DNA of 64,000 nt, from the NCBI RefSeq assembly GCF_963676685.1, contig NC_092346.1, forward strand, positions 36,022,001-36,086,000. The letters are read 5' to 3'. The notes beneath the pieces were generated by a model. That model had not been told where the DNA came from. It made no database searches and saw only the letters and a list, made by a program, of their open reading frames with translations. This DNA comes from Mytilus edulis. Taxonomy: Eukaryota. Positions 1 to 64,000 of this stretch are shown here, piece after piece (position 1 is the stretch's first letter; every line of letters starts with the position of its first letter). A program made the position numbers and the translations under genes.

Positions 1-915
1 GTAGATTCTTAATTTTTGGTCCCATTTTCAAATTGGTCTACATTAAGGTCCAAAGGGTCCAAAATTAAACTTAGTTTGAATTTAACAAAAATTGAATCCT
101 TGGGGTTCTTTGATATGCTGAATCTAAAAACGTACTTAGATTTTTGATTATTGGCCCAGTTTTCAAGTTGTTCAAATCAGGATCCAAAATTATTATATCA
201 AGTATTGTGCAATAGGTAGAAATTTTCAATTGCACCGTATTCAGCAATAGCATGAAATCTTCAATTGCAAAGTATTGTGCAATAGCAAGAAATTTTCAAT
301 TGCACAGTATTGCGCAAAAGCAAGAAATCTTCAATTACACAGTATTGTGCAATAGCAAATATTTTCAATTGCACAGTATTGCGCAATAGCAAGAAATATC
401 TAATTGCACAATATTGTGCAAAAGCAAGAAATTTTCAATTGGAGTTATCTTTTTTTTGTCCAGAATAGTAGTTGAATCAACTTAAATCATTGTTTTATAC
501 AATATACAATGTATATTCACTTTTACTACCAACTGATAAATTAAAACAATCTTTACCATTCAGTGATAACAAGCACTTTATTTTACAATTTAATATTTTA
601 TGATGTATTTAAATGAGTAGTTATTGTTGCAAACTCCATTAGAAATTTGAATTGAGATCAGTTTTGGAAAAAGGGAGAGGGGGATGTGAAAAAAAAAATT
701 TTGGGGGGGTTAAATTTTTCTCATTTCAGATTTCATAAATAAAAAGAAAATTTCTTCAAACATTTTTTTGAGATGATTAATATTCAACAGCATAGTGATT
801 TGCTCAAAGGCAAAAAAAAATATTTTTAGTTGAATGTTGTGTCCATACTTGCCCCAACCGTTCAGGGTTCAACCTCTGCGGTCGTATAAAGCTGCGCCCT
901 GCGGAGCATCTGGTT
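1..915 (+). mobile_element. 3' part of a Helentron/DINE-like non-autonomous element with internal tandem repeats
   Basis: Ends ...CGGTCGTATAAAGCTGCGCCCTGCGGAGCATCTGGTT (subterminal motif, terminal stem-loop, TT). A clearly related copy lies in reverse orientation at ~45945-46990. Family assignment is from structure only. Confidence 0.6.
199..440. repeat. ~39-bp minisatellite (about 6 units) inside the element
   Basis: Repeated CAGTATTGTGCAATAGCAAGAAATTTTCAATTGCA. Confidence 0.85.
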
Positions 916-1201
916 TCATATGATGTAAAAAGTTGATTTCAAATGTCATTTAAATTTTACGTTTTAGTTAATTTAATTTCTGGTCTAAGTTCAGAACTTG
1001 ATAACAAAAGTCAAAGTCCTGCCATTCTTTACACTCATGCTTTATACAAAACCTTTGACCCCTTCAAACAGTACCTTTCACTTGAATATTTACATAGTCC
1101 TGGACTTTTTATTCTTTAAAGTAAATTTGAACCTCTGATTAGATTACTCTCAAGACTTTAAGCATTATTTATAGCTGACATTTCATTTTATTCTTTTTCA
1201 G

Positions 1202-1370
1202 GTTTGTTGTATATGATCTTTAAACATGCGGTAGACCGCTACAATATCTATTTTGCATACAAGAGGTCACGATCATCAGATCAGGTAAGACTTGCTAGCA
1301 ATCAACTTTGTAGTGGTAGCTGTCATCATATTACAGTGTAATATTGTTTTCTTCATGATCGTCAAATCAG
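1202..1370 (+). CDS. TMEM63: TMEM63/CSC1-like (OSCA family) channel, exon encoding TM8-TM9; +1 frameshift as assembled
   Basis: Acceptor TTCTTTTTCAG at 1201. Translates (G)LLYMIFKHAVDRYNIYFAYKRSR, then after a 1-nt shift LAINFVVVAVIILQCNIVFFMIVKS-G|GTAAG (donor 1371). Matches my recollection of vertebrate TMEM63B GLMYMLLKHLVDRYNLYYAY...AVNQVVAAPILCLFWLLFFSTMRTG. Length is 169 nt where a phase 1-1 exon needs 3n. Confidence 0.85.
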
Positions 1371-4300
1371 GTAAGACTTGCTAGCAATTAACTTTGTAGT
1401 GGTAGCTGTCATCATATTACAGTGTACTATTGTCTTCTTCATGATCGTCAGATCAGGTAAGACCTGCTAGCAATTAACTTTGTAGTGGTAGCTGTCATCA
1501 TATTACAGTGTAATATTGTCTTCTTCACGATTGTCAGATCAGGTAAGACCTTCCTAGCAATCAACTTTTGAGTGGTCATGTTACAGGGTAATATTGTGTT
1601 CTTCACGATCGTCAGATCAGGTAAAACTTGCTAGCAATCAACTTTGTAGTGGTAGCTGTCATCATATTACAGTGTAATATTGTTTTCTTCATGATCATCA
1701 GATAAGGTAAGACTTGCTAGCAACCAACTTTGTAGTGGTAGCTGTCATCATGTTACAGTGTAATATTGTCTTCCTCACGATCGTCAGATCAGGTAAGACC
1801 TTCCTAGCAATCAACTTTGTAGTGGTAGCTGTCATCATGTTACAGTGTAATATTGTCTTCCTCACGATCGTCAGATCAGGTAAGACCTTCCTAGCAATTA
1901 ACTTTGTAGTGGTAGCTGTCATCATATTACAGTGTAATATTGTGTTCTTCACGATCGTCAGATCAGGTAAGACTTGCTAGCAATTAACCTTGTAGCGGTA
2001 GCTGTCATCATGTTACAGTGTAATATTGTCTTCTTCACGATTGTCAGATCAGGTAAGACCTTCCTAGCAATCAACTTTGTAGTGGTAGCTGTCATCATAT
2101 TACAGTGTAATATTGTTTTCTTTATGTTCATCAGATTAGGTAAGACTTGCTAGCCATCAAGTTTGTAGTGGTAGCTGTCATCATGTTACAGTGTAATATT
2201 GTCTTCTTCACGATTGTCAGATCAGGTAAGACCTTCCTAGCAATCAACTTTGTAGTGGTAGCTGTCATCATTTTACAGTGTAATATTGTTTTCTTTATGT
2301 CCATCAGATTAGGTAAGGCTTGCTAGCCATCAACTTTGTAGTGTTAGCTGTCTTTATGTTACAGTGTAATATTGTCTTCTTCACGATTGTCAGATCAGGT
2401 AAGACCTTCCTAGCAATCAACTTTGTAGTGGTAGCTGTCATCATATTACAGTGTAATATTGTTTTCTTTATGTCCATCAGATTAGGTAAGACTTGCTAGC
2501 CATCAACTTTGTAGTGTTAGCTGTCATCATGTTACAGTATAAAATTGTTTTCTTCACGATCATCAGATCAGGTAAGACTTGCTAGCAACCAACTTTGTAG
2601 TGGTAGCTGTCATCTTGTTACAGTGTAATATTGTCTTCTTCACGATCGTCAGATCAGGTAAGACCTTCCTAGCAATCAACTTTGTAGTGGTAGCTGTCAT
2701 CATGTTACAGTGTAATATTGTCTTCCTCACGATCGTCAGATCAGGTAAGACCTTCCTAGCAATCAACTTTGTAGTGGTAGCTGTCATCATGTTACAGTGT
2801 AATATTGTCTTCTTCACGATTGTCAGATCAGGTAAGACCTTCCTAGCAATCAACTTTGTAGTGGTAGCTGTCATCATATTACAGTGTAATATTGTTTTCT
2901 TAATGTCCATCAGATTAGGTAAGACTTGCTAGGCATCAACTTTGTAGTGTTAGCTGTCATCATGTTACAGTGTAAAATTGTTTTCTTCACGATCATTCGA
3001 TCAGGTAAGACTTGCTAGCAACCAACTTTGTAGTGGTAGCTGTCATCATGTTATAGTGTAATATTGTCTTCTTCATGATCGTCAGATCAGGTAAGACCTT
3101 CCTAGCAATCAACTTTGTAGTGGTAGCTGTCTTCATGTTACAGTGTAATATTGTCTTCTTCACGATCGTCAGATCAGGTAAGACCTTCCTAGCAATCAAC
3201 TTTGTAGTGGTAGCTGTCATCATATTACAGTGTAATATTGTTTTCTTAATGTCCATCAGATTAGGTAAGACTTGCTAGGCATCAACTTTGTAGTGTTAGC
3301 TGTCATCATGTTACAGTGTAAAATTGTTTTCTTCACGATCATCCGATCAGGTAAGACTTGCTAGCAACCAACTTTGTAGTGGTAGCTGTCATCATATTAC
3401 AGTGTAATATTGTCTTCTTCACGATCGTCAGATCAGGTAAGACCTTCCTAGCAATCAACTTTGTAGTGGTAGCTGTCATCATGTTACAGTGTAATATTGT
3501 CTTCTTCACGATCGTCAGATCAGGTAAGACCTTCCTAGCAATCAACTTTGTAGTGGTAGCTGTCATCATGTTACAGTGTAATATTGTCTTCCTCACGATC
3601 ACCAGATCAGGTAAGACCTTCCTAGCAATCAACTTTGTAGTGTTAGCTGTCATCATGTTACAGTGTAAAATTGTTTTCTTCACGATCATCAGATCAGGTA
3701 AGACTTGCTAGCAACCAACTTTGTAGTGGTAGCTGTCATCATGTTACAGTGTAATATTGTCTTCTTCACGATCGTCAGATCAGGTAAGACCTTCCTTGCA
3801 ATCAACTTTGTAGTGGTAGCTGTCATCATGTTACAGTGTAATATTGTCTTCTTCACGATCACCAGATCAAGTAAGACCTTCCTAGCAATCAACTTTGTAG
3901 TGGTAGCTGTCATCATGTTACAGTGTAATATTGTCTTCTTCACGATTGTCAGATCAGGTAAGACTTGCTAGCAATCAACTTTGTAGTGGTAGCTGTTATC
4001 ATATTACAGTGTAATATTGTCTTCTTCACGATCATCAGATAAGGTAGACTTGCTAGCAATCAACTTTGTAGTGGTAGCTATCATCATATTACAGTGTAAT
4101 ATTGTTTTCTTCATGATCGTCAGATCAGGTAAGACTTGCTAGCAATTAACTTTGTAGTGGTAGCTGTCATCATATTACAGTGTAATATTGTCTTCTTCAC
4201 GATTGTCAGATCAGGTAAGACCTTCCTAGCAATCAACTTTGTAGTGGTCATGTTACAGGGTAATATTGTGTTCTTCACGATCGTCAGATCAGGTAAAACT

Positions 4301-6680
4301 TGCTAGCAATCAACTTTGTAGTGGTAGCTGTCATCATATTACAGTGTAATATTGTTTTCTTCATGATCATCAGATAAGGTAAGACTTGCTAGCAACCAAC
4401 TTTGTAGTGGTAGCTGTCATCATGTTACAGTGTAATATTGTCTTCCTCACGATCGTCAGATCAGGTAAGACCTTCCTAGCAATCAACTTTTTAGTGGTAG
4501 CTGTCATCATATTACAGTGTAATATTGTTTTCTTCATGATCGTCAGATCAGGTAAGACTTGCTAGCAATTAACCTTGTAGCGGTAGCTGTCATCATGTTA
4601 CAGTGTAATATTGTCTTCTTCACGATTGTCAGATCAGGTAAGACCTTCCTAGCAATCAACTTTGTAGTGGTAGCTGTCATCATATTACAGTGTAATATTG
4701 TTTTCTTTATGTTCATCAGATTAGGTAAGACTTGCTAGCCATCAAGTTTGTAGTGGTAGCTGTCATCATGTTACAGTGTAATATTGTCTTCTTCACGATT
4801 GTCAGATCAGGTAAGACCTTCCTAGCAATCAACTTTGTAGTGGTAGCTGTCATCATATTACAGTGTAATATTGTTTTCTTTATGTCCATCAGATTAGGTA
4901 AGGCTTGCTAGCCATCAACGTTGTAGTGTTAGCTCTCTTTATGTTACAGTGTAATATTGTCTTCTTCACGATTGTCAGATCAGGTAAGACCTTCCTAGCA
5001 ATCAACTTTGTAGTGGTAGCTGTCATCATATTACAGTGTAATATAGTTTTCTTTATGTCCATCAGATTAGGTAAGACTTGCTAGCCATCAACTTTGTAGT
5101 GTTAGCTGTCATCATGTTACAGTATAAAATTGTTTTCTTCACGATCATCAGATCAGGTAAGACTTGCTAGCAACCAACTTTGTAGTGGTAGCTGTCATCA
5201 TGTTACAGTGAAATATTGTCTTCTTCACGATCGTCAAATCAGGTAAGACCTTCCTAGCAATCAACTTTGTAGTGGTAGCTGTCATCATGTTACAGTGTAA
5301 TATTGTCTTCCTCACGATCGTCAGATCAGGTAAGACCTTCCTAGCAATCAACTTTGTAGTGGTAGCTGTCATCATGTTACAGTGTAATATTGTCTTCTTC
5401 ACGAATGTCAGATCAGGTAAGACCTTCCTAGCAATCAACTTTGTAGTGGTAGCTGTCATCATATTACAGTGTAATATTGTTTTCTTAATGTCCATCAGAT
5501 TAGGTAAGACTTGCTAGGCATCAACTTTGTAGTGTTAGCTGTCATCATGTTACAGTGTAAAATTGTTTTCTTCACGATCATTCGATCAGGTAAGACTTGC
5601 TAGCAACCAACTTTGTAGTGGTAGCTGTCATCATGTTACAGTGTAATATTGTCTTCTTCACGATCGTCAGATCAGGTAAGACCTTCCTAGCAATCAACTT
5701 TGTAGTGGTAGCTGTCTTCATGTTACAGTGTAATATTGTCTTCTTCACGATCGTCAGATCAGGTAAGACCTTCCTAGCAATCAACTTTGTAGTGGTAGCT
5801 GTCATCATTTTACAGTGTAATATTGTTTTCTTAATGTCCATCAGATTAGGTAAGACTTGCTAGGCATCAACTTTGTAGTGTTAGCTGTCATCATGTTACA
5901 GTGTAAAATTGTTTTCTTCACGATCATCCGATCAGGTAAGACTTGCTAGCAACCAACTTTGTAGTGGTAGCTGTCATCATATTACAGTGTAATATTGTCT
6001 TCTTCACGATCGTCAGATCAGGTAAGACCTTCCTAGCAATCAACTTTGTAGTGGTAGCTGTCATCATGTTACAGTGTAATATTGTCTTCTTCACGATCGT
6101 CAGATCAGGTAAGACCTTCCTAGCAATCAACTTTGTAGTGGTAGCTGTCATCATGTTACAGTGTAATATTGTCTTCCTCACGATCACCAGATCAGGTAAG
6201 ACCTTCCTAGCAATCAACTTTGTAGTGTTAGCTGTCATCATGTTACAGTGTAAAATTGTTTTCTTCACGATCATCCGATCAGGTAAGACTTGCTAGCAAC
6301 CAACTTTGTAGTGGTAGCTGTCATCATGTTACAGTGTAATATTGTCTTCTTCACGATCGTCAGATCAGGTAAGACCTTCCTTGCAATCAACTTTGTAGTG
6401 GTAGCTGTCATCATGTTACAGTGTAATATTGTCTTCTTCACGATCACAAGATCAAGTAAGACCTTCCTAGCAATCAACTTTGTAGTGGTAGCTGTCATCA
6501 TGTTACAGTGTAATATTGTCTTCTTCACGATTGTCAGATCAGGTAAGACTTGCTAGCAATCAACTTTGTAGTGGTAGCTGTTATCATATTACAGTGTAAT
6601 ATTGTCTTCTTCACGATCATCAGATAAGGTAGACTTGCTAGCAATCAACTTTGTAGTGGTATCTGTAATCATGCTTCAGT
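1267..6680 (+). repeat. 86/87-bp tandem array (~62 units) derived from the TMEM63 exon 3' half and its donor site, organised as two higher-order blocks
   Basis: Unit GTAAGAC(TTG/CTTC)CTAGCAATCAACTTTGTAGTGGTAGCTGTCATCATRTTACAGTGTAATATTGTYTTCTTCACGATCGTCAGATCAG. Diagnostic variants and ORFs recur at a 2585-bp offset (1986/4571, 2563/5148, 3339/5924, 4041/6626). Confidence 0.97.
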
Positions 6681-7042
6681 TAAGGTTTACCTCTGTGTAC
6701 AGACTTACCTGTGCAGTTTAAAAAGAAAATTGTTTCAGAAAGATAAAATGTTTTTTTCGATTTTAATGGGCATTTTTTTTAAATGAAGTAAGTTGGAATA
6801 CAACTTTGATGTGCTCCCTATGAGGTAACAACTGTTTTGTTTTGTTTATTGATCGTCCTAGATTGGCATGGACAATTGACAGACAATAGATATCTACACA
6901 CCTATGGGTGAGTTAAAGAGTGTAAATGAATGGACCATTTTAAATGCAATTCAGGTATTTGTTTATTTTTACACCTTCTGCATAAACGAATAAATTGTGT
7001 AAACAAATTGCCTTTCAATTTTAAACCTCTTGTTACATATAG

Positions 7043-7164
7043 TTTCAGAAGGAACAAATGCAGTGTTTGTGTTTTCTTCTGTGTGTTTATTCTTGTCAGT
7101 TGTGATATTTATTGGCAAGGCATTCTTTGGATGGTTTAAATATCTAGATACCAATAGATATAAG
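7043..7164 (+). CDS. TMEM63: TMEM63 exon encoding TM10
   Basis: Phase-1 acceptor at 7042 (alternative in-frame AG at 7048). Translates SEGTNAVFVFSSVCLFLSVVIFIGKAFFGWFKYLDTNRYK, donor GTAATA at 7165. Resembles TMEM63B ...[32 protein letters not shown]. Confidence 0.88.
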
Positions 7165-8357
7165 GTAATAAAAACTTATACTTATAGACATTTATTTCTT
7201 TAAATTTTCTTTTTATTACAATTTCAATCAGCATGATCACTCTTTAACTCACAAAATCTTTCTTGATCTTGTATAGGGTAAAAGGTTTGCACCTTTATTT
7301 ATTTTAATTGTGAAGCTTGTTTAAAACGATTCTTTCTGTTATTTGATTGATGGAGTAAATTGTTTAATTTGACAATTTTGATAAATGTACTTTGTTTGTG
7401 TTTACTTGCAATTGATAAAATCAGATTGATAGAAATGTGAAAGTTGTTGAAACTTATAGAACCGTAAGCAGATCTTAGATATCAGATAGAAGTAAATCAG
7501 AAAATATTGCAGCATTGATAATGACACTCATATATCTTTCTTTTAAAAAATTAAATGATTCCTGTGGATTGGTTTATTTTTCGGGGTATTAATTTTCATG
7601 GGAAGTTATAGGTAAACCATGAATTAAGATGCTCTACAAAGTTCCAATTCATAATATCTATGAAAATTGTTCAAATAAAAGTGAATTCACAGTAGTTTAG
7701 ATAAAAATTTAGGTGGAAAAGCTTTATACTTTTTGTGTTTTTACAATTTAGGAAAATCTATTTTTATCACAGTCATTTTGTTGCAAGTTTTTCTAATTTA
7801 CTTCTAAAACCATTGAAAAATCATCTAAGTTAAGCTTTGCTAATTGTTGAAGCTTATTTGTGATTTAAAAGTTAACAATTTTTGAACAGCGGTATACTAC
7901 TGTTGCCTTTATTTATAGTCGCATCTTAAAGAATATCAATATTTATGGTCAGATTTGAAAACAAATAGCAATATAGTATGTTGATCTTTGTAGTAAATAA
8001 ATTATGTAAAAATTGTGTATTATTGACCTTTCAAAAATCATTCAAAGGAATTTTGCACAAATTAGAGCATATAAAAGGTTTAAGAAAGTAAGAGTTCAAT
8101 ACTGTGGATACATTTATTTTCGTGGGCACCAATATTCATGGATTGCGGAAATTTGCATTTTCGTGGATATTTGATTTCGTGGTTTTCAAAAAGTCAACAA
8201 TTAATCTTACCATAAATTGGAACAATTTGTTCCCAAGTTGAGATTTTTAATAATAGAGTTATACCTACCAGTTAAAATTGACATTATTGAACATTGACAT
8301 GTCTGTGTCATTTTTAGGCTTTTGTGGATAGTTGGCAATCATACCACATCTTCTTTT

Positions 8358-9100
8358 AAGCTCACCTGGTCCGTCGTCCGTCGTCGTCCTGCGTCCGTCG
8401 TCGTTAACTTTTACAAAAACCTTCTCTGTAACTACTGGGCCAAATTTAATCAAACTTGGCCACAATCATCATTGGGGTATCTAGTTTAAAAAATGTGTCC
8501 GGTGACCCGGCCAACCAACCAAAATGGCCGCCATTGCTAAAAATAGAACATAGGGGTAAAATGCAGTTTTTGGATTATAACACAAAAACCAAAGCATTTA
8601 AAGCAAATCTAACATTGGGTTAAATTGTTTATCAGGTCAAGATCTATCTGCCCTGAAATTTTCAGACGAATCGGACAACCTGTTGTTGGGTTGCTGTCCC
8701 TGAATTGGTAATTTTATGGAAATTTTGCTGTTTTTGGTTATTATATTGAATATTATTATAGATAGAGATAAACTGTAAACCGCAATAATGTACAGCAAAG
8801 TAAGACCTAAAAATAAGTCAACATGACCAAAATGGTCCCTAAGGAGTTATTGACCTTTATAGTCAATTTTTAACAATTTTCATAAAATTTGTAATTTTTT
8901 TCTAACATTTTCCACTGAAACTACTGGGCCAAGATCATTATAGATAGAGATAATTGTAAGCAACAAGAATGTTCAGTAAAGGAAGTTTTGCAAACACATC
9001 ACAATCACCAAAACACAATTTTGTCATGAATCCATCTGCTTCCTTTGTTTAATATTCACATATACCAAGGTGAGCGACACAGGCTCTTAAGAGCCTCTAG
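8358..9100 (+). mobile_element. Helentron-associated (HINE/DINE-like) non-autonomous element in the TMEM63 intron
   Basis: Subterminal inverted motif GCTCACCT...AGGTGAGC, (CGT/GTCC)n microsatellite near the 5' end, terminal hairpin AGGCTCTTAAGAGCCT, T-rich flanks. Confidence 0.75.
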
Positions 9101-9484
9101 TTTATATTTATTAAATTAGAATATAATTCGCGTTAACTAGTTCTCATCGCAAACATCTAGGTGATCTAGAAATAAAAACATCCCTAGGATGTTCGATCAC
9201 TCCACCTGTGTTATACAGGTGTAATGAATATTATTAAAAATTGAAATTCATTGAACATTTAAATTTGTGGTTTCCATCAAATTCCATGTATGAACGAGGT
9301 CCTCGAAAATTGGTATCTTAACAAATAATTAAATTCTTCAGAGAACAATTGAAGGTCTTTCCACCTCGATAATAAGAATGAAATTTAAAAAAGGATGTCA
9401 CTCCTTGTTGATGTAATTTAGTTCTTCAAATTGATATAAAAAATAAGATTAAAAGGTATATGTAGAACACTTAATTGTTTTATT

Positions 9485-10780
9485 AAGAACAGAAAATAAT
9501 TTTTAGCAACGGTCAAAATCTAGAACGTCAAATTGACCTTTGACCTTGACCTCAATTTCAAGGTCAAAGGTCAGTGATCTCAAATCAAAAGACCCCAGGT
9601 CAATCATTTGTATGGTTGTGGAGAAATACTGATTTCAAATACATTAGGGGAGAAAACTCCTACAAGGGTTAACCCAAACACTTCGACTGAAATAGTTTGA
9701 AGTTGTGCCTTTTTTTAAACAGTAATTTGGCAAACAAATCATATTATTTACTGTAACAGTTTCTTTTTAGTAACGATAACAAGCAAAATTCAAAATCTAT
9801 AACATGACCTTGACCCTCGACCTTGATCTCAATTTCAAGTTCATAGGTCAGTAAACTCAAAACGGAAGACCGGATGTCAATCACTTGTATGGTTGTGGAG
9901 AAATACTGATTTGAAATACATAAGGGGAGAAAACTCCTGTATCTTTCGTCCCTCTTCTATAAGGGTTAACCAAAACACTTTGACTGAAATAGGTTGAAGT
10001 TGCGCCTTATTGTAAACAGTTATTTCGCAAACACATCATATCATTTACTGTCACAGTTTCTATGGCATAACGATAACAAGCAAAATTCAAAATTTAGAAC
10101 TTGACCTTTACCTTTGACCTTGGTCTCAATTTCAAGGTCATAGGTCAGTGATCTCAAAACGGAAGACTGGAAATCACTTGTATGGTTGTGGAGAAATACT
10201 GATTTGAAATACATAAGGGGAGAAAACTCCTATTAGGGTTAACCAAAACACTTCGACTGAAATAGGTTGAAGTTGCGCCTTATTGTAAACAGTTATTTGG
10301 CAAACACATCATATCATTTTCTGTCACAGTTTCTGTGGTATAACGATAACAAGCAAAATTCAAAATTTAGAACTTGACCTTGACCTTTGACCTTGACCTC
10401 AATTTCCTTCAAATGGACCAAGGATTTCATATCAAAAGACTGTAGGCCTCTACGACTTATAACGTATGAATTTATCCAACAAATCGCCTATCTTAAATTT
10501 TCAAAGGAAAATAACTCCCATAAGATGTCTTCCGATCAGTCAAGTCAAAATACACCAAATGCTTCTCAAGAGTAGACGAACAATTTGGTGCAAACAGTTT
10601 GCTAAAATCTTTTACGGTTTTAGAGATATAGCGATAACAAGAAAAAAAGGACGCGGGGAGATAACTCCTATAAGAATAAGTGCTCGGACAAAAAAGCATC
10701 TCAGACGGCAGAAGAAAAAAAAAATAATCAGAAGAAAAAAAAATAATCAGAAGAAAAACTTTTCGTGGAAAGACCTAATA
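9485..10780 (-). mobile_element. Repeat element with ~270-290-bp internal tandem units (3 plus a partial)
   Basis: TGACCTTTGACCTTGACCTCAATTTCAAGGTC blocks recur at ~9535, ~9805, ~10100 and ~10375, followed by conserved TTGTATGGTTGTGGAGAAATACTGATT in the full units. Probably Helentron-like. Confidence 0.6.
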
Positions 10781-13700
10781 ATGAATCCTCAGTACATCAG
10801 ACTATGTTAAGGTTTTTAAATTTACATGTATTTTTACACAGAATAATGTAAATATAAACAGTAATTATGTGATACTGTAAATTCAGATATTATTGCATTG
10901 CACTTTTTGTGATTGTTGAATCAAATGACAAAAATGAAAGACTGATTATTGTGATAACAAGAAGTGCTGCATACAATAACACTACCAAAAAATTGAAGGA
11001 TGATTTTTTATGTTTGCACAACATATCCTGTGAAAGTATTAGCAATTATAAAAACGTCATCAAAATTTCTGAATTTACAGTTTAAATTTTTTTTTCTTCA
11101 TGAATTCAAGTTATGTATTGATGTCAAAAAGTGTTAGTGCATGTGAATGGCTTTTATTTTTTGTGTGAATGCAGCTTTGCAATTATTTGTTATTTGATTT
11201 TTGTTTATTTTTCCCTTTGTTTTCCTGTAAGTACATATAATAGAGAATGACGGTGAACTTGGTTAGGTCGCCTATATATAATATGTAAATAGCTAATGCA
11301 TGGCAGAATTACTGATCCGTGTGGCTAAAAATAACTTAATTGTTTATATTGTCAGTTTCATCCCTTGTAAAAGTTTCCTAATGAAAGGGTTAGTAGATAA
11401 AGAATATTTCCCAACTTATGATATGTAGGTATTAGCATTGAATCATATAATATACAGATATTCATTTCTTGAATCACATTTCTTTACTGCACAAATGTCT
11501 GGAATACAAATTCTAGATATCATTTTAATCATTTCTTAGCACTTTAACATGTCAGTCTGGTTTTGTTTGTTTACTCACTTAGAAAGCAGTGTTTTACTGA
11601 CCCCTGAAAACATTCTTCATGTAATTTTTCATTGCTTTTAATACACTTGCTTAATACTATAGCTTAGGCAATGAGCTAAAATATTTTACTAGTTGATAAG
11701 TTTGTATAAACAAATTTAAACTGCAATTGGGTAAAAGATTTTAGAAAATTGTAATTGCGAAAGATTTCTGTTGGTTAATTGGCTTTGGTAAACAGAAGTT
11801 TTAAGTCTACCGGTACTTTTAATAATTTACTAGGTGATCTGATAATATGACCTTTTAACCCTGAAGGATATTTTTGACGATGAAAAGGGTTATATTAACT
11901 TATGTTTGTCTCGAGTGTATGTTGCATGCTTTAGATATATATCTTATGCTGGTTGTTGGATTAATTCGTTCCTAAATATTGTTATCTCAACTCTAGCTTG
12001 TTGTAGTTCTTAAGAGACTATGGTGAAGGGCATACAGTCTAGAGAAAGGTTGGGAAGGAAGGGAAAAGGGAGTGATTGAAACATTTTGTTTTACCTTAAT
12101 TAATGGATGAGGCAAATGAAGAAGAACTTTAAAACTGATACCAATTTTTACTATCCTGTCAATTGTTATTACAGATTTATCTCTCTTTCAACAAGCAATT
12201 TGTTTCATTCCCCCCCCCCCCCCCCCCCCCCATTTTTTGTGTTGTTTCTTTAAATAAACATTTCATTTGTTATACTTCATTATGCTTTTTAGAAGTTTTG
12301 CAATTTTTTTCTTTTTGAGAAAATAAAAAAAAAATGAAAAATACACAATTTCCCCAAAAATTGATCTACTTCCTAGATACACAACTCTTGAAAAACTATG
12401 CAAAAGGAAGTGTCTTCAAATCCTGAGATAGGGATTAGCTGCATTCTATTAGACAACTCTTTAGTTAGTTGCCAAGTACACGGAAGGACATTGATGCTAG
12501 TTCCACGTTCTTAACTCCATTCTGATCATACTAACTTACTCCATTAGCCTTTACCATTACCTTACCTACATTTTTGTACACAAACACTTCACTTATAAAA
12601 AAGAAGTACTGAGATGTGGTATGATTATTAAATGAGACAGCCTTCAACCAAATGATCTGGTTCAGGTTATTTTACAGTCTACTACTACAACAACGAGCAA
12701 AACCCATACTGTATACATGTTGTGAGCTATAAAAGGCCATAAGATAACAGAATGTAGATACAATGTTTGCTGAAGTCAATATTGTTGTAGTAATTATAAA
12801 TAGTTAGTTAGTATCTTCTCATGCTTGAAGCTAGTCTATGTTGTTCCATTGTGGTCAATGTGTTTTGTTGCTAGCAATAATCAGAACATATTATCCCATT
12901 GCATAACTATCAGTTGTTAGATGTCTTAGACCATGTAGAATCCTATCCAAGTAGTCTATTTGTGACTTTCCTTGATTAACTTACAGTCTCAAAATTGTAC
13001 AATTTTCCCTTTCATTATTTTCATCTACAACAGTCAGCTGGATTGGATGATGAGGTTGGTAAATAGACTCTGTTTCTTTTATTGCTGGCTTGCCCAATAC
13101 TTAGGAATCATGGTTTTCTGTAGTCTCTAGGTCTTTTCATTTGGGATATTTCTACTATTATCAATTCAATCAGGGTTTCTTCTATTGCATGGCATGATCA
13201 TTTATACATGTATCGACAACATGCAGTTACTATGAGATGCTATGCTCTTTGTCCATCATTATATTTAAAAAACTGGGGCAGATTCTGTTCTGCATTAGAA
13301 CCTATGGGTGTTCAATAATTTTATCTATTTGTCCGCATGATTGCAGTTTTAGATGTATTTATATACTGCTGTCCTCCCTTAAGAAATGAGATAAGTTATT
13401 ATAATATATGTTTAAATACTTTTCAGCATTTTTTTAACGTTTTTTTCAGGACTTTGATAAATATTGCTTAACTGTTTTTTATCTTACATACATGTAGATT
13501 TTGTCCAGGTTCAAATACTACAGTAAATTAGGATCTCTTTTGATGAGTGAGGTATTTTGATGACATTCCCTTTTGCACAAAATATCATTATGATCCATTA
13601 CTGCAGTCATTCACATCTTATTCCAATATTTATTACCCAGAATTCTAAATCCCCCCATGATGCAAATCACATTACATCCTCATAAAGGCACAGTGAATTT

Positions 13701-14350
13701 GGAATTTATCAAATATCATTTTTTTTCATCAAGATTTATGATACAAATATATGACAAATATTATCCTTATTAAGTTTAGTTATAGACATCCTTTGCATAA
13801 ATTTTGATTTGGTCCTGAATCAATAGTAATTGCTGAATAGTATTTTACTGTATGAAAACTTGTACTTTTTTAATAATTTCCCTGCACCGGGCATTTTGGG
13901 GAAGAGGTAAATCATCAGATTTTGCATTTGATAATTCCTTCCTAGTACCAATTTTTATTTGCCTAAAAAGAGAAAAAATAAATAAAAGCTTAGCCATAAA
14001 AATATTCTGATATATTATAAATTTATCTATTATAATGTAAATGAAAGACCTAATTTGATTCATTAATCATTGGTTACTTGATACTATGAGTGTTTGTGCC
14101 TCTTTTCTTTAAATCAGAACTAATTCTGTATCTTTTTATTTCTTAAATTTATGTTATGTTATGAAAATCCTCTTTATTTACTCTGCTTAAAATGACTAAA
14201 TTTAAAATCAGATTGAACTGCAACAAATAACTTTAAGAATTGATAGGGTATATTCATTTATTGAATTTATCTATTAACTTTAATAACACATAATTAGCAA
14301 CAACAATTTATGGTCTAAGATTGTTATGAAACTGATATTTACTATTTCAG

Positions 14351-14401
14351 CAATTTGGGGAGAGTGATGGTTTGACAACACCCCCAGAGACCAATGAAAA
14401 G
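14351..14401 (+). CDS. TMEM63: TMEM63 small cytoplasmic-tail exon (QFGESDGLTTPPETNEK)
   Basis: TATTTCAG acceptor, 51 nt, phase 0-0, donor GTATGC, GC-richer than flanks, frame-compatible with both neighbouring exons. Confidence 0.7.
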
Positions 14402-14416
14402 GTATGCTATGTTATA

Positions 14417-14722
14417 AATAATTTAATTTTGGATGTAATGCGTCTTCTGATTGGCTGACGTTATTTTGTTATCAGATCATAGACATAATTTAGTCATGTG
14501 ACTGTGACGTCATCAACATTTTTTCATGGTTTTCTATGGTTTGAAATGGAATTTAGAATTAAATTATAAGAAATGACTGTAATATTTTTTCTGTCTATTC
14601 GAAATACCATAAAAAATGTGGTGCACACTGTTAAATAACCCGCTAAGCGCGTTATTCAGTGTGCACCAAATTTTTTATGTTACTTCTTCATAGACAGAAA
14701 AAATATTACAGTCATTCCGTAA
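14417..14722 (+). mobile_element. ~305-bp dispersed repeat ending in a ~155-bp imperfect palindrome
   Basis: Arms 14567-14630 and 14657-14721 are inverted. A second copy lies in reverse orientation at 35351-35657. Confidence 0.75.
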
Positions 14723-15165
14723 GTAATCTGTAAAAGAATTATAGTATGTATTCTCTTGTGGGAAATTTTCTGAATTGTGACAAATTACTAGAAATAAAAT
14801 AAATTATTTTTGTGTCATGTGGGAGTTTATGATATTTTACAAATGAATAACAAATGAAGAATGTAGAAATGTTTTTGTCTGATAAAAGGAAAATGATTGA
14901 TATCATTAGCTCATTTTATTCAGTCAGTATGAGGTAAAGGAGATGAAATGATTGCCAATAAGACAACTATTCGCCAGAGTCCAAATGTGTGCATGAAAGC
15001 AACAATAGGTTATCACATAGCCTTCAACTACTGGTTTAAGAAATCAGTTGACTTCATGCACTACTTTAAATAATTTATCTTCTAATCATATCATAAATGT
15101 TATTATATCATTTTCTATGTAATGTATTGTAACAACATTAAATTTAATGACAATAATGTTTTATA

Positions 15166-15753
15166 GGGCATATGATACAGTTACAGGGGAGGTAATGACG
15201 TTGCTAACGTAAAATGTTATTTTCGCGACGTCAAACTGTGACATATAGGGAAAAGATGCATTTTTCGACTGATTTTTCTCATTCAAACTGATTTAATTTG
15301 AAAACAAGTGCATAGACCCCTATTTTTTAAAACGACATTTTGTTTCATTTTGCAGGGAGATTATGTGGACCAAATTTTAAAAACTGTAAATAGTGCAATT
15401 TTTTTTAAATTTTTTCAATTCATGACCAATTGTTAAATATGAGTTATTTCTGAATGAAAAAATGCATAAATTTTTGAATATTTATAAAATACAGGAATTA
15501 CAAATTATTTAACAAAAAACAATTTGTGTTTATCTTTTAAAACAAAAAAGTTATGTCTTTCTTTAGAAAGGAAAAATATGGCCACAAATCCGAATTTTGA
15601 GCAAATATAAAAAATTTCGCCCTCATTTAACTCAAAAAGTAGCACATGAAGGTATATTTTTTATTACATATTTGATTTAATCAGGCAAAAAATAGCCTAC
15701 ATGGAAATGTTCATTAAACTGTAAATACAGGATCAAAACTGTATCGTATGCCC
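15166..15753. mobile_element. TIR MITE, Kolobok-like (GGG termini, TTAA-type flank)
   Basis: TIR GGGCATAYGATACAGTT...AACTGTATCGTATGCCC|TTAA. A second partial copy at 49134-49890 starts TTAA|GGGCATACG. Confidence 0.7.
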
Positions 15754-16029
15754 TTAAGATTGACGGATAATAGATGCCTTTGATTTTGATTTTTTGGTCT
15801 TAAACAGTTTGAATAAAGGCAATTTTCACCTATTGTGCACTAACTCCATCGTGACCAAATTGGTATCCTGAAAACTATACATTATTGTTGGGATTGAATA
15901 AAAGGAAGCTCTCTTTCCATTTTTTTTTCTGTTCCAGAGTTACAGCACAACTTTTTGAAATTTTGGATCCTCAATGCTCTTCAATTTTGTAATTGTTTGG
16001 CTTTTTTTTTTTTAAATATTTTGATATGA

Positions 16030-16073
16030 GTGTCACTGATGAGTCTTATGTAGACGAAACGTGCGTCTGGCAT
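16030..16073 (+). ncRNA. Minimal type I hammerhead ribozyme within a Penelope/retrozyme-like repeat (~15945-16110)
   Basis: Stem I GTGTCA/TGGCAT, core CTGATGA, stem II GTCT-TATGT-AGAC, GAAA, minimal stem III C-GTGC-G, GTC cleavage triplet ending at 16067. Confidence 0.8.
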
Positions 16074-17356
16074 ACTAAATTATAATCCTGGTACCTTTGA
16101 TAACTATTTACAGGACTTGAACATGTTTTAAAAACAGCCTGAATTAGGCCAATTTTTCACATTTTAAACATTAACTACAGTATGCCTGGATTGGATTTCT
16201 TAAAAACTTTACATTATTGTTGGGATTGATAAAAGAAAGCTCCTTTCAATTTCTCAAATCTTGTATTTTCATCTCCAGAGTTACAGGACTTTTATTGTCA
16301 GCTTTAACTTATTTTTTCATATGCTGTATCAAAATGTAAGTTTGCTTGCATTGATTTACTGACAACTTTACATAATTGTTGATTAGGATTGGTGAAATAT
16401 AATACACCATTTGATTTGAAACAGTTCTGATATGTCATTCCAGAGTTATGGTACTTTGACTGTCAGATAAATGAAAGGTATTTTTTTAAAAGTCATGCTT
16501 ATGCTTTGATCAAATGACCATAAATGTAAAACTGTTTGTATTGTTTGGCATTGGTTGGGATTGGTGAATATACTCTTGATTTTGCTATTTTCTGGTTTGT
16601 CATTCCAGAGTTAAGTGACTTTATAAGTCATAATTGACACAGTTATATGTCTAAGTGTATCCTGATGTAAGTTTTTCTACAGAGCACTTGTGGTTACTAT
16701 TGATAAAATGCATGCTAAATATCCCATTTTACTTAAGGGAACATTTCAATATGCAATGACAGTAGCATAATAAGGTTGTTTCATGTTCTCCTGATGTAGC
16801 TGTTTATTTAAAGAGGTCTTTGATACCTCAATTTTGCTAATGCACTGACAAACCAAATATAAGTCCTTAGAACCTATTCATAACTGCAAGTAAAAAGAAT
16901 TTCATTGTTATAAATCTGAACCCAAACTATAAACAATGAAATTGGGTTAGTGTTCTGATTTGGTTCTATAGATTTTGTGTCATATTTTGGTGACTTCGGT
17001 TTTTTTTTAAAATTAGTGCCTTTGGTAATGGACATGGCTGTGATTTTATTTTCTAGATTTTCTTATTTTTCTTTATTGAGAAGTAGGTCCAACTTTGACA
17101 TTTTGATGAAGAATAAATGTTTGCAAACCATTCGCATAGATTATTTGGTTACCAAGTCATGAATATGGCAGTTGTTTTTCACTTTTTCCATTGACTCAGA
17201 TAGCTTATTATTGTCAGTTTTTATGAACCTCCCTATTTTGAATTTCCCTTGGAGTTTGGTATTTTTGTCATACTTTTTTACTTATTATTATTTATTGTAC
17301 TAAATTAATTGTAATACCTCTAATTATGACTATCAATTTCAATTTTACTTTTTCAG

Positions 17357-17503
17357 CCATTTATAGCCAGTGTTCTACTAAACAGGAATAGTACAGATGA
17401 AAGTGTGCAAGTATCAACCAGTTCTGAACCAGTAGGGGTACAAGGCAAGACCAACTATGGGTCTGTTAATGAAAAACACACACATGATCCTTATGAACCA
17501 TAA
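17357..17503 (+). CDS. TMEM63: TMEM63 terminal coding exon
   Basis: TTTTACTTTTTCAG acceptor, phase 0. Translates PFIASVLLNRNSTDESVQVSTSSEPVGVQGKTNYGSVNEKHTHDPYEP*. FIASVL resembles the YIAQVL motif of the TMEM63B tail. Confidence 0.8.
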   Translation, partial: PFIASVLLNRNSTDESVQVSTSSEPVGVQGKTNYGSVNEKHTHDPYEP

Positions 17504-20500
17504 CTTTGACAGTATGTGAACCTGTACTGTTAAAAGATCAAATTTAACTATGATTTACAATACAGTGCACAGAGTACACTTTCGCTCAGTTTTCTGAAGG
17601 AGGAAAACGTGAATTTAATTCAATAAGAATTGTTTAAATATTGTATTTGTGTATCTGATCATATTGCATCTTTTGCACTTCTGCAATACATTAGTTATAT
17701 AACCCTGTATACAATTACCAAGCAGATCAAATGGAATATTGTGTGAACTGGGACAGCAATTGTGAATATTTATTTATTCAATAATTGAACGTAAACATTT
17801 TGCTAATTGAAATGGTGTAGTTTAAATGTACTGACAGGACTGAAGAAAAAGTTAGACAGAGTAATGAAAAATATAATAAATCAATGCAGGAAAGATAAAT
17901 TGAAGTACAGAAAAGCAAAAAAAATTTGCATACTTTTGTTGAATGGACTGAAGACTTATTTATTGCTTTAATTTTTAAATTATATATAATCAATGCATGC
18001 TAACATTCCTTAATTGGCTTGTTGGCAGTACCATTTGTAATATTTACTAGAAGAAAATGATTAATCATTTTTTTATTTATAAATTTTATATGCACAAGTT
18101 TAATACACTCATACTCCGAGTAGCTGTTCTGGACATTATTGGTTTGGAGAAAAGGCTTATTAACTTCAGAGTTTTACAGTACACAATATGTATTGTATCC
18201 CTTCTGTCACTGTGTTATATTCTTTATTTGATCTCCTTTGCAGCAACTAAATTAACTGTAGAAGGATTTCTGCAAATCAAACCCAATCTTTCAGAAACAA
18301 ACGTCAAATTTCTATCTAAAATGATTATTTTAGTATGAAATTTTCCTAAGACTAATAAAGATAATTATTTGGCCTATTTTCCATGGGTCAATTTTGTGAT
18401 AAATTTTCATATCAAACTTATCACTTGAAAAATTAAATCGCTAGAAACTAAGGACTTGTGCTATGATCAATGATAACAGCAACAATGTCATAGACAAAGT
18501 AGCTATAAACAGATTATCAATAGTGGTACAAATTCAAGATGCTTCTTTGCCACACCTCAGTAGCTAACAAACAGCTCTTCATTTGGAAAATCATTCAGGG
18601 GACTCCAAAAGAGGGGATGTGTTTATGAGATGGAGTTCAAAATTTTATGAAGTCCATTGTTGATGATCCATGATACCAAAACTACTGCATAATAGTATTA
18701 GAACTTTTTGTTATTTAATATACTTTTTGTTATAATTTGCAAATTCCTAGTCAACAGATGAAAGAAGTTTAATAATGGAGCATAATTCATTTTGAATGAC
18801 TAAGAAATTTAACCACAAGATGTTATAGTATGGAAGGTGTTACTTTGCTAGTAAATTCATATTCATAACAAATCGTAATTGAAATTTGCTTAAATTTGCA
18901 GTGCTTTTTATTAGACGCTTTTCATCATGTAGTTCCTAGTTAATAGCAGTGAATCATAATAAAATGATAGTATGTTTTAAATATAAAACAACAATACATT
19001 AAAAAAAAATGTTAATTTTTATGATCCTTTCCTGAAAGGCTGAATTTTCATATTGAAAGTGACATCAATTTATATCTAAATTGAATTACATCTCAGACTA
19101 AATTTATCTGTTTGATATTTACGTCTACTCTACATTTTCTTTCAATTCAGAAAGGATAGGCAACATTTCATTTTGTCAAAAAAAAATAAAGAGTTTTGAC
19201 ATTTTTTTCATTTTGAACCAATTTGACCTTCTCCTTTGTGTACTTAGCTGTGAAATCCTCAAAACCAAAAATAGATTTATATGCATTTTTTTTTAATTGT
19301 ATATATGATACATGTCATTTTTCTCAGTATTATCAGCCTTCTTCTTTCCTTTAGCTTATAAGAATTATATTCCTGAGATGTAGAATTAAGATTTTAAGAA
19401 CTTTGCTTTAAGATGTGATAGCTTTACTTTACTCAAGGGAACAAATGATAATGTTGTTTTCCTGTTTATTACTTTTTTGCACTAAATACTTGTAACAAGA
19501 ATTATAATATATATGCTATAACTTTAATAATGCACTTTAAAGATCAATAGATTGTCTATATAGCTGAAGAGTAAACCAGATTAATTTGTTTTATTATTGT
19601 CATATGGAATTTTTTCCTTAAAGATAAATATCTTATTATTATTCTGAAACACAGACAGAGAGACATTTGGTATTGAAAAATTGTTGAATACTCATGGATA
19701 TAAGAGGATGTTTTGACATATGGTCTGATAAGTAAATATAATTTGCAGTGTTCTGTATATAGATAGTTATTAATCAATGAATAAGAGGTCGTTGGAAGGT
19801 TATGAATGTGATCTATAATTCTTTAACATTCCATTTTATAGCTGCGTTTTTCTCATCCTATATTTAATGTCATTGATAAAGACAGGTTCCCTATATGTAA
19901 GGCCAAATCAAACCATATTTTTGTTTATGTATTTTCCCCTGACAATTTTATATGAATGTTTTTTAAAATAAAATAATGATTAAGTTTTATGTATTAGGTT
20001 CTGATTGACTAAATTATGCTTTATATTTTTTCTTAAAAATGTTTATGAAGCATTAAAAAATGAACCAACACTTTAAGTAGTGAAATTTTGGTAGGAAATC
20101 TCGTGATGCAAAAACCAAATAACTTCAACATTGGGAAAAACAGTGGACATTTTTTTGAAATACCGACTTTAGACAGTTATTTTTTTAATGAAAACTTGCT
20201 AGAGTTTACCACACATTATAAGAGCATAATTTTTTAATCTAAAAAATATAATGCTCCCTTTACTTTTCAAAACATAATTTGTCCTTGTCTCCTTTGTCTA
20301 TCAAATTTTTACTTAAAGCACAGATCTCATCACAGCATAGACAAGACTTATCAGTTCTGTTAGAACTAAGGAAAAGAAATTATTGGTAAAATGCAGAATG
20401 CACCATAACACCTAGTAATAAAAAATAACGGCTGCCCACATTGACCAATCAGGATTAACCACACTTTTGAGTAGTACCATTAGGACAGTACACTTACTGA

Positions 20501-21683
20501 GTGAAAAAATGTGTTTGTGATTTAAAACCAGTGTGAGGTTTATACCATTTTAGTAAACCCTTTCACAGTCCTGTAAAAGCTGTGAAAATTATCAAAAGAA
20601 AAATTTGAAATTTTTAATAATGTATCACTAATCAGATTTCAACGAAAACACCTTTTAAAAATGTATTCTGAAGTTTTTGTTTATCAATCGGAAACGTTTT
20701 TTGACTTCCAAAGTAAATAGAACTGGAAACTAGTATATGTCCTGAGTAGCCTTCAGATTTCTAAGCTTCTAAATAAAGTAATTGATCTGTCAGTTATCTC
20801 GAAATGACCAGATTCATCACTGACATGTTAATGGAACTAACCCTTGAATATCAAGTCTCTTGGTCAGTAAATAATTAAAGTGTATGTGCAATAACGGTGA
20901 TTTTATGGTGGATAATTAAGTTCTGTTTATCTGTCTGGATTTCCTCTTTTTCTTTCAAATTAAATCTTATAGTGCAAAGAGGTTTTTAGTGTTTTAATGT
21001 GATATACTATTATTTGCAATAATATGATCAGATCTTTAACTTTTGTTGTACAGTTGAATATAAAAAAGTTATTGTAAAAAAAAAGTGTCCAATTAATTTA
21101 ATGCTATATAATCCAAATAATAAACACTTTTGAACTAGGAAAAGGATGCAAATCTGAATTTAAATTTAAATCAAATGGTGTTGCTATGGACTTGTGGTTA
21201 CGGACTTTCCGATTAGATTTTTCTCTGAGTTCAGTATTTTTGTGATTTTACTTTTTACCTAGACATGAAACTACAACTGATATAATTTCAAATCCCGTGT
21301 ATACATACCTTCTTATTTGTGCAAAAGTTTTAATTATTTTGAAAGACTTCTTGTTTTTTTGTATAACTTCCAAGTGAAAAAAAGTTTCTTTTATTTCTGA
21401 CTTTGTCATTTTAAAGAGGGGGTATTTTTTTAATCTATTTAGAAAGTAATACCAGTGATTTGTTTTCTGGTATTGAGTATGTTCTTATGCATTTTACTGC
21501 TGATATAAAAATGATTAATTTCAGACTTAAAACTTCTTCTGAAATTCAGAAACAATAAGGAGTATCAGGGTATTTCAAATTCAGACAAAACCTAACTTAA
21601 TTCTTACTTTTTATAGTGTTTACTTATATGAGTATTAATATGTAGATATATGAATTAAGTAGTAATCAAAATAGTTGTTGTTA

Positions 21684-21684
<1 letters not shown>

Positions 21685-21714
<30 letters not shown>
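21685..21714. repeat. (TA)15 microsatellite next to the DIRS terminus
   Basis: Directly visible. Confidence 0.95.
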
Positions 21715-21717
<3 letters not shown>

Positions 21718-21722
21718 TATGA

Positions 21723-21826
21723 TTATGTTCTAATTCGCCAAGCTTAACCGAACATAAATTATTTAGTCAATAAAACTCAACACATGTATACAATAGGAAT
21801 GAGCTCTCCTTGTGAGTAGCACACTT
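21723..21826 (-). repeat. Split direct repeat B2 (3' terminus)
   Basis: Identical by eye to 22365-22468. Confidence 0.95.
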
Positions 21827-22092
21827 AAACTTTATTTTTCTTCAAACAACAAACCATTTCATATATATTCATATTTCAATTGTCATTCAAACATCCATCT
21901 GCATCAAATTACTCCTAGTAAATCACACAATTTTCTCAATATAACAAAACACCGTATCGGGACTCCATCCCACTAAAAATCAAAATCAACAACAATCTAC
22001 AAAACACAATAAATACATTATTATTACAATATATCTTGTCACATCATTACTGTCTAACTTAAATCTATCAAGATGGGTGGGGTGGGTGGGGG

Positions 22093-22368
22093 ATGTGTAT
22101 AACGAAACGGAAGGTATGCTACTCTGTAAAGGCAGAACTTCGAATAACTGGTTATAAAAATATCTTATATTTATAATGAGATTCTGCACGATAATCACGA
22201 TCCTACCCTCGTACAAACGGGTAGAATACCTGCATTGCGACATACAATAGCCAATCAAATCATACAATAACAAACCAGGTATGCAACCATGTGCTCATCA
22301 ACACGTGTTGAACATAAACAAACACAAACAAGTCATGTGCTTCCGATACTATTAATAAATATATTTAT
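22093..22368 (-). repeat. Split direct repeat A2 (internal)
   Basis: Matches 26549-26824 with 4 substitutions seen. Confidence 0.95.
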
Positions 22369-22468
22369 GTTCTAATTCGCCAAGCTTAACCGAACATAAA
22401 TTATTTAGTCAATAAAACTCAACACATGTATACAATAGGAATGAGCTCTCCTTGTGAGTAGCACACTT
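22365..22468 (-). repeat. Split direct repeat B1 (internal, abuts A2)
   Basis: Matches 21723-21826 and shares TTAT with A2. Confidence 0.95.
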
Positions 22469-22508
22469 TCGAAATGACAAAGTAGATAAGAAAAAACTGG
22501 TATGAAAA

Positions 22509-23549
22509 TTACAAGCCAAGATTCTTAGTAACGAGTAGTTTTTCAGAAATATTTTCACGCACATATCCGTCTTTTGCTGTATCTGAAGACCATCTACCGT
22601 GTTTCTTAAATATTCTATCTTGAATACCAGCAGCAGCCGCAGCTGTTGCTCCACCTGCTCTTAAACTATGCAAACCAAATTTTGATTTGTCTAATCCCAA
22701 AGATTCTAAAGCCTCTAACAGTACTTCTCTGGCTCTTGTATAAGACAAAGGCGCATGACCCCTTAGCACGTACGTGTTAGTCTTTTTACGATATAAAACT
22801 GATCTATATATGAATTCTACAGAATCGTGTTTAATGTTCGCTTGGTTCAAGTATGTCTCTAACATTTGGACTGGACAGGTAACCGAATATGTTTTGGAAA
22901 TAAAAACATGAGTTCCTGCTCTTTGTTGGTCCGTTTTGCTTTTTTCGATGAATAAAGACATATATAATGAATGAAATGAAACATCTGACCTTTTTAAATT
23001 AACTAATTCTGAAAATCTTAAAAATCCGACATAGCTAACGAGACACATACATGCTATTCTTCTATGATTTAAAGTACTATTTGTATTGCCGTATTTCAAA
23101 ACCAGTTGATTAAGAATATGAGGAGTTATTGGTTCCTTCTTGTTTACAATGTGATGACCGATTGACCTTTGTGTACCTTCTTTTACGGAAGTACAAAGAA
23201 AAGAATCACAAGGATTTACATATCCAGCTAATTTGTGTGTCCATTGAATGGCATAATATGCTTCATCTATCTTTGCAGAAGAATTATAATTTTTTCGTAA
23301 GTGAATCAAATATAATGAGACATTGTAATCTGATGCCGGTAAAGGCTTTATATTAAATAAATTACACCATTTACAAAAGCTATTAAATGCATACCTGTAT
23401 TTCTTTCTAGTATTATCAGCTCTAGAATTTAAACAATAATCTGGAAGACATTTTGCAAGATTGCTAAGAGCTTCATTCTGTGGTATTTTATCCTTAGACC
23501 AACGACCAGTACTAAAAACATCTGCAAAACGTATAAATAAAATAAACAA
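22509..23549 (-). CDS. DIRS tyrosine recombinase
   Basis: N-terminal core-binding region, then catalytic motifs GFLRFSEL, KSKTDQ, GLHSLRAGGAT, KHGRW and DGYV. The ORF lacks an ATG at its start, so the true 5' end is probably spliced at 23521. Confidence 0.95.
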   Translation of the reverse strand: MFILFIRFADVFSTGRWSKDKIPQNEALSNLAKCLPDYCLNSRADNTRKKYRYAFNSFCKWCNLFNIKPLPASDYNVSLYLIHLRKNYNSSAKIDEAYYAIQWTHKLAGYVNPCDSFLCTSVKEGTQRSIGHHIVNKKEPITPHILNQLVLKYGNTNSTLNHRRIACMCLVSYVGFLRFSELVNLKRSDVSFHSLYMSLFIEKSKTDQQRAGTHVFISKTYSVTCPVQMLETYLNQANIKHDSVEFIYRSVLYRKKTNTYVLRGHAPLSYTRAREVLLEALESLGLDKSKFGLHSLRAGGATAAAAAGIQDRIFKKHGRWSSDTAKDGYVRENISEKLLVTKNLGL

Positions 23550-23563
23550 ATAATAATATTATA

Positions 23564-23601
<38 letters not shown>

Positions 23602-23789
23602 TATCTCATATACATCGTACTATTCACTAGACCTTGCTATATCAACATATATAGCCGTGTCATACATCTTACTACATGTATTCTTGCTATATCAACATAC
23701 ATAGCCGTGTCAGAACCAAATTTGCAATACAATGCAAATTTCACATATTGTAAACAATTAACAATATGTACAAATAAACTCGAACATCA

Positions 23790-26171
23790 TTAAGTCGCTT
23801 TCATCTTAATTGCCAGTATATCAGACTTAAAATGCTTGGTACCAAAAATGGAGTTTTTATTCTGTCCTTGAACAAATATATTCTGACCTGATGAAAAATC
23901 AAGAACTTCTATAACGTAAGGTTGAAATTCCAATCTTCTATTAAAAATCAAAGACCAAAATGCCGATGAAGGCCATTTTGGAACGATCAATGTTCCCTCA
24001 GCTCTACAGAGAATGAGATGTTTAATACTTTTAGCCACTAAACTTATCGGAGGAACCATCCAATTATTTTCCATTGTCCAATTTTGAGCAAAAGCGTCAA
24101 TAGCAGTGCTTCCTGGATTCCAAAATTTTGAGTTGAACCTTTTCAGTTTAGTATTATGAAAATTGGCAAATCTATCGATTGTGTAAGGACCCCAAATTTC
24201 ATTCATGAAAGTAAAAAACTGAAACGAGGTTTGCCAGTCATCAATATCAACCATTTTAGATATGAAGTCAGCTTTGAAATTTTCACACCGAGGTATCCAA
24301 GTAGGACACAACGTGATACCCGACCTTGTACATGTTCTAAAAATATCATAAGCTAAATGTTGTAAATGCAACTTTGTACTGCCTTTATTGATTATATTTA
24401 CACAATTTTGGTTGTCTGTATGCCATTTAACTATTTTACATTTCAGATCGTGTTCAAACGAATTCAACGATAACTGAATAGCCCTGAGTTCACGCCAAGT
24501 GGAACTCAATTTTTTCTCATTTTCATTCAACATACAATGAAAAATCTTTTCATTTGATTCAACAGTATATGCACCTAAAGCTACATTACTTGCATCTGAA
24601 TATATCATAATTCTCGGTAAAGAATCATTCAATAAACGCTTCTCATTAAGCTCCAACAAGTTTTCCTGCCAAAATTTCAATTCAGCTAATACACATTTTT
24701 CATATACTAAATATAGTTTTGAATCCCACGTTTTTCTGTTTTCTATCGCGAAATATATATGCCTCGTCATTAAATTTGTGACATTACCCATAACTGGTGA
24801 CATTGATATAATTCTTCCGGCAAATTGAGCCAGCATACGTGCGTTCAAATTTGAAAATGATTTTAGTATAATATCAAGAGAATTTTTAGTGTCTTTAATT
24901 CTGCGCTCTGGCACCTTTAAAGTAAAATCTTTAGAATCCCAAATCAATCCTAACCATTCTAAACACTGAACCGGTTCAAAAATTGATTTTTCTTCATTGA
25001 CAATAAATCCAGCCAGTTTAAGTGATGACTTTACAAATTCAGAAGTATCTTTACAATTTTTATAACCTTCATCCATGCCTAATCCATCGTCCAGATAAAG
25101 AACAATATTAACACCATTTTCTCGCCAATACTTTACCATTGGTCTCAAACATTTAGTGAATATATAGGGGGCGCTACTCAAACCAAAAGCTAATACAGAA
25201 AAGCAGTAAAACTTGTTATTCCAGGAAAAACCTAAATATGTTTGTTGTTCTTTACAGATGTCCAAATGAAAATATCCAGATTTTAAATCAAATTTAATTA
25301 GAAAATGATCTTTTTGGAAGAATTCCATTGCAATTTTCCAATCTTCAAATTTTACCTTGTTTTTCAAAACATAGAAATTCAATTCACTTAAATCTAAAAT
25401 CAAACGCTTTTTACCAGTCTTTTGTGTAGCAACACTGAGAGGATTAACGACGAATGGTTGAAATGGTACTTCTAGAATACAGCCATTGCTAATTAACTCA
25501 GTTATCGCTTCATTTACAAACAAACTATTTTTTAAAGCAGATTTATTATTCCGAAATTTCATTGGAGGGGGTTGTTTCATAAATGGAATTATATAACCCT
25601 TTTCAATGGTGTCCAACACAAATTTGTTGGCCCCAATGTGTTTCCAAAACTCTATATGTTTAAATAAGCTTGATTTTACTCCTTTGGCGATTTTTGAAAA
25701 ATCTATATTATCAAAATATTTAACATGTTGAAAGAGAACATTACTATGACCAAATAGCATTAAATTGTCAACAAAAGAAATATACTCATCTTGTATCTTT
25801 TCACTTTGACAAGTTTCCAAAGGTTGGTTTGTTTGTTGCTTTTGGGCAGTTCCTCTTGAAGTGGCCAGTTTGGTGACACTCGTAACAGGTGTCGTATGGG
25901 GTCGCCTCGCGGCGACGGAACCTCGGAAAGGGCTGCTGAGTAGCGTTGTAAGGCTGATAGTAACTGTTACTAGTATCAGTAGGGTTGGCAGGTCTAGAAA
26001 CGGTGGCGGACGGTTTTGAGTAAGGTTTTCCACGGGTTTTCTTTTCTTTGATTGTCTTGAGGGCCCTGCTTTCTGCTTGCCGTAAGCGTTTTTCATCTTC
26101 TGAATCTGATGCCAGGTCATCACTTTCGTATTCTCTGACTGTGGACCAGCCTGCTGGCGACTTGTCGGCAA
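23790..26171 (-). CDS. DIRS pol: reverse transcriptase, RNase H, N6-adenine methyltransferase-like domain
   Basis: RT motifs KKRLILDL, FDLKSGYFH, LAFGLSSAP and LYLDDGL. RNase H motifs YSDAS, RELRAI, HTDNQN and KADFISK. MT-like IDRFA...RFNS...MVPP...IVPKWPS. Start codon uncertain. Confidence 0.95.
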   Translation of the reverse strand: MPTSRQQAGPQSENTKVMTWHQIQKMKNAYGKQKAGPSRQSKKRKPVENLTQNRPPPFLDLPTLLILVTVTISLTTLLSSPFRGSVAARRPHTTPVTSVTKLATSRGTAQKQQTNQPLETCQSEKIQDEYISFVDNLMLFGHSNVLFQHVKYFDNIDFSKIAKGVKSSLFKHIEFWKHIGANKFVLDTIEKGYIIPFMKQPPPMKFRNNKSALKNSLFVNEAITELISNGCILEVPFQPFVVNPLSVATQKTGKKRLILDLSELNFYVLKNKVKFEDWKIAMEFFQKDHFLIKFDLKSGYFHLDICKEQQTYLGFSWNNKFYCFSVLAFGLSSAPYIFTKCLRPMVKYWRENGVNIVLYLDDGLGMDEGYKNCKDTSEFVKSSLKLAGFIVNEEKSIFEPVQCLEWLGLIWDSKDFTLKVPERRIKDTKNSLDIILKSFSNLNARMLAQFAGRIISMSPVMGNVTNLMTRHIYFAIENRKTWDSKLYLVYEKCVLAELKFWQENLLELNEKRLLNDSLPRIMIYSDASNVALGAYTVESNEKIFHCMLNENEKKLSSTWRELRAIQLSLNSFEHDLKCKIVKWHTDNQNCVNIINKGSTKLHLQHLAYDIFRTCTRSGITLCPTWIPRCENFKADFISKMVDIDDWQTSFQFFTFMNEIWGPYTIDRFANFHNTKLKRFNSKFWNPGSTAIDAFAQNWTMENNWMVPPISLVAKSIKHLILCRAEGTLIVPKWPSSAFWSLIFNRRLEFQPYVIEVLDFSSGQNIFVQGQNKNSIFGTKHFKSDILAIKMKAT

Positions 26172-26547
26172 TTCGAATTAATTTATTCCTCCTGTTGATT
26201 TTAAGAATAAGGCCCGATATCAAATTGGTGCTAACGGAATCTTCCGCGGATGTACGCTTCTGAAGTTTCTGCAATTCGGAAACTATATCTGAGTTGAAGG
26301 AGTATTGAATCTGATTCCCTTCCCCCTTAAGCTTAACAGACACCTCTTTCTTGAGCTTCTTAGCTAGGGAGTCGTTCCCGGAGACTAACTCGTTCTTCAG
26401 AGAAGAAATCTTACTATCAAAATAAGATGTAAAAAGTTCAAAAGTTTGATCACTTATCTGTGGTACAGAACTAGACTTGGCACCTGAATGTACTGGTGTC
26501 TCGTGCAAAAGCAAAGTGTCCTCGTCGTCTGAGTGGTTTTCGGTCAT
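25801..26547 (-). CDS. DIRS gag-like ORF1
   Basis: RNKLIRIADKSPAGWSTVREYESDDLASDSEDEKRL block typical of DIRS ORF1. CCHC knuckle CYECHQTGHFKRNC. Overlaps pol by 371 nt in another frame. Confidence 0.92.
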   Translation of the reverse strand: MTENHSDDEDTLLLHETPVHSGAKSSSVPQISDQTFELFTSYFDSKISSLKNELVSGNDSLAKKLKKEVSVKLKGEGNQIQYSFNSDIVSELQKLQKRTSAEDSVSTNLISGLILKINRRNKLIRIADKSPAGWSTVREYESDDLASDSEDEKRLRQAESRALKTIKEKKTRGKPYSKPSATVSRPANPTDTSNSYYQPYNATQQPFPRFRRREATPYDTCYECHQTGHFKRNCPKATNKPTFGNLSK

Positions 26548-26548
26548 T

Positions 26549-26824
26549 ATGTGTATAACGAAACGGAAGGTATGCTACTCTGTAAAGGCAGAACTTCGAA
26601 TAACTGGTTATAAAAATATCTTATATTTATAATGAGATTCTGCACGAGAATCACGATCCTACCCTCGTACAAACGGGTAGAAAACATGCATTGCGACATA
26701 CAATAGCCAATCAAATCATACAATAACAAACCAGGTATGCAACCATGTGCTCATCAACACGTGTTGAACATAAACATACACAAACAAGTCATGTGCTTCC
26801 GATACTATTAATAAATATATTTAT
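26549..26824 (-). repeat. Split direct repeat A1 (5' terminus)
   Basis: Matches 22093-22368. Confidence 0.95.
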
Positions 26825-28937
26825 TTATAAACGTATCATGTTATTTCAAATCATAATTTATCATTGTTTTGTTATTTTTTTGTTTTTGTTTATTTACACT
26901 CAATGAATGAGTGATGTAAACGTTGCTTCTTAAACAATAAAAGTTATGACACTTAACATTCTGTTTGTTTTTCGTTTACATTGATTGATTGATAAGCATG
27001 TGCTTAAATCCACCTGTAAATATTACACCTAAAGTGCTAATTTGCAATCACCTAATGTCGACGTGTCTGTCATGCAATCATCCTTTTGCTCCTTTGTTTG
27101 TGCAACAAATTTTATTTTCATTTTTTTGGAAAATACTTAATATTTCGTAAATAACAGTGATAAGTTGTTACATGGTAGCGTATATGTAAGAGCACTAATG
27201 CTTTCTTTAACTTTGTTAACTACTAGATATGAGGATATGTAATTCTGTCTTTTTGTCCTCTCTCTGTCAATTTTTGGTTTCCCAACTTTTACTCAAGTTT
27301 GGTTCCTATGAAACTCATACAAAATGCTAAGAACCATAACATGCAGAAATATGGACTTTAGGATGTGATTTTTTTGTCGTTCTAAGTGTTATGCTCCTCT
27401 TTAACTTGAAAAGTCCAAAGTTTGTGTCTTTGGACACATTTTTTTTTATTTACCTTTATTTCAGGATGACAATTTGAAGATGAATATTAATTGCTTTGAA
27501 CAAGTCTAGCTGAATCAAACTTTTTACCATGTAGCTTGCAAGAAATCACTTTGCAAGAAGCTTAAGATATGCAAGGTAAACATCATAAACTATTTACTTA
27601 GCAAGTAATGCCAAGAGCATTATTATTGGAAACTACTGCACCATAATGTGTCATATATTCGGCAGTGGGAGGTTTGGCATGCCACAAAACCAGGTTCAAC
27701 CAAACAAGTCGGGAAAATGGCCATTGTTATATTATAGTTCGTTTCTGTGTGTGTTTTATTTTAATGGGTTTGTTTTTGTTGTGTCGTAGTAGTTCTCTTA
27801 AATTTCACGAGTTTACCCCAGTTTTAGTTTGTAACCCAGATTTTGTTTTTCTCAATCGATTTATGAATTTCGAACAGCGCTATACTACTGTTGCCTTTAC
27901 TTGCATATATTCAATCCAGGTTGGCGAAACTGGTGTATTATGATGCTTCTTGTTGTTTTAGTTGACATAACAGAGCTTAGATCGTAGGTATTGGATGCCA
28001 TCTTCTTAATCAATCCTGATAAGATTTAAACTCATGTCACATCCGCCCCTGATAATGACACTACAGGGAAAAAAATCGTTTAATACAATTGTCAGGATAT
28101 TACATCATATGAACTTGTTGTTATCTTGTCTTTCATTTGAGTTAATCACAAACAATTATTGATAAACATGGAAATAATTTATTTGAGGATGAGAAAATCA
28201 ACACCAATTTGTACCGTTTAATTTATTTTTAGCTGTGAAAGATGCAATATTGATTAAATTTTAATTTTCTTTTGAGCAGTCTTGTACTGAAAATAATCCC
28301 TTCATAAGAATTGTTAGATGTTTTAAGGAATAAGTCGAAACTAGTCTAGCAGAAACTGCTTTTAATGAATTTGACATTTTGATAAAGTAATATTTAATGG
28401 AGAGTAATGTTTACGCTATAATTCTCAGATAGTTTGAAGTTATAGGAAGTATTGCAAACAGCAATTCATCGAAGGAAACTTATCTCCTTAAGCATTTTGT
28501 TTTTAATTCAAACTAAAATAAACTTGCAAGGAAATAAATGACGCGCATATGCATTTGTACTATGTTCATCGCAGTGTAGACATTTACCTGAATAAACATG
28601 GGACCTTAAATCCTGTTATTCCATTTACACAGCAAAGGAAGTTTTTCAATTAAATTGAGAATCGAAATAATGTGTCAAAGAGACAACAACCCAACCATAG
28701 AGCAGTCAACAACCGAAGGCCACCAATGGGTCTTCAATGCAGCGGGAAATTAATGTTTACATATAATGATAATATAGAATTCATAATATAAAAAAATAAA
28801 TATATATTTTCTCAAATTCTGCATACAGTGTAAAGTTTACTTAAAGTTTAGTGAATTTTTTATATATTACATGCCCATGATCACTTTTACTATAGATTAC
28901 GCCATATCTGTATATTTATCAGCAAAAACAGAACTTT

Positions 28938-30566
28938 ATTGTCGAGCCTTCGACTTAAGTCGAAAAAGCGAGACTAAGCGATCCTACTTTCCGTCGTCGG
29001 CGTCGTCGTCGGCGGCGTCCACAAATATTCACTCTGTGGTTAAAGTTTTTGAAATTTTAATAACTTTCTTAAACTACACTGGATTTCTACCAAACTTGGA
29101 CAGAAGCTTGTTTATGATCATAAGATAGTATCCAGAAGTAAATTTTGTAAAATAAATAATCCTTTTTTTCTGTATTTTACTTTTAAATGGACTTAGTTTT
29201 TCTGTGCGGAAACATTACGTTCACTCTGTGGTTAAAGTTTTTAAAATTTAAATAACTTTCTTAAACTATCCTGAGTTTGTACCAAACTTGGACAGAAGCT
29301 TGTTTATGATCATAAGATAGTATCCAGAAGTAAATTTTGTAAAAAAAATAATCCTTTTTTTCTGTATTTTACTTTTAAATGGACTTAGTTTTTCTGTGTG
29401 GAAACATTACGTTCACTCTGTGGTTAAAGTTTTTAAAATTTAAATAACTTTCTTAAACTATTCTGGGTTTGTACCAAACTTGGACAGAAGCTTAGTTATG
29501 ATCATAAGATAGTATCAGAAGTAACTTTTGTAAAAATAACTCCATTTTTTCCGTATTTTACTTATAAATGGACTTAGTTTTTCCTGCGGGGAAAGAGAAC
29601 ATTCACTCTGTGGTTAAAGTTTTAAGAATTTTAATAAATTTCTTAAACTATCCTTGGTTTGTACCAAATTTGGACAGACGCTTGTTTATGATCATAAGAT
29701 AGTATCCAGAAGTAAATTTTGTAAAAACAATAATCCTTTTTTTCTGTATTTTACTTTTAAATGGACTTAGTTTTTCTGTGCGGAAACATTACGTTCACTC
29801 TGTGGTTAAAGTTTTTAAAATTTTAATAACTTTCTTAAACTATCCTGGGTTTGTACCAAACTTGGACAGAAGCTTAGTTATGATCATAAGATAGTATCAG
29901 AAGTAACTTTTGTAAAAATAACTCCATTTTTTCCGTATTTTTCTTATAAATGGACTTAGTTTTTTCTGCGGGGAAAGAGAACATTCACTCTGTGGTTAAA
30001 GTTTTTAGAATTTTAATAAATTTCTTAAACTATCCTTGGTTTGTACCAAACTTGGACAGACGCTTGTTTATGATCATAAGATAGTATCCACAAGTAAATT
30101 TTTTAAAATAAATAATCCTTTTTTTCTGTATTTTACTTTTATATGGACTTAGTTTTTCTGTGCGGAAACATTACGTTTACTCTGTGGTTAAAGTTTTTAA
30201 AATTTAAATAACTTTCTTAAACTATCCTGGGTTTGTACCAAACTTGGACAGAAGCTTAGTTATGATCATAAGATAGTATCAGAAGTAACTTTTGTAAAAA
30301 TAACTCCATTTTTTCTGTATTTTACTTTTAAATGGACTTAAATTTTCTTTCAGTTAACATTACATACAGCCTGCAGCTAAAGTTTTCAAAACATTTATTA
30401 GATTCATTAACTATCCTAGATTTTTACCAAACTTGGACAGAAGCTTCTTACAATCAAAATATAGTATCAAGAGGAATATTTTTATTTTTTTTTTTCCTTA
30501 TTTTTGTTGAGCCTGCAATTTACAGCAAAAGTAGGCGAGACACTGGGTTCCGCGGAACCCTTACAA
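28938..30566 (+). mobile_element. Helentron-like non-autonomous element carrying ~7 tandem ~192-bp units
   Basis: 5' hairpin TTCGACTTAAGTCGAA, (CGT/CGG)n tract, units beginning TTCACTCTGTGGTTAAAG at ~29028, 29220, 29412, 29603, 29795, 29984 and 30176, inverted CCTACTTT/AAAGTAGG motif, terminal hairpin GGGTTCCGCGGAACCC. Confidence 0.8.
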
Positions 30567-31549
30567 TTTTTTTTTGCTTGACTGGCACAAGGTTTATATC
30601 AAATATATTTGGTCATCATCCACCTAAAATTCAACCGCTTCATATATGTCTCAGTTTTGACCGTGTTATGTGACTCACACGAGCGAGCCTTCCTTTGTTT
30701 CATCGGCAGATCTAAAGTCGGAAATTTGAAAATATTAAAAAAAACGAATTAATATACTTAATGTACTATAAGTATAAATAAATACACCAATAAGATTTTT
30801 TCCCCCTTTTTTCATAAATGTCAGTTCCCGATGACATCATTTGTTCTGCACATACCCGGAACTGACTAAAAGAATGACTTGAGTGGTTTAAAAAAAAGAA
30901 AGAGAACTGATACATTTAATATTTTTTTCCCAATCATTTCGAATAAAAAATATTCTAAAATTCGCCTTAAAATCACAAAAGAAGGAAATTCCGGAATATT
31001 GAAAGATAGCACATTTTGCATAGGTAAACATCTTGAACATTGTTTAAACTAAAATGTTGAAATTGAAAAATAATTCATATATTGTCGGTCTGCACAATGT
31101 ATTAATTATACATGTTTTTTTTAAAAGTTACTGCATCCAGTCTGCACCTTCTAAGTGGAGAAATTTTTGATATTTTTTAAGACCAGGGTGATTTATTACA
31201 AATAAACTAATTAAGTATTTATTTTTAATATTTTCATCTGACTGTTACTTTGAATGTTTTTTTTACCCAAATGAACTTATTTTTTGACCATAGAACAAAA
31301 TTAATGAATTCCTGCATTTTAGTTGCAAAGTATTGGAATTTTCATCAACCTGTCTTGTTCATTTGCAGGTGTGTCATGGCCACGTTATTCGTTTTACAAA
31401 TTCCCCAACGAAAAACAAGCATTACCCAAGGAAAATACATTCACCCTTACTTCTCATGTGCAACTAAAAATTCAATTTCTTATTGATAACATTTATCAAT
31501 ATACTACGTTTTAAAAATAGCTTCAAATCTTCAACGTGTCGTATGCAAC

Positions 31550-31557
31550 CCGGAAGT
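31550..31557 (+). promoter_or_regulatory. Candidate ETS-type site CCGGAAGT upstream of B-box gene 1
   Basis: Consensus match ~45 bp before the ATG, retained at 36264-36271 upstream of the pseudogene. Confidence 0.3.
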
Positions 31558-31600
31558 AGCCAAATCGATTGATAAGTATCCATATTGTTAAATCTCTTCT

Positions 31601-32701
31601 ATGGCGAAATCTGCATGGGCGGCGCAATCTCCAATGTCCTGTCAACTTTGCAACAAGGATGTTGCCATTAAATGGAAATGTACCGATTGTGAATTGTTGT
31701 TGTGTGATAACTGTAAAGTAAACGTCCATTCTCGATTCAAATCGTCGGAGAAACATAGAGTCGTGTCCATTTCAGACATTGGTAATGATTTATCAGATCA
31801 ACTTAAAAGCCTTCACATTTCAGAGGTAATATCCTCAGTTTTTAACACATACGAAACAGAACTGTCGTGCATACAAAAAATTATATGCAGTGATGATGAT
31901 GTTGTGTTTCTGTTATCGTCCAGTGATTTTCATAATTGCCATTTAATTAAGGCAAAATTACGAAAGAACTCCATAAAAGTATTAAATAAAATCGACATTG
32001 AGTGTCAGGATTTTGCAGTTAATCGCCAGAATGAGATACTATTTTCGCCAGTCCCAAGATCAGAGTTAAAAGGCATAGCACACACGGGCAATGTCAGAAC
32101 TATTTTAAAAGCTTATCCAATGATTATTTTAGGAATACATGTGTTCAAACACGATGAACTTTTACTAGGTTTAAGAGATCAGGGGCTTAAATTTCCTGTG
32201 ACAGATTTTTCTACAAGACAAATAGCTGTTCTAGGAGTGGACTATAAACGCAAAGCAACATTTGAATATGATGAAAGTGGAAGAAAGTTGTTCAATTATG
32301 CTTATCGTATTATAAGTGATTCGGAAAATAACCTCTATGTACTCGATTTGATAAACGACGTGGGCCATGGACGAATAGTCGGATTGGATATGCATGGACG
32401 AAAAAAGTTTGTATATAATGGATATTCGATTCTGAATACACCCGATACTCCATTTATACCTTGTGACATTGCGATTACACCGAACACTATTTTATTAATA
32501 ACAGATATTAATAATCACGCTATACACGCTATAAATGCAAACGGGGAATTGTGTGGCCTACAAAGTACAGAAAGTCTTGGAATACGTTTTCCATGTAGTT
32601 TATCATTTGATTCTGAAGGTTTTTTGTTGATTGGCAGCGAACCTGACGAGGAAGAAACGAATCAAAAAGCTAAGATACACGCCGTAAAAATAAGAATGTA
32701 G
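31601..32701 (+). CDS. B-box zinc finger + NHL-like beta-propeller protein (TRIM-like, no RING), 366 aa, single coding exon
   Basis: B-box CQLC-x9-CTDC-x4-CDNC-x3-H-x8-H. Propeller blades such as FIPCDIAITPNTILLITDINNHAIH and FPCSLSFDSEGFLLIG. Confidence 0.88.
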   Translation: MAKSAWAAQSPMSCQLCNKDVAIKWKCTDCELLLCDNCKVNVHSRFKSSEKHRVVSISDIGNDLSDQLKSLHISEVISSVFNTYETELSCIQKIICSDDDVVFLLSSSDFHNCHLIKAKLRKNSIKVLNKIDIECQDFAVNRQNEILFSPVPRSELKGIAHTGNVRTILKAYPMIILGIHVFKHDELLLGLRDQGLKFPVTDFSTRQIAVLGVDYKRKATFEYDESGRKLFNYAYRIISDSENNLYVLDLINDVGHGRIVGLDMHGRKKFVYNGYSILNTPDTPFIPCDIAITPNTILLITDINNHAIHAINANGELCGLQSTESLGIRFPCSLSFDSEGFLLIGSEPDEEETNQKAKIHAVKIRM

Positions 32702-34619
32702 AATTTCATGTTCATCCTGATTTACAAATTAATTAATCATATAATGCAACAGTCTTAAAATTAAACCCTAAAAATTACAACCTTTTTTGTCATTGAAAGG
32801 ATTTAAGACTATAATTGCATCTTTATTACTTATAAAGAACATAGTTTCAAAGCAACTAATTCACATTTTAAAAATGCATGCTGACGTCGGTGCTACAAAG
32901 GCAGTGATATACTTACCTTTAATTGGATTGCTCTTGGAACGACTATTTCCTTTTGTTATATCTAGCATTGTAGGGTGTGAAAACAAAACAGAGTAAGGTA
33001 CTGTCACGTTGTGGTTTTATGTTTGACAAAGGACACAGTAAAATGTGGCTCTTTTTGTAGTTTTAAGATGTTTCTGATATTTTTATATTTTTGTGTTTTG
33101 GTCCTTGTTCTTTTTTAACCATGTCGTTGTCAGTTTGTTTTCAACTTTTGCATTGGGAAGTCCCTTTCACCTTTCTTTTAAGGAACGTACAAATTATACT
33201 TTATTATAAAATCACTGATTTGAACAAGAAACTGAAATCATGGGTTTTGTTCAATTTTGAAGGCCGTTTGTTGATCTATTGGTGCTTATGTCTCCGGTAC
33301 TTGGGTCTCTGATGAAGATTTGTCTCATTAGCAATCATTCCACAGTTTCTTATTCTATATTGATGCTGAATTTGTCGTTGACAAGATATTTGTCTGTGTA
33401 ACTAATATCAGTGAAAAAAGAGAATCTAAATTTTAACCAGTATAGTCACATTCTTTATTGAGATATTTAGAATTGTAAAATACCAGTATTTCATGAGAAT
33501 TTTTTTTTGATAGACATAAATTGTGACTTAAATGGCTAATTACACCCCTCCCCCTTTTTATAAAAGAGGGAGAAACAATAAAATATCAGAAATCAGTAAG
33601 TTCATCTATTTGTTAACTGATAATTTTGAATGACTGTTGTGATAATGCATATCTAGTTAATATGATTTGTTTTACCATGCCATGACTTTCCCACCTAACA
33701 GTAAAAAGTAAAAAGTAAAAAAAAACAGAACTCTGAGGAAAATTCAAAACGGAAACACCCTAATTAAATGGCAAAATCAAATGATAAAACACATCAAACG
33801 AATGGACAACAACTGTCATATTCCTGATTTGGAACAGGCATTTTCAAATGTAGAAAAAAGCGGGATTGAACCTGGTTTTATACAGCTAAACATCTCACTT
33901 GTATGACAATCGCATCAAGTTCCATTATATTTACAGCGATGCGTGAACAAACAAGACATAATAGGTAAAATTGTCAATATATGGGTACAACAGTCATCAC
34001 CGTGTCAAAATCTCAATCAGGACAAACACAAACAAATATACAACAAAGAAGCCGACGCTGGTAAGGTTTTGTGCAATGTATTGATACACAACTTTGCTAG
34101 AACGATCGGACTTTAGACCTTTTAAGTCAATGTCATGTGTAGGGAGAGTCACACCCTTCATTGTACCACTTCCTTCAGGTGTCTGTATGTTGCTCATTGG
34201 CAGACAAAGTTTTAGCACTCTATAGCAATCTGTACTTTTGCAAGCTGCCGTTGAAAACCTCCCTTACTAAAGTCTGGCTCTTGGTAATTGAGTTGGTATT
34301 ACCTATGGTTGAAATAACAACTGCTATAATGAGAAATATCATGCAATTATCTGACATTTACATACCTCATCGTTCCCTATTGTTCGAGATTTAAATTTTT
34401 ATGCTTCTTATTTGCGTATTCTTTAAAAAAAAAAAATCTATCTCTGACCACCAATTTAGAGAAAAGTTGGATAAAAGAGTGGGAAAAGATCTTAAGAGGG
34501 TCCAGTAAGAGAAGGATTAGATAATTATTTGAGTCAATGTAGATTAGTTTTTGGTAGATATTTGTGTTCTTAATTGTTTGGTATGACGTATGTGATATGC
34601 AAATCTGCTGACATATAAA

Positions 34620-35290
34620 AAAAGAAGATGTGGTATGATTGCCAATGAGACAAATCTTCACAAGAGACCAAATGACACAGAAATTAACAACTATAGGTCA
34701 TATTACGGCCTTCAACAATCAGCAAAGACCATACCGTTTCGTCGCTATAAAAGGCCCCGAAACCACAAATTTAAAACAATTAAAACGAGAACACAACTAA
34801 AGGCATAATAAATGTACAAAAAATGAACGAAAAACAAATATGTTACACATCAACAAATGACAACCACGTACTGAATTAAATGCTCCTGACTTGGGACAGG
34901 CACATACATACGTAATGTGGCAGTGTTAAATTTGTCAGTGTGATCCTAACCCTTCTCCTAACCTGCGATAGTTGTGTTACAGTACAACATAAAAACGAAC
35001 TATAAAAATCTGTTGAAAAAGGCTTAGCTCATGAGATGGATACATAAAGAAATTCATCTAACAAAAACGTGGTCGGGTACTTCCAACAACAAAAAGACAA
35101 GTACAGATCTGACAGTACTCGCAGTTACTGACAGCTAGTTCAAAGCCAGTATCCACTAATAATAAAGAAAAATCATGAACCTACGATTAAATTACCAATC
35201 AGTACGCATCCATCATCCTATTGATTTAGTGTTAAGATGTTATAAACGTCAGAGAAAAACATGACTTTGTGCAAGGCCAAGATAATTGAC
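34620..35290 (-). mobile_element. Abundant retroposon-like dispersed repeat
   Basis: AAGAAGATGTGGTATGATTGCCAATGAGACA... with degraded copies at ~8290-8355 (reverse), ~12610, ~14940, ~41050, ~59790 and ~62590. Confidence 0.6.
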
Positions 35291-35350
35291 ATTTTTTGTT
35301 TGTATTATAATTTCTCTTCAATTAAGGAGAATAAAGATATTTTTATCATT

Positions 35351-35657
35351 TAAGGAATGACTGTAATATTTTTTCTGTCTATGAAGAAATAACATAGAAA
35401 AAAGGTGGTGCACACTGGATAATCCGCGTAGCAGGTTATTTTAAAGTGTACACCACATTTTTATGTTATTTCGAATAGACAGATGAAATATTAAAGTTAT
35501 TTCTTAAATTTAATTTAAATTCCATTTTAAACCGGAGTAAACCATAAAAAAAACATCGATGACGTCACGGTCACATGACTAAATTATGTCTATGAGCTGA
35601 TAAACAAAACGACGTCAGCCACTCAGAAGACTCGTTACATCAAAAATTAAAATTATT
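35351..35657 (-). mobile_element. Second copy of the palindrome-ended ~305-bp repeat
   Basis: Reverse complement of 14417-14722 with substitutions. Confidence 0.75.
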
Positions 35658-36314
35658 TTCGAATAAAACCTTACTTTAAATTAAAACGTTTGGTGGTGTT
35701 AACAACATGTCCCCACTCTAACTTAAGTTTGTGTCCCTCGATTTTTTTTTTATAGAGTTGAGGTTCGAGTAGAGATTCATTTATCGTCTTATAGTAATGC
35801 CCTTTTACTTGAAAAAGTTAAAAGTTTGGGAAGGGGATTCGTGTTCTCAGACTCTTTCTGTTTTGTTTGATACCTATATTTCAGGATGACAATCTGATTA
35901 TGAATATAAAATGCATTGAACAAGTCTAGCTGAATCAGACTTTTTATCATGCATGAAGCTTGTAAGAAACCCCACTACAACAAATATGTCAGCAACAAGC
36001 TACTAACCCAACGTTGGTTTAACAGTATTTACTAAGCAATAAAAAGAGCATTATTATTGGTAATTGATTCACCATAAGTTGTCATTAGTCAAAATTACAT
36101 TTATTTAAGCCTGGTGGGCGATACTGGTGCTTAATAAGAACTCTTGTTGTTTTAGTTGACATATCAGACCGTTAGAATTGGATATCATCACCTTAATCGA
36201 TGCCTTTAAGTTTTTAATGTATATGTCACATGTTTTAAAATTCTTCAACGTGTCATATGCAGTCCGGAAGTAGATTAATCAATGGATAGGTATCTATATT
36301 GTAAAATCTCTGCT

Positions 36315-37646
36315 ATCTCGAAATCTGCATGGGCGGCCCAATCTCCAATTTTCTGTCAACTTTGCAATAAGGATGTTGTCATTAAATGAAAATGTACCAA
36401 TGTGAATTATTGTTGTGTGATAACTGTAAAAGAAACATTCATTCTCGATTTAAATTATCGGATAAACACCGAGTCGTGTCCATCGGAGACATTGGTAATG
36501 TCACCTTAGATCACCCGAAAGCCCTGCACATTTCAGAGGTCATATCCTCAGTGTTTAATACTTACCAAGTAGAATTGCCATACATTCATAAAATTATTTG
36601 CATAATGGCGATGTTGTTTGTCTATTATCTCCTCCAGATGATAAACATTGTCATTTAATTAAGGCAAAAATTCGAAAGAAACTCCATAAATGTGTTACAA
36701 AAATTGATATTAAGTGTAGGATTTCGCAGTTAATCGACAAAATAAAATGTTTTTTCCGCCGTTCCCTCGGTCAAGGGTTAAAGGCATAAATAGAGGCAAC
36801 AGTAGTATACCGATGTTCAAAACTCATAAATCGATAGAAAAAGAAAAAAAATTCGGATCACAAACCAAAACCGAGGGAAACACATTAAATATAAGAGGAG
36901 AATGACGACATAACTTTAAAATGTAACACACCAACGAACTAAGCATTACACAACACAAAACACAAACTGGTAATGTAAAAACAATTCTGTCAGCTTCTCC
37001 AATGATTATTTTAGCAATACATGTAAACAAGCACAGTGAACTTGTACTTGGTCTTAGAGAACAAGGGCCTAAGTATCCGGTGACAGATGTTTGCACAAGA
37101 CAAGTAATTATTCTTAATACCGATTACCAAGACAAAGCAACATATGAGTATGACCACTCAGAATTTGTTCACTTATTCTGTTTGTATTGAAAGTGATTCT
37201 GTAAATAACATTTACGTAGTAGATACAATCAACGACGAGGGCCATGGACGAATAGTTGGTTTAAATATGTACAGAAGAAAAAAGTTTATATATACGTAAT
37301 GGCCATATAAGAGGGACCAAAGATACCAAAGGGACAGTCAAACTCGTAAATCTAAAACAAACTGACAACGCACATTCACAATACACAAGACACTCCGTTT
37401 ACACCTACTGACATTGTGATGACACCAACAAATATTTTATCTATAAAAGAAATGAAAAATAATGCTATTCGTGCTTTAACGGGGAAACGCGAACTGTGTG
37501 GACTACAAAATACAGAATATCTGGGAATACGTTATCCACATAGCGTATTATTGGAGTCTGCGGGTTATTTACTAATCAGATGCTGTAAAGATGAAAGAGA
37601 AACATCAACACCGTAAAAGCTGCACGCTGTAAAAATATCTATTTGA
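36315..37646 (+). pseudogene. Pseudogene paralog of the B-box/beta-propeller genes
   Basis: Colinear with 31601-32701 and 43093-44202. ATG>ATC at 36315, TGG>TGA at ~36387, several frameshifts, repeat insertions at ~36790-36960 and ~37310-37370. Confidence 0.92.
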
Positions 37647-40600
37647 AAAATTCCTATAAATAAATTTTACAATTCATCCTGAATTACATTTTATTAAAAG
37701 TTCGTATTAGTTTACTGATATTAAATACTAGCGTAAAATGCAGAGAAAAAATGCTTTGAATTTAATTCTCATCCTGAAATGTAAAGATTCCATTCCGACG
37801 ACACTTCTTACATTCATACCATATTTGTTTTTCTATCCCTTAAACTAACTGTATTGTTATGTAATTGATATTAACATAGACAGGAGTACTACTTTAAATG
37901 ACGCCAACGTGGAAAGTGAATCTGAGCTATATGGTATTGTCCAAAATGACAAAATGAATAATATTCGATGTCAAAATGTATGCGATATCAACATTAAAAC
38001 TCCATTTGAAAATACCCGGCTATGCAATCAGTCCTTTATAAAATTAAATAGCCGCTATACTGTTTTAAAACATCTAGTCCTAGAGGTCATGTGAGTTAGT
38101 TCTCCTGATTTTAACCTTTACAAAAAATCTTCTCCCCTAACCTTCATGCCAATTGGAGGTATAGTTTAGAAATGTGTCAGAGAAACCCGCGTGTCAACTC
38201 TTAATGCAGACAGCTAAAACTTAACAAATGCAATGTTTTTAATTTTAAGGAAAGAGAAATTCTGAAAGAGCAGAAATGTTCAGTATGTTAAGATCAATCT
38301 TCATTCAAATTAGGTCAAAACTGTCAACAAATCCTCTATTGCCTTCAATAAATAACATTACCAATTACTAAAAACAATTGCATGAATTAAAAAGTATTCA
38401 AAATATTTGGTTTAAATATATGAAAAAACATAATTATTTGCAATCTATTATACTTACTATTCCAAATTAAAATTTGTCATTGTCATATTAATTTAGTTTT
38501 TCTATTATATACCTTTTATAACCATATTTTTTTTAAGTTGCCTCTTTGACATTAAAGTTATGGCACATCAAGGTCTTACTTTTAGTCAAGCAATTACATT
38601 AATTGATTTATTAAGATGTGTTTCAATAAAGATAAAATAACCATGTGTTTCAATGAACATATAGATTGACATTTTTTGCAATCACCTAATGTCAATATGT
38701 TTGTCATTAAACGTCCTTTTGTTCCTTTTGTATGAGTAACAAATATTCAATAAACATTCCTTTGAGAATACTAATTAGAATGACTTCATATTTGGTCGAC
38801 AGCTTGACAGTGATGAGTTGATAAATCTGAACGTATCTGTCAGCCTGATCATGCTATTTTATACTAATGTATTATCGCTTTTTCACGAAATTTTCCTTTG
38901 ATCTTACTGACTGATAATTTTCTTTTTCAGCAAAGTAGAGTGATATGATAAACTATCGCTAGAGACTAAGGGCACACGTGCCCGTTGCCAATGAAATTAT
39001 CAATGTCGTCATATGCAAAATAGCGATAAACAGATTATCATTGTTCATCTCGACTTGATTGCTTTTCTCACTTTCGCTGATCAACTATGATCTATAACTA
39101 ATAGACTAGTGTGAATATTTAACTCTCATTCAATTCTTTGATACATAATATACATCAAGATGTCAATATGAACATATCACAGATATCAGAGATATCAAGA
39201 CCAGATTCAAACTCACATACCTAGAATACACGAACAACACAATGGCAAAAAGGGTAAATGACCTAAATACAAAAAACAGTACACAAAAAAGAATATAGAA
39301 AACGAAAGACGGAGTATCAAGAATACCATTAAAATCCGAGCATTATGTAAGGTGCTTTAGAAAGGAAAGTAAATAGTGTTGAAGAAAATTTCTTATGTGT
39401 ATAGAAATTCTTCCATGCATTAACATACTTTTGGGTATATAGCTTGTAAGACAACCTTCCGCAGGAGACTATATCAACAACAATCTACCAGGTAAACAAA
39501 TAAGTTGAAGCCAACCAGTATCTTCTTGTGCGCGTTCAAAGCTGTCGAAACGGCATATACTAGTAATACCAGAATATTGATGCAAAAGAGACAGTTGTCT
39601 CAACGATCTCCACAATAGCCAGTCTGCAGCTTTTTATCAATTTACATCAATGTATAGTCTTAACCTTTGCTATCATTTGGGTGGATCTGTGTTTTTTTTA
39701 AATATGTTTCGAAACCCTCATTATGATCATGTTCAATTCAAGAGTCTCAGGAATTCCTAGTTCTAAAGATTTCTTAAAGTGACACAATTTTTCTGATCAA
39801 CAAACCGAGGAAACTAGCCACTATTTGAAAATGATGCACGTCAGATGTATTTTCATTCAATATCACCAATAAACAGCGCCAACATCATATTTAGTTTTAA
39901 AAAGGGGAGAATAACTAAAACAATCGATTTCTACCAAACGTATGTTAAATGTTTTTGATATATGGTACTTATGAATGCTGTTTGAAGCCCATCTGTTATC
40001 AAACATAGCTTTTGTTTGACATTAATAACCCATTCCATTTTGATCTTATCTTCTAAATCAGTTATTACAAAATTAAATTTCATATCCGCCTTTAATCGTG
40101 AATACAACAGAAAAAGCTTTTTAGTGCAATTGTCAGGAGATATTCTCCTTAATCTCAGTATAAATAAAGGCAAGAGATGTATACCGTTGTTCGAAAGTCA
40201 AAAATCGACCGAGAGAAAACAAATCCGGGTGACAAACTAAAACCGAGGGAAGCATATCAACGATATGAGGAAAACACCAGAAACACTGAAGTGCAACAAA
40301 AAAACAAAACGACAATATAACACACATAAGTTTTGTGTTTTGTTAGTCTTTCAATTACAAATTATCACTTAATTTAGTGATAAAATGGAAGTAGTTTCTC
40401 GAAGAATGAAAAGACAACAACATCAGCAGTTATATATAACAGTCGAATTGTCCTGTTCGATTGATATTTATTGTGAAAGATGCAATTCAGATTGAAATTT
40501 AATTTTCAGTTGAGCAAATAACTCCTCCATCAGAATTTAAAAAGTTTATAAGGACAAAACTCGAAAGTGGGCGGTATTGCAGAAACTGCTGTTAATGAGT

Positions 40601-42164
40601 TTGACTTTTTGATAGTGTAAAGTTAAATGGATAGAAATGTTAACGCGATAATTCAGAAGTAATTATAAAAAAATTATTGGAAGTATTGCTATCAGCAATT
40701 CCACGATAAAAACCTAAAACTATAATCAACTTGCGAGGATATACCATGCATAGTCATTTGTACTTATTTGGTCTTACTGTAAACATTTCATTTTTTTTCA
40801 GAATATGACGTCTATAAACAATATCTGTTATATCTGCTTTTGAATCAACACAGAAAGTTCTCAAGTAGATTTACATATGAAGATCTGATATAAAGCATGA
40901 TAAATTTATCATTTTTACCAGTTTTACATTCAATGAAATACAAACATGGTAATTCAGTGGAATTATAAAATGTTTTATATCATCTTTAATCATAGCACTA
41001 TCAACATATTTACTAATATTCATATTTAAGTATTAATAAGTTTAAAGAAGGAAATGTGATATGAGTGACATGAGTCAAATCTCAATCCATGTCACAATGT
41101 GTAAATATACGTCAAAGTACGGTCTTCAACATGGAGCTTTAGCTCACAGCGAACAGCAAGCTATTAAGGGACCAAAATGACTAGTGTAAAACAATTCAAA
41201 CAAAAACCAATGGTCTAATATATATATAAAATTTAAAAAAAAAACACTAATGAACCATATCAACAAGCGACATAAACAACAAGTTCATGCCTTACGAACT
41301 ACGGCTTAACGTTTTAAGAGGCGCAAACTTTCACCGTTAGTACATACATTTTACATATTAAATGCCAGTAGATATACTGAATAATACGTTGTGCTGGTCC
41401 AAATAAGAGGATTTTGCGTTCAAAAACATGTTTTGGCTAGCCACAAATCAGGTTCCAGCAAACATTTTGTCTTAAAATGTCCTGTACCACGTCAGGAAAA
41501 TGGCCATTGTTATATTATAGTTCGTTTCTGTGTGTTGCATTAAGTGTTGTGTTTATGTTGTGTCGTTGTTCTCTTATATTTGATGTGTTACCTACAGTTT
41601 TAGTTTGTAACCCGGATTTGTTTTTTTTCTCAATCGATTGATGAATTTCAAACACCGCTATTTGTTGTTGTTATAAATTGCTTCATAAAATATATCAACT
41701 TTTGTTACCAAAAGATAGCATGACATGAGATGATGACTCTTACTACAACACTTATAGTGAAGTTACAGTAAATAAGCTACGCACAGATTTCAATAAAAGT
41801 TTGCAAACAACTCTGGTTCGATGAACTTCAACTGAAAATCGAAAAAAATTTGAAATATTACTTATAAACCCTTACAAAACGGGTATACATTTCTATAGAA
41901 AGCACATCAAATTAGCAAAAAACCTTCTAAAATTTGTGTTAAAATCATAAAATTTCTAATTCTACTATCAGTTGAAAAAAGACGGCTTTCTTGTTTAATT
42001 TTGTTGTACATTTTATTTGCACAATGTTGATATCAATTTGGAGTTCATCATCCGATCAGTAGCTTAGTTGAAGAATTGAACTAGCTACTCTATAAGTTAT
42101 ATGAAGAAGTATTAATATTTACTCCCTTATCTGTCATTTTTATTTAAAACAAAATCAAACCAGC

Positions 42165-42470
42165 CCAGTGGTCAGCACTCCGGTGTTGACATAAATATCA
42201 ATTATATGGTCTTTTTTTGTAAAAATAAATTTCCTGTTTATAAAACTTTGATTTTTTCGAAAAACTTAGGATTTTCTTATCATAGGAGTAGATTATTCTT
42301 TAAGTCGTATTTGGCACAACTTTTTGGAATTTTGAGTCCTCAGTGCTCTTCAACCTTGTACCCGTTGGCTTTTTAACTATTTTAATATAAGCGTCACTGA
42401 TGAGTCTTATGTAGACAAAACGCGCGTCTGGCGTATTAAATTATAATCCTGGTACCTTTGATAACTATTT
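42165..42470 (+). mobile_element. Hammerhead-containing ~300-bp repeat; ribozyme at 42391-42434 has GAAA>AAAA
   Basis: GCGTCA-CTGATGA-GTCTTATGTAGAC-AAAA-CGCGCG-TC-TGGCGT, same family as ~15945-16110. Confidence 0.75.
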
Positions 42471-43092
42471 GAAACTATGATTGATATAATATGAAAAATT
42501 TGCTTCATACGTTTTGCCTATTTTCCAGCAATGTTGATACACCAAAATTGTACTTACTTTAAAACTACTGACAAACTCTGTGTTTCTGAGTATATCGTTT
42601 GCTCCGTAGCTGCCCAGAACTGACTAATAAATGTAAGGCGATTTTTTTTCAGAACCCGAATTGAGGAGGTACCAAAATTAGGCGGATCCAGGATAATAAA
42701 TGATGCCTTTGTGAATTTATCCCAGGCTTTTAAATATATCTTCAACGCGTCATGTTCAAAATAAATGAATATTTGATTTTCACAATTAATCCGGATTTGA
42801 TGTGGTCTTGACAGTTTTAAAAAATATTTAAAACAAAATCTGTATTGACAAGAATTTGAAAATTGGAATATTTATTCGTATTTATTCTATGGGTAACGCT
42901 TCACGTACTGTAACCTCGGCAAACAGAAGTAGTTTTACGGTATGACTTCACAAAGTGGAATTTATTGTACTGCGTGACTTCTCCACTTGAACGTCTTTAC
43001 AATTTGAAGAAAATTAATTTACATACGTACACATGAAACCATGACACAAGGATGTAAATAAATTGACTAACAGGTAGACATATTGTCAAGTG

Positions 43093-44202
43093 ATGGCGGA
43101 ATCTACACAGACGGCCCAATCTCCAATGTCCTGTCAACTTTGTAATAATAATGTTGTCATAATTAAATGGAAATGTACCGATTGTGAATTATTGTTGTGT
43201 GATAACTGTAAAATAAACATTCATTCTCGATTTAAATCGTCGGATCAACACAGAGTCGTGTCCATCGGAGACATTGGTTATGATATCACAGATCACCTTA
43301 AAGCTCTAGACATTTCAGAGGTAATATCCCACGTTTTCAACACATACCAAACAGAGTTACCAAGCATACATAAAATTATTTGCAGAGACGACGATGATGT
43401 TTTTTTGTTATCTTCTATTGATACTCAAAATTGCCATTTAATTAAGGCAAAATTACAAAAGAACTCTATTAAAGTATTACAAAAGTTCGATATTGAGTGT
43501 CAGGACTTTGCAGTGAATCGAAATAGTGCAATAATCTTTGCACCATTCCCTAGATCAGAGTTACACGCTGAAACATCAACTGGCGATTTAAGAACTATTT
43601 TGAAAGCTTCTCCGTATATTATTTTGGCAATTCATATGAACAAACAAGGTGAACTTCTTCTTGGTCTAAGAGAACAGGGACCTAAATATCCAGTGACAGA
43701 TTTTTGCACAAGACAAGTGGTTATTCTTGATACCGATATTCTACGTAAAGCAACTTATGAATATGATGACTCAGGAAAAAAGTTGTTTAGTTATGCTGTT
43801 TTAATTGAAAGTGACTCAGATAATAACATTTATGTAGTAGATATCATTAGCGACAACACAAATGGGCGAATAGTTGGCTTGGATATCAATGGAAGAAAAA
43901 AGTTTATATACCAAGGATATAACATTCTCAATACACATGAAACGCCCTTCACACCTACGGGCATTGCTGTGACATCAACAAATATTGTATTAGTAGCAGA
44001 TGGACAAAACCACGCAATTCATGCTTTAACTCAAAAAGGGGAAATATGTGGACTACAAAAAACTGAAAATATGGGAATACGTTTCCCATACAGTTTATCA
44101 TTTGATTCGGAGAATTTTTTATTGATTGGATGCTCTAGAGGTAATACGGAAATCGAACAGCACGCAAAAATACACGCTGTAAAAACATCTATACAGAACT
44201 AA
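43093..44202 (+). CDS. B-box zinc finger + NHL-like beta-propeller protein, paralog 2 (369 aa from the ATG)
   Basis: Full-length colinear similarity to 31601-32701 (QSPMSCQLC...KWKCTDCELLLCDNCK...AKIHAVK). The ORF track starts at the GTG at 43090; the ATG is at 43093. Confidence 0.88.
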   Translation: MAESTQTAQSPMSCQLCNNNVVIIKWKCTDCELLLCDNCKINIHSRFKSSDQHRVVSIGDIGYDITDHLKALDISEVISHVFNTYQTELPSIHKIICRDDDDVFLLSSIDTQNCHLIKAKLQKNSIKVLQKFDIECQDFAVNRNSAIIFAPFPRSELHAETSTGDLRTILKASPYIILAIHMNKQGELLLGLREQGPKYPVTDFCTRQVVILDTDILRKATYEYDDSGKKLFSYAVLIESDSDNNIYVVDIISDNTNGRIVGLDINGRKKFIYQGYNILNTHETPFTPTGIAVTSTNIVLVADGQNHAIHALTQKGEICGLQKTENMGIRFPYSLSFDSENFLLIGCSRGNTEIEQHAKIHAVKTSIQN

Positions 44203-45944
44203 GTTCATTCTGATTTTAACTTTTATAATTCTTATTTATTTTGCATATTAGGCAATACGTTTATATATTGGTTGATAGTGCTTCCGATAGTGGTTTGTGA
44301 AATTATTCATTTTTCGATAGACAACATCGTTGACCAAACTACATTTTGTAATCAATGTACAGAAACCGGCGGTGACGTTAAAAATATTTATTTACATCTC
44401 GTTCATCGTTAAATAAAATAATAAGCACAAAACATGTATTTGAATGATAATAAGATAATTCTGTAGTTTAAATTTTATTAGATAGTTTTTTTAAGAGTAG
44501 ATTTTTTGTTGTTGCTTTAACCAACAAATATATTAATGCGCTAGGCCTATTCATTGAAACAACTGTACAATATACCTGTCATATAGGTGAAGAATGGGTA
44601 AATACACATCGTTGTCAATATAATGAAATTTTGTGCGACTGTCATACAAGTGAGAGGTTAAGATAGCTTTAAAACCAGGTTTTATCTTCCATTTTCTGTA
44701 TAAGAAGAATGCCTGTACCAAGTTTGGAATATGACAGTTGTTTTCCATGAGTTTGATGTGTTTTTACGCACACGAATTTTTCATTCCATTATTTGACATT
44801 ATTAATCGAGGGTGCATATTCAGGATTTTAAAATGAGACATTTAATGTTAAGAATATGTCGAGAACTTCCAGTGCACTTTTATTTTAATTTAATGGAATT
44901 TTTGTTTATTGTAAAAATCGCTTTTTCAATCACGTTCTAGTGCTGTATTTGATAGTAATTTAAGGTTTTAATACATATAACAGAATATATGTTATACAAT
45001 CAAACCTTATCCCCTTTAAAACTGTTCGTATGCCAACTACTAAAAAAGAATCAATCATTTACGTTCATACTTCAATACACTTTCAGTGTCACTCAGCATG
45101 CAATGATATATTCGATCTGGTAATTGTTGAAAGATATTTTCATTCCTTGGCTAACTCAAGAAAATCAAAATGTTTGTACTGAACAACTTGTTACTAAAGA
45201 CGCCGTACACTACTTGTTCATTCCTTGTTCCTGTGAGAAATGTCTTTGTTTTTTACTTCATATTTGCTTGTGTGATTTGTCAAGATGCTATTTTGTTTTT
45301 TTGAGATATTTGTTTGTTTATATTGTGATTCAGATTATAACACAATGTAGTCTGATGTAACCCTTTTTGTTTACATCATTGCCTATTTCATGTATATCTG
45401 TTATTTCCGATCACACATTGTTGTCAATATGATGGAATTCTATGCGACTGTCATACAATGAGAGCTTATGCTAGCTTAATAACCAGGTTTAATCCACCCT
45501 TTTCCTATATAAAAAATGTCTGTACAAAGTCAGGAATATGACTGTTGTGTTCCATTCGTTTGATGTGCTTTCACCTTTGATTTAATGATTTTGAAAATTG
45601 ATAACGCACTTTCCGATTTAACTTTTCCTTGGTAATCGACCGGTATTTTGTTAATTTTTTCTTGCAGTAAAAAATTCAAACGCACCAAATATTAAATGTT
45701 CCACTTTAATTTCTTTGTGATCAACATTTATCTATAATGTGTTTGCTTAAGTTAAGAGGCAAATATTTCATTCGGGTTAAGGACCAGAAAAAGTTCTTAT
45801 ATCATAATAATTCAGTTATAACTTACACTTGGTCTCATACGGCCACCTAAAGGAGCTTTGGCTGACAAATACATGGTCACCGATTTAACTCAAATTTTTA
45901 TATGTGATTTATAACACACAAAAACGTATATTGCAATTATAACC

Positions 45945-46990
45945 CTAAGCTCCACAGGGCGCAGCTTGATACGACCACAGAGGTCGAACACTGAACAGTT
46001 GGGGCAAGTATGGATACAGCTCTGAATTTGGATTGTGATTAAATAGTTGACTTAGAATAGCTTTCTGACACAGAGTGAATGTGGTCTAAGAATCTAAAAA
46101 TAAAAAGGAACTTTACCTATTATCGTCCAATACCCAAAATATAATAAATGGATAGATTCAACATATCAAAGAACCCCAAGAATTCAATTTTTGTTGAAAT
46201 CAAATAAAGTTCAATTATGGACCCTTTAGAGCTCAATGTGGACCAATTTGATAAAGTGGCCCAAATATCAAAAATCGAAATACATGGTTAGATTCAGCAT
46301 ATCAAAGAATCCCAAATATTCATTTTTTGTTGAAACAAAGTTTGATTTTGGATCCCGAATTGGACAAACTTGAAAACTGGGCCCATAATAAAAAATCTGA
46401 GTACATATTTAGATTCTGCATATCAAAGAATCCCTAGTTTGTTAAAATCAAACTAAGTCTAATTTTAGACCTTAATGTAGACTAATTTGAAAACGGGACC
46501 AAAAAATAAGAATCTAAATACACGGTTAGATTTGGTATATTAATTGATTGATTGTTGGTATATCAAAGAACCTCAGTTATTTAATTTTTGATCACATCGT
46601 ACAAAGTTTAATTTTGGACCCTTATTTCTTAACTGTTGGGACCCAAACTCCAAAAATCAATCCCAACCTTTCTTAAGTGGTCATTAACAATGTGTTTAAA
46701 TTTAATAGTTTTCTATTGATTTAAATCAAAGTTATTGTGCGAAAACCAAGAAAAATGCTTATTTCTGCCCCTTTTTGACTCCTAATTCCTTAACTTTTGA
46801 GACCAAAATCCCCAAAATCAAGCTTCCTATAGTGATTATAAACCTTGTGTTAAAATTTGTAGATTTCTATTGACTTATACTTAAGTTGTTATCCGGAAAT
46901 CATCAGTCTTTGGACGAAGCTGATGACAACGACGACGCAGACAACGTGGTGCTAATATACGACCCCAAAAAAAAAATCATCGTTAAAAAT
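45945..46990 (-). mobile_element. Helentron/DINE-like element, same family as 1-915
   Basis: GCTCCACAGGGCGCAGCTTGATACGACC...GGGGCAAGTATGGA is the reverse complement of the 840-910 end. Internal degenerate tandem units containing ATATCAAAGAA. Confidence 0.7.
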
Positions 46991-47154
46991 AAATGAAGTA
47001 ATAAATAAAGAAATGTTTGAGTTTGTTTATTAATCGTTTAGGTGGCTTCACCTGGGACATCGTTTCATGAATTACAAACTAGTCAAGGAAGGGGATAAAA
47101 AATCGAACAGTTTAAAAAAAATGTCTGTCTTTGAGAGAAAGCTGTGATGTTTTT

Positions 47155-47500
47155 ATATTTATTTATTTATTTATTTACGAAATGCACATTTATACCCCTG
47201 GGGGTTGAAGGCATATACAAACAATACAATACAATATACACAATAGAAAAATTAACATATTAAACATCATATATAAAGTGGTAAAACAGTAATACTTATG
47301 CAGGCGTTGTGTCCACTCCCCTCAATGCAAATGATTTTTTAATGAACGGAACAGTAAGCTGCATAATATCAAATGAAGATAGAATTAATTGTAATCTATC
47401 TGTTTCAGACAAACTAAAGTATTCTGGACATATATTATTGACATCTTTTTCAAGCTGATTACGTAAAGATTTATTAATTTGACATTTTATAACTTGCATA
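47155..47500 (-). mobile_element. 5'-truncated LINE 3' end
   Basis: Coding tail CQINKSLRNQL...FSLSETDRLQLILS...FIKKSFALR resembles non-LTR ORF2 C-termini, followed by a short UTR and a (TAAA)n tail. Confidence 0.5.
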
Positions 47501-48216
47501 TAAATTGTCTGTACAGTGTAACCTGCCTAATCTTACACCGGAGTATTCCAACATCCTGCTTTAAAAGACACATTTTCATGGTCCCTCAATATGCATATCC
47601 TTGCAGATAGAAAACCCCAGTATTTTGACACCCTGCTTAATCTGTCATTTTTCCTGCTCCCCTGTGTCCAATAAAAGAGGGACGAAAGATACAAAAGGGA
47701 CAGTCAAACTCGTAAATCTAAAACAAACTGACAACGCCATGGCTAAAAATGAAAAAGACAAACAGAAAAACAATAGTACACATGACACAACATGTAGGTA
47801 ATACTGTATATGATTTTATCATTGGCTTAGAAACTAAAACATTTGTTGATTTTTATCTGCCCTAAAGATTAAACTTGTGAAAGTGGATAGTTGCAATTCT
47901 ACATAAATTGCAAAAAATCAGTGAAAACAATCACTTTCCAAAAGTTTTATTTTTTACAGTAGGTCTTTTATTTTATTGTGCTGTTGGGTTGCTTATTCAC
48001 TTACATGATTAATAAGACCAAAACTCTCGAAATTCATAATTCTAATGATATGGTTATAACAATTAACTTCATCCTCTTATTTAATGCGATACCAAATGAA
48101 TTTTCACAGATGAAATCTGTAAGAAATATATACTTACGGACAAACTATATTAATTTGCTCATGCGGAGGATATCTTCAAAATCCTCTGTAGTCAAAGATC
48201 CAAGCATCTTAATTGA

Positions 48217-48739
48217 GGTATATATCTCCCAATTGATACGATATTCCCTTGCATGCATTTCCTATCATGATTTTCTTGATAGAGGGTAACTGCTTACAAG
48301 GAAGCTATTAAACCAAGAGTTCCAAATGGTGAAGTTGAAATCATCCCTTCGTAAATTTTACGGACGCCATCACGAGTTGGTTGACCGTTAAGGAATAACC
48401 GTTTCACAAATGATATCGGATATGTTCCTTACGTCGTAACTACAATCCCCTTCCCTTTCATGAATTTGACCTACCGAATTAGACTATTTACCGGATTTGT
48501 AATCACATAAGCCACAAGACGGGTGCCGCATGTGGAGCAGGATCTGCTTACATTACTGGGGCACCTGAGATCACCCCTAGTTTTTGGTGGGGTTCGTGTT
48601 GTTTATTCTTTAGTTTTCTATGTTGTGTCATGTGTACTATTGTTTTTCTGTTTGTCTTTTTCATTTTTAGCCATGGCGTTGTCAGATTGTTTTAGATGTA
48701 CGAGTTTGACTGTCCCTTTGGTATCTTTTGTCCCTCTTT
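48217..48739 (+). mobile_element. 3' fragment of a Penelope-like retroelement (RT thumb + 3' UTR)
   Basis: VYISQLIRYSLACISYHDFLDRG*LLTRKLLNQEFQMVKLKSSLRKFYGRHHELVDR resembles the PLE RT thumb, with no GIY-YIG following. The same 3' end recurs at ~37310, ~47675 and 49176. Confidence 0.7.
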
Positions 48740-49175
48740 AATGCATTTCATCAATTTTGGAGCAGCACATCCTATGAGAAATATGAAAATTTTAAAGTTC
48801 TGTAAGATTACATTAATGCATAAAAAGGTTTTTTCGTAGGCTTTAAAACAAATTAATACTTTATTGGAAAATAACATCCAACAGTAAATATTACATGCTT
48901 TCTTAGGACTAACCATTGAAGTTAAGGAATATGATATACCCTGCTTTGTACAGAACTTATAGACTGATAAAAATTTCACAAGGTACTATCTCACAGAGGC
49001 AATTCACTGTAAAACATGTAACCTTATCCAGAAACATTATTACTTCGATCAAAGGGAAGTTGGTTGTACATCTAGGTCATTTTCATAAGTGAATTCTTAG
49101 CTTCTTACTTATAATGGTCTGTAGGATTTTTAAGGGCATACGATACAGTTTTGATCCTGTATTTACAGTTTGAGG

Positions 49176-49601
49176 AAAGAGGGACGAAAGATACCAAAGG
49201 GACAGTCAAACTCGTAAATCTAAAACAAACTGACAACGCCATGGCTAAAAATAAAAAAGGCAAACAGAAAAACAATAGTACACATGACACAACATAGAAA
49301 ACTAAAGAATAAACAACACGAACCCCACCAAAAACTAGGGGTGATCTCAGGTGCTCCAGTAATGTAAGCAGATCCTGCTCCACATGCGGCACCCGTCGTG
49401 TTGATTATGTGATTACAAATCCGGTAAATAGTCTAATTCGGTAGGTCAAATTCATGAAAGGGAAGGGGATTGTAGTTACAACGTAAGGAACATATCCGAT
49501 ATCATTTGTGAAACGGTTATTCCATAACGGTCAACCAACTCGTGATGGCGTCCGTAAAATTTACGAAGGGATGATTTCAACTTCACCATTTGGAACTCTT
49601 G
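49176..49601 (-). mobile_element. Second Penelope-like 3' fragment, inverted relative to 48314-48739 and nested in a Kolobok-like MITE (49134-49890)
   Basis: Near-identical reverse complement of 48314-48739. Its flanks rejoin to give the 15166-15753 MITE sequence. Confidence 0.85.
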
Positions 49602-50610
49602 AAAATTTCCATATAGGCTATTTTTTGCCTGATTAAATCAAAAATGTAATAAAAATATACCTTCATGTGCTACTTTTTGATTTAAATGAGGTCAAAATAT
49701 TGTATACTTACTCAAAATTCGGATTTGTGGCCGTATTTTCCCTTTCGAAAGAAAGCCATCACTGTTTTGTAAAAAACGTATTTTATTTGCTGTATATTCA
49801 TCAAAAATCATCAACAAATTGCACTATTTACAGTTTTATAAAATTTGGTCCACATAATCTCCCTGCAAAATGAAACAAAATGTCGTTTTAATCTTTTATT
49901 TTAAACATGCTTTGCATGATTGATCATTTATGAACAGTGTTTATTTTAATTCTGCTTTGCATGATTGATAATTATTTATCAGGCTTATGTAATACCGGAA
50001 TTAAAAAAAAAGGGTATAGACTTCAAAACAATTTGTCAGATATTGGCCAAGACCCATGGCAATATAAAAAAGTACGACGAAACGTGTTCATAGTCAACAG
50101 CACGACTCTTTTAGTAGTGTGTTACAGGATACTATAAAAAAAGGACCCAGTGTGTTACAGGATACTGTAAAAATAAAAAAGGCCTCCGTGAGAAAACTAA
50201 TTAATAGTCCAAATCAGACCAAAAAATATGTATTAATACTGCCTAATAGAGAAGAAAAACTTGGATTAAAAAATCCAATACTCACACAAAAGTTAATGAG
50301 TTCTACTATAGGTATTGTAAAAGACATTGGGTCAACTAGAACAGGTCATTTAATGGTAGCTTGATTTGATAAACACTAGTTCAGTCAATTATCTATAAAC
50401 CTAAAACAATTAGGACAATGGTCAGTAAATGTATTTCAGTCTTGATACTTACAACTAGACATTTGCGGAAACTAGGTCTATACCTTGGAGTACACTTTAT
50501 ACTTACGATTATTGGTGACAATAACAAGGGGTCATCTCAACAAACAATAACAAACAAACAACACAGAAACATGTACAAAAAAAATAATAAAAAGGTGTCT
50601 TCTATATTTA

Positions 50611-52063
50611 TGCTACAGGGAATTTGTATAATCAGGGGTTATGAAGAATCCCTGATTTTTTCAGGGATGATGTAGAATCACTAAAATCATTAGTGATTAT
50701 ACAGATTCCATGAAAATGACCAGTGATTTTACATAATCACTGATAATTTTAATTAGTATTGTACAAATTCCCTAATATGATTTCAGGGATTATCAATAAT
50801 TAAAAGCTCCAAAGAGGATGAAACAAATTAACATAGACAAATTATCGGTTTTTTTTCTTATTCCTTGAAAGTTTAAGTAAACAGTTTTCATTCCTGATCT
50901 ACTATGTGAATCTTAAGTGATGCGTTTTTTCCTTTATATTTTATATAAGTGTTGAACCTCATTATGTTTCTAACAAAAAAGATCGGCACAGGCACAGATG
51001 TTGCTTGGGTTGAAGAAAACGTATGCTCAAAAGTAAATGAAAATTGCAGAGGAAAAACAAAATGCAACATATATCTCAAACCAATTCCACTGGTGGTTCC
51101 AGGAAAGGGAGATAAAAAAATTAATGGTCATTATTCACAAAAAGATTGAAGAAGGATATCGCCTTGCCAAATAGTATGGACTCCTGCTGGTATCTTTAAT
51201 ACACGAAATCAGTTTGAGGTTGCTGATTTCCCTTCATTGGTACCTTCAGATATTTGTGCTGAAAACTCTATTTCTCTGAGACGTGCCGTAAAATATGATT
51301 CGATATGGAGGACAAGGTTTTTTAAATGTTGACATTGTGGTAAAAACAAATATGAATTTGGTAGATATACCTTTAGAAAAGCAGGGCAAATGTGTAATAG
51401 TCGATGCCATCCAAATCTAGTTTGTAAATAAAATGTTTGTTTTTAAAAATATTGTGCATAAAATTTCATTTATCGAAACGATTGTACGCATAAAAATAGT
51501 TTTAATGACAATTTCATTTTAATTCATATTTTCAACCTTAAAACAATTGCTAAAACAATACGATAAAAAGAATAATCATTATGCCATTTAATATTTTCAT
51601 ACTAACTTCCAAAAACCCGCCCTTGTGGGCTCGCTTGATATTATTAATACTGATACAGTCGGTATCAAAAAGGGCACGCTTTATACTAATACTGGTAAAA
51701 TCAGCATTAAAAACAAAACATCAATTATTCAATATATATTTTGCTTATCATTTAATTATATTGTGTTTAACATTTCAATATTTTGTGTCTTTCGTATTAA
51801 TATATTATGCCTGACGTTTTACAATATTAAGGTTATTAGTTTGATATAATACTGTTAACTTTTATTATATTTCAATATGTTATATATTTTAGTATTATTT
51901 TAGTTATTCTGTATAATACCTAACGTTTTTTCTAGTGATTATACATATTCCCTGAAAATTTGAGTAATTATATATAATCCCTAAACTAACAAGTGATTAT
52001 ACATAATCCTTGAACATTTTAGGGATTCTACATAATCCCTCATTATACAAATTCACTGTAACA
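50611..52063 (+). mobile_element. Ginger2-like DNA transposon remnant with TIRs and a degraded integrase C-terminus
   Basis: TIR TGCTACAGGGAATTTGTATAAT...ATTATACAAATTCACTGTAACA. Region ~51270-51432 reads, with shifts, ISLRRAVKYDSI.GGQGFFKC..CGKNK...KAGQMCNSRCHPNLVC, like the Cys-rich tail of KRBA2/Ginger2-type integrases. Confidence 0.65.
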
Positions 52064-54445
52064 TATATACGATTTAAGCAACACGTTAAAATTGCATGTG
52101 TCCGAAGCGCTTTTCTGGATTTACCATCAGGATCGCACAAAGCCGAATATTTGAAGACAATAATTCAAGGACCGAAGGTGTAGATAAATGTGTGATATAT
52201 TTATTATAAGCAGGAGCAATAAACTTTCCCCGCAAACAGAGTCCTTTTAATGCAATGTTTAGTATAAGAAATCATCAAAAATATTGTTCAGAGGACACTC
52301 TACAAACAGTTTCATTTGAAATAATAATATGTGTGTAGTTTTTGTTTTGCACGAATACAACATGACTTTGTATTCGCAACTGTTGCCTTGCCGACTTGAA
52401 TAGATTGTGATTGTTATGACAATTGCTTTTCGGCTGCTACTCTATTACATTATATTTTTTTTTATCTATAACAGTCAATCTAAAAAAATTGCGTATAAAC
52501 TTTGTGTTGAAATAAACAGCGACACAATGAGAGATCACAGGCTGTTCCGGGTGTTGGAACACTCCATTTCTTGCCAATCAATGCTTTTGAATAGGGACAT
52601 ATGGTCGGATCCCCTCCCCCTTATCTCGGGTTGGAATCCCCGTTTAGAGATTGCTGAATCAATTCCTGCGTCGTCAGTGCACTCTATATTACAATTCTAT
52701 GAAAATAGGACAAGTCTCGGAACAGGGATAAAAGCTCATGTTTCGAGGATACCAGTCCCACCCATGTTCATCGGGGATAATTATCGACACCGCTAGAAAA
52801 AAACCGTCTATATTAAATGATTTTCAAGATCTCTATTATAATAAATGCATAAACGAAAAACAACTTGACACTCGTTTGTCATGTTTTTGTGTTGTTGCTG
52901 TAGACATAGATAGCAAAGTTTTAACTATTTTAGTACACCTATTCTTGCATTTCAACTAGGTCTAGCGAACTTTCTAAAAATAAAGGAGAAGTTCGTTGAT
53001 AACTGATTTTTTTTCTCTCGAAAAGTTTTGATTTCAAAGTCATACCGAACGGCAAGAGAAATGTCATAAAGAATTAATAGCTCAAAAACACCCGTCCGCT
53101 GTATTTCAACATTTTCTTTTAAACTAAATAAAAGAGAGAAAGTATGTCTTAGCATCAACATGCTTACATCCTCCATGGTTGATTGCACCTTAACTAACAC
53201 AAAGTATTGCTGACTTTTTTCAACAATTGTCACAATCTATCTACTGCAACGACAATTGCGATAGTTTGTGGGTCTCATATTTAATTAATTTTTAAAACGA
53301 TGTTACTTCATTCTATCATGCGTCGTACAATTACATCATCTTCAACTTAGATAACACACTATAAATAAATAATGTTGACACATTGCTGCACATATATTAT
53401 TTGGATCGACGATTTATTTTAACACTTTGAGAAAGCCCAAAATTTAAATGCTACCTGTAGGTGTAATTGCAATCCTAATCGTAGGTGTATGACAGTTTCC
53501 GCAAATGTCTACTTCTCGTTCAATCAAGTTGCTTGAATTTGCCTTTTAATTTTCATAGTACATACTTTTACCGTGTACTAAGAAACTTCGCATGAATGAC
53601 CACAAGGGTAAGATTTCATTGTATCGTAATCAAGATATTGAAATAAAAATTGCTACTGGCTATTTTGAAAAAAAATGTTGTGTTCCAAAATTAAACTAAA
53701 TAGTTTGTAATTAGTTTTCAAATTACTTTTTAAACATCTTACTATTAAATCTGTGGATCTTGAAGTGTTTTTGAGGATTAAAAGTTAATTTCATTTAGAT
53801 CAAGAGTAACAAATATGGTTCTTTATACCTTGATTAGAGTACAATGCCATCTAAAATTGTAATTATTTATGTAATTTCTTTGTACCCAAAAAAAGTGTGA
53901 ACCATCAAACCTTGTGAAGGGAAATTAAAGCAATTTGATCTATTTCGTCATGAATTGATTGATTATTGGTTGCTAATGTCCAGTGACCGATATTTCTAGC
54001 ATATTACTATCCACTAGATTACATATGGGTATATACCAGGGGAAGATCCATCCGTTTTTTCAAAAGGGGTTATAACCCTAGATTAAGGGGAAGGAGGGCC
54101 AACTGTATGTCCTAATTGATAAGCATTGATCATCACAAAAAAGAGCGTTTTCAACCACCCCCTTTTTGGATCTGCCACTGCAAACTATCTATATGTTTCA
54201 AAACTTATCACAGTTTTAGTTTTTATATAAAATTGATAAATGTTTGCAAGAATGTAAAGCTTCCACTGCAATTGAATAATTGCCTGCTTTGGGTCAATTT
54301 ATTTTTCTATCTTACCATGTAAAGAATGACATGTATAGTAAAACACTGCTTTATATAAATAAACGTACTTACACCAGGAGATACCATCTTTTAATTCTGA
54401 GGTCAATTGCCTTTTGAAATCACATATTGTATTGTACAATGATAA

Positions 54446-54871
54446 TAGAGGTCGGTCATTTACAAACGTATCAACCGTATCGTAGACGTTGACGTATCCG
54501 CATCTGCAGATATATCAAAAATTATTATGTGATCCCGAGCTTATTAATAAGAACATGTTTCATTTAAACAAAACTAATTGGAATCTCTTCGAAACAATCA
54601 AACATACACTTTCAATATTTGTTATAGTGGTGTTTTGTAAAAAAAATTAAGGGGTTATATCAACTACTTTAACATTCCCTTAAAACGGAGCCAATGTAGG
54701 GTAGGTACACGATATATCACAAGCACAGTAGTCAGCACTTTTTGTGCTGACATAAATTATCATTGATATTGTTATATTTATAAATTAACTGTTTAAAAAA
54801 ATTTGATTTTTTTTTAAATACCTAGGCTTTTCTATCTCAGGCATATATTACCTTTGCTGTATTTGGCAACA

Positions 54872-54910
<39 letters not shown>

Positions 54911-55494
54911 TTGGATTCGAGCGTCACTGATGAGTCTTTTGTAGAAAAAACGCGCGTGTGGCGTATATATAAAATTTAGTTCTGGTATCTATGATGAGTT
55001 TATTCGTTTATCCTTTAATAATCTAGTTAAAAAAATATTTCAAGATCGTATATGAATATACACAAAACAAATCAAATGTACTACTTATACATGTAAGGGA
55101 CTTTGAATATTGTTCATTTACGATTTTATCGAAAAAGGTAATAGAAAAGTACTCAGTATCACTCTATTAGTCAATTAACAATTTTGTTCTACGTGAGCAC
55201 ATGTTCATACACAAATAAACGATTTTACCGTATTCACTCCTATCATACATGTAAACTGTTTCAACTACCCGGAATATCTTTAAAAAGTCGGGTAACAAAT
55301 TCCACAAAAACTCGATATTTTCTAATTGTTTTGTAAAATTTCTGCATTAGAAGTTTATCAGTCTTCCATTTGCATTATAGAAAGTACATAAAATTAAAGC
55401 TCGGGATCATATACTGTTTTTTTGGTATATCTGCAGATGCAGATACGTCAACGTATATGATACGATTGATACGTCTTTAAATGACCGAACTCTA
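54446..55494. mobile_element. ~1.05-kb non-autonomous TIR element (TAGAG...CTCTA ends, ~100-bp imperfect TIRs)
   Basis: TAGAGGTCGGTCATTTA...CATCTGCAGATATA...GATCCCGAGCTT is mirrored at 55398-55494. Contains a decayed hammerhead repeat at ~54725-55000. Confidence 0.8.
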
Positions 55495-55495
55495 T

Positions 55496-56128
55496 TAGAG
55501 CATTTGCATAAATCAAGTATTTGCTGGCGTATCCGTATCGACGTATCGTATAACACGTATATGGGGAAAGGACAAATAAAGTCAAGTTGGTCCCGATGAA
55601 AATATTATATAATGCATTTATTTTAATTGAGATCGGGGTAAACTCATTTTTGTAAACAAATCTAGTAGAGCATTTGCATTAATCACGTATCAGGATACGT
55701 GCACGGATCGACGTATACGTATCGAACAGATTTGCTTAAAGTAATGATTTTATCCTGATCTCAATTAAAATTTAATGCATTATAAAATATTTTCATCGGG
55801 ACCAACTAGCCTTAATTTATTATTTCCTCATATACGTTTTATACGATACGTCGATACGGATACGCCAGCAAATACTTGATTAATGCAAATGCTCTACTAG
55901 AGCATTTGCATTATTCACGTATCAGGATACGTGCATGGATCGACGTATACGTATCGGGTAGATTTGCTTACAATAATGATTTTACCCCGAGCTTAATAAA
56001 ATTTTAAGGCATTATGAAATATTTTCATTTGGACCAGCTAGCCTTAATTTATCCTTTCCTCATATACGTGTAATACGATACGACGATACGGATACGCCAG
56101 CAAATACTTGATTAATGCAAATGCTCTA
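55496..56128. mobile_element. Cluster of 231-bp MITEs: partial (+) 55496-55664, full (-) 55666-55896, full (-) 55898-56128
   Basis: TIR TAGAGCATTTGCATTA/TAATGCAAATGCTCTA, copies separated by a single base. Confidence 0.9.
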
Positions 56129-56599
56129 AAATAGAGCATTTGCATTAATCAAGTATTTGCTGGCGTATCCATATCGACGTATCGTATAACACGTATATAA
56201 GGAAAGAATAAATTAAGTCATGTTGGTCCCGATGAAGATATCTTATAATGCACAAAATACAATAGTAAGGAGAATCAATCATATATAAAAGTCACACGTT
56301 AGGATGAAAAATTGTGTCCTGCCTTTTTTTTAATTTGTAATCTCTGTCCTGCCTTTTTATTTTTCAGTCTATTCGGTCCTGCCTTTTTTTTTTCTTAGCT
56401 TATCCTGACCTTTTTACAACATTTGTCATCCTGACTTTTTTTTGCCAAGTTACTCATCCTGCCTTTTTTTTTTACTCAAAATCCTGTCCTGCCTTTTTTC
56501 AAATTTCATCCTAGCCCCCCCCCCCCCCCCCCCCCCCCCCATAAAAATCAAATGGTAGCTCCCTAAACCCAATATGAAATTAAATAAACAAATTGGTTC

Positions 56600-58330
56600 T
56601 TCGGGCCGCAAGAGCTGCACAAAAACAAACAATCCTACTAAGAGTATCCCTATAATGTCTATACAAAGTTCCAACAACTCTGAAAAGTTTGAGTAACCGA
56701 ATAACATGCTCTACATAGACACGATACTTCCTCACTACACGATTAAAATGTCTTAAACTTCGTCTACGGGCAAACGAACGTCGATTGATTTGAGCTGAAA
56801 AAATGGTGTTATGAGGGGATGTCTAGATGGATATATGCAGTCGCCAAGTAAAAACAGTTTAGCGGAATAGGGAGCTGTCCATGTTCGGAAATCTCCGACA
56901 TAAGAGCAAACGAGTGAGCATCGTTGGTATGTCCTAAAAATCCAGACTCTACATGTCTTATTCGCAATTCATTGTCAATAACAACTTGCGTATGTATACA
57001 ATGATATCGACGATGACCTCTGTAATACATCTGTTGTATTCCGTTGTTCGGGCGATATATTTCGTGCGAGGTACCATTTATACAACCGTCGACCTTGGGA
57101 ATATGTCTCCATCTTCACCGCATACCCAACCATTCTTCGTTGCTTGGCCAAGTAATAGTATGGCATAAATGGGCCGCAGGTAATTGCCAGGTTGCGTGAA
57201 CAATTCGTGATGTTTGGGAAATGCTTAAGTCAAAGATCAGAGAAAGTTGATTTATCAATGGGTAGAGTGGGGTGCTCATTTTCGCCACATCTTTTCATGT
57301 TTTCTACAGTTTATGTTCAGGTCTATATGTTTTTGAAGTATACTAATATTTCTATAGGAAGATAACTTCAAATGCAAAATATTCTTAAGCTTGAAAACGT
57401 GTTTGTTTGAATATAATCATCTGAAAAGTTAGATTAAAGGGTGTTTGAAATTTCCTGATTTTTTTTCAATGGGGGACACATATTCGCCGTTTTTACACAT
57501 CTATTTAAAACCAAATAACCACAGCTTTAAACAACATTGATCAAATCAATTTCATTATAGATGAATATCAGACATTTCAAAGGTGTTAAGAACTGAAATT
57601 TAGAGTATTCAGTCAAAAAATTAATTAGAAATACTTCTTTGAATTCATGTTTTTTCTTCAGGAAATTGGCCGAAAATCGTTGTCCGTTTTTCGGTCCTTT
57701 TCAGTAGGTGCCGCAATTTTGTCTCTGTTTTAAAAACAAATAATCATATTTGTTATTTAATATCATTTACCAGTATATGTCTTCCATTTCAGTCATCCTT
57801 TGAAGTTTTTACACCTCAAAATCATAAAACGGCGAAATTGTGTCCCCGGCGAATATGGGCGCCCCACTCTATGATTTCAACCACATAAATGTCATCAACA
57901 ACTGATTTCGGCGATCAATCCGGGAGGGTCTACATCGGGAATTAGGAACCATATTATTTTGATAAAATGAGAAATAAATATCTAAAAATGTTTCTGGTGT
58001 TTCTTCTGTCGAATTATAGAATTGGCGACGTCGTAGAATTAATTACCCAAACACATTTCTCCCCTTGCGGTGTGGAGATGGAGAATCATTCCAAAATAAA
58101 TAAATTTCTTGAATTTGTCATTGAACGTTCAGGTGGAGCTAACGGTAATCATCGAAAACAATTCATTCAAATCTACATAAATAGGCGCTGAAAAGTTTCG
58201 GAGCATTTCAAGGATTTGCATAACGAAGTCCATAACGGCATCATTTCTAGAAGAAAAATAATTTATAGAAGAAAGAATGCAGAAGGAACCAAAATATAAC
58301 AAAAACCATTCTACGTTGATCCTAAACAAT
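56600..58330 (-). pseudogene. Degraded Harbinger/HARBI1-type transposase (HTH + DDE)
   Basis: Joined across an insertion and frameshifts: ETPETFLDI...RNQLLMTFMWLKSY|PLINQLSLIFDLSISQTSRIVH...ITWPSNEEW...GCINGTSHEIYRP...YYRGHRRYHCIHTQVVIDN...GFLGHTNDA...FNRVVRKYRVYVEHVI. Ends are approximate. Confidence 0.85.
57265..57869. mobile_element. TIR MITE with TA target duplication inserted in the transposase
   Basis: TA|GAGTGGGGTGCTCATTTTCGCC...GGCGAATATGGGCGCCCCACTC|TA. Removing it restores the codons TCA TAC CCA on the minus strand. Confidence 0.85.
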
Positions 58331-59117
58331 AAGGAAAATGTAAATACACATTATAAAATAGTCTATAAAACACACACATAGCTTTTATGTTCTTAATCTC
58401 TCTGATCAAAATATATTTGTATTCGCAGTTGTAAAAAAAATGGGGCATTAAATTGAGCGTTTTGATACTTTTTTTTTCGGAATCGAGTACACCTATCATT
58501 CTTAAATATGACATATGAGGCTCTAAATGTTAACTGTGTGTGAGTGTTTGAGTTGATCGATATATATTGAAGAAGTTATAAAAATCCGAGTTTATAATAA
58601 AGAAAATATTTTACTAGCGATACATACTCCAATTTTTTCGTACGAAAAGATCCTGGATTTATGGTAGTGTTTGACAAAAGTTAGAAACTGTCCTCGTGCG
58701 CCCATTTTACACGTATCCGCGTACGTATCAGAAACTGTCACAACGAGTGCACCTTACAGACGTAGACAACTTGAAAAATGTCAAATAAAGATATGCGTAT
58801 GTATTTTATGTATTAACTGTTCTTTTTTACGATTTTTATGTATTATATGTATTATACTTAACAATATAAAAGTAAATAGTACTTACCATAATTGGTGCTA
58901 AATACAGTTTCAAGTGAAGAAAAGGTGTGCTGGACTTAATTGACACTCTCAGTCCAATTCAGTTTTCGAGTTGGACAACCCCAACCCCTTTTTCCGGAAA
59001 TTTGTATTTCATTTTTGTTTCTATTTTGTATCACATAATAAAAAAAACTCTTCTGTCTCTATCGTCTTTCATTATCGATGAATTAAAAATGACTCCACAA
59101 ATTAATCATATTATTTA

Positions 59118-59406
59118 GGCAGTAACCATTTGATTTTCTGGGGGGCTATGGATTTTTTTTCTGGACAAACTTTTTTTTCGCCTTCAGCGAAAGACAATCT
59201 ATTTTTTTTGGCGACAAGTCGAAAACAATGTTTTTCTTTCATTTTTAGCATGACATATAGTGGCAGCTGAGGGTGAAACAAACAATTTTTTTTTCTCAGG
59301 GTCAAAAACATTTTTTTTTTCTTTTCAAAAACTGGAAACAAACTTTTTTTCCAAAAAAAAAACCATAGCCCCCCCCCCCCCCTCCATAAATCAAATGGTT
59401 GCTGCC
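59118..59406. mobile_element. Tourist/Harbinger-like MITE with TTA TSD
   Basis: TTA|GGCAGTAACCATTTGATTT...AAATCAAATGGTTGCTGCC|TTA. A related right end occurs at ~56300-56565. Confidence 0.8.
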
Positions 59407-61168
59407 TTAAAAGGGAGCGAGTTGCATTTTTCTAAAAACCCTGATCTTCGAAATAGCATACAGGGGACGGAAGCATGATTGCTATTTAGAGGTGCGCGCT
59501 CATGGAAAATATACATGTTGGATAAAAAAAAAAAATAGGAAAATAATAAAACAAGAAAAAAACTAAACAAATAAGGATTAAATTTTTCTGATAGGGAAAG
59601 CGGGGACGCAATCCTTCAACGCCCTGACTTGAATATCCGCAAAAGTAGTAGTTTTTGTTTTTTACACTGTAACGATTGAAAAATACATAAAAGAGATGAA
59701 CATTTATTAGTAGAAAACAGGAAAATAAACTATCCAAGCAACATGCCAGTTACGTATACACCAATGAAACGGTTAGTCCCATTATTTGGACATTGTGAAA
59801 AGTAAACCATTATAGGTCAAGGTACCGTCTTAAACAGGAAGCCTAGGCTCACATCAAAAAGCAAGCTACAAAGGGCTCCAACAATTAAAACCATTCAAAC
59901 GGGAAAACAAACGTTCCAATTCAGAAAAAAAAACTATACAAACGATGATCACATACAAACCACATAAACAGACAACAACCACTAAACACTAGATTCCTGA
60001 CATAGTACAGGTGCAAATAATTGCTGCGGAATTAAACGGTTTAATGATACCAAACCTTCTCCCTATCCTGAAACAATAGTATTATATCACACAACATAGA
60101 AATACCCCTTTGTATGATATATTGTGCTTGCTGCATTTGGTATTTATGTGTTTAAGCTGCCTCATCCGTCAGACGGAGCATCCGTTTCGAAAGAATGGAA
60201 CTTCTCCTTATAGCAAGGGGGTACAGGAACCACAATGGTTCTTTCGATGATATCATAGCAGACATCAAAGAAAATGTCCATCTACTGTCTCCCGCTCTTA
60301 GAGAGCTATATCTGAATTACCAGCTTAAAAAGGCGAAGCAAAGGATAAGAGAAAAATTTTCAAGAATGATATGCCAGCTCCAGACCTCAATAAGATAATA
60401 CCATTATTATGTTTAGCATATGTTTTCCTTTTTAAACTGAAAGAATGTGTAGAATATACAAATGATGTTACAGATCAGCCACTTTTTTTTTTAAAGATAA
60501 AGATAAAGCGTACAAAAATGAAGCCCTGCATACCCCAATCAATACCCTTGTGTCGAAATAACTTTAAATAGCTGGAATTTAGGGTTAGCAAGTACAGAAA
60601 CAGATTGAAATATTAACTAGGGTAGTAAAGCAAAAAAAAACATAACATGTGTAGCAATTAGTGGTGGATCCAGATTTTCTTTTAGATGGGAGATCGATAC
60701 TGGGGATAGTCTCGCTTAGTTTTACGATATTATAAGCAGTTCGAAAATGGGGCCAGGACCATAGAATTCCATAAGAATTTTAAATAAATCCCAGATAAGA
60801 GACACAGGGTCCTTTGTGCCCCCTCTTAACTCGCCTCTGGCAATAAACACACTTTTATTTACACAAAATGTTCCTGTAATTTTTTGTAACCAAGGTGTGC
60901 TCGATTTGATTCTTTCATATTTGTATATGAAAAAGATACACTTCTCACACACGGTTATTAAACACGAAGCATGTATGTTCCAGGTCTAATAAATTCAATT
61001 AGTATTTAGTGTTTTAACTATATATCAACAACATTTGGTTCATGTTTTACATATGTTTAGTTTTTTAATTGAGGTCGGAACTAAAACATTATTTTATACA
61101 AATCTGCCCGATACGTATACGTCGATCCGTGCACGTATCCTGATACGTGAATAATGCAAATGCTCTAT

Positions 61169-61399
61169 TAGAGCATTTGCATTAATCAAGTATTTGCTGG
61201 CGTATCCGTATCGACGTATCGTATAACACGTATATGAGGAAAGGGTAATTTAAGGCTAGCTGGTCCCGATGAAGATATTTCATAATGCCTTAAAATTTTA
61301 TTGAGATCGGGGTAAAATCATTATTGTTAGCAAATCTACCCGATACGTATACGTCGATCCGTGCACGTATCCTGATACGTGACTAATGCAAATGCTCTA
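61169..61399 (+). mobile_element. 231-bp MITE, full copy abutting the right end of the 5-kb element
   Basis: Same TIRs and body as 55666-55896. Confidence 0.9.
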
Positions 61400-62252
61400 C
61401 TAGTAGTGAGTAGATTTACAAAATTACGTAAATGAGCTACACCTAGTCAGTCAAAACATATCAATAAACAAATTACAGGATTACTCAAGTTATAAATATG
61501 TGCTGAATTGGATAGTGTATAGAAAGGTATATAATATGAAATTAAGAGCTCGGCAGTGAGTATATTTTACCAATGTCAATGTTGTTTTGCATATTCCTAT
61601 TAAATCAATGGGTTAATATATGTGCATCAGCATGTCAAGGTTGACCGTATCATGTATTCATATTACAAACAAAAAATACGTCATGATCCTTGTATGCAGT
61701 TGTCAATATGGAAGGGTATGAGACGGACGACATATTTTGGCAAGCGTTGGATTTGGTAGAAGAGACCAAAGATAAAGATAATAGTATAACCCAATGTACT
61801 TACCTTTATCAGTTTAATAAAGGTAATCATAACTATATTTTTTATCTTACGGTTTTATAGAGAAATTTTTTTTTTCTCGAGAATAAACACGGTGGGTATG
61901 GTTGTCCTGCGAGAGAACGTACTGTGTTGGTGATTTGGTCCTGACGGGTGCTGGTGGGTCCTGATTCTGTGCTGGTGGGTTTGTTTACATTGTATCAGAA
62001 CGGCAATAAAACGACTGTTTTGTTGCTTAATTTTTCTCTGATGTGTCATAAGTACCATGCAAAGTATATTACAACAATATTATATTGCAAAAGTCGTGCA
62101 AGTTCGTTAAACGGAATTGTCCTGACGCTGTGCTGGTGATAAGAATAATGGTCCTGTTTCTGTGCTTCTATGTCCTGGTTCTGTGCTTCTATGTCCTGGT
62201 TCTGTGCTTTTATATTTTAGTTAAAACTGGCATATATTCAAGATCATTGATG

Positions 62253-62315
62253 ATCTCGTCCTGAATATGCATGAAATATTTGCCACTGGACGTTAAGCAA
62301 CCAACAATCAATCAA
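62253..62315 (+). mobile_element. 5'-truncated SINE/LINE 3' end with (CAAT)n tail and 15-bp TSD
   Basis: TCAAGATCATTGATG at 62238-62252 and 62316-62330 flanks ...GCCACTGGACGTTAAGCAACCAACAATCAATCAA. Confidence 0.75.
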
Positions 62316-64000
62316 TCAAGATCATTGATGCTGTACTGTTATTGACTAATTAGCTGTTGTCTGCTTTCTTAAAATTGACATTGTTGTGAATCTGTTTACT
62401 GTTATTATGAGCTAAAAAATACCCCTATTTTTTTTTTTTTTAAATTAACTGTAATCTTATTTATTGGCCTGTTAATGGAACCCTTCTTGCCCCCTTTTAA
62501 GATAAGAAAATATGTTTGCGATTTTCGGGATTACGATCATTTTGCAAGATCACCAAAATACGTTGTAGTTTATACAATACTTATATAAAGTAGATGATGT
62601 GGTATGTTTGTTGTCAATGGACAAATTTCCATAAGAAACCAAAGGAAGTATGTGTTAACAACCATACGTAATCGTACGACCTTCAACAATAACCCATAAA
62701 ATAAAAAATATAAAAGGTTTTACATAAAAATGGAGAGCAAAAATATAGAACAAAGGACTTTCTGAGCGTTTGAATCATGTCTTTAGCACCTTAAAACACA
62801 TTTGTTTGTGAACAATTGAGTGCTGACTATAAGAATGACAATAGTATTGCGGGTTTGTCTGTTTGGTGTTTTTTTTTTGGGGGGGGGGGAGGGATGGGGA
62901 TAAGTTAGAGCGAGGTTACAGTGAAAGCTTGGAATAGTTTCCCGTAAGATTTAAAAGTTGTATTGTAAAAGAAAAATGTATCTTATAGCTGTTAAGAATC
63001 ACTTGCTGCTAGATTTTTCCAACATATTTTTTTATTTTGTCTAAACGGTTATCAGGTATTTTTTTTTCTTCAAAAGTTCGATAGAACACTAAAAGAAATC
63101 ACTATTTTAAGAAAGGGCAGGCTAGAATATGTCAGAGAATGAAGACGAGATAACCTAGAGAACACTACCAAAGTTAAGATTTCTTAGCTTTTTCATTTCA
63201 AAATAAATATTTTTGATAAAGAATTACGGGGGAGGAAGTGAACAATGTGTCCTTCTTTTCTATATTTAAATATTTTTCATGAATAAAAATAAAATGTGCC
63301 TTGATTATAATTGAAAATGAGTACTAGTAAATGGAAAAAATACCCAACTAAAATACACTTTTATTTTAATATTGGAAATATCACTAAGCCTTTAAGTTTT
63401 GTGTGTTAAACACACCATCTCTGTAGTAATGACTCCTTACCAAGATATTTCACTTCATTCATTTTTTTCTGCATTTTTTTATATATTGTGAATTCATAGA
63501 ATTATTATATTATAATGTAGCCTTAATTTATATTTAAAATATTTAAAAAAACAAGCCAGGGTGGGGGTTCAAAGATGCAAATTAAGTACTTATATCAATA
63601 TTTTATCTTTTCGTGTACGGGTTTTCGTGACCCCTCCTGTGGCCTGTCAATTCCGAAATGTGCAAACTGCAATAGTATCAAAACAGCACAGACAATGAGT
63701 AATAGAGATATAATTTTGTACATATATCAACGGGAAACTTCTTGCAAAGCATTATTATTTATAGTTCATTATTGTATTTAGTAGAAAAAGAGAATTTAGT
63801 GAAAATAAAATCACTTTTTTTGTAGAGAATTCACAAACCTTTGTACAGAGATTTTTGTATGTTTAGCATGGGATCAACACAATGGTTCATTACCGAGTAA
63901 AAAAAATCAAAATGTCTATCTACCTTGCACCTTTTAGAAAATTCAGATCAGATAACGAAACTGGGTCCAGCAACATTTATAAGCAATTTAAGATTGTGAC

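What the first reader, a model, noticed from the sequence alone, without database searches (positions are those of the whole stretch)
1267..6680. A 5.4-kb satellite made from a TMEM63 channel exon: ~62 tandem copies of the TM9 coding segment plus its splice donor
Seen: the array starts inside an exon encoding LLYMIFKHAVDRYNIYFAY, and each unit translates LAINFVVVAVI(I/M)LQCNIVFFTIVRSG ending in CAG|GTAAGA. A phase-matched exon encoding the next hydrophobic helix (..FFGWFKYL..) follows at 7043. Known: in TMEM63/OSCA channels the segment between these two is the penultimate helix (AVNQVVAAPILCLFWLLFFSTMRTG in my recollection of human TMEM63B). No other TM9-coding sequence is visible between the flanking exons. 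Inference: the satellite arose by tandem amplification of the gene's own exon end, so the spliceosome faces about 60 near-identical consensus 5' splice sites. Reading through an 87-bp unit keeps frame and adds a 29-aa helix copy, while reading through an 86-bp unit hits GGT AAG ACT TGC TAG (stop). The second unit is the stop type, which would confine productive splicing to the first TM9 donor.
Basis: partly seen in the sequence, partly recalled or inferred. Interest (0 to 1): 0.9.

Follow-up and report, generated by a model that had tools for sequence, protein, structure and literature searches.

The report
Exon-end minisatellite in a dead TMEM63 copy
The 5.4-kb array is real and is built from the end of a TMEM63-type channel exon plus its splice donor, but it lies in a 5'-truncated, frame-broken, apparently silent duplicate of two neighbouring full-length genes, so it is an expanded "mirage"-type minisatellite in a pseudogene and not a splicing puzzle in a working channel gene.

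Summary
Observation confirmed. Window 1267-6680 holds about 62 tandem units of 86/87 bp. Each unit carries the TM9-type coding segment, the donor CAG|GTAAGA and about 15 intron bases.

- Two paralogs lie 40 and 100 kb upstream on the same contig. Each carries this exon once, uninterrupted, and it aligns to TMEM63B residues 649-702 (E 9e-10).
- The window copy shares DNA with them only from about window 990 onward.
- Every exon before "exon A" is missing, both within 21 kb upstream and genome-wide.
- Exon A is fused at a 5-nt microhomology (TCACG) to the last 13 nt of a unit. This removes the linker and most of TM9 (85 nt relative to copy 1).
- The first donor is therefore in phase 0, whereas the TM10 exon (7049-7164) needs phase 1.
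- Three RNA-seq runs show essentially no coverage of the TM10 exon and no junctions from unit donors.

All three paralogs begin a second unit right after GTAAGA. A two-unit duplication is therefore ancestral, and only the dead copy expanded: about 30 units first, then a 2.6-kb block duplication (98.8% identical).

The kind is known: amphioxus "mirages" and the human F7 IVS7 VNTR. Earlier notes of this scan report other donor arrays elsewhere in this genome. Paralog 2 independently carries a 71-bp x5 exon-end/donor array.

The parts
440..916 (.). High-copy dispersed repeat (transposon-like) lying just upstream of the point where homology to the paralogs begins
   Evidence: 964 first-look candidates genome-wide, 94-96% identity over query positions 1-392 and 391-477.
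990..1201 (+). Start of the duplicated segment: remnant of the intron that precedes exon A in the paralogs
   Evidence: blastn homology to copy 1 starts at window 1004 and to copy 2 at window 990. Nothing upstream matches except repeats.
1202..1284 (+). Exon A remnant. Positions 1202-1271 are homologous to the paralogs' exon (..LLYMIFKHAVDRYNIYFAYKRSR). From 1267 it is the tail of a repeat unit, giving ..SRSSDQ and a donor at 1284|1285 in phase 0.
   Evidence: Relative to copy 1, 85 nt (linker INKYIHQT plus most of TM9) are missing between two TCACG motifs.
1267..6680 (+). Array of about 62 units of 86/87 bp. Each unit is the TM9-type segment plus CAG|GTAAGA plus about 15 nt of intron.
1467..4095 (+). 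First of two higher-order blocks of about 30 units
   Evidence: 98.8% identical to 4139-6680, with one 87-bp unit indel.
4139..6680 (+). Second higher-order block (recent 2.6-kb duplication inside the array)
7049..7164 (+). TM10-type exon, open. It starts in phase 1 and ends in phase 0. An alternative AG lies at 7042|7043.
   Evidence: The acceptor is placed by homology with copy 1. RNA depth is about 0.
17357..17503 (+). Candidate last coding exon (PFIASVL.. to TAA), open, with a phase-0 acceptor
   Evidence: The motif matches the FVASVL segment of the full-length relative P0011 (printout).

Best explanation
The array is a 'mirage'-type minisatellite, meaning tandem repeats that span an exon-intron boundary. 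It has expanded inside a 5'-truncated, non-processed duplicate (pseudogene fragment) of a TMEM63/OSCA-like channel gene.

Inferred history:
1. In the ancestral gene, a tandem duplication of about 88 bp copied the last 82 nt of the TM9-coding exon plus GTAAGA into the intron. The upstream donor stayed in use.
2. The gene multiplied into two full-length copies (copy 1 on the + strand, copy 2 on the - strand) and one 3' partial copy, which is the window.
3. In the partial copy, free of selection, unequal exchange or slippage expanded the intronic unit to about 30 copies. A 2.6-kb block then duplicated, giving about 62.
4. A microhomology (TCACG) deletion or array-edge exchange removed the linker and the exonic TM9, fusing exon A out of frame to a unit tail.

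Consequence: the roughly 60 consensus donors are decoys in a locus that is not detectably transcribed, so they have no bearing on channel production.

Shown: the anatomy, the truncation, the frame break, the single-locus distribution, the copy number and the absence of RNA signal. Inferred: the order of events and the mutational mechanism.
For: Array and unit content.

Intact single exon in copy 1 (L001 8280-8447) and in copy 2 (L003, minus strand). Its homology to TMEM63B 649-702 and TMEM63A/C. Its homology to a full-length RSN1_TM + PHM7_cyt + RSN1_7TM protein, P0011.

Truncation:
- DNA homology starts at window 990-1004.
- tblastn finds ordered exons for P0011 residues 258/327-697 in copies 1 and 2, but none before residue 640 in the 21 kb upstream of exon A.
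- The two preceding exons exist only twice in the genome.

Frame break.

Ancestral second unit in all three copies, sharing the TAG variant.

Block duplication at 98.8% identity.

Single locus.

Reads: no joints and about 0 depth on 7077-7198 in X21, X22 and X24. DNA depth ratio of about 19 matches the assembly.

Known kind: PMC3087553, PMC1557585.
Against: - The three remaining exons (exon A up to the junction, TM10, last exon) are still open. Only 113 codons are involved, though, so under neutrality this is expected about one time in three (my estimate).
- RNA sampling was partial: 6-18% of three runs, tissues unknown.
- A few RNA reads lie on the unit at 6467-6527. They may be array transcripts, or they may be cross-mapping from the expressed paralog exon, which is about 95% identical over that stretch.
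- The exon A/array junction at 1267 was not checked against reads. Only the 3' edge was.
Confidence: 0.85

Rival explanations
1. One reading: a functional TMEM63 gene whose TM9 exon end was amplified in place. Splicing uses the first donor, and the other roughly 60 are silent decoys or alternative helix-adding donors.
For: The unit is TM9-derived, and the 87-bp units stay in frame. Both flanking exons are open and the TM10 exon is phase-matched to the unit frame. In human F7 the most upstream of several identical tandem donors is the one chosen (PMC1557585).
Against: No upstream exons exist for this copy. Exon A meets the first donor in phase 0 with TM9 missing, and stops intervene before any in-frame unit. 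There is no RNA on the TM10 exon and there are no joints.
Confidence: 0.04
2. TCAG|GTAAGA) used as one of many tandem alternative exons in some transcript.
For: I checked this by counting on the sequence. From the AG of CTAG to the donor is 72 nt and symmetric in phase. A phase-0 route also exists formally: donor 1284 to the internal ..TTACAG| acceptor, a 34-nt piece, then 7049. Low RNA depth (2-4 reads) lies on 6467-6527.
Against: Only 14-15 nt separate adjacent units, which is too short for an intron. Exon A's phase-0 donor does not fit phase-1 cassettes. The 34-nt route would leave only 11 residues of TM9. No joints were reported. The few reads can be explained by cross-mapping from paralog 1's exon.
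Confidence: 0.05
3. Assembly artefact: the array length, the 2.6-kb internal duplication or the exon A junction is a product of long-read mis-assembly, and the real locus has few units or an intact exon.
For: Two 98.8%-identical blocks are the kind of structure assemblers can create. The amphioxus authors reported a mis-assembled mirage (PMC3087553). The 5' junction was not checked with reads.
Against: Unit k-mer depth in run X2 is about 19 times single copy, matching the multiplicity in the assembly. The 3' edge is reproduced exactly in a 630-bp contig. The blocks differ at 30 sites and by one unit, so they are not a verbatim copy. The truncation evidence does not depend on the array.
Confidence: 0.06

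Closest known systems
Amphioxus 'mirages' (Adh3, globin genes BflGb6/BflGb9; PMC3087553 and the Adh3 work it cites)
   Same: Minisatellite-like tandem duplications spanning an exon-intron boundary. Units of tens to about 160 bp carry splice signals. Units are 81-100% identical to each other, and array edges escape homogenisation.
   Different: The reported mirages have 2-6 units or so in expressed genes that still splice normally. Here there are about 62 units, in a mollusc, in a truncated dead paralog whose own exonic unit has been lost. The live paralogs keep only 1-2 units.
Human F7 intron-7 37-bp VNTR (PMC1557585)
   Same: The first repeat spans the exon-intron boundary, so the authentic donor is followed by identical pseudo-donors.
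   Different: F7 is a working gene with 5-8 repeats, and 5'-to-3' scanning selects the first donor. In the window there is no productive first donor and no detectable transcript. Paralog 2's 71-bp x5 array is the closer analogue.
Non-processed (duplicated) pseudogene fragments arising from partial segmental duplication
   Same: Introns are retained. It is a 3' part only, on the same chromosome arm as the parents, about 78-84% identical to them in DNA, with no upstream exons or promoter.
   Different: It carries a large exon-derived minisatellite that the parents lack.
Intron gain by tandem duplication across AG|GT (Rogers model, as discussed in PMC3087553)
   Same: A tandem duplication that includes a splice site puts former coding sequence into an intron.
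   Different: No new intron is created here. An existing intron was lengthened by copies of the exon end.

Membership tests
TMEM63/OSCA channel gene (Pfam RSN1_TM + PHM7_cyt + RSN1_7TM) | The exon sequence is homologous to the M9 region of TMEM63 proteins | tested here: met
   Paralog 1's intact exon matches TMEM63B 649-702 at E 9e-10, and also TMEM63A/C. It matches P0011 640-697. The units are about 90% identical in DNA to that exon. A 29-aa unit on its own gives no hit.
TMEM63/OSCA channel gene (Pfam RSN1_TM + PHM7_cyt + RSN1_7TM) | Full set of exons encoding the three domains | tested here: not met
   For the window locus, no exon before P0011 residue 640 is found within 21 kb upstream. The two preceding exons are present only in copies 1 and 2 genome-wide.
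TMEM63/OSCA channel gene (Pfam RSN1_TM + PHM7_cyt + RSN1_7TM) | Continuous reading frame from the pre-TM9 linker through TM9 into TM10 | tested here: not met
   85 nt are missing relative to copy 1. The donor is in phase 0 where phase 1 is needed. Two stops occur on read-through.
Mirage-type minisatellite (tandem repeat across an exon-intron boundary) | The unit contains the exon end, the splice site and the start of the intron | tested here: met
   The alignment of the three copies shows that a unit is the last ~72-82 nt of the exon, then GTAAGA, then a few intron bases.
Mirage-type minisatellite (tandem repeat across an exon-intron boundary) | The first unit is the authentic, spliced exon boundary of an expressed gene | tested here: not met
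   In the window, the first unit is a 13-18-nt stump fused out of frame, and the locus is not detectably expressed. The feature is met structurally in paralogs 1 and 2, but their expression was not tested.
Mirage-type minisatellite (tandem repeat across an exon-intron boundary) | Length instability or polymorphism between haplotypes | not tested
   Only indirect evidence: a 2.6-kb internal block duplication with one unit indel. Runs from five organism labels hold 18-47% of the locus's words, but no copy-number comparison was possible.
Satellite DNA in the usual sense (many loci, high copy) | The unit is found at several unrelated loci | tested here: not met
   Whole-assembly DNA search: all hits lie in this array, plus one hit in each paralogous exon.

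The most novel reading that the evidence does not exclude
The paralog trio is a natural experiment on donor-anchored minisatellites. The same ancestral two-unit duplication stayed at 1-2 decaying units in the two full-length genes but grew to 62 units once a copy was released from selection. This would mean that selection on splicing, not the mutation rate, limits these arrays in live genes. Paralog 2 also carries an independent 71-bp x5 array with five identical TTG|GTGAGT donors. Together with the other donor arrays noted elsewhere in this genome, this could reflect a lineage-specific mutational process targeted at 5' splice sites. It could also provide a non-mammalian test of the 'most upstream donor wins' scanning rule.
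Probability: 0.25. Interest if true: 0.55.

Novelty: new member of a known kind. Interest (0 to 1): 0.3.

Why it matters
The locus is a dead fragment, and the working copies carry the exon once.

It has modest value in three ways:
- It is a clean, datable example of how coding sequence becomes a minisatellite: an exon end is duplicated into the intron, and the intronic copy then expands freely once the gene copy is a pseudogene.
- It is an annotation warning. Gene predictors could string the open 87-bp units into a fake multi-helix protein, or could call this fragment a TMEM63 gene.
- It adds a data point to a pattern this scan has noted repeatedly in this mollusc genome, arrays made of an exon end plus its 5' splice site. 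That pattern is known from amphioxus and human F7.

Tried and rejected
- Unit peptide alone against PDB sequences and Pfam: no hits. It is too short, so homology had to be shown through the paralog's intact exon.
- Pfam RSN1_7TM over the whole genome: it found only one exon in each of two paralogs. That was the lead to them, not a count of genes.
- First attempt to use window 7050-7166 as a protein query failed because the frame was wrong. The correct frame is 7051-7164.
- dN/dS on the copy-3 branch, polarising exon A and TM10 changes with copy 2 by eye: about 3 synonymous to 3 non-synonymous changes. Too few to say anything, so it is not used.
- Rescue routes by splicing were examined by phase arithmetic only. 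The only in-frame route is donor 1284, then an internal TTACAG| acceptor, a 34-nt piece, then 7049. It would leave 11 residues of TM9 and has no read support.
- Read laying was deliberately limited to 6467-8290, because the tool turns away long repeats and only one call was allowed. As a result, the exon A junction and expression of the paralogs were not examined.
- Three literature searches for exon-derived satellites and duplicated donors found nothing specific. The 'mirage' and F7 leads came from an earlier scan note, and I verified them in the papers.
- Chance estimate for two donor-spanning events among about five minisatellite events in the two 20-kb paralogs: roughly 0.05 by my own rough calculation. 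Suggestive only.
Full report
**What is there**

Tandem Repeats Finder reports a single array at window 1267-6680: period 87 (also 173), 62.8 copies, 89% matches. Cutting it at unit anchors gives mostly 86- and 87-bp units.
- In one frame, nearly every unit reads LAINFVVVAVI(I/M)LQCNIVFFTIVRSG, followed by the consensus donor CAG|GTAAGA.
- The 87-bp units stay open into the next unit.
- The array is two blocks of about 30 units, 1467-4095 and 4139-6680. They are 98.8% identical and differ by one 87-bp unit, whereas neighbouring units differ by about 10%.

Upstream lies an exon with a good acceptor (1202-1284, LLYMIFKHAVDRYNIYFAY..). Downstream lies an open exon encoding the next helix (..FFGWFKYL..).

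**Where the unit comes from**

A whole-assembly DNA search finds the unit only in this array and once each at two other places on the same contig, C3:35920374 (+) and C3:35983098 (-). Exon A also hits these two places. The window itself is C3:36022001-36086000.

At both places the exon is continuous. In copy 1 it reads ..YFAYKRSRINKYIHQTAINFVVVAVIMLQCNIVFFTIVRSG, followed by gtaaga.

That 55-residue exon has clear TMEM63/OSCA relatives:
- It aligns to human TMEM63B residues 649-702 (E 9e-10), and to TMEM63A and TMEM63C.
- It has 370 relatives at E 0.001 or better in the representative library.
- One of these is the full-length protein P0011, which carries RSN1_TM, PHM7_cyt and RSN1_7TM.

The unit is the penultimate-helix coding segment plus the 5' splice site. 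A single 29-aa unit is too short to score on its own.

**Why the window locus is not a working gene**

1. It is truncated.
   - DNA homology to copies 1 and 2 begins only at window 990-1004, about 200 bp before exon A. It then runs on for at least 20 kb downstream.
   - Just upstream is a high-copy dispersed repeat.
   - tblastn with P0011 finds the ordered exons for residues 258/327-697 in copies 1 and 2. In the 21 kb upstream of the window's exon A it finds nothing before residue 640.
   - The two exons that precede exon A in the paralogs occur exactly twice in the whole assembly, both in those paralogs.
2. The exon is broken.
   - Aligned to copy 1, exon A runs normally to ..AAGAGGTCACG and then jumps to the last 13 nt of a unit (ATCATCAGATCAG|gtaaga).
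   - Both sequences share TCACG. Relative to copy 1, 85 nt are missing: the linker INKYIHQT and most of TM9.
   - The first donor (1284|1285) is consequently phase 0 in exon A's frame, while the TM10 exon needs phase 1.
   - Reading through gives ..KRSRSSDQVRLAS.., with two stops before the first unit that happens to be in frame.
   - I examined possible rescue by splicing through phase arithmetic only. The only in-frame route would retain 11 residues of the helix.
3. RNA shows no sign of use.
   - Reads from three RNA-seq runs (6-18% sampled) were laid on 6467-8290.
   - Depth was about zero over the TM10 exon.
   - There were no joints from any unit donor to 7043 or 7049.
   - A handful of reads lay on one unit. 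These can be explained by cross-mapping from paralog 1's exon.
   - This is a weak negative. The exon A junction itself was not checked with reads.

**Is the array an assembly artefact?**

In DNA run X2, a 60-bp unit contig has depth 84.7 against about 4.3-5 for the single-copy flank. In the assembly, the 31-mers of that stretch occur 13-22 times, mean about 19. The two ratios agree. A 630-bp contig reproduces 6631-7248 exactly, which covers the 3' array edge and the TM10 exon. X2 may not be independent of the assembled individual. Spanning long reads remain the decisive check.

**History (inferred)**

In all three copies the intron begins, right after GTAAGA, with the start of a second unit.
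- Copy 1 keeps about 20 nt of it.
- Copy 2 keeps a nearly complete but decayed second unit without a donor.
- These intronic copies and all array units share ..TAG(C/T)A.. where the exons have ..CAGCA..

An ~88-bp tandem duplication (82 nt of exon plus GTAAGA) therefore predates the gene duplications, and the array descends from the intronic copy. Only the truncated copy expanded it. Losing the exonic unit at the array's left edge completed the break.

The remaining exons are still open: exon A up to the junction, TM10, and a last exon at 17357-17503 ending in TAA. With only 113 codons this carries little weight.

**Comparison with what is known**

Tandem repeats spanning exon-intron boundaries were named "mirages" in amphioxus Adh3 and found again in amphioxus globin genes. 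Their units are 10-160 bp and they have a few copies. Splicing stays normal and length is unstable (PMC3087553).

The human F7 gene has a 37-bp VNTR whose first unit spans the exon 7 donor. The downstream identical pseudo-donors stay silent because the most upstream site is selected (PMC1557585).

I read both papers but did not test that note's claim of a four-fold donor preference. Other notes list several more donor-anchored arrays elsewhere in this genome, so the scan has met this kind before on other DNA.

The window array is a large member of this known kind, in a mollusc, sitting in a pseudogene.

**A related observation**

Paralog 2, which looks intact in every exon examined, has an independent 71-bp x5.1 array (93% matches) at C3:35992756-35993115. 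It consists of the end of the exon encoding ..VEDWRVKYAPSPENIYW plus an identical TTG|GTGAGT donor. Copy 1 has that exon end once. It is the better place to test donor choice.

**Verdict**

The ancestry of the unit is confirmed. The functional reading is not supported. The best explanation is an expanded mirage-type minisatellite in a 5'-truncated, frame-broken, apparently silent TMEM63-like pseudogene fragment (confidence about 0.85). Interest is low to moderate.

Noticed in passing
G000:C3:35992756-35993115 (L004 6756-7115, minus strand), in paralog 2: An independent 71-bp x5.1 tandem array (93% matches). It is made of the end of the exon encoding ..VEDWRVKYAPSPENIYW plus an identical TTG|GTGAGT donor and about 17 intron bases. 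Paralog 1 has that exon end only once. The junction shows TGTG microhomology.
   Followed up: partly
L003 about 7080-7200 (minus strand), in paralog 2's intron after the TM9 exon: A nearly complete second TM9 unit, decayed: it has a 5-6-nt insertion and has lost the GT donor. Paralog 1 (L001 8448-8475) keeps only about 20 nt of the second unit.
   Followed up: yes
window 440-916, with the 35-bp x6.9 tandem repeat at 201-441 beside it: High-copy dispersed element (964 first-look candidates, 94-96% identity), adjacent to a 35-bp internal-looking tandem repeat. It may be a MITE-like element with a repeat core. It sits next to the 5' breakpoint of the partial gene duplicate.
   Followed up: partly
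window 7880-7916: A 37-bp piece with enormous depth in DNA contigs (summed word depth about 530,000) and hundreds of RNA reads per run. All of these reads continue into unlike sequence, with a consistent 30-nt loose-end consensus before 7880. It is a fragment of a very abundant, transcribed repeat.
   Followed up: no
window 8286-9105: About 820 bp that are absent from paralog 1 at the homologous position: homology runs c1 9574-10086 to window 7750-8285, then c1 10084-10195 to window 9106-9217. It looks like a transposon insertion.
   Followed up: no
L003 about 5760-5890 (minus strand), TM10 exon of paralog 2: The TM10 exon of paralog 2 is open but carries an in-frame insertion of about 18 nt. 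It reads ..GRFRHQ.. where copies 1 and 3 have ..GWFK(H/Y)L.., so paralog 2 is the most diverged copy.
   Followed up: partly
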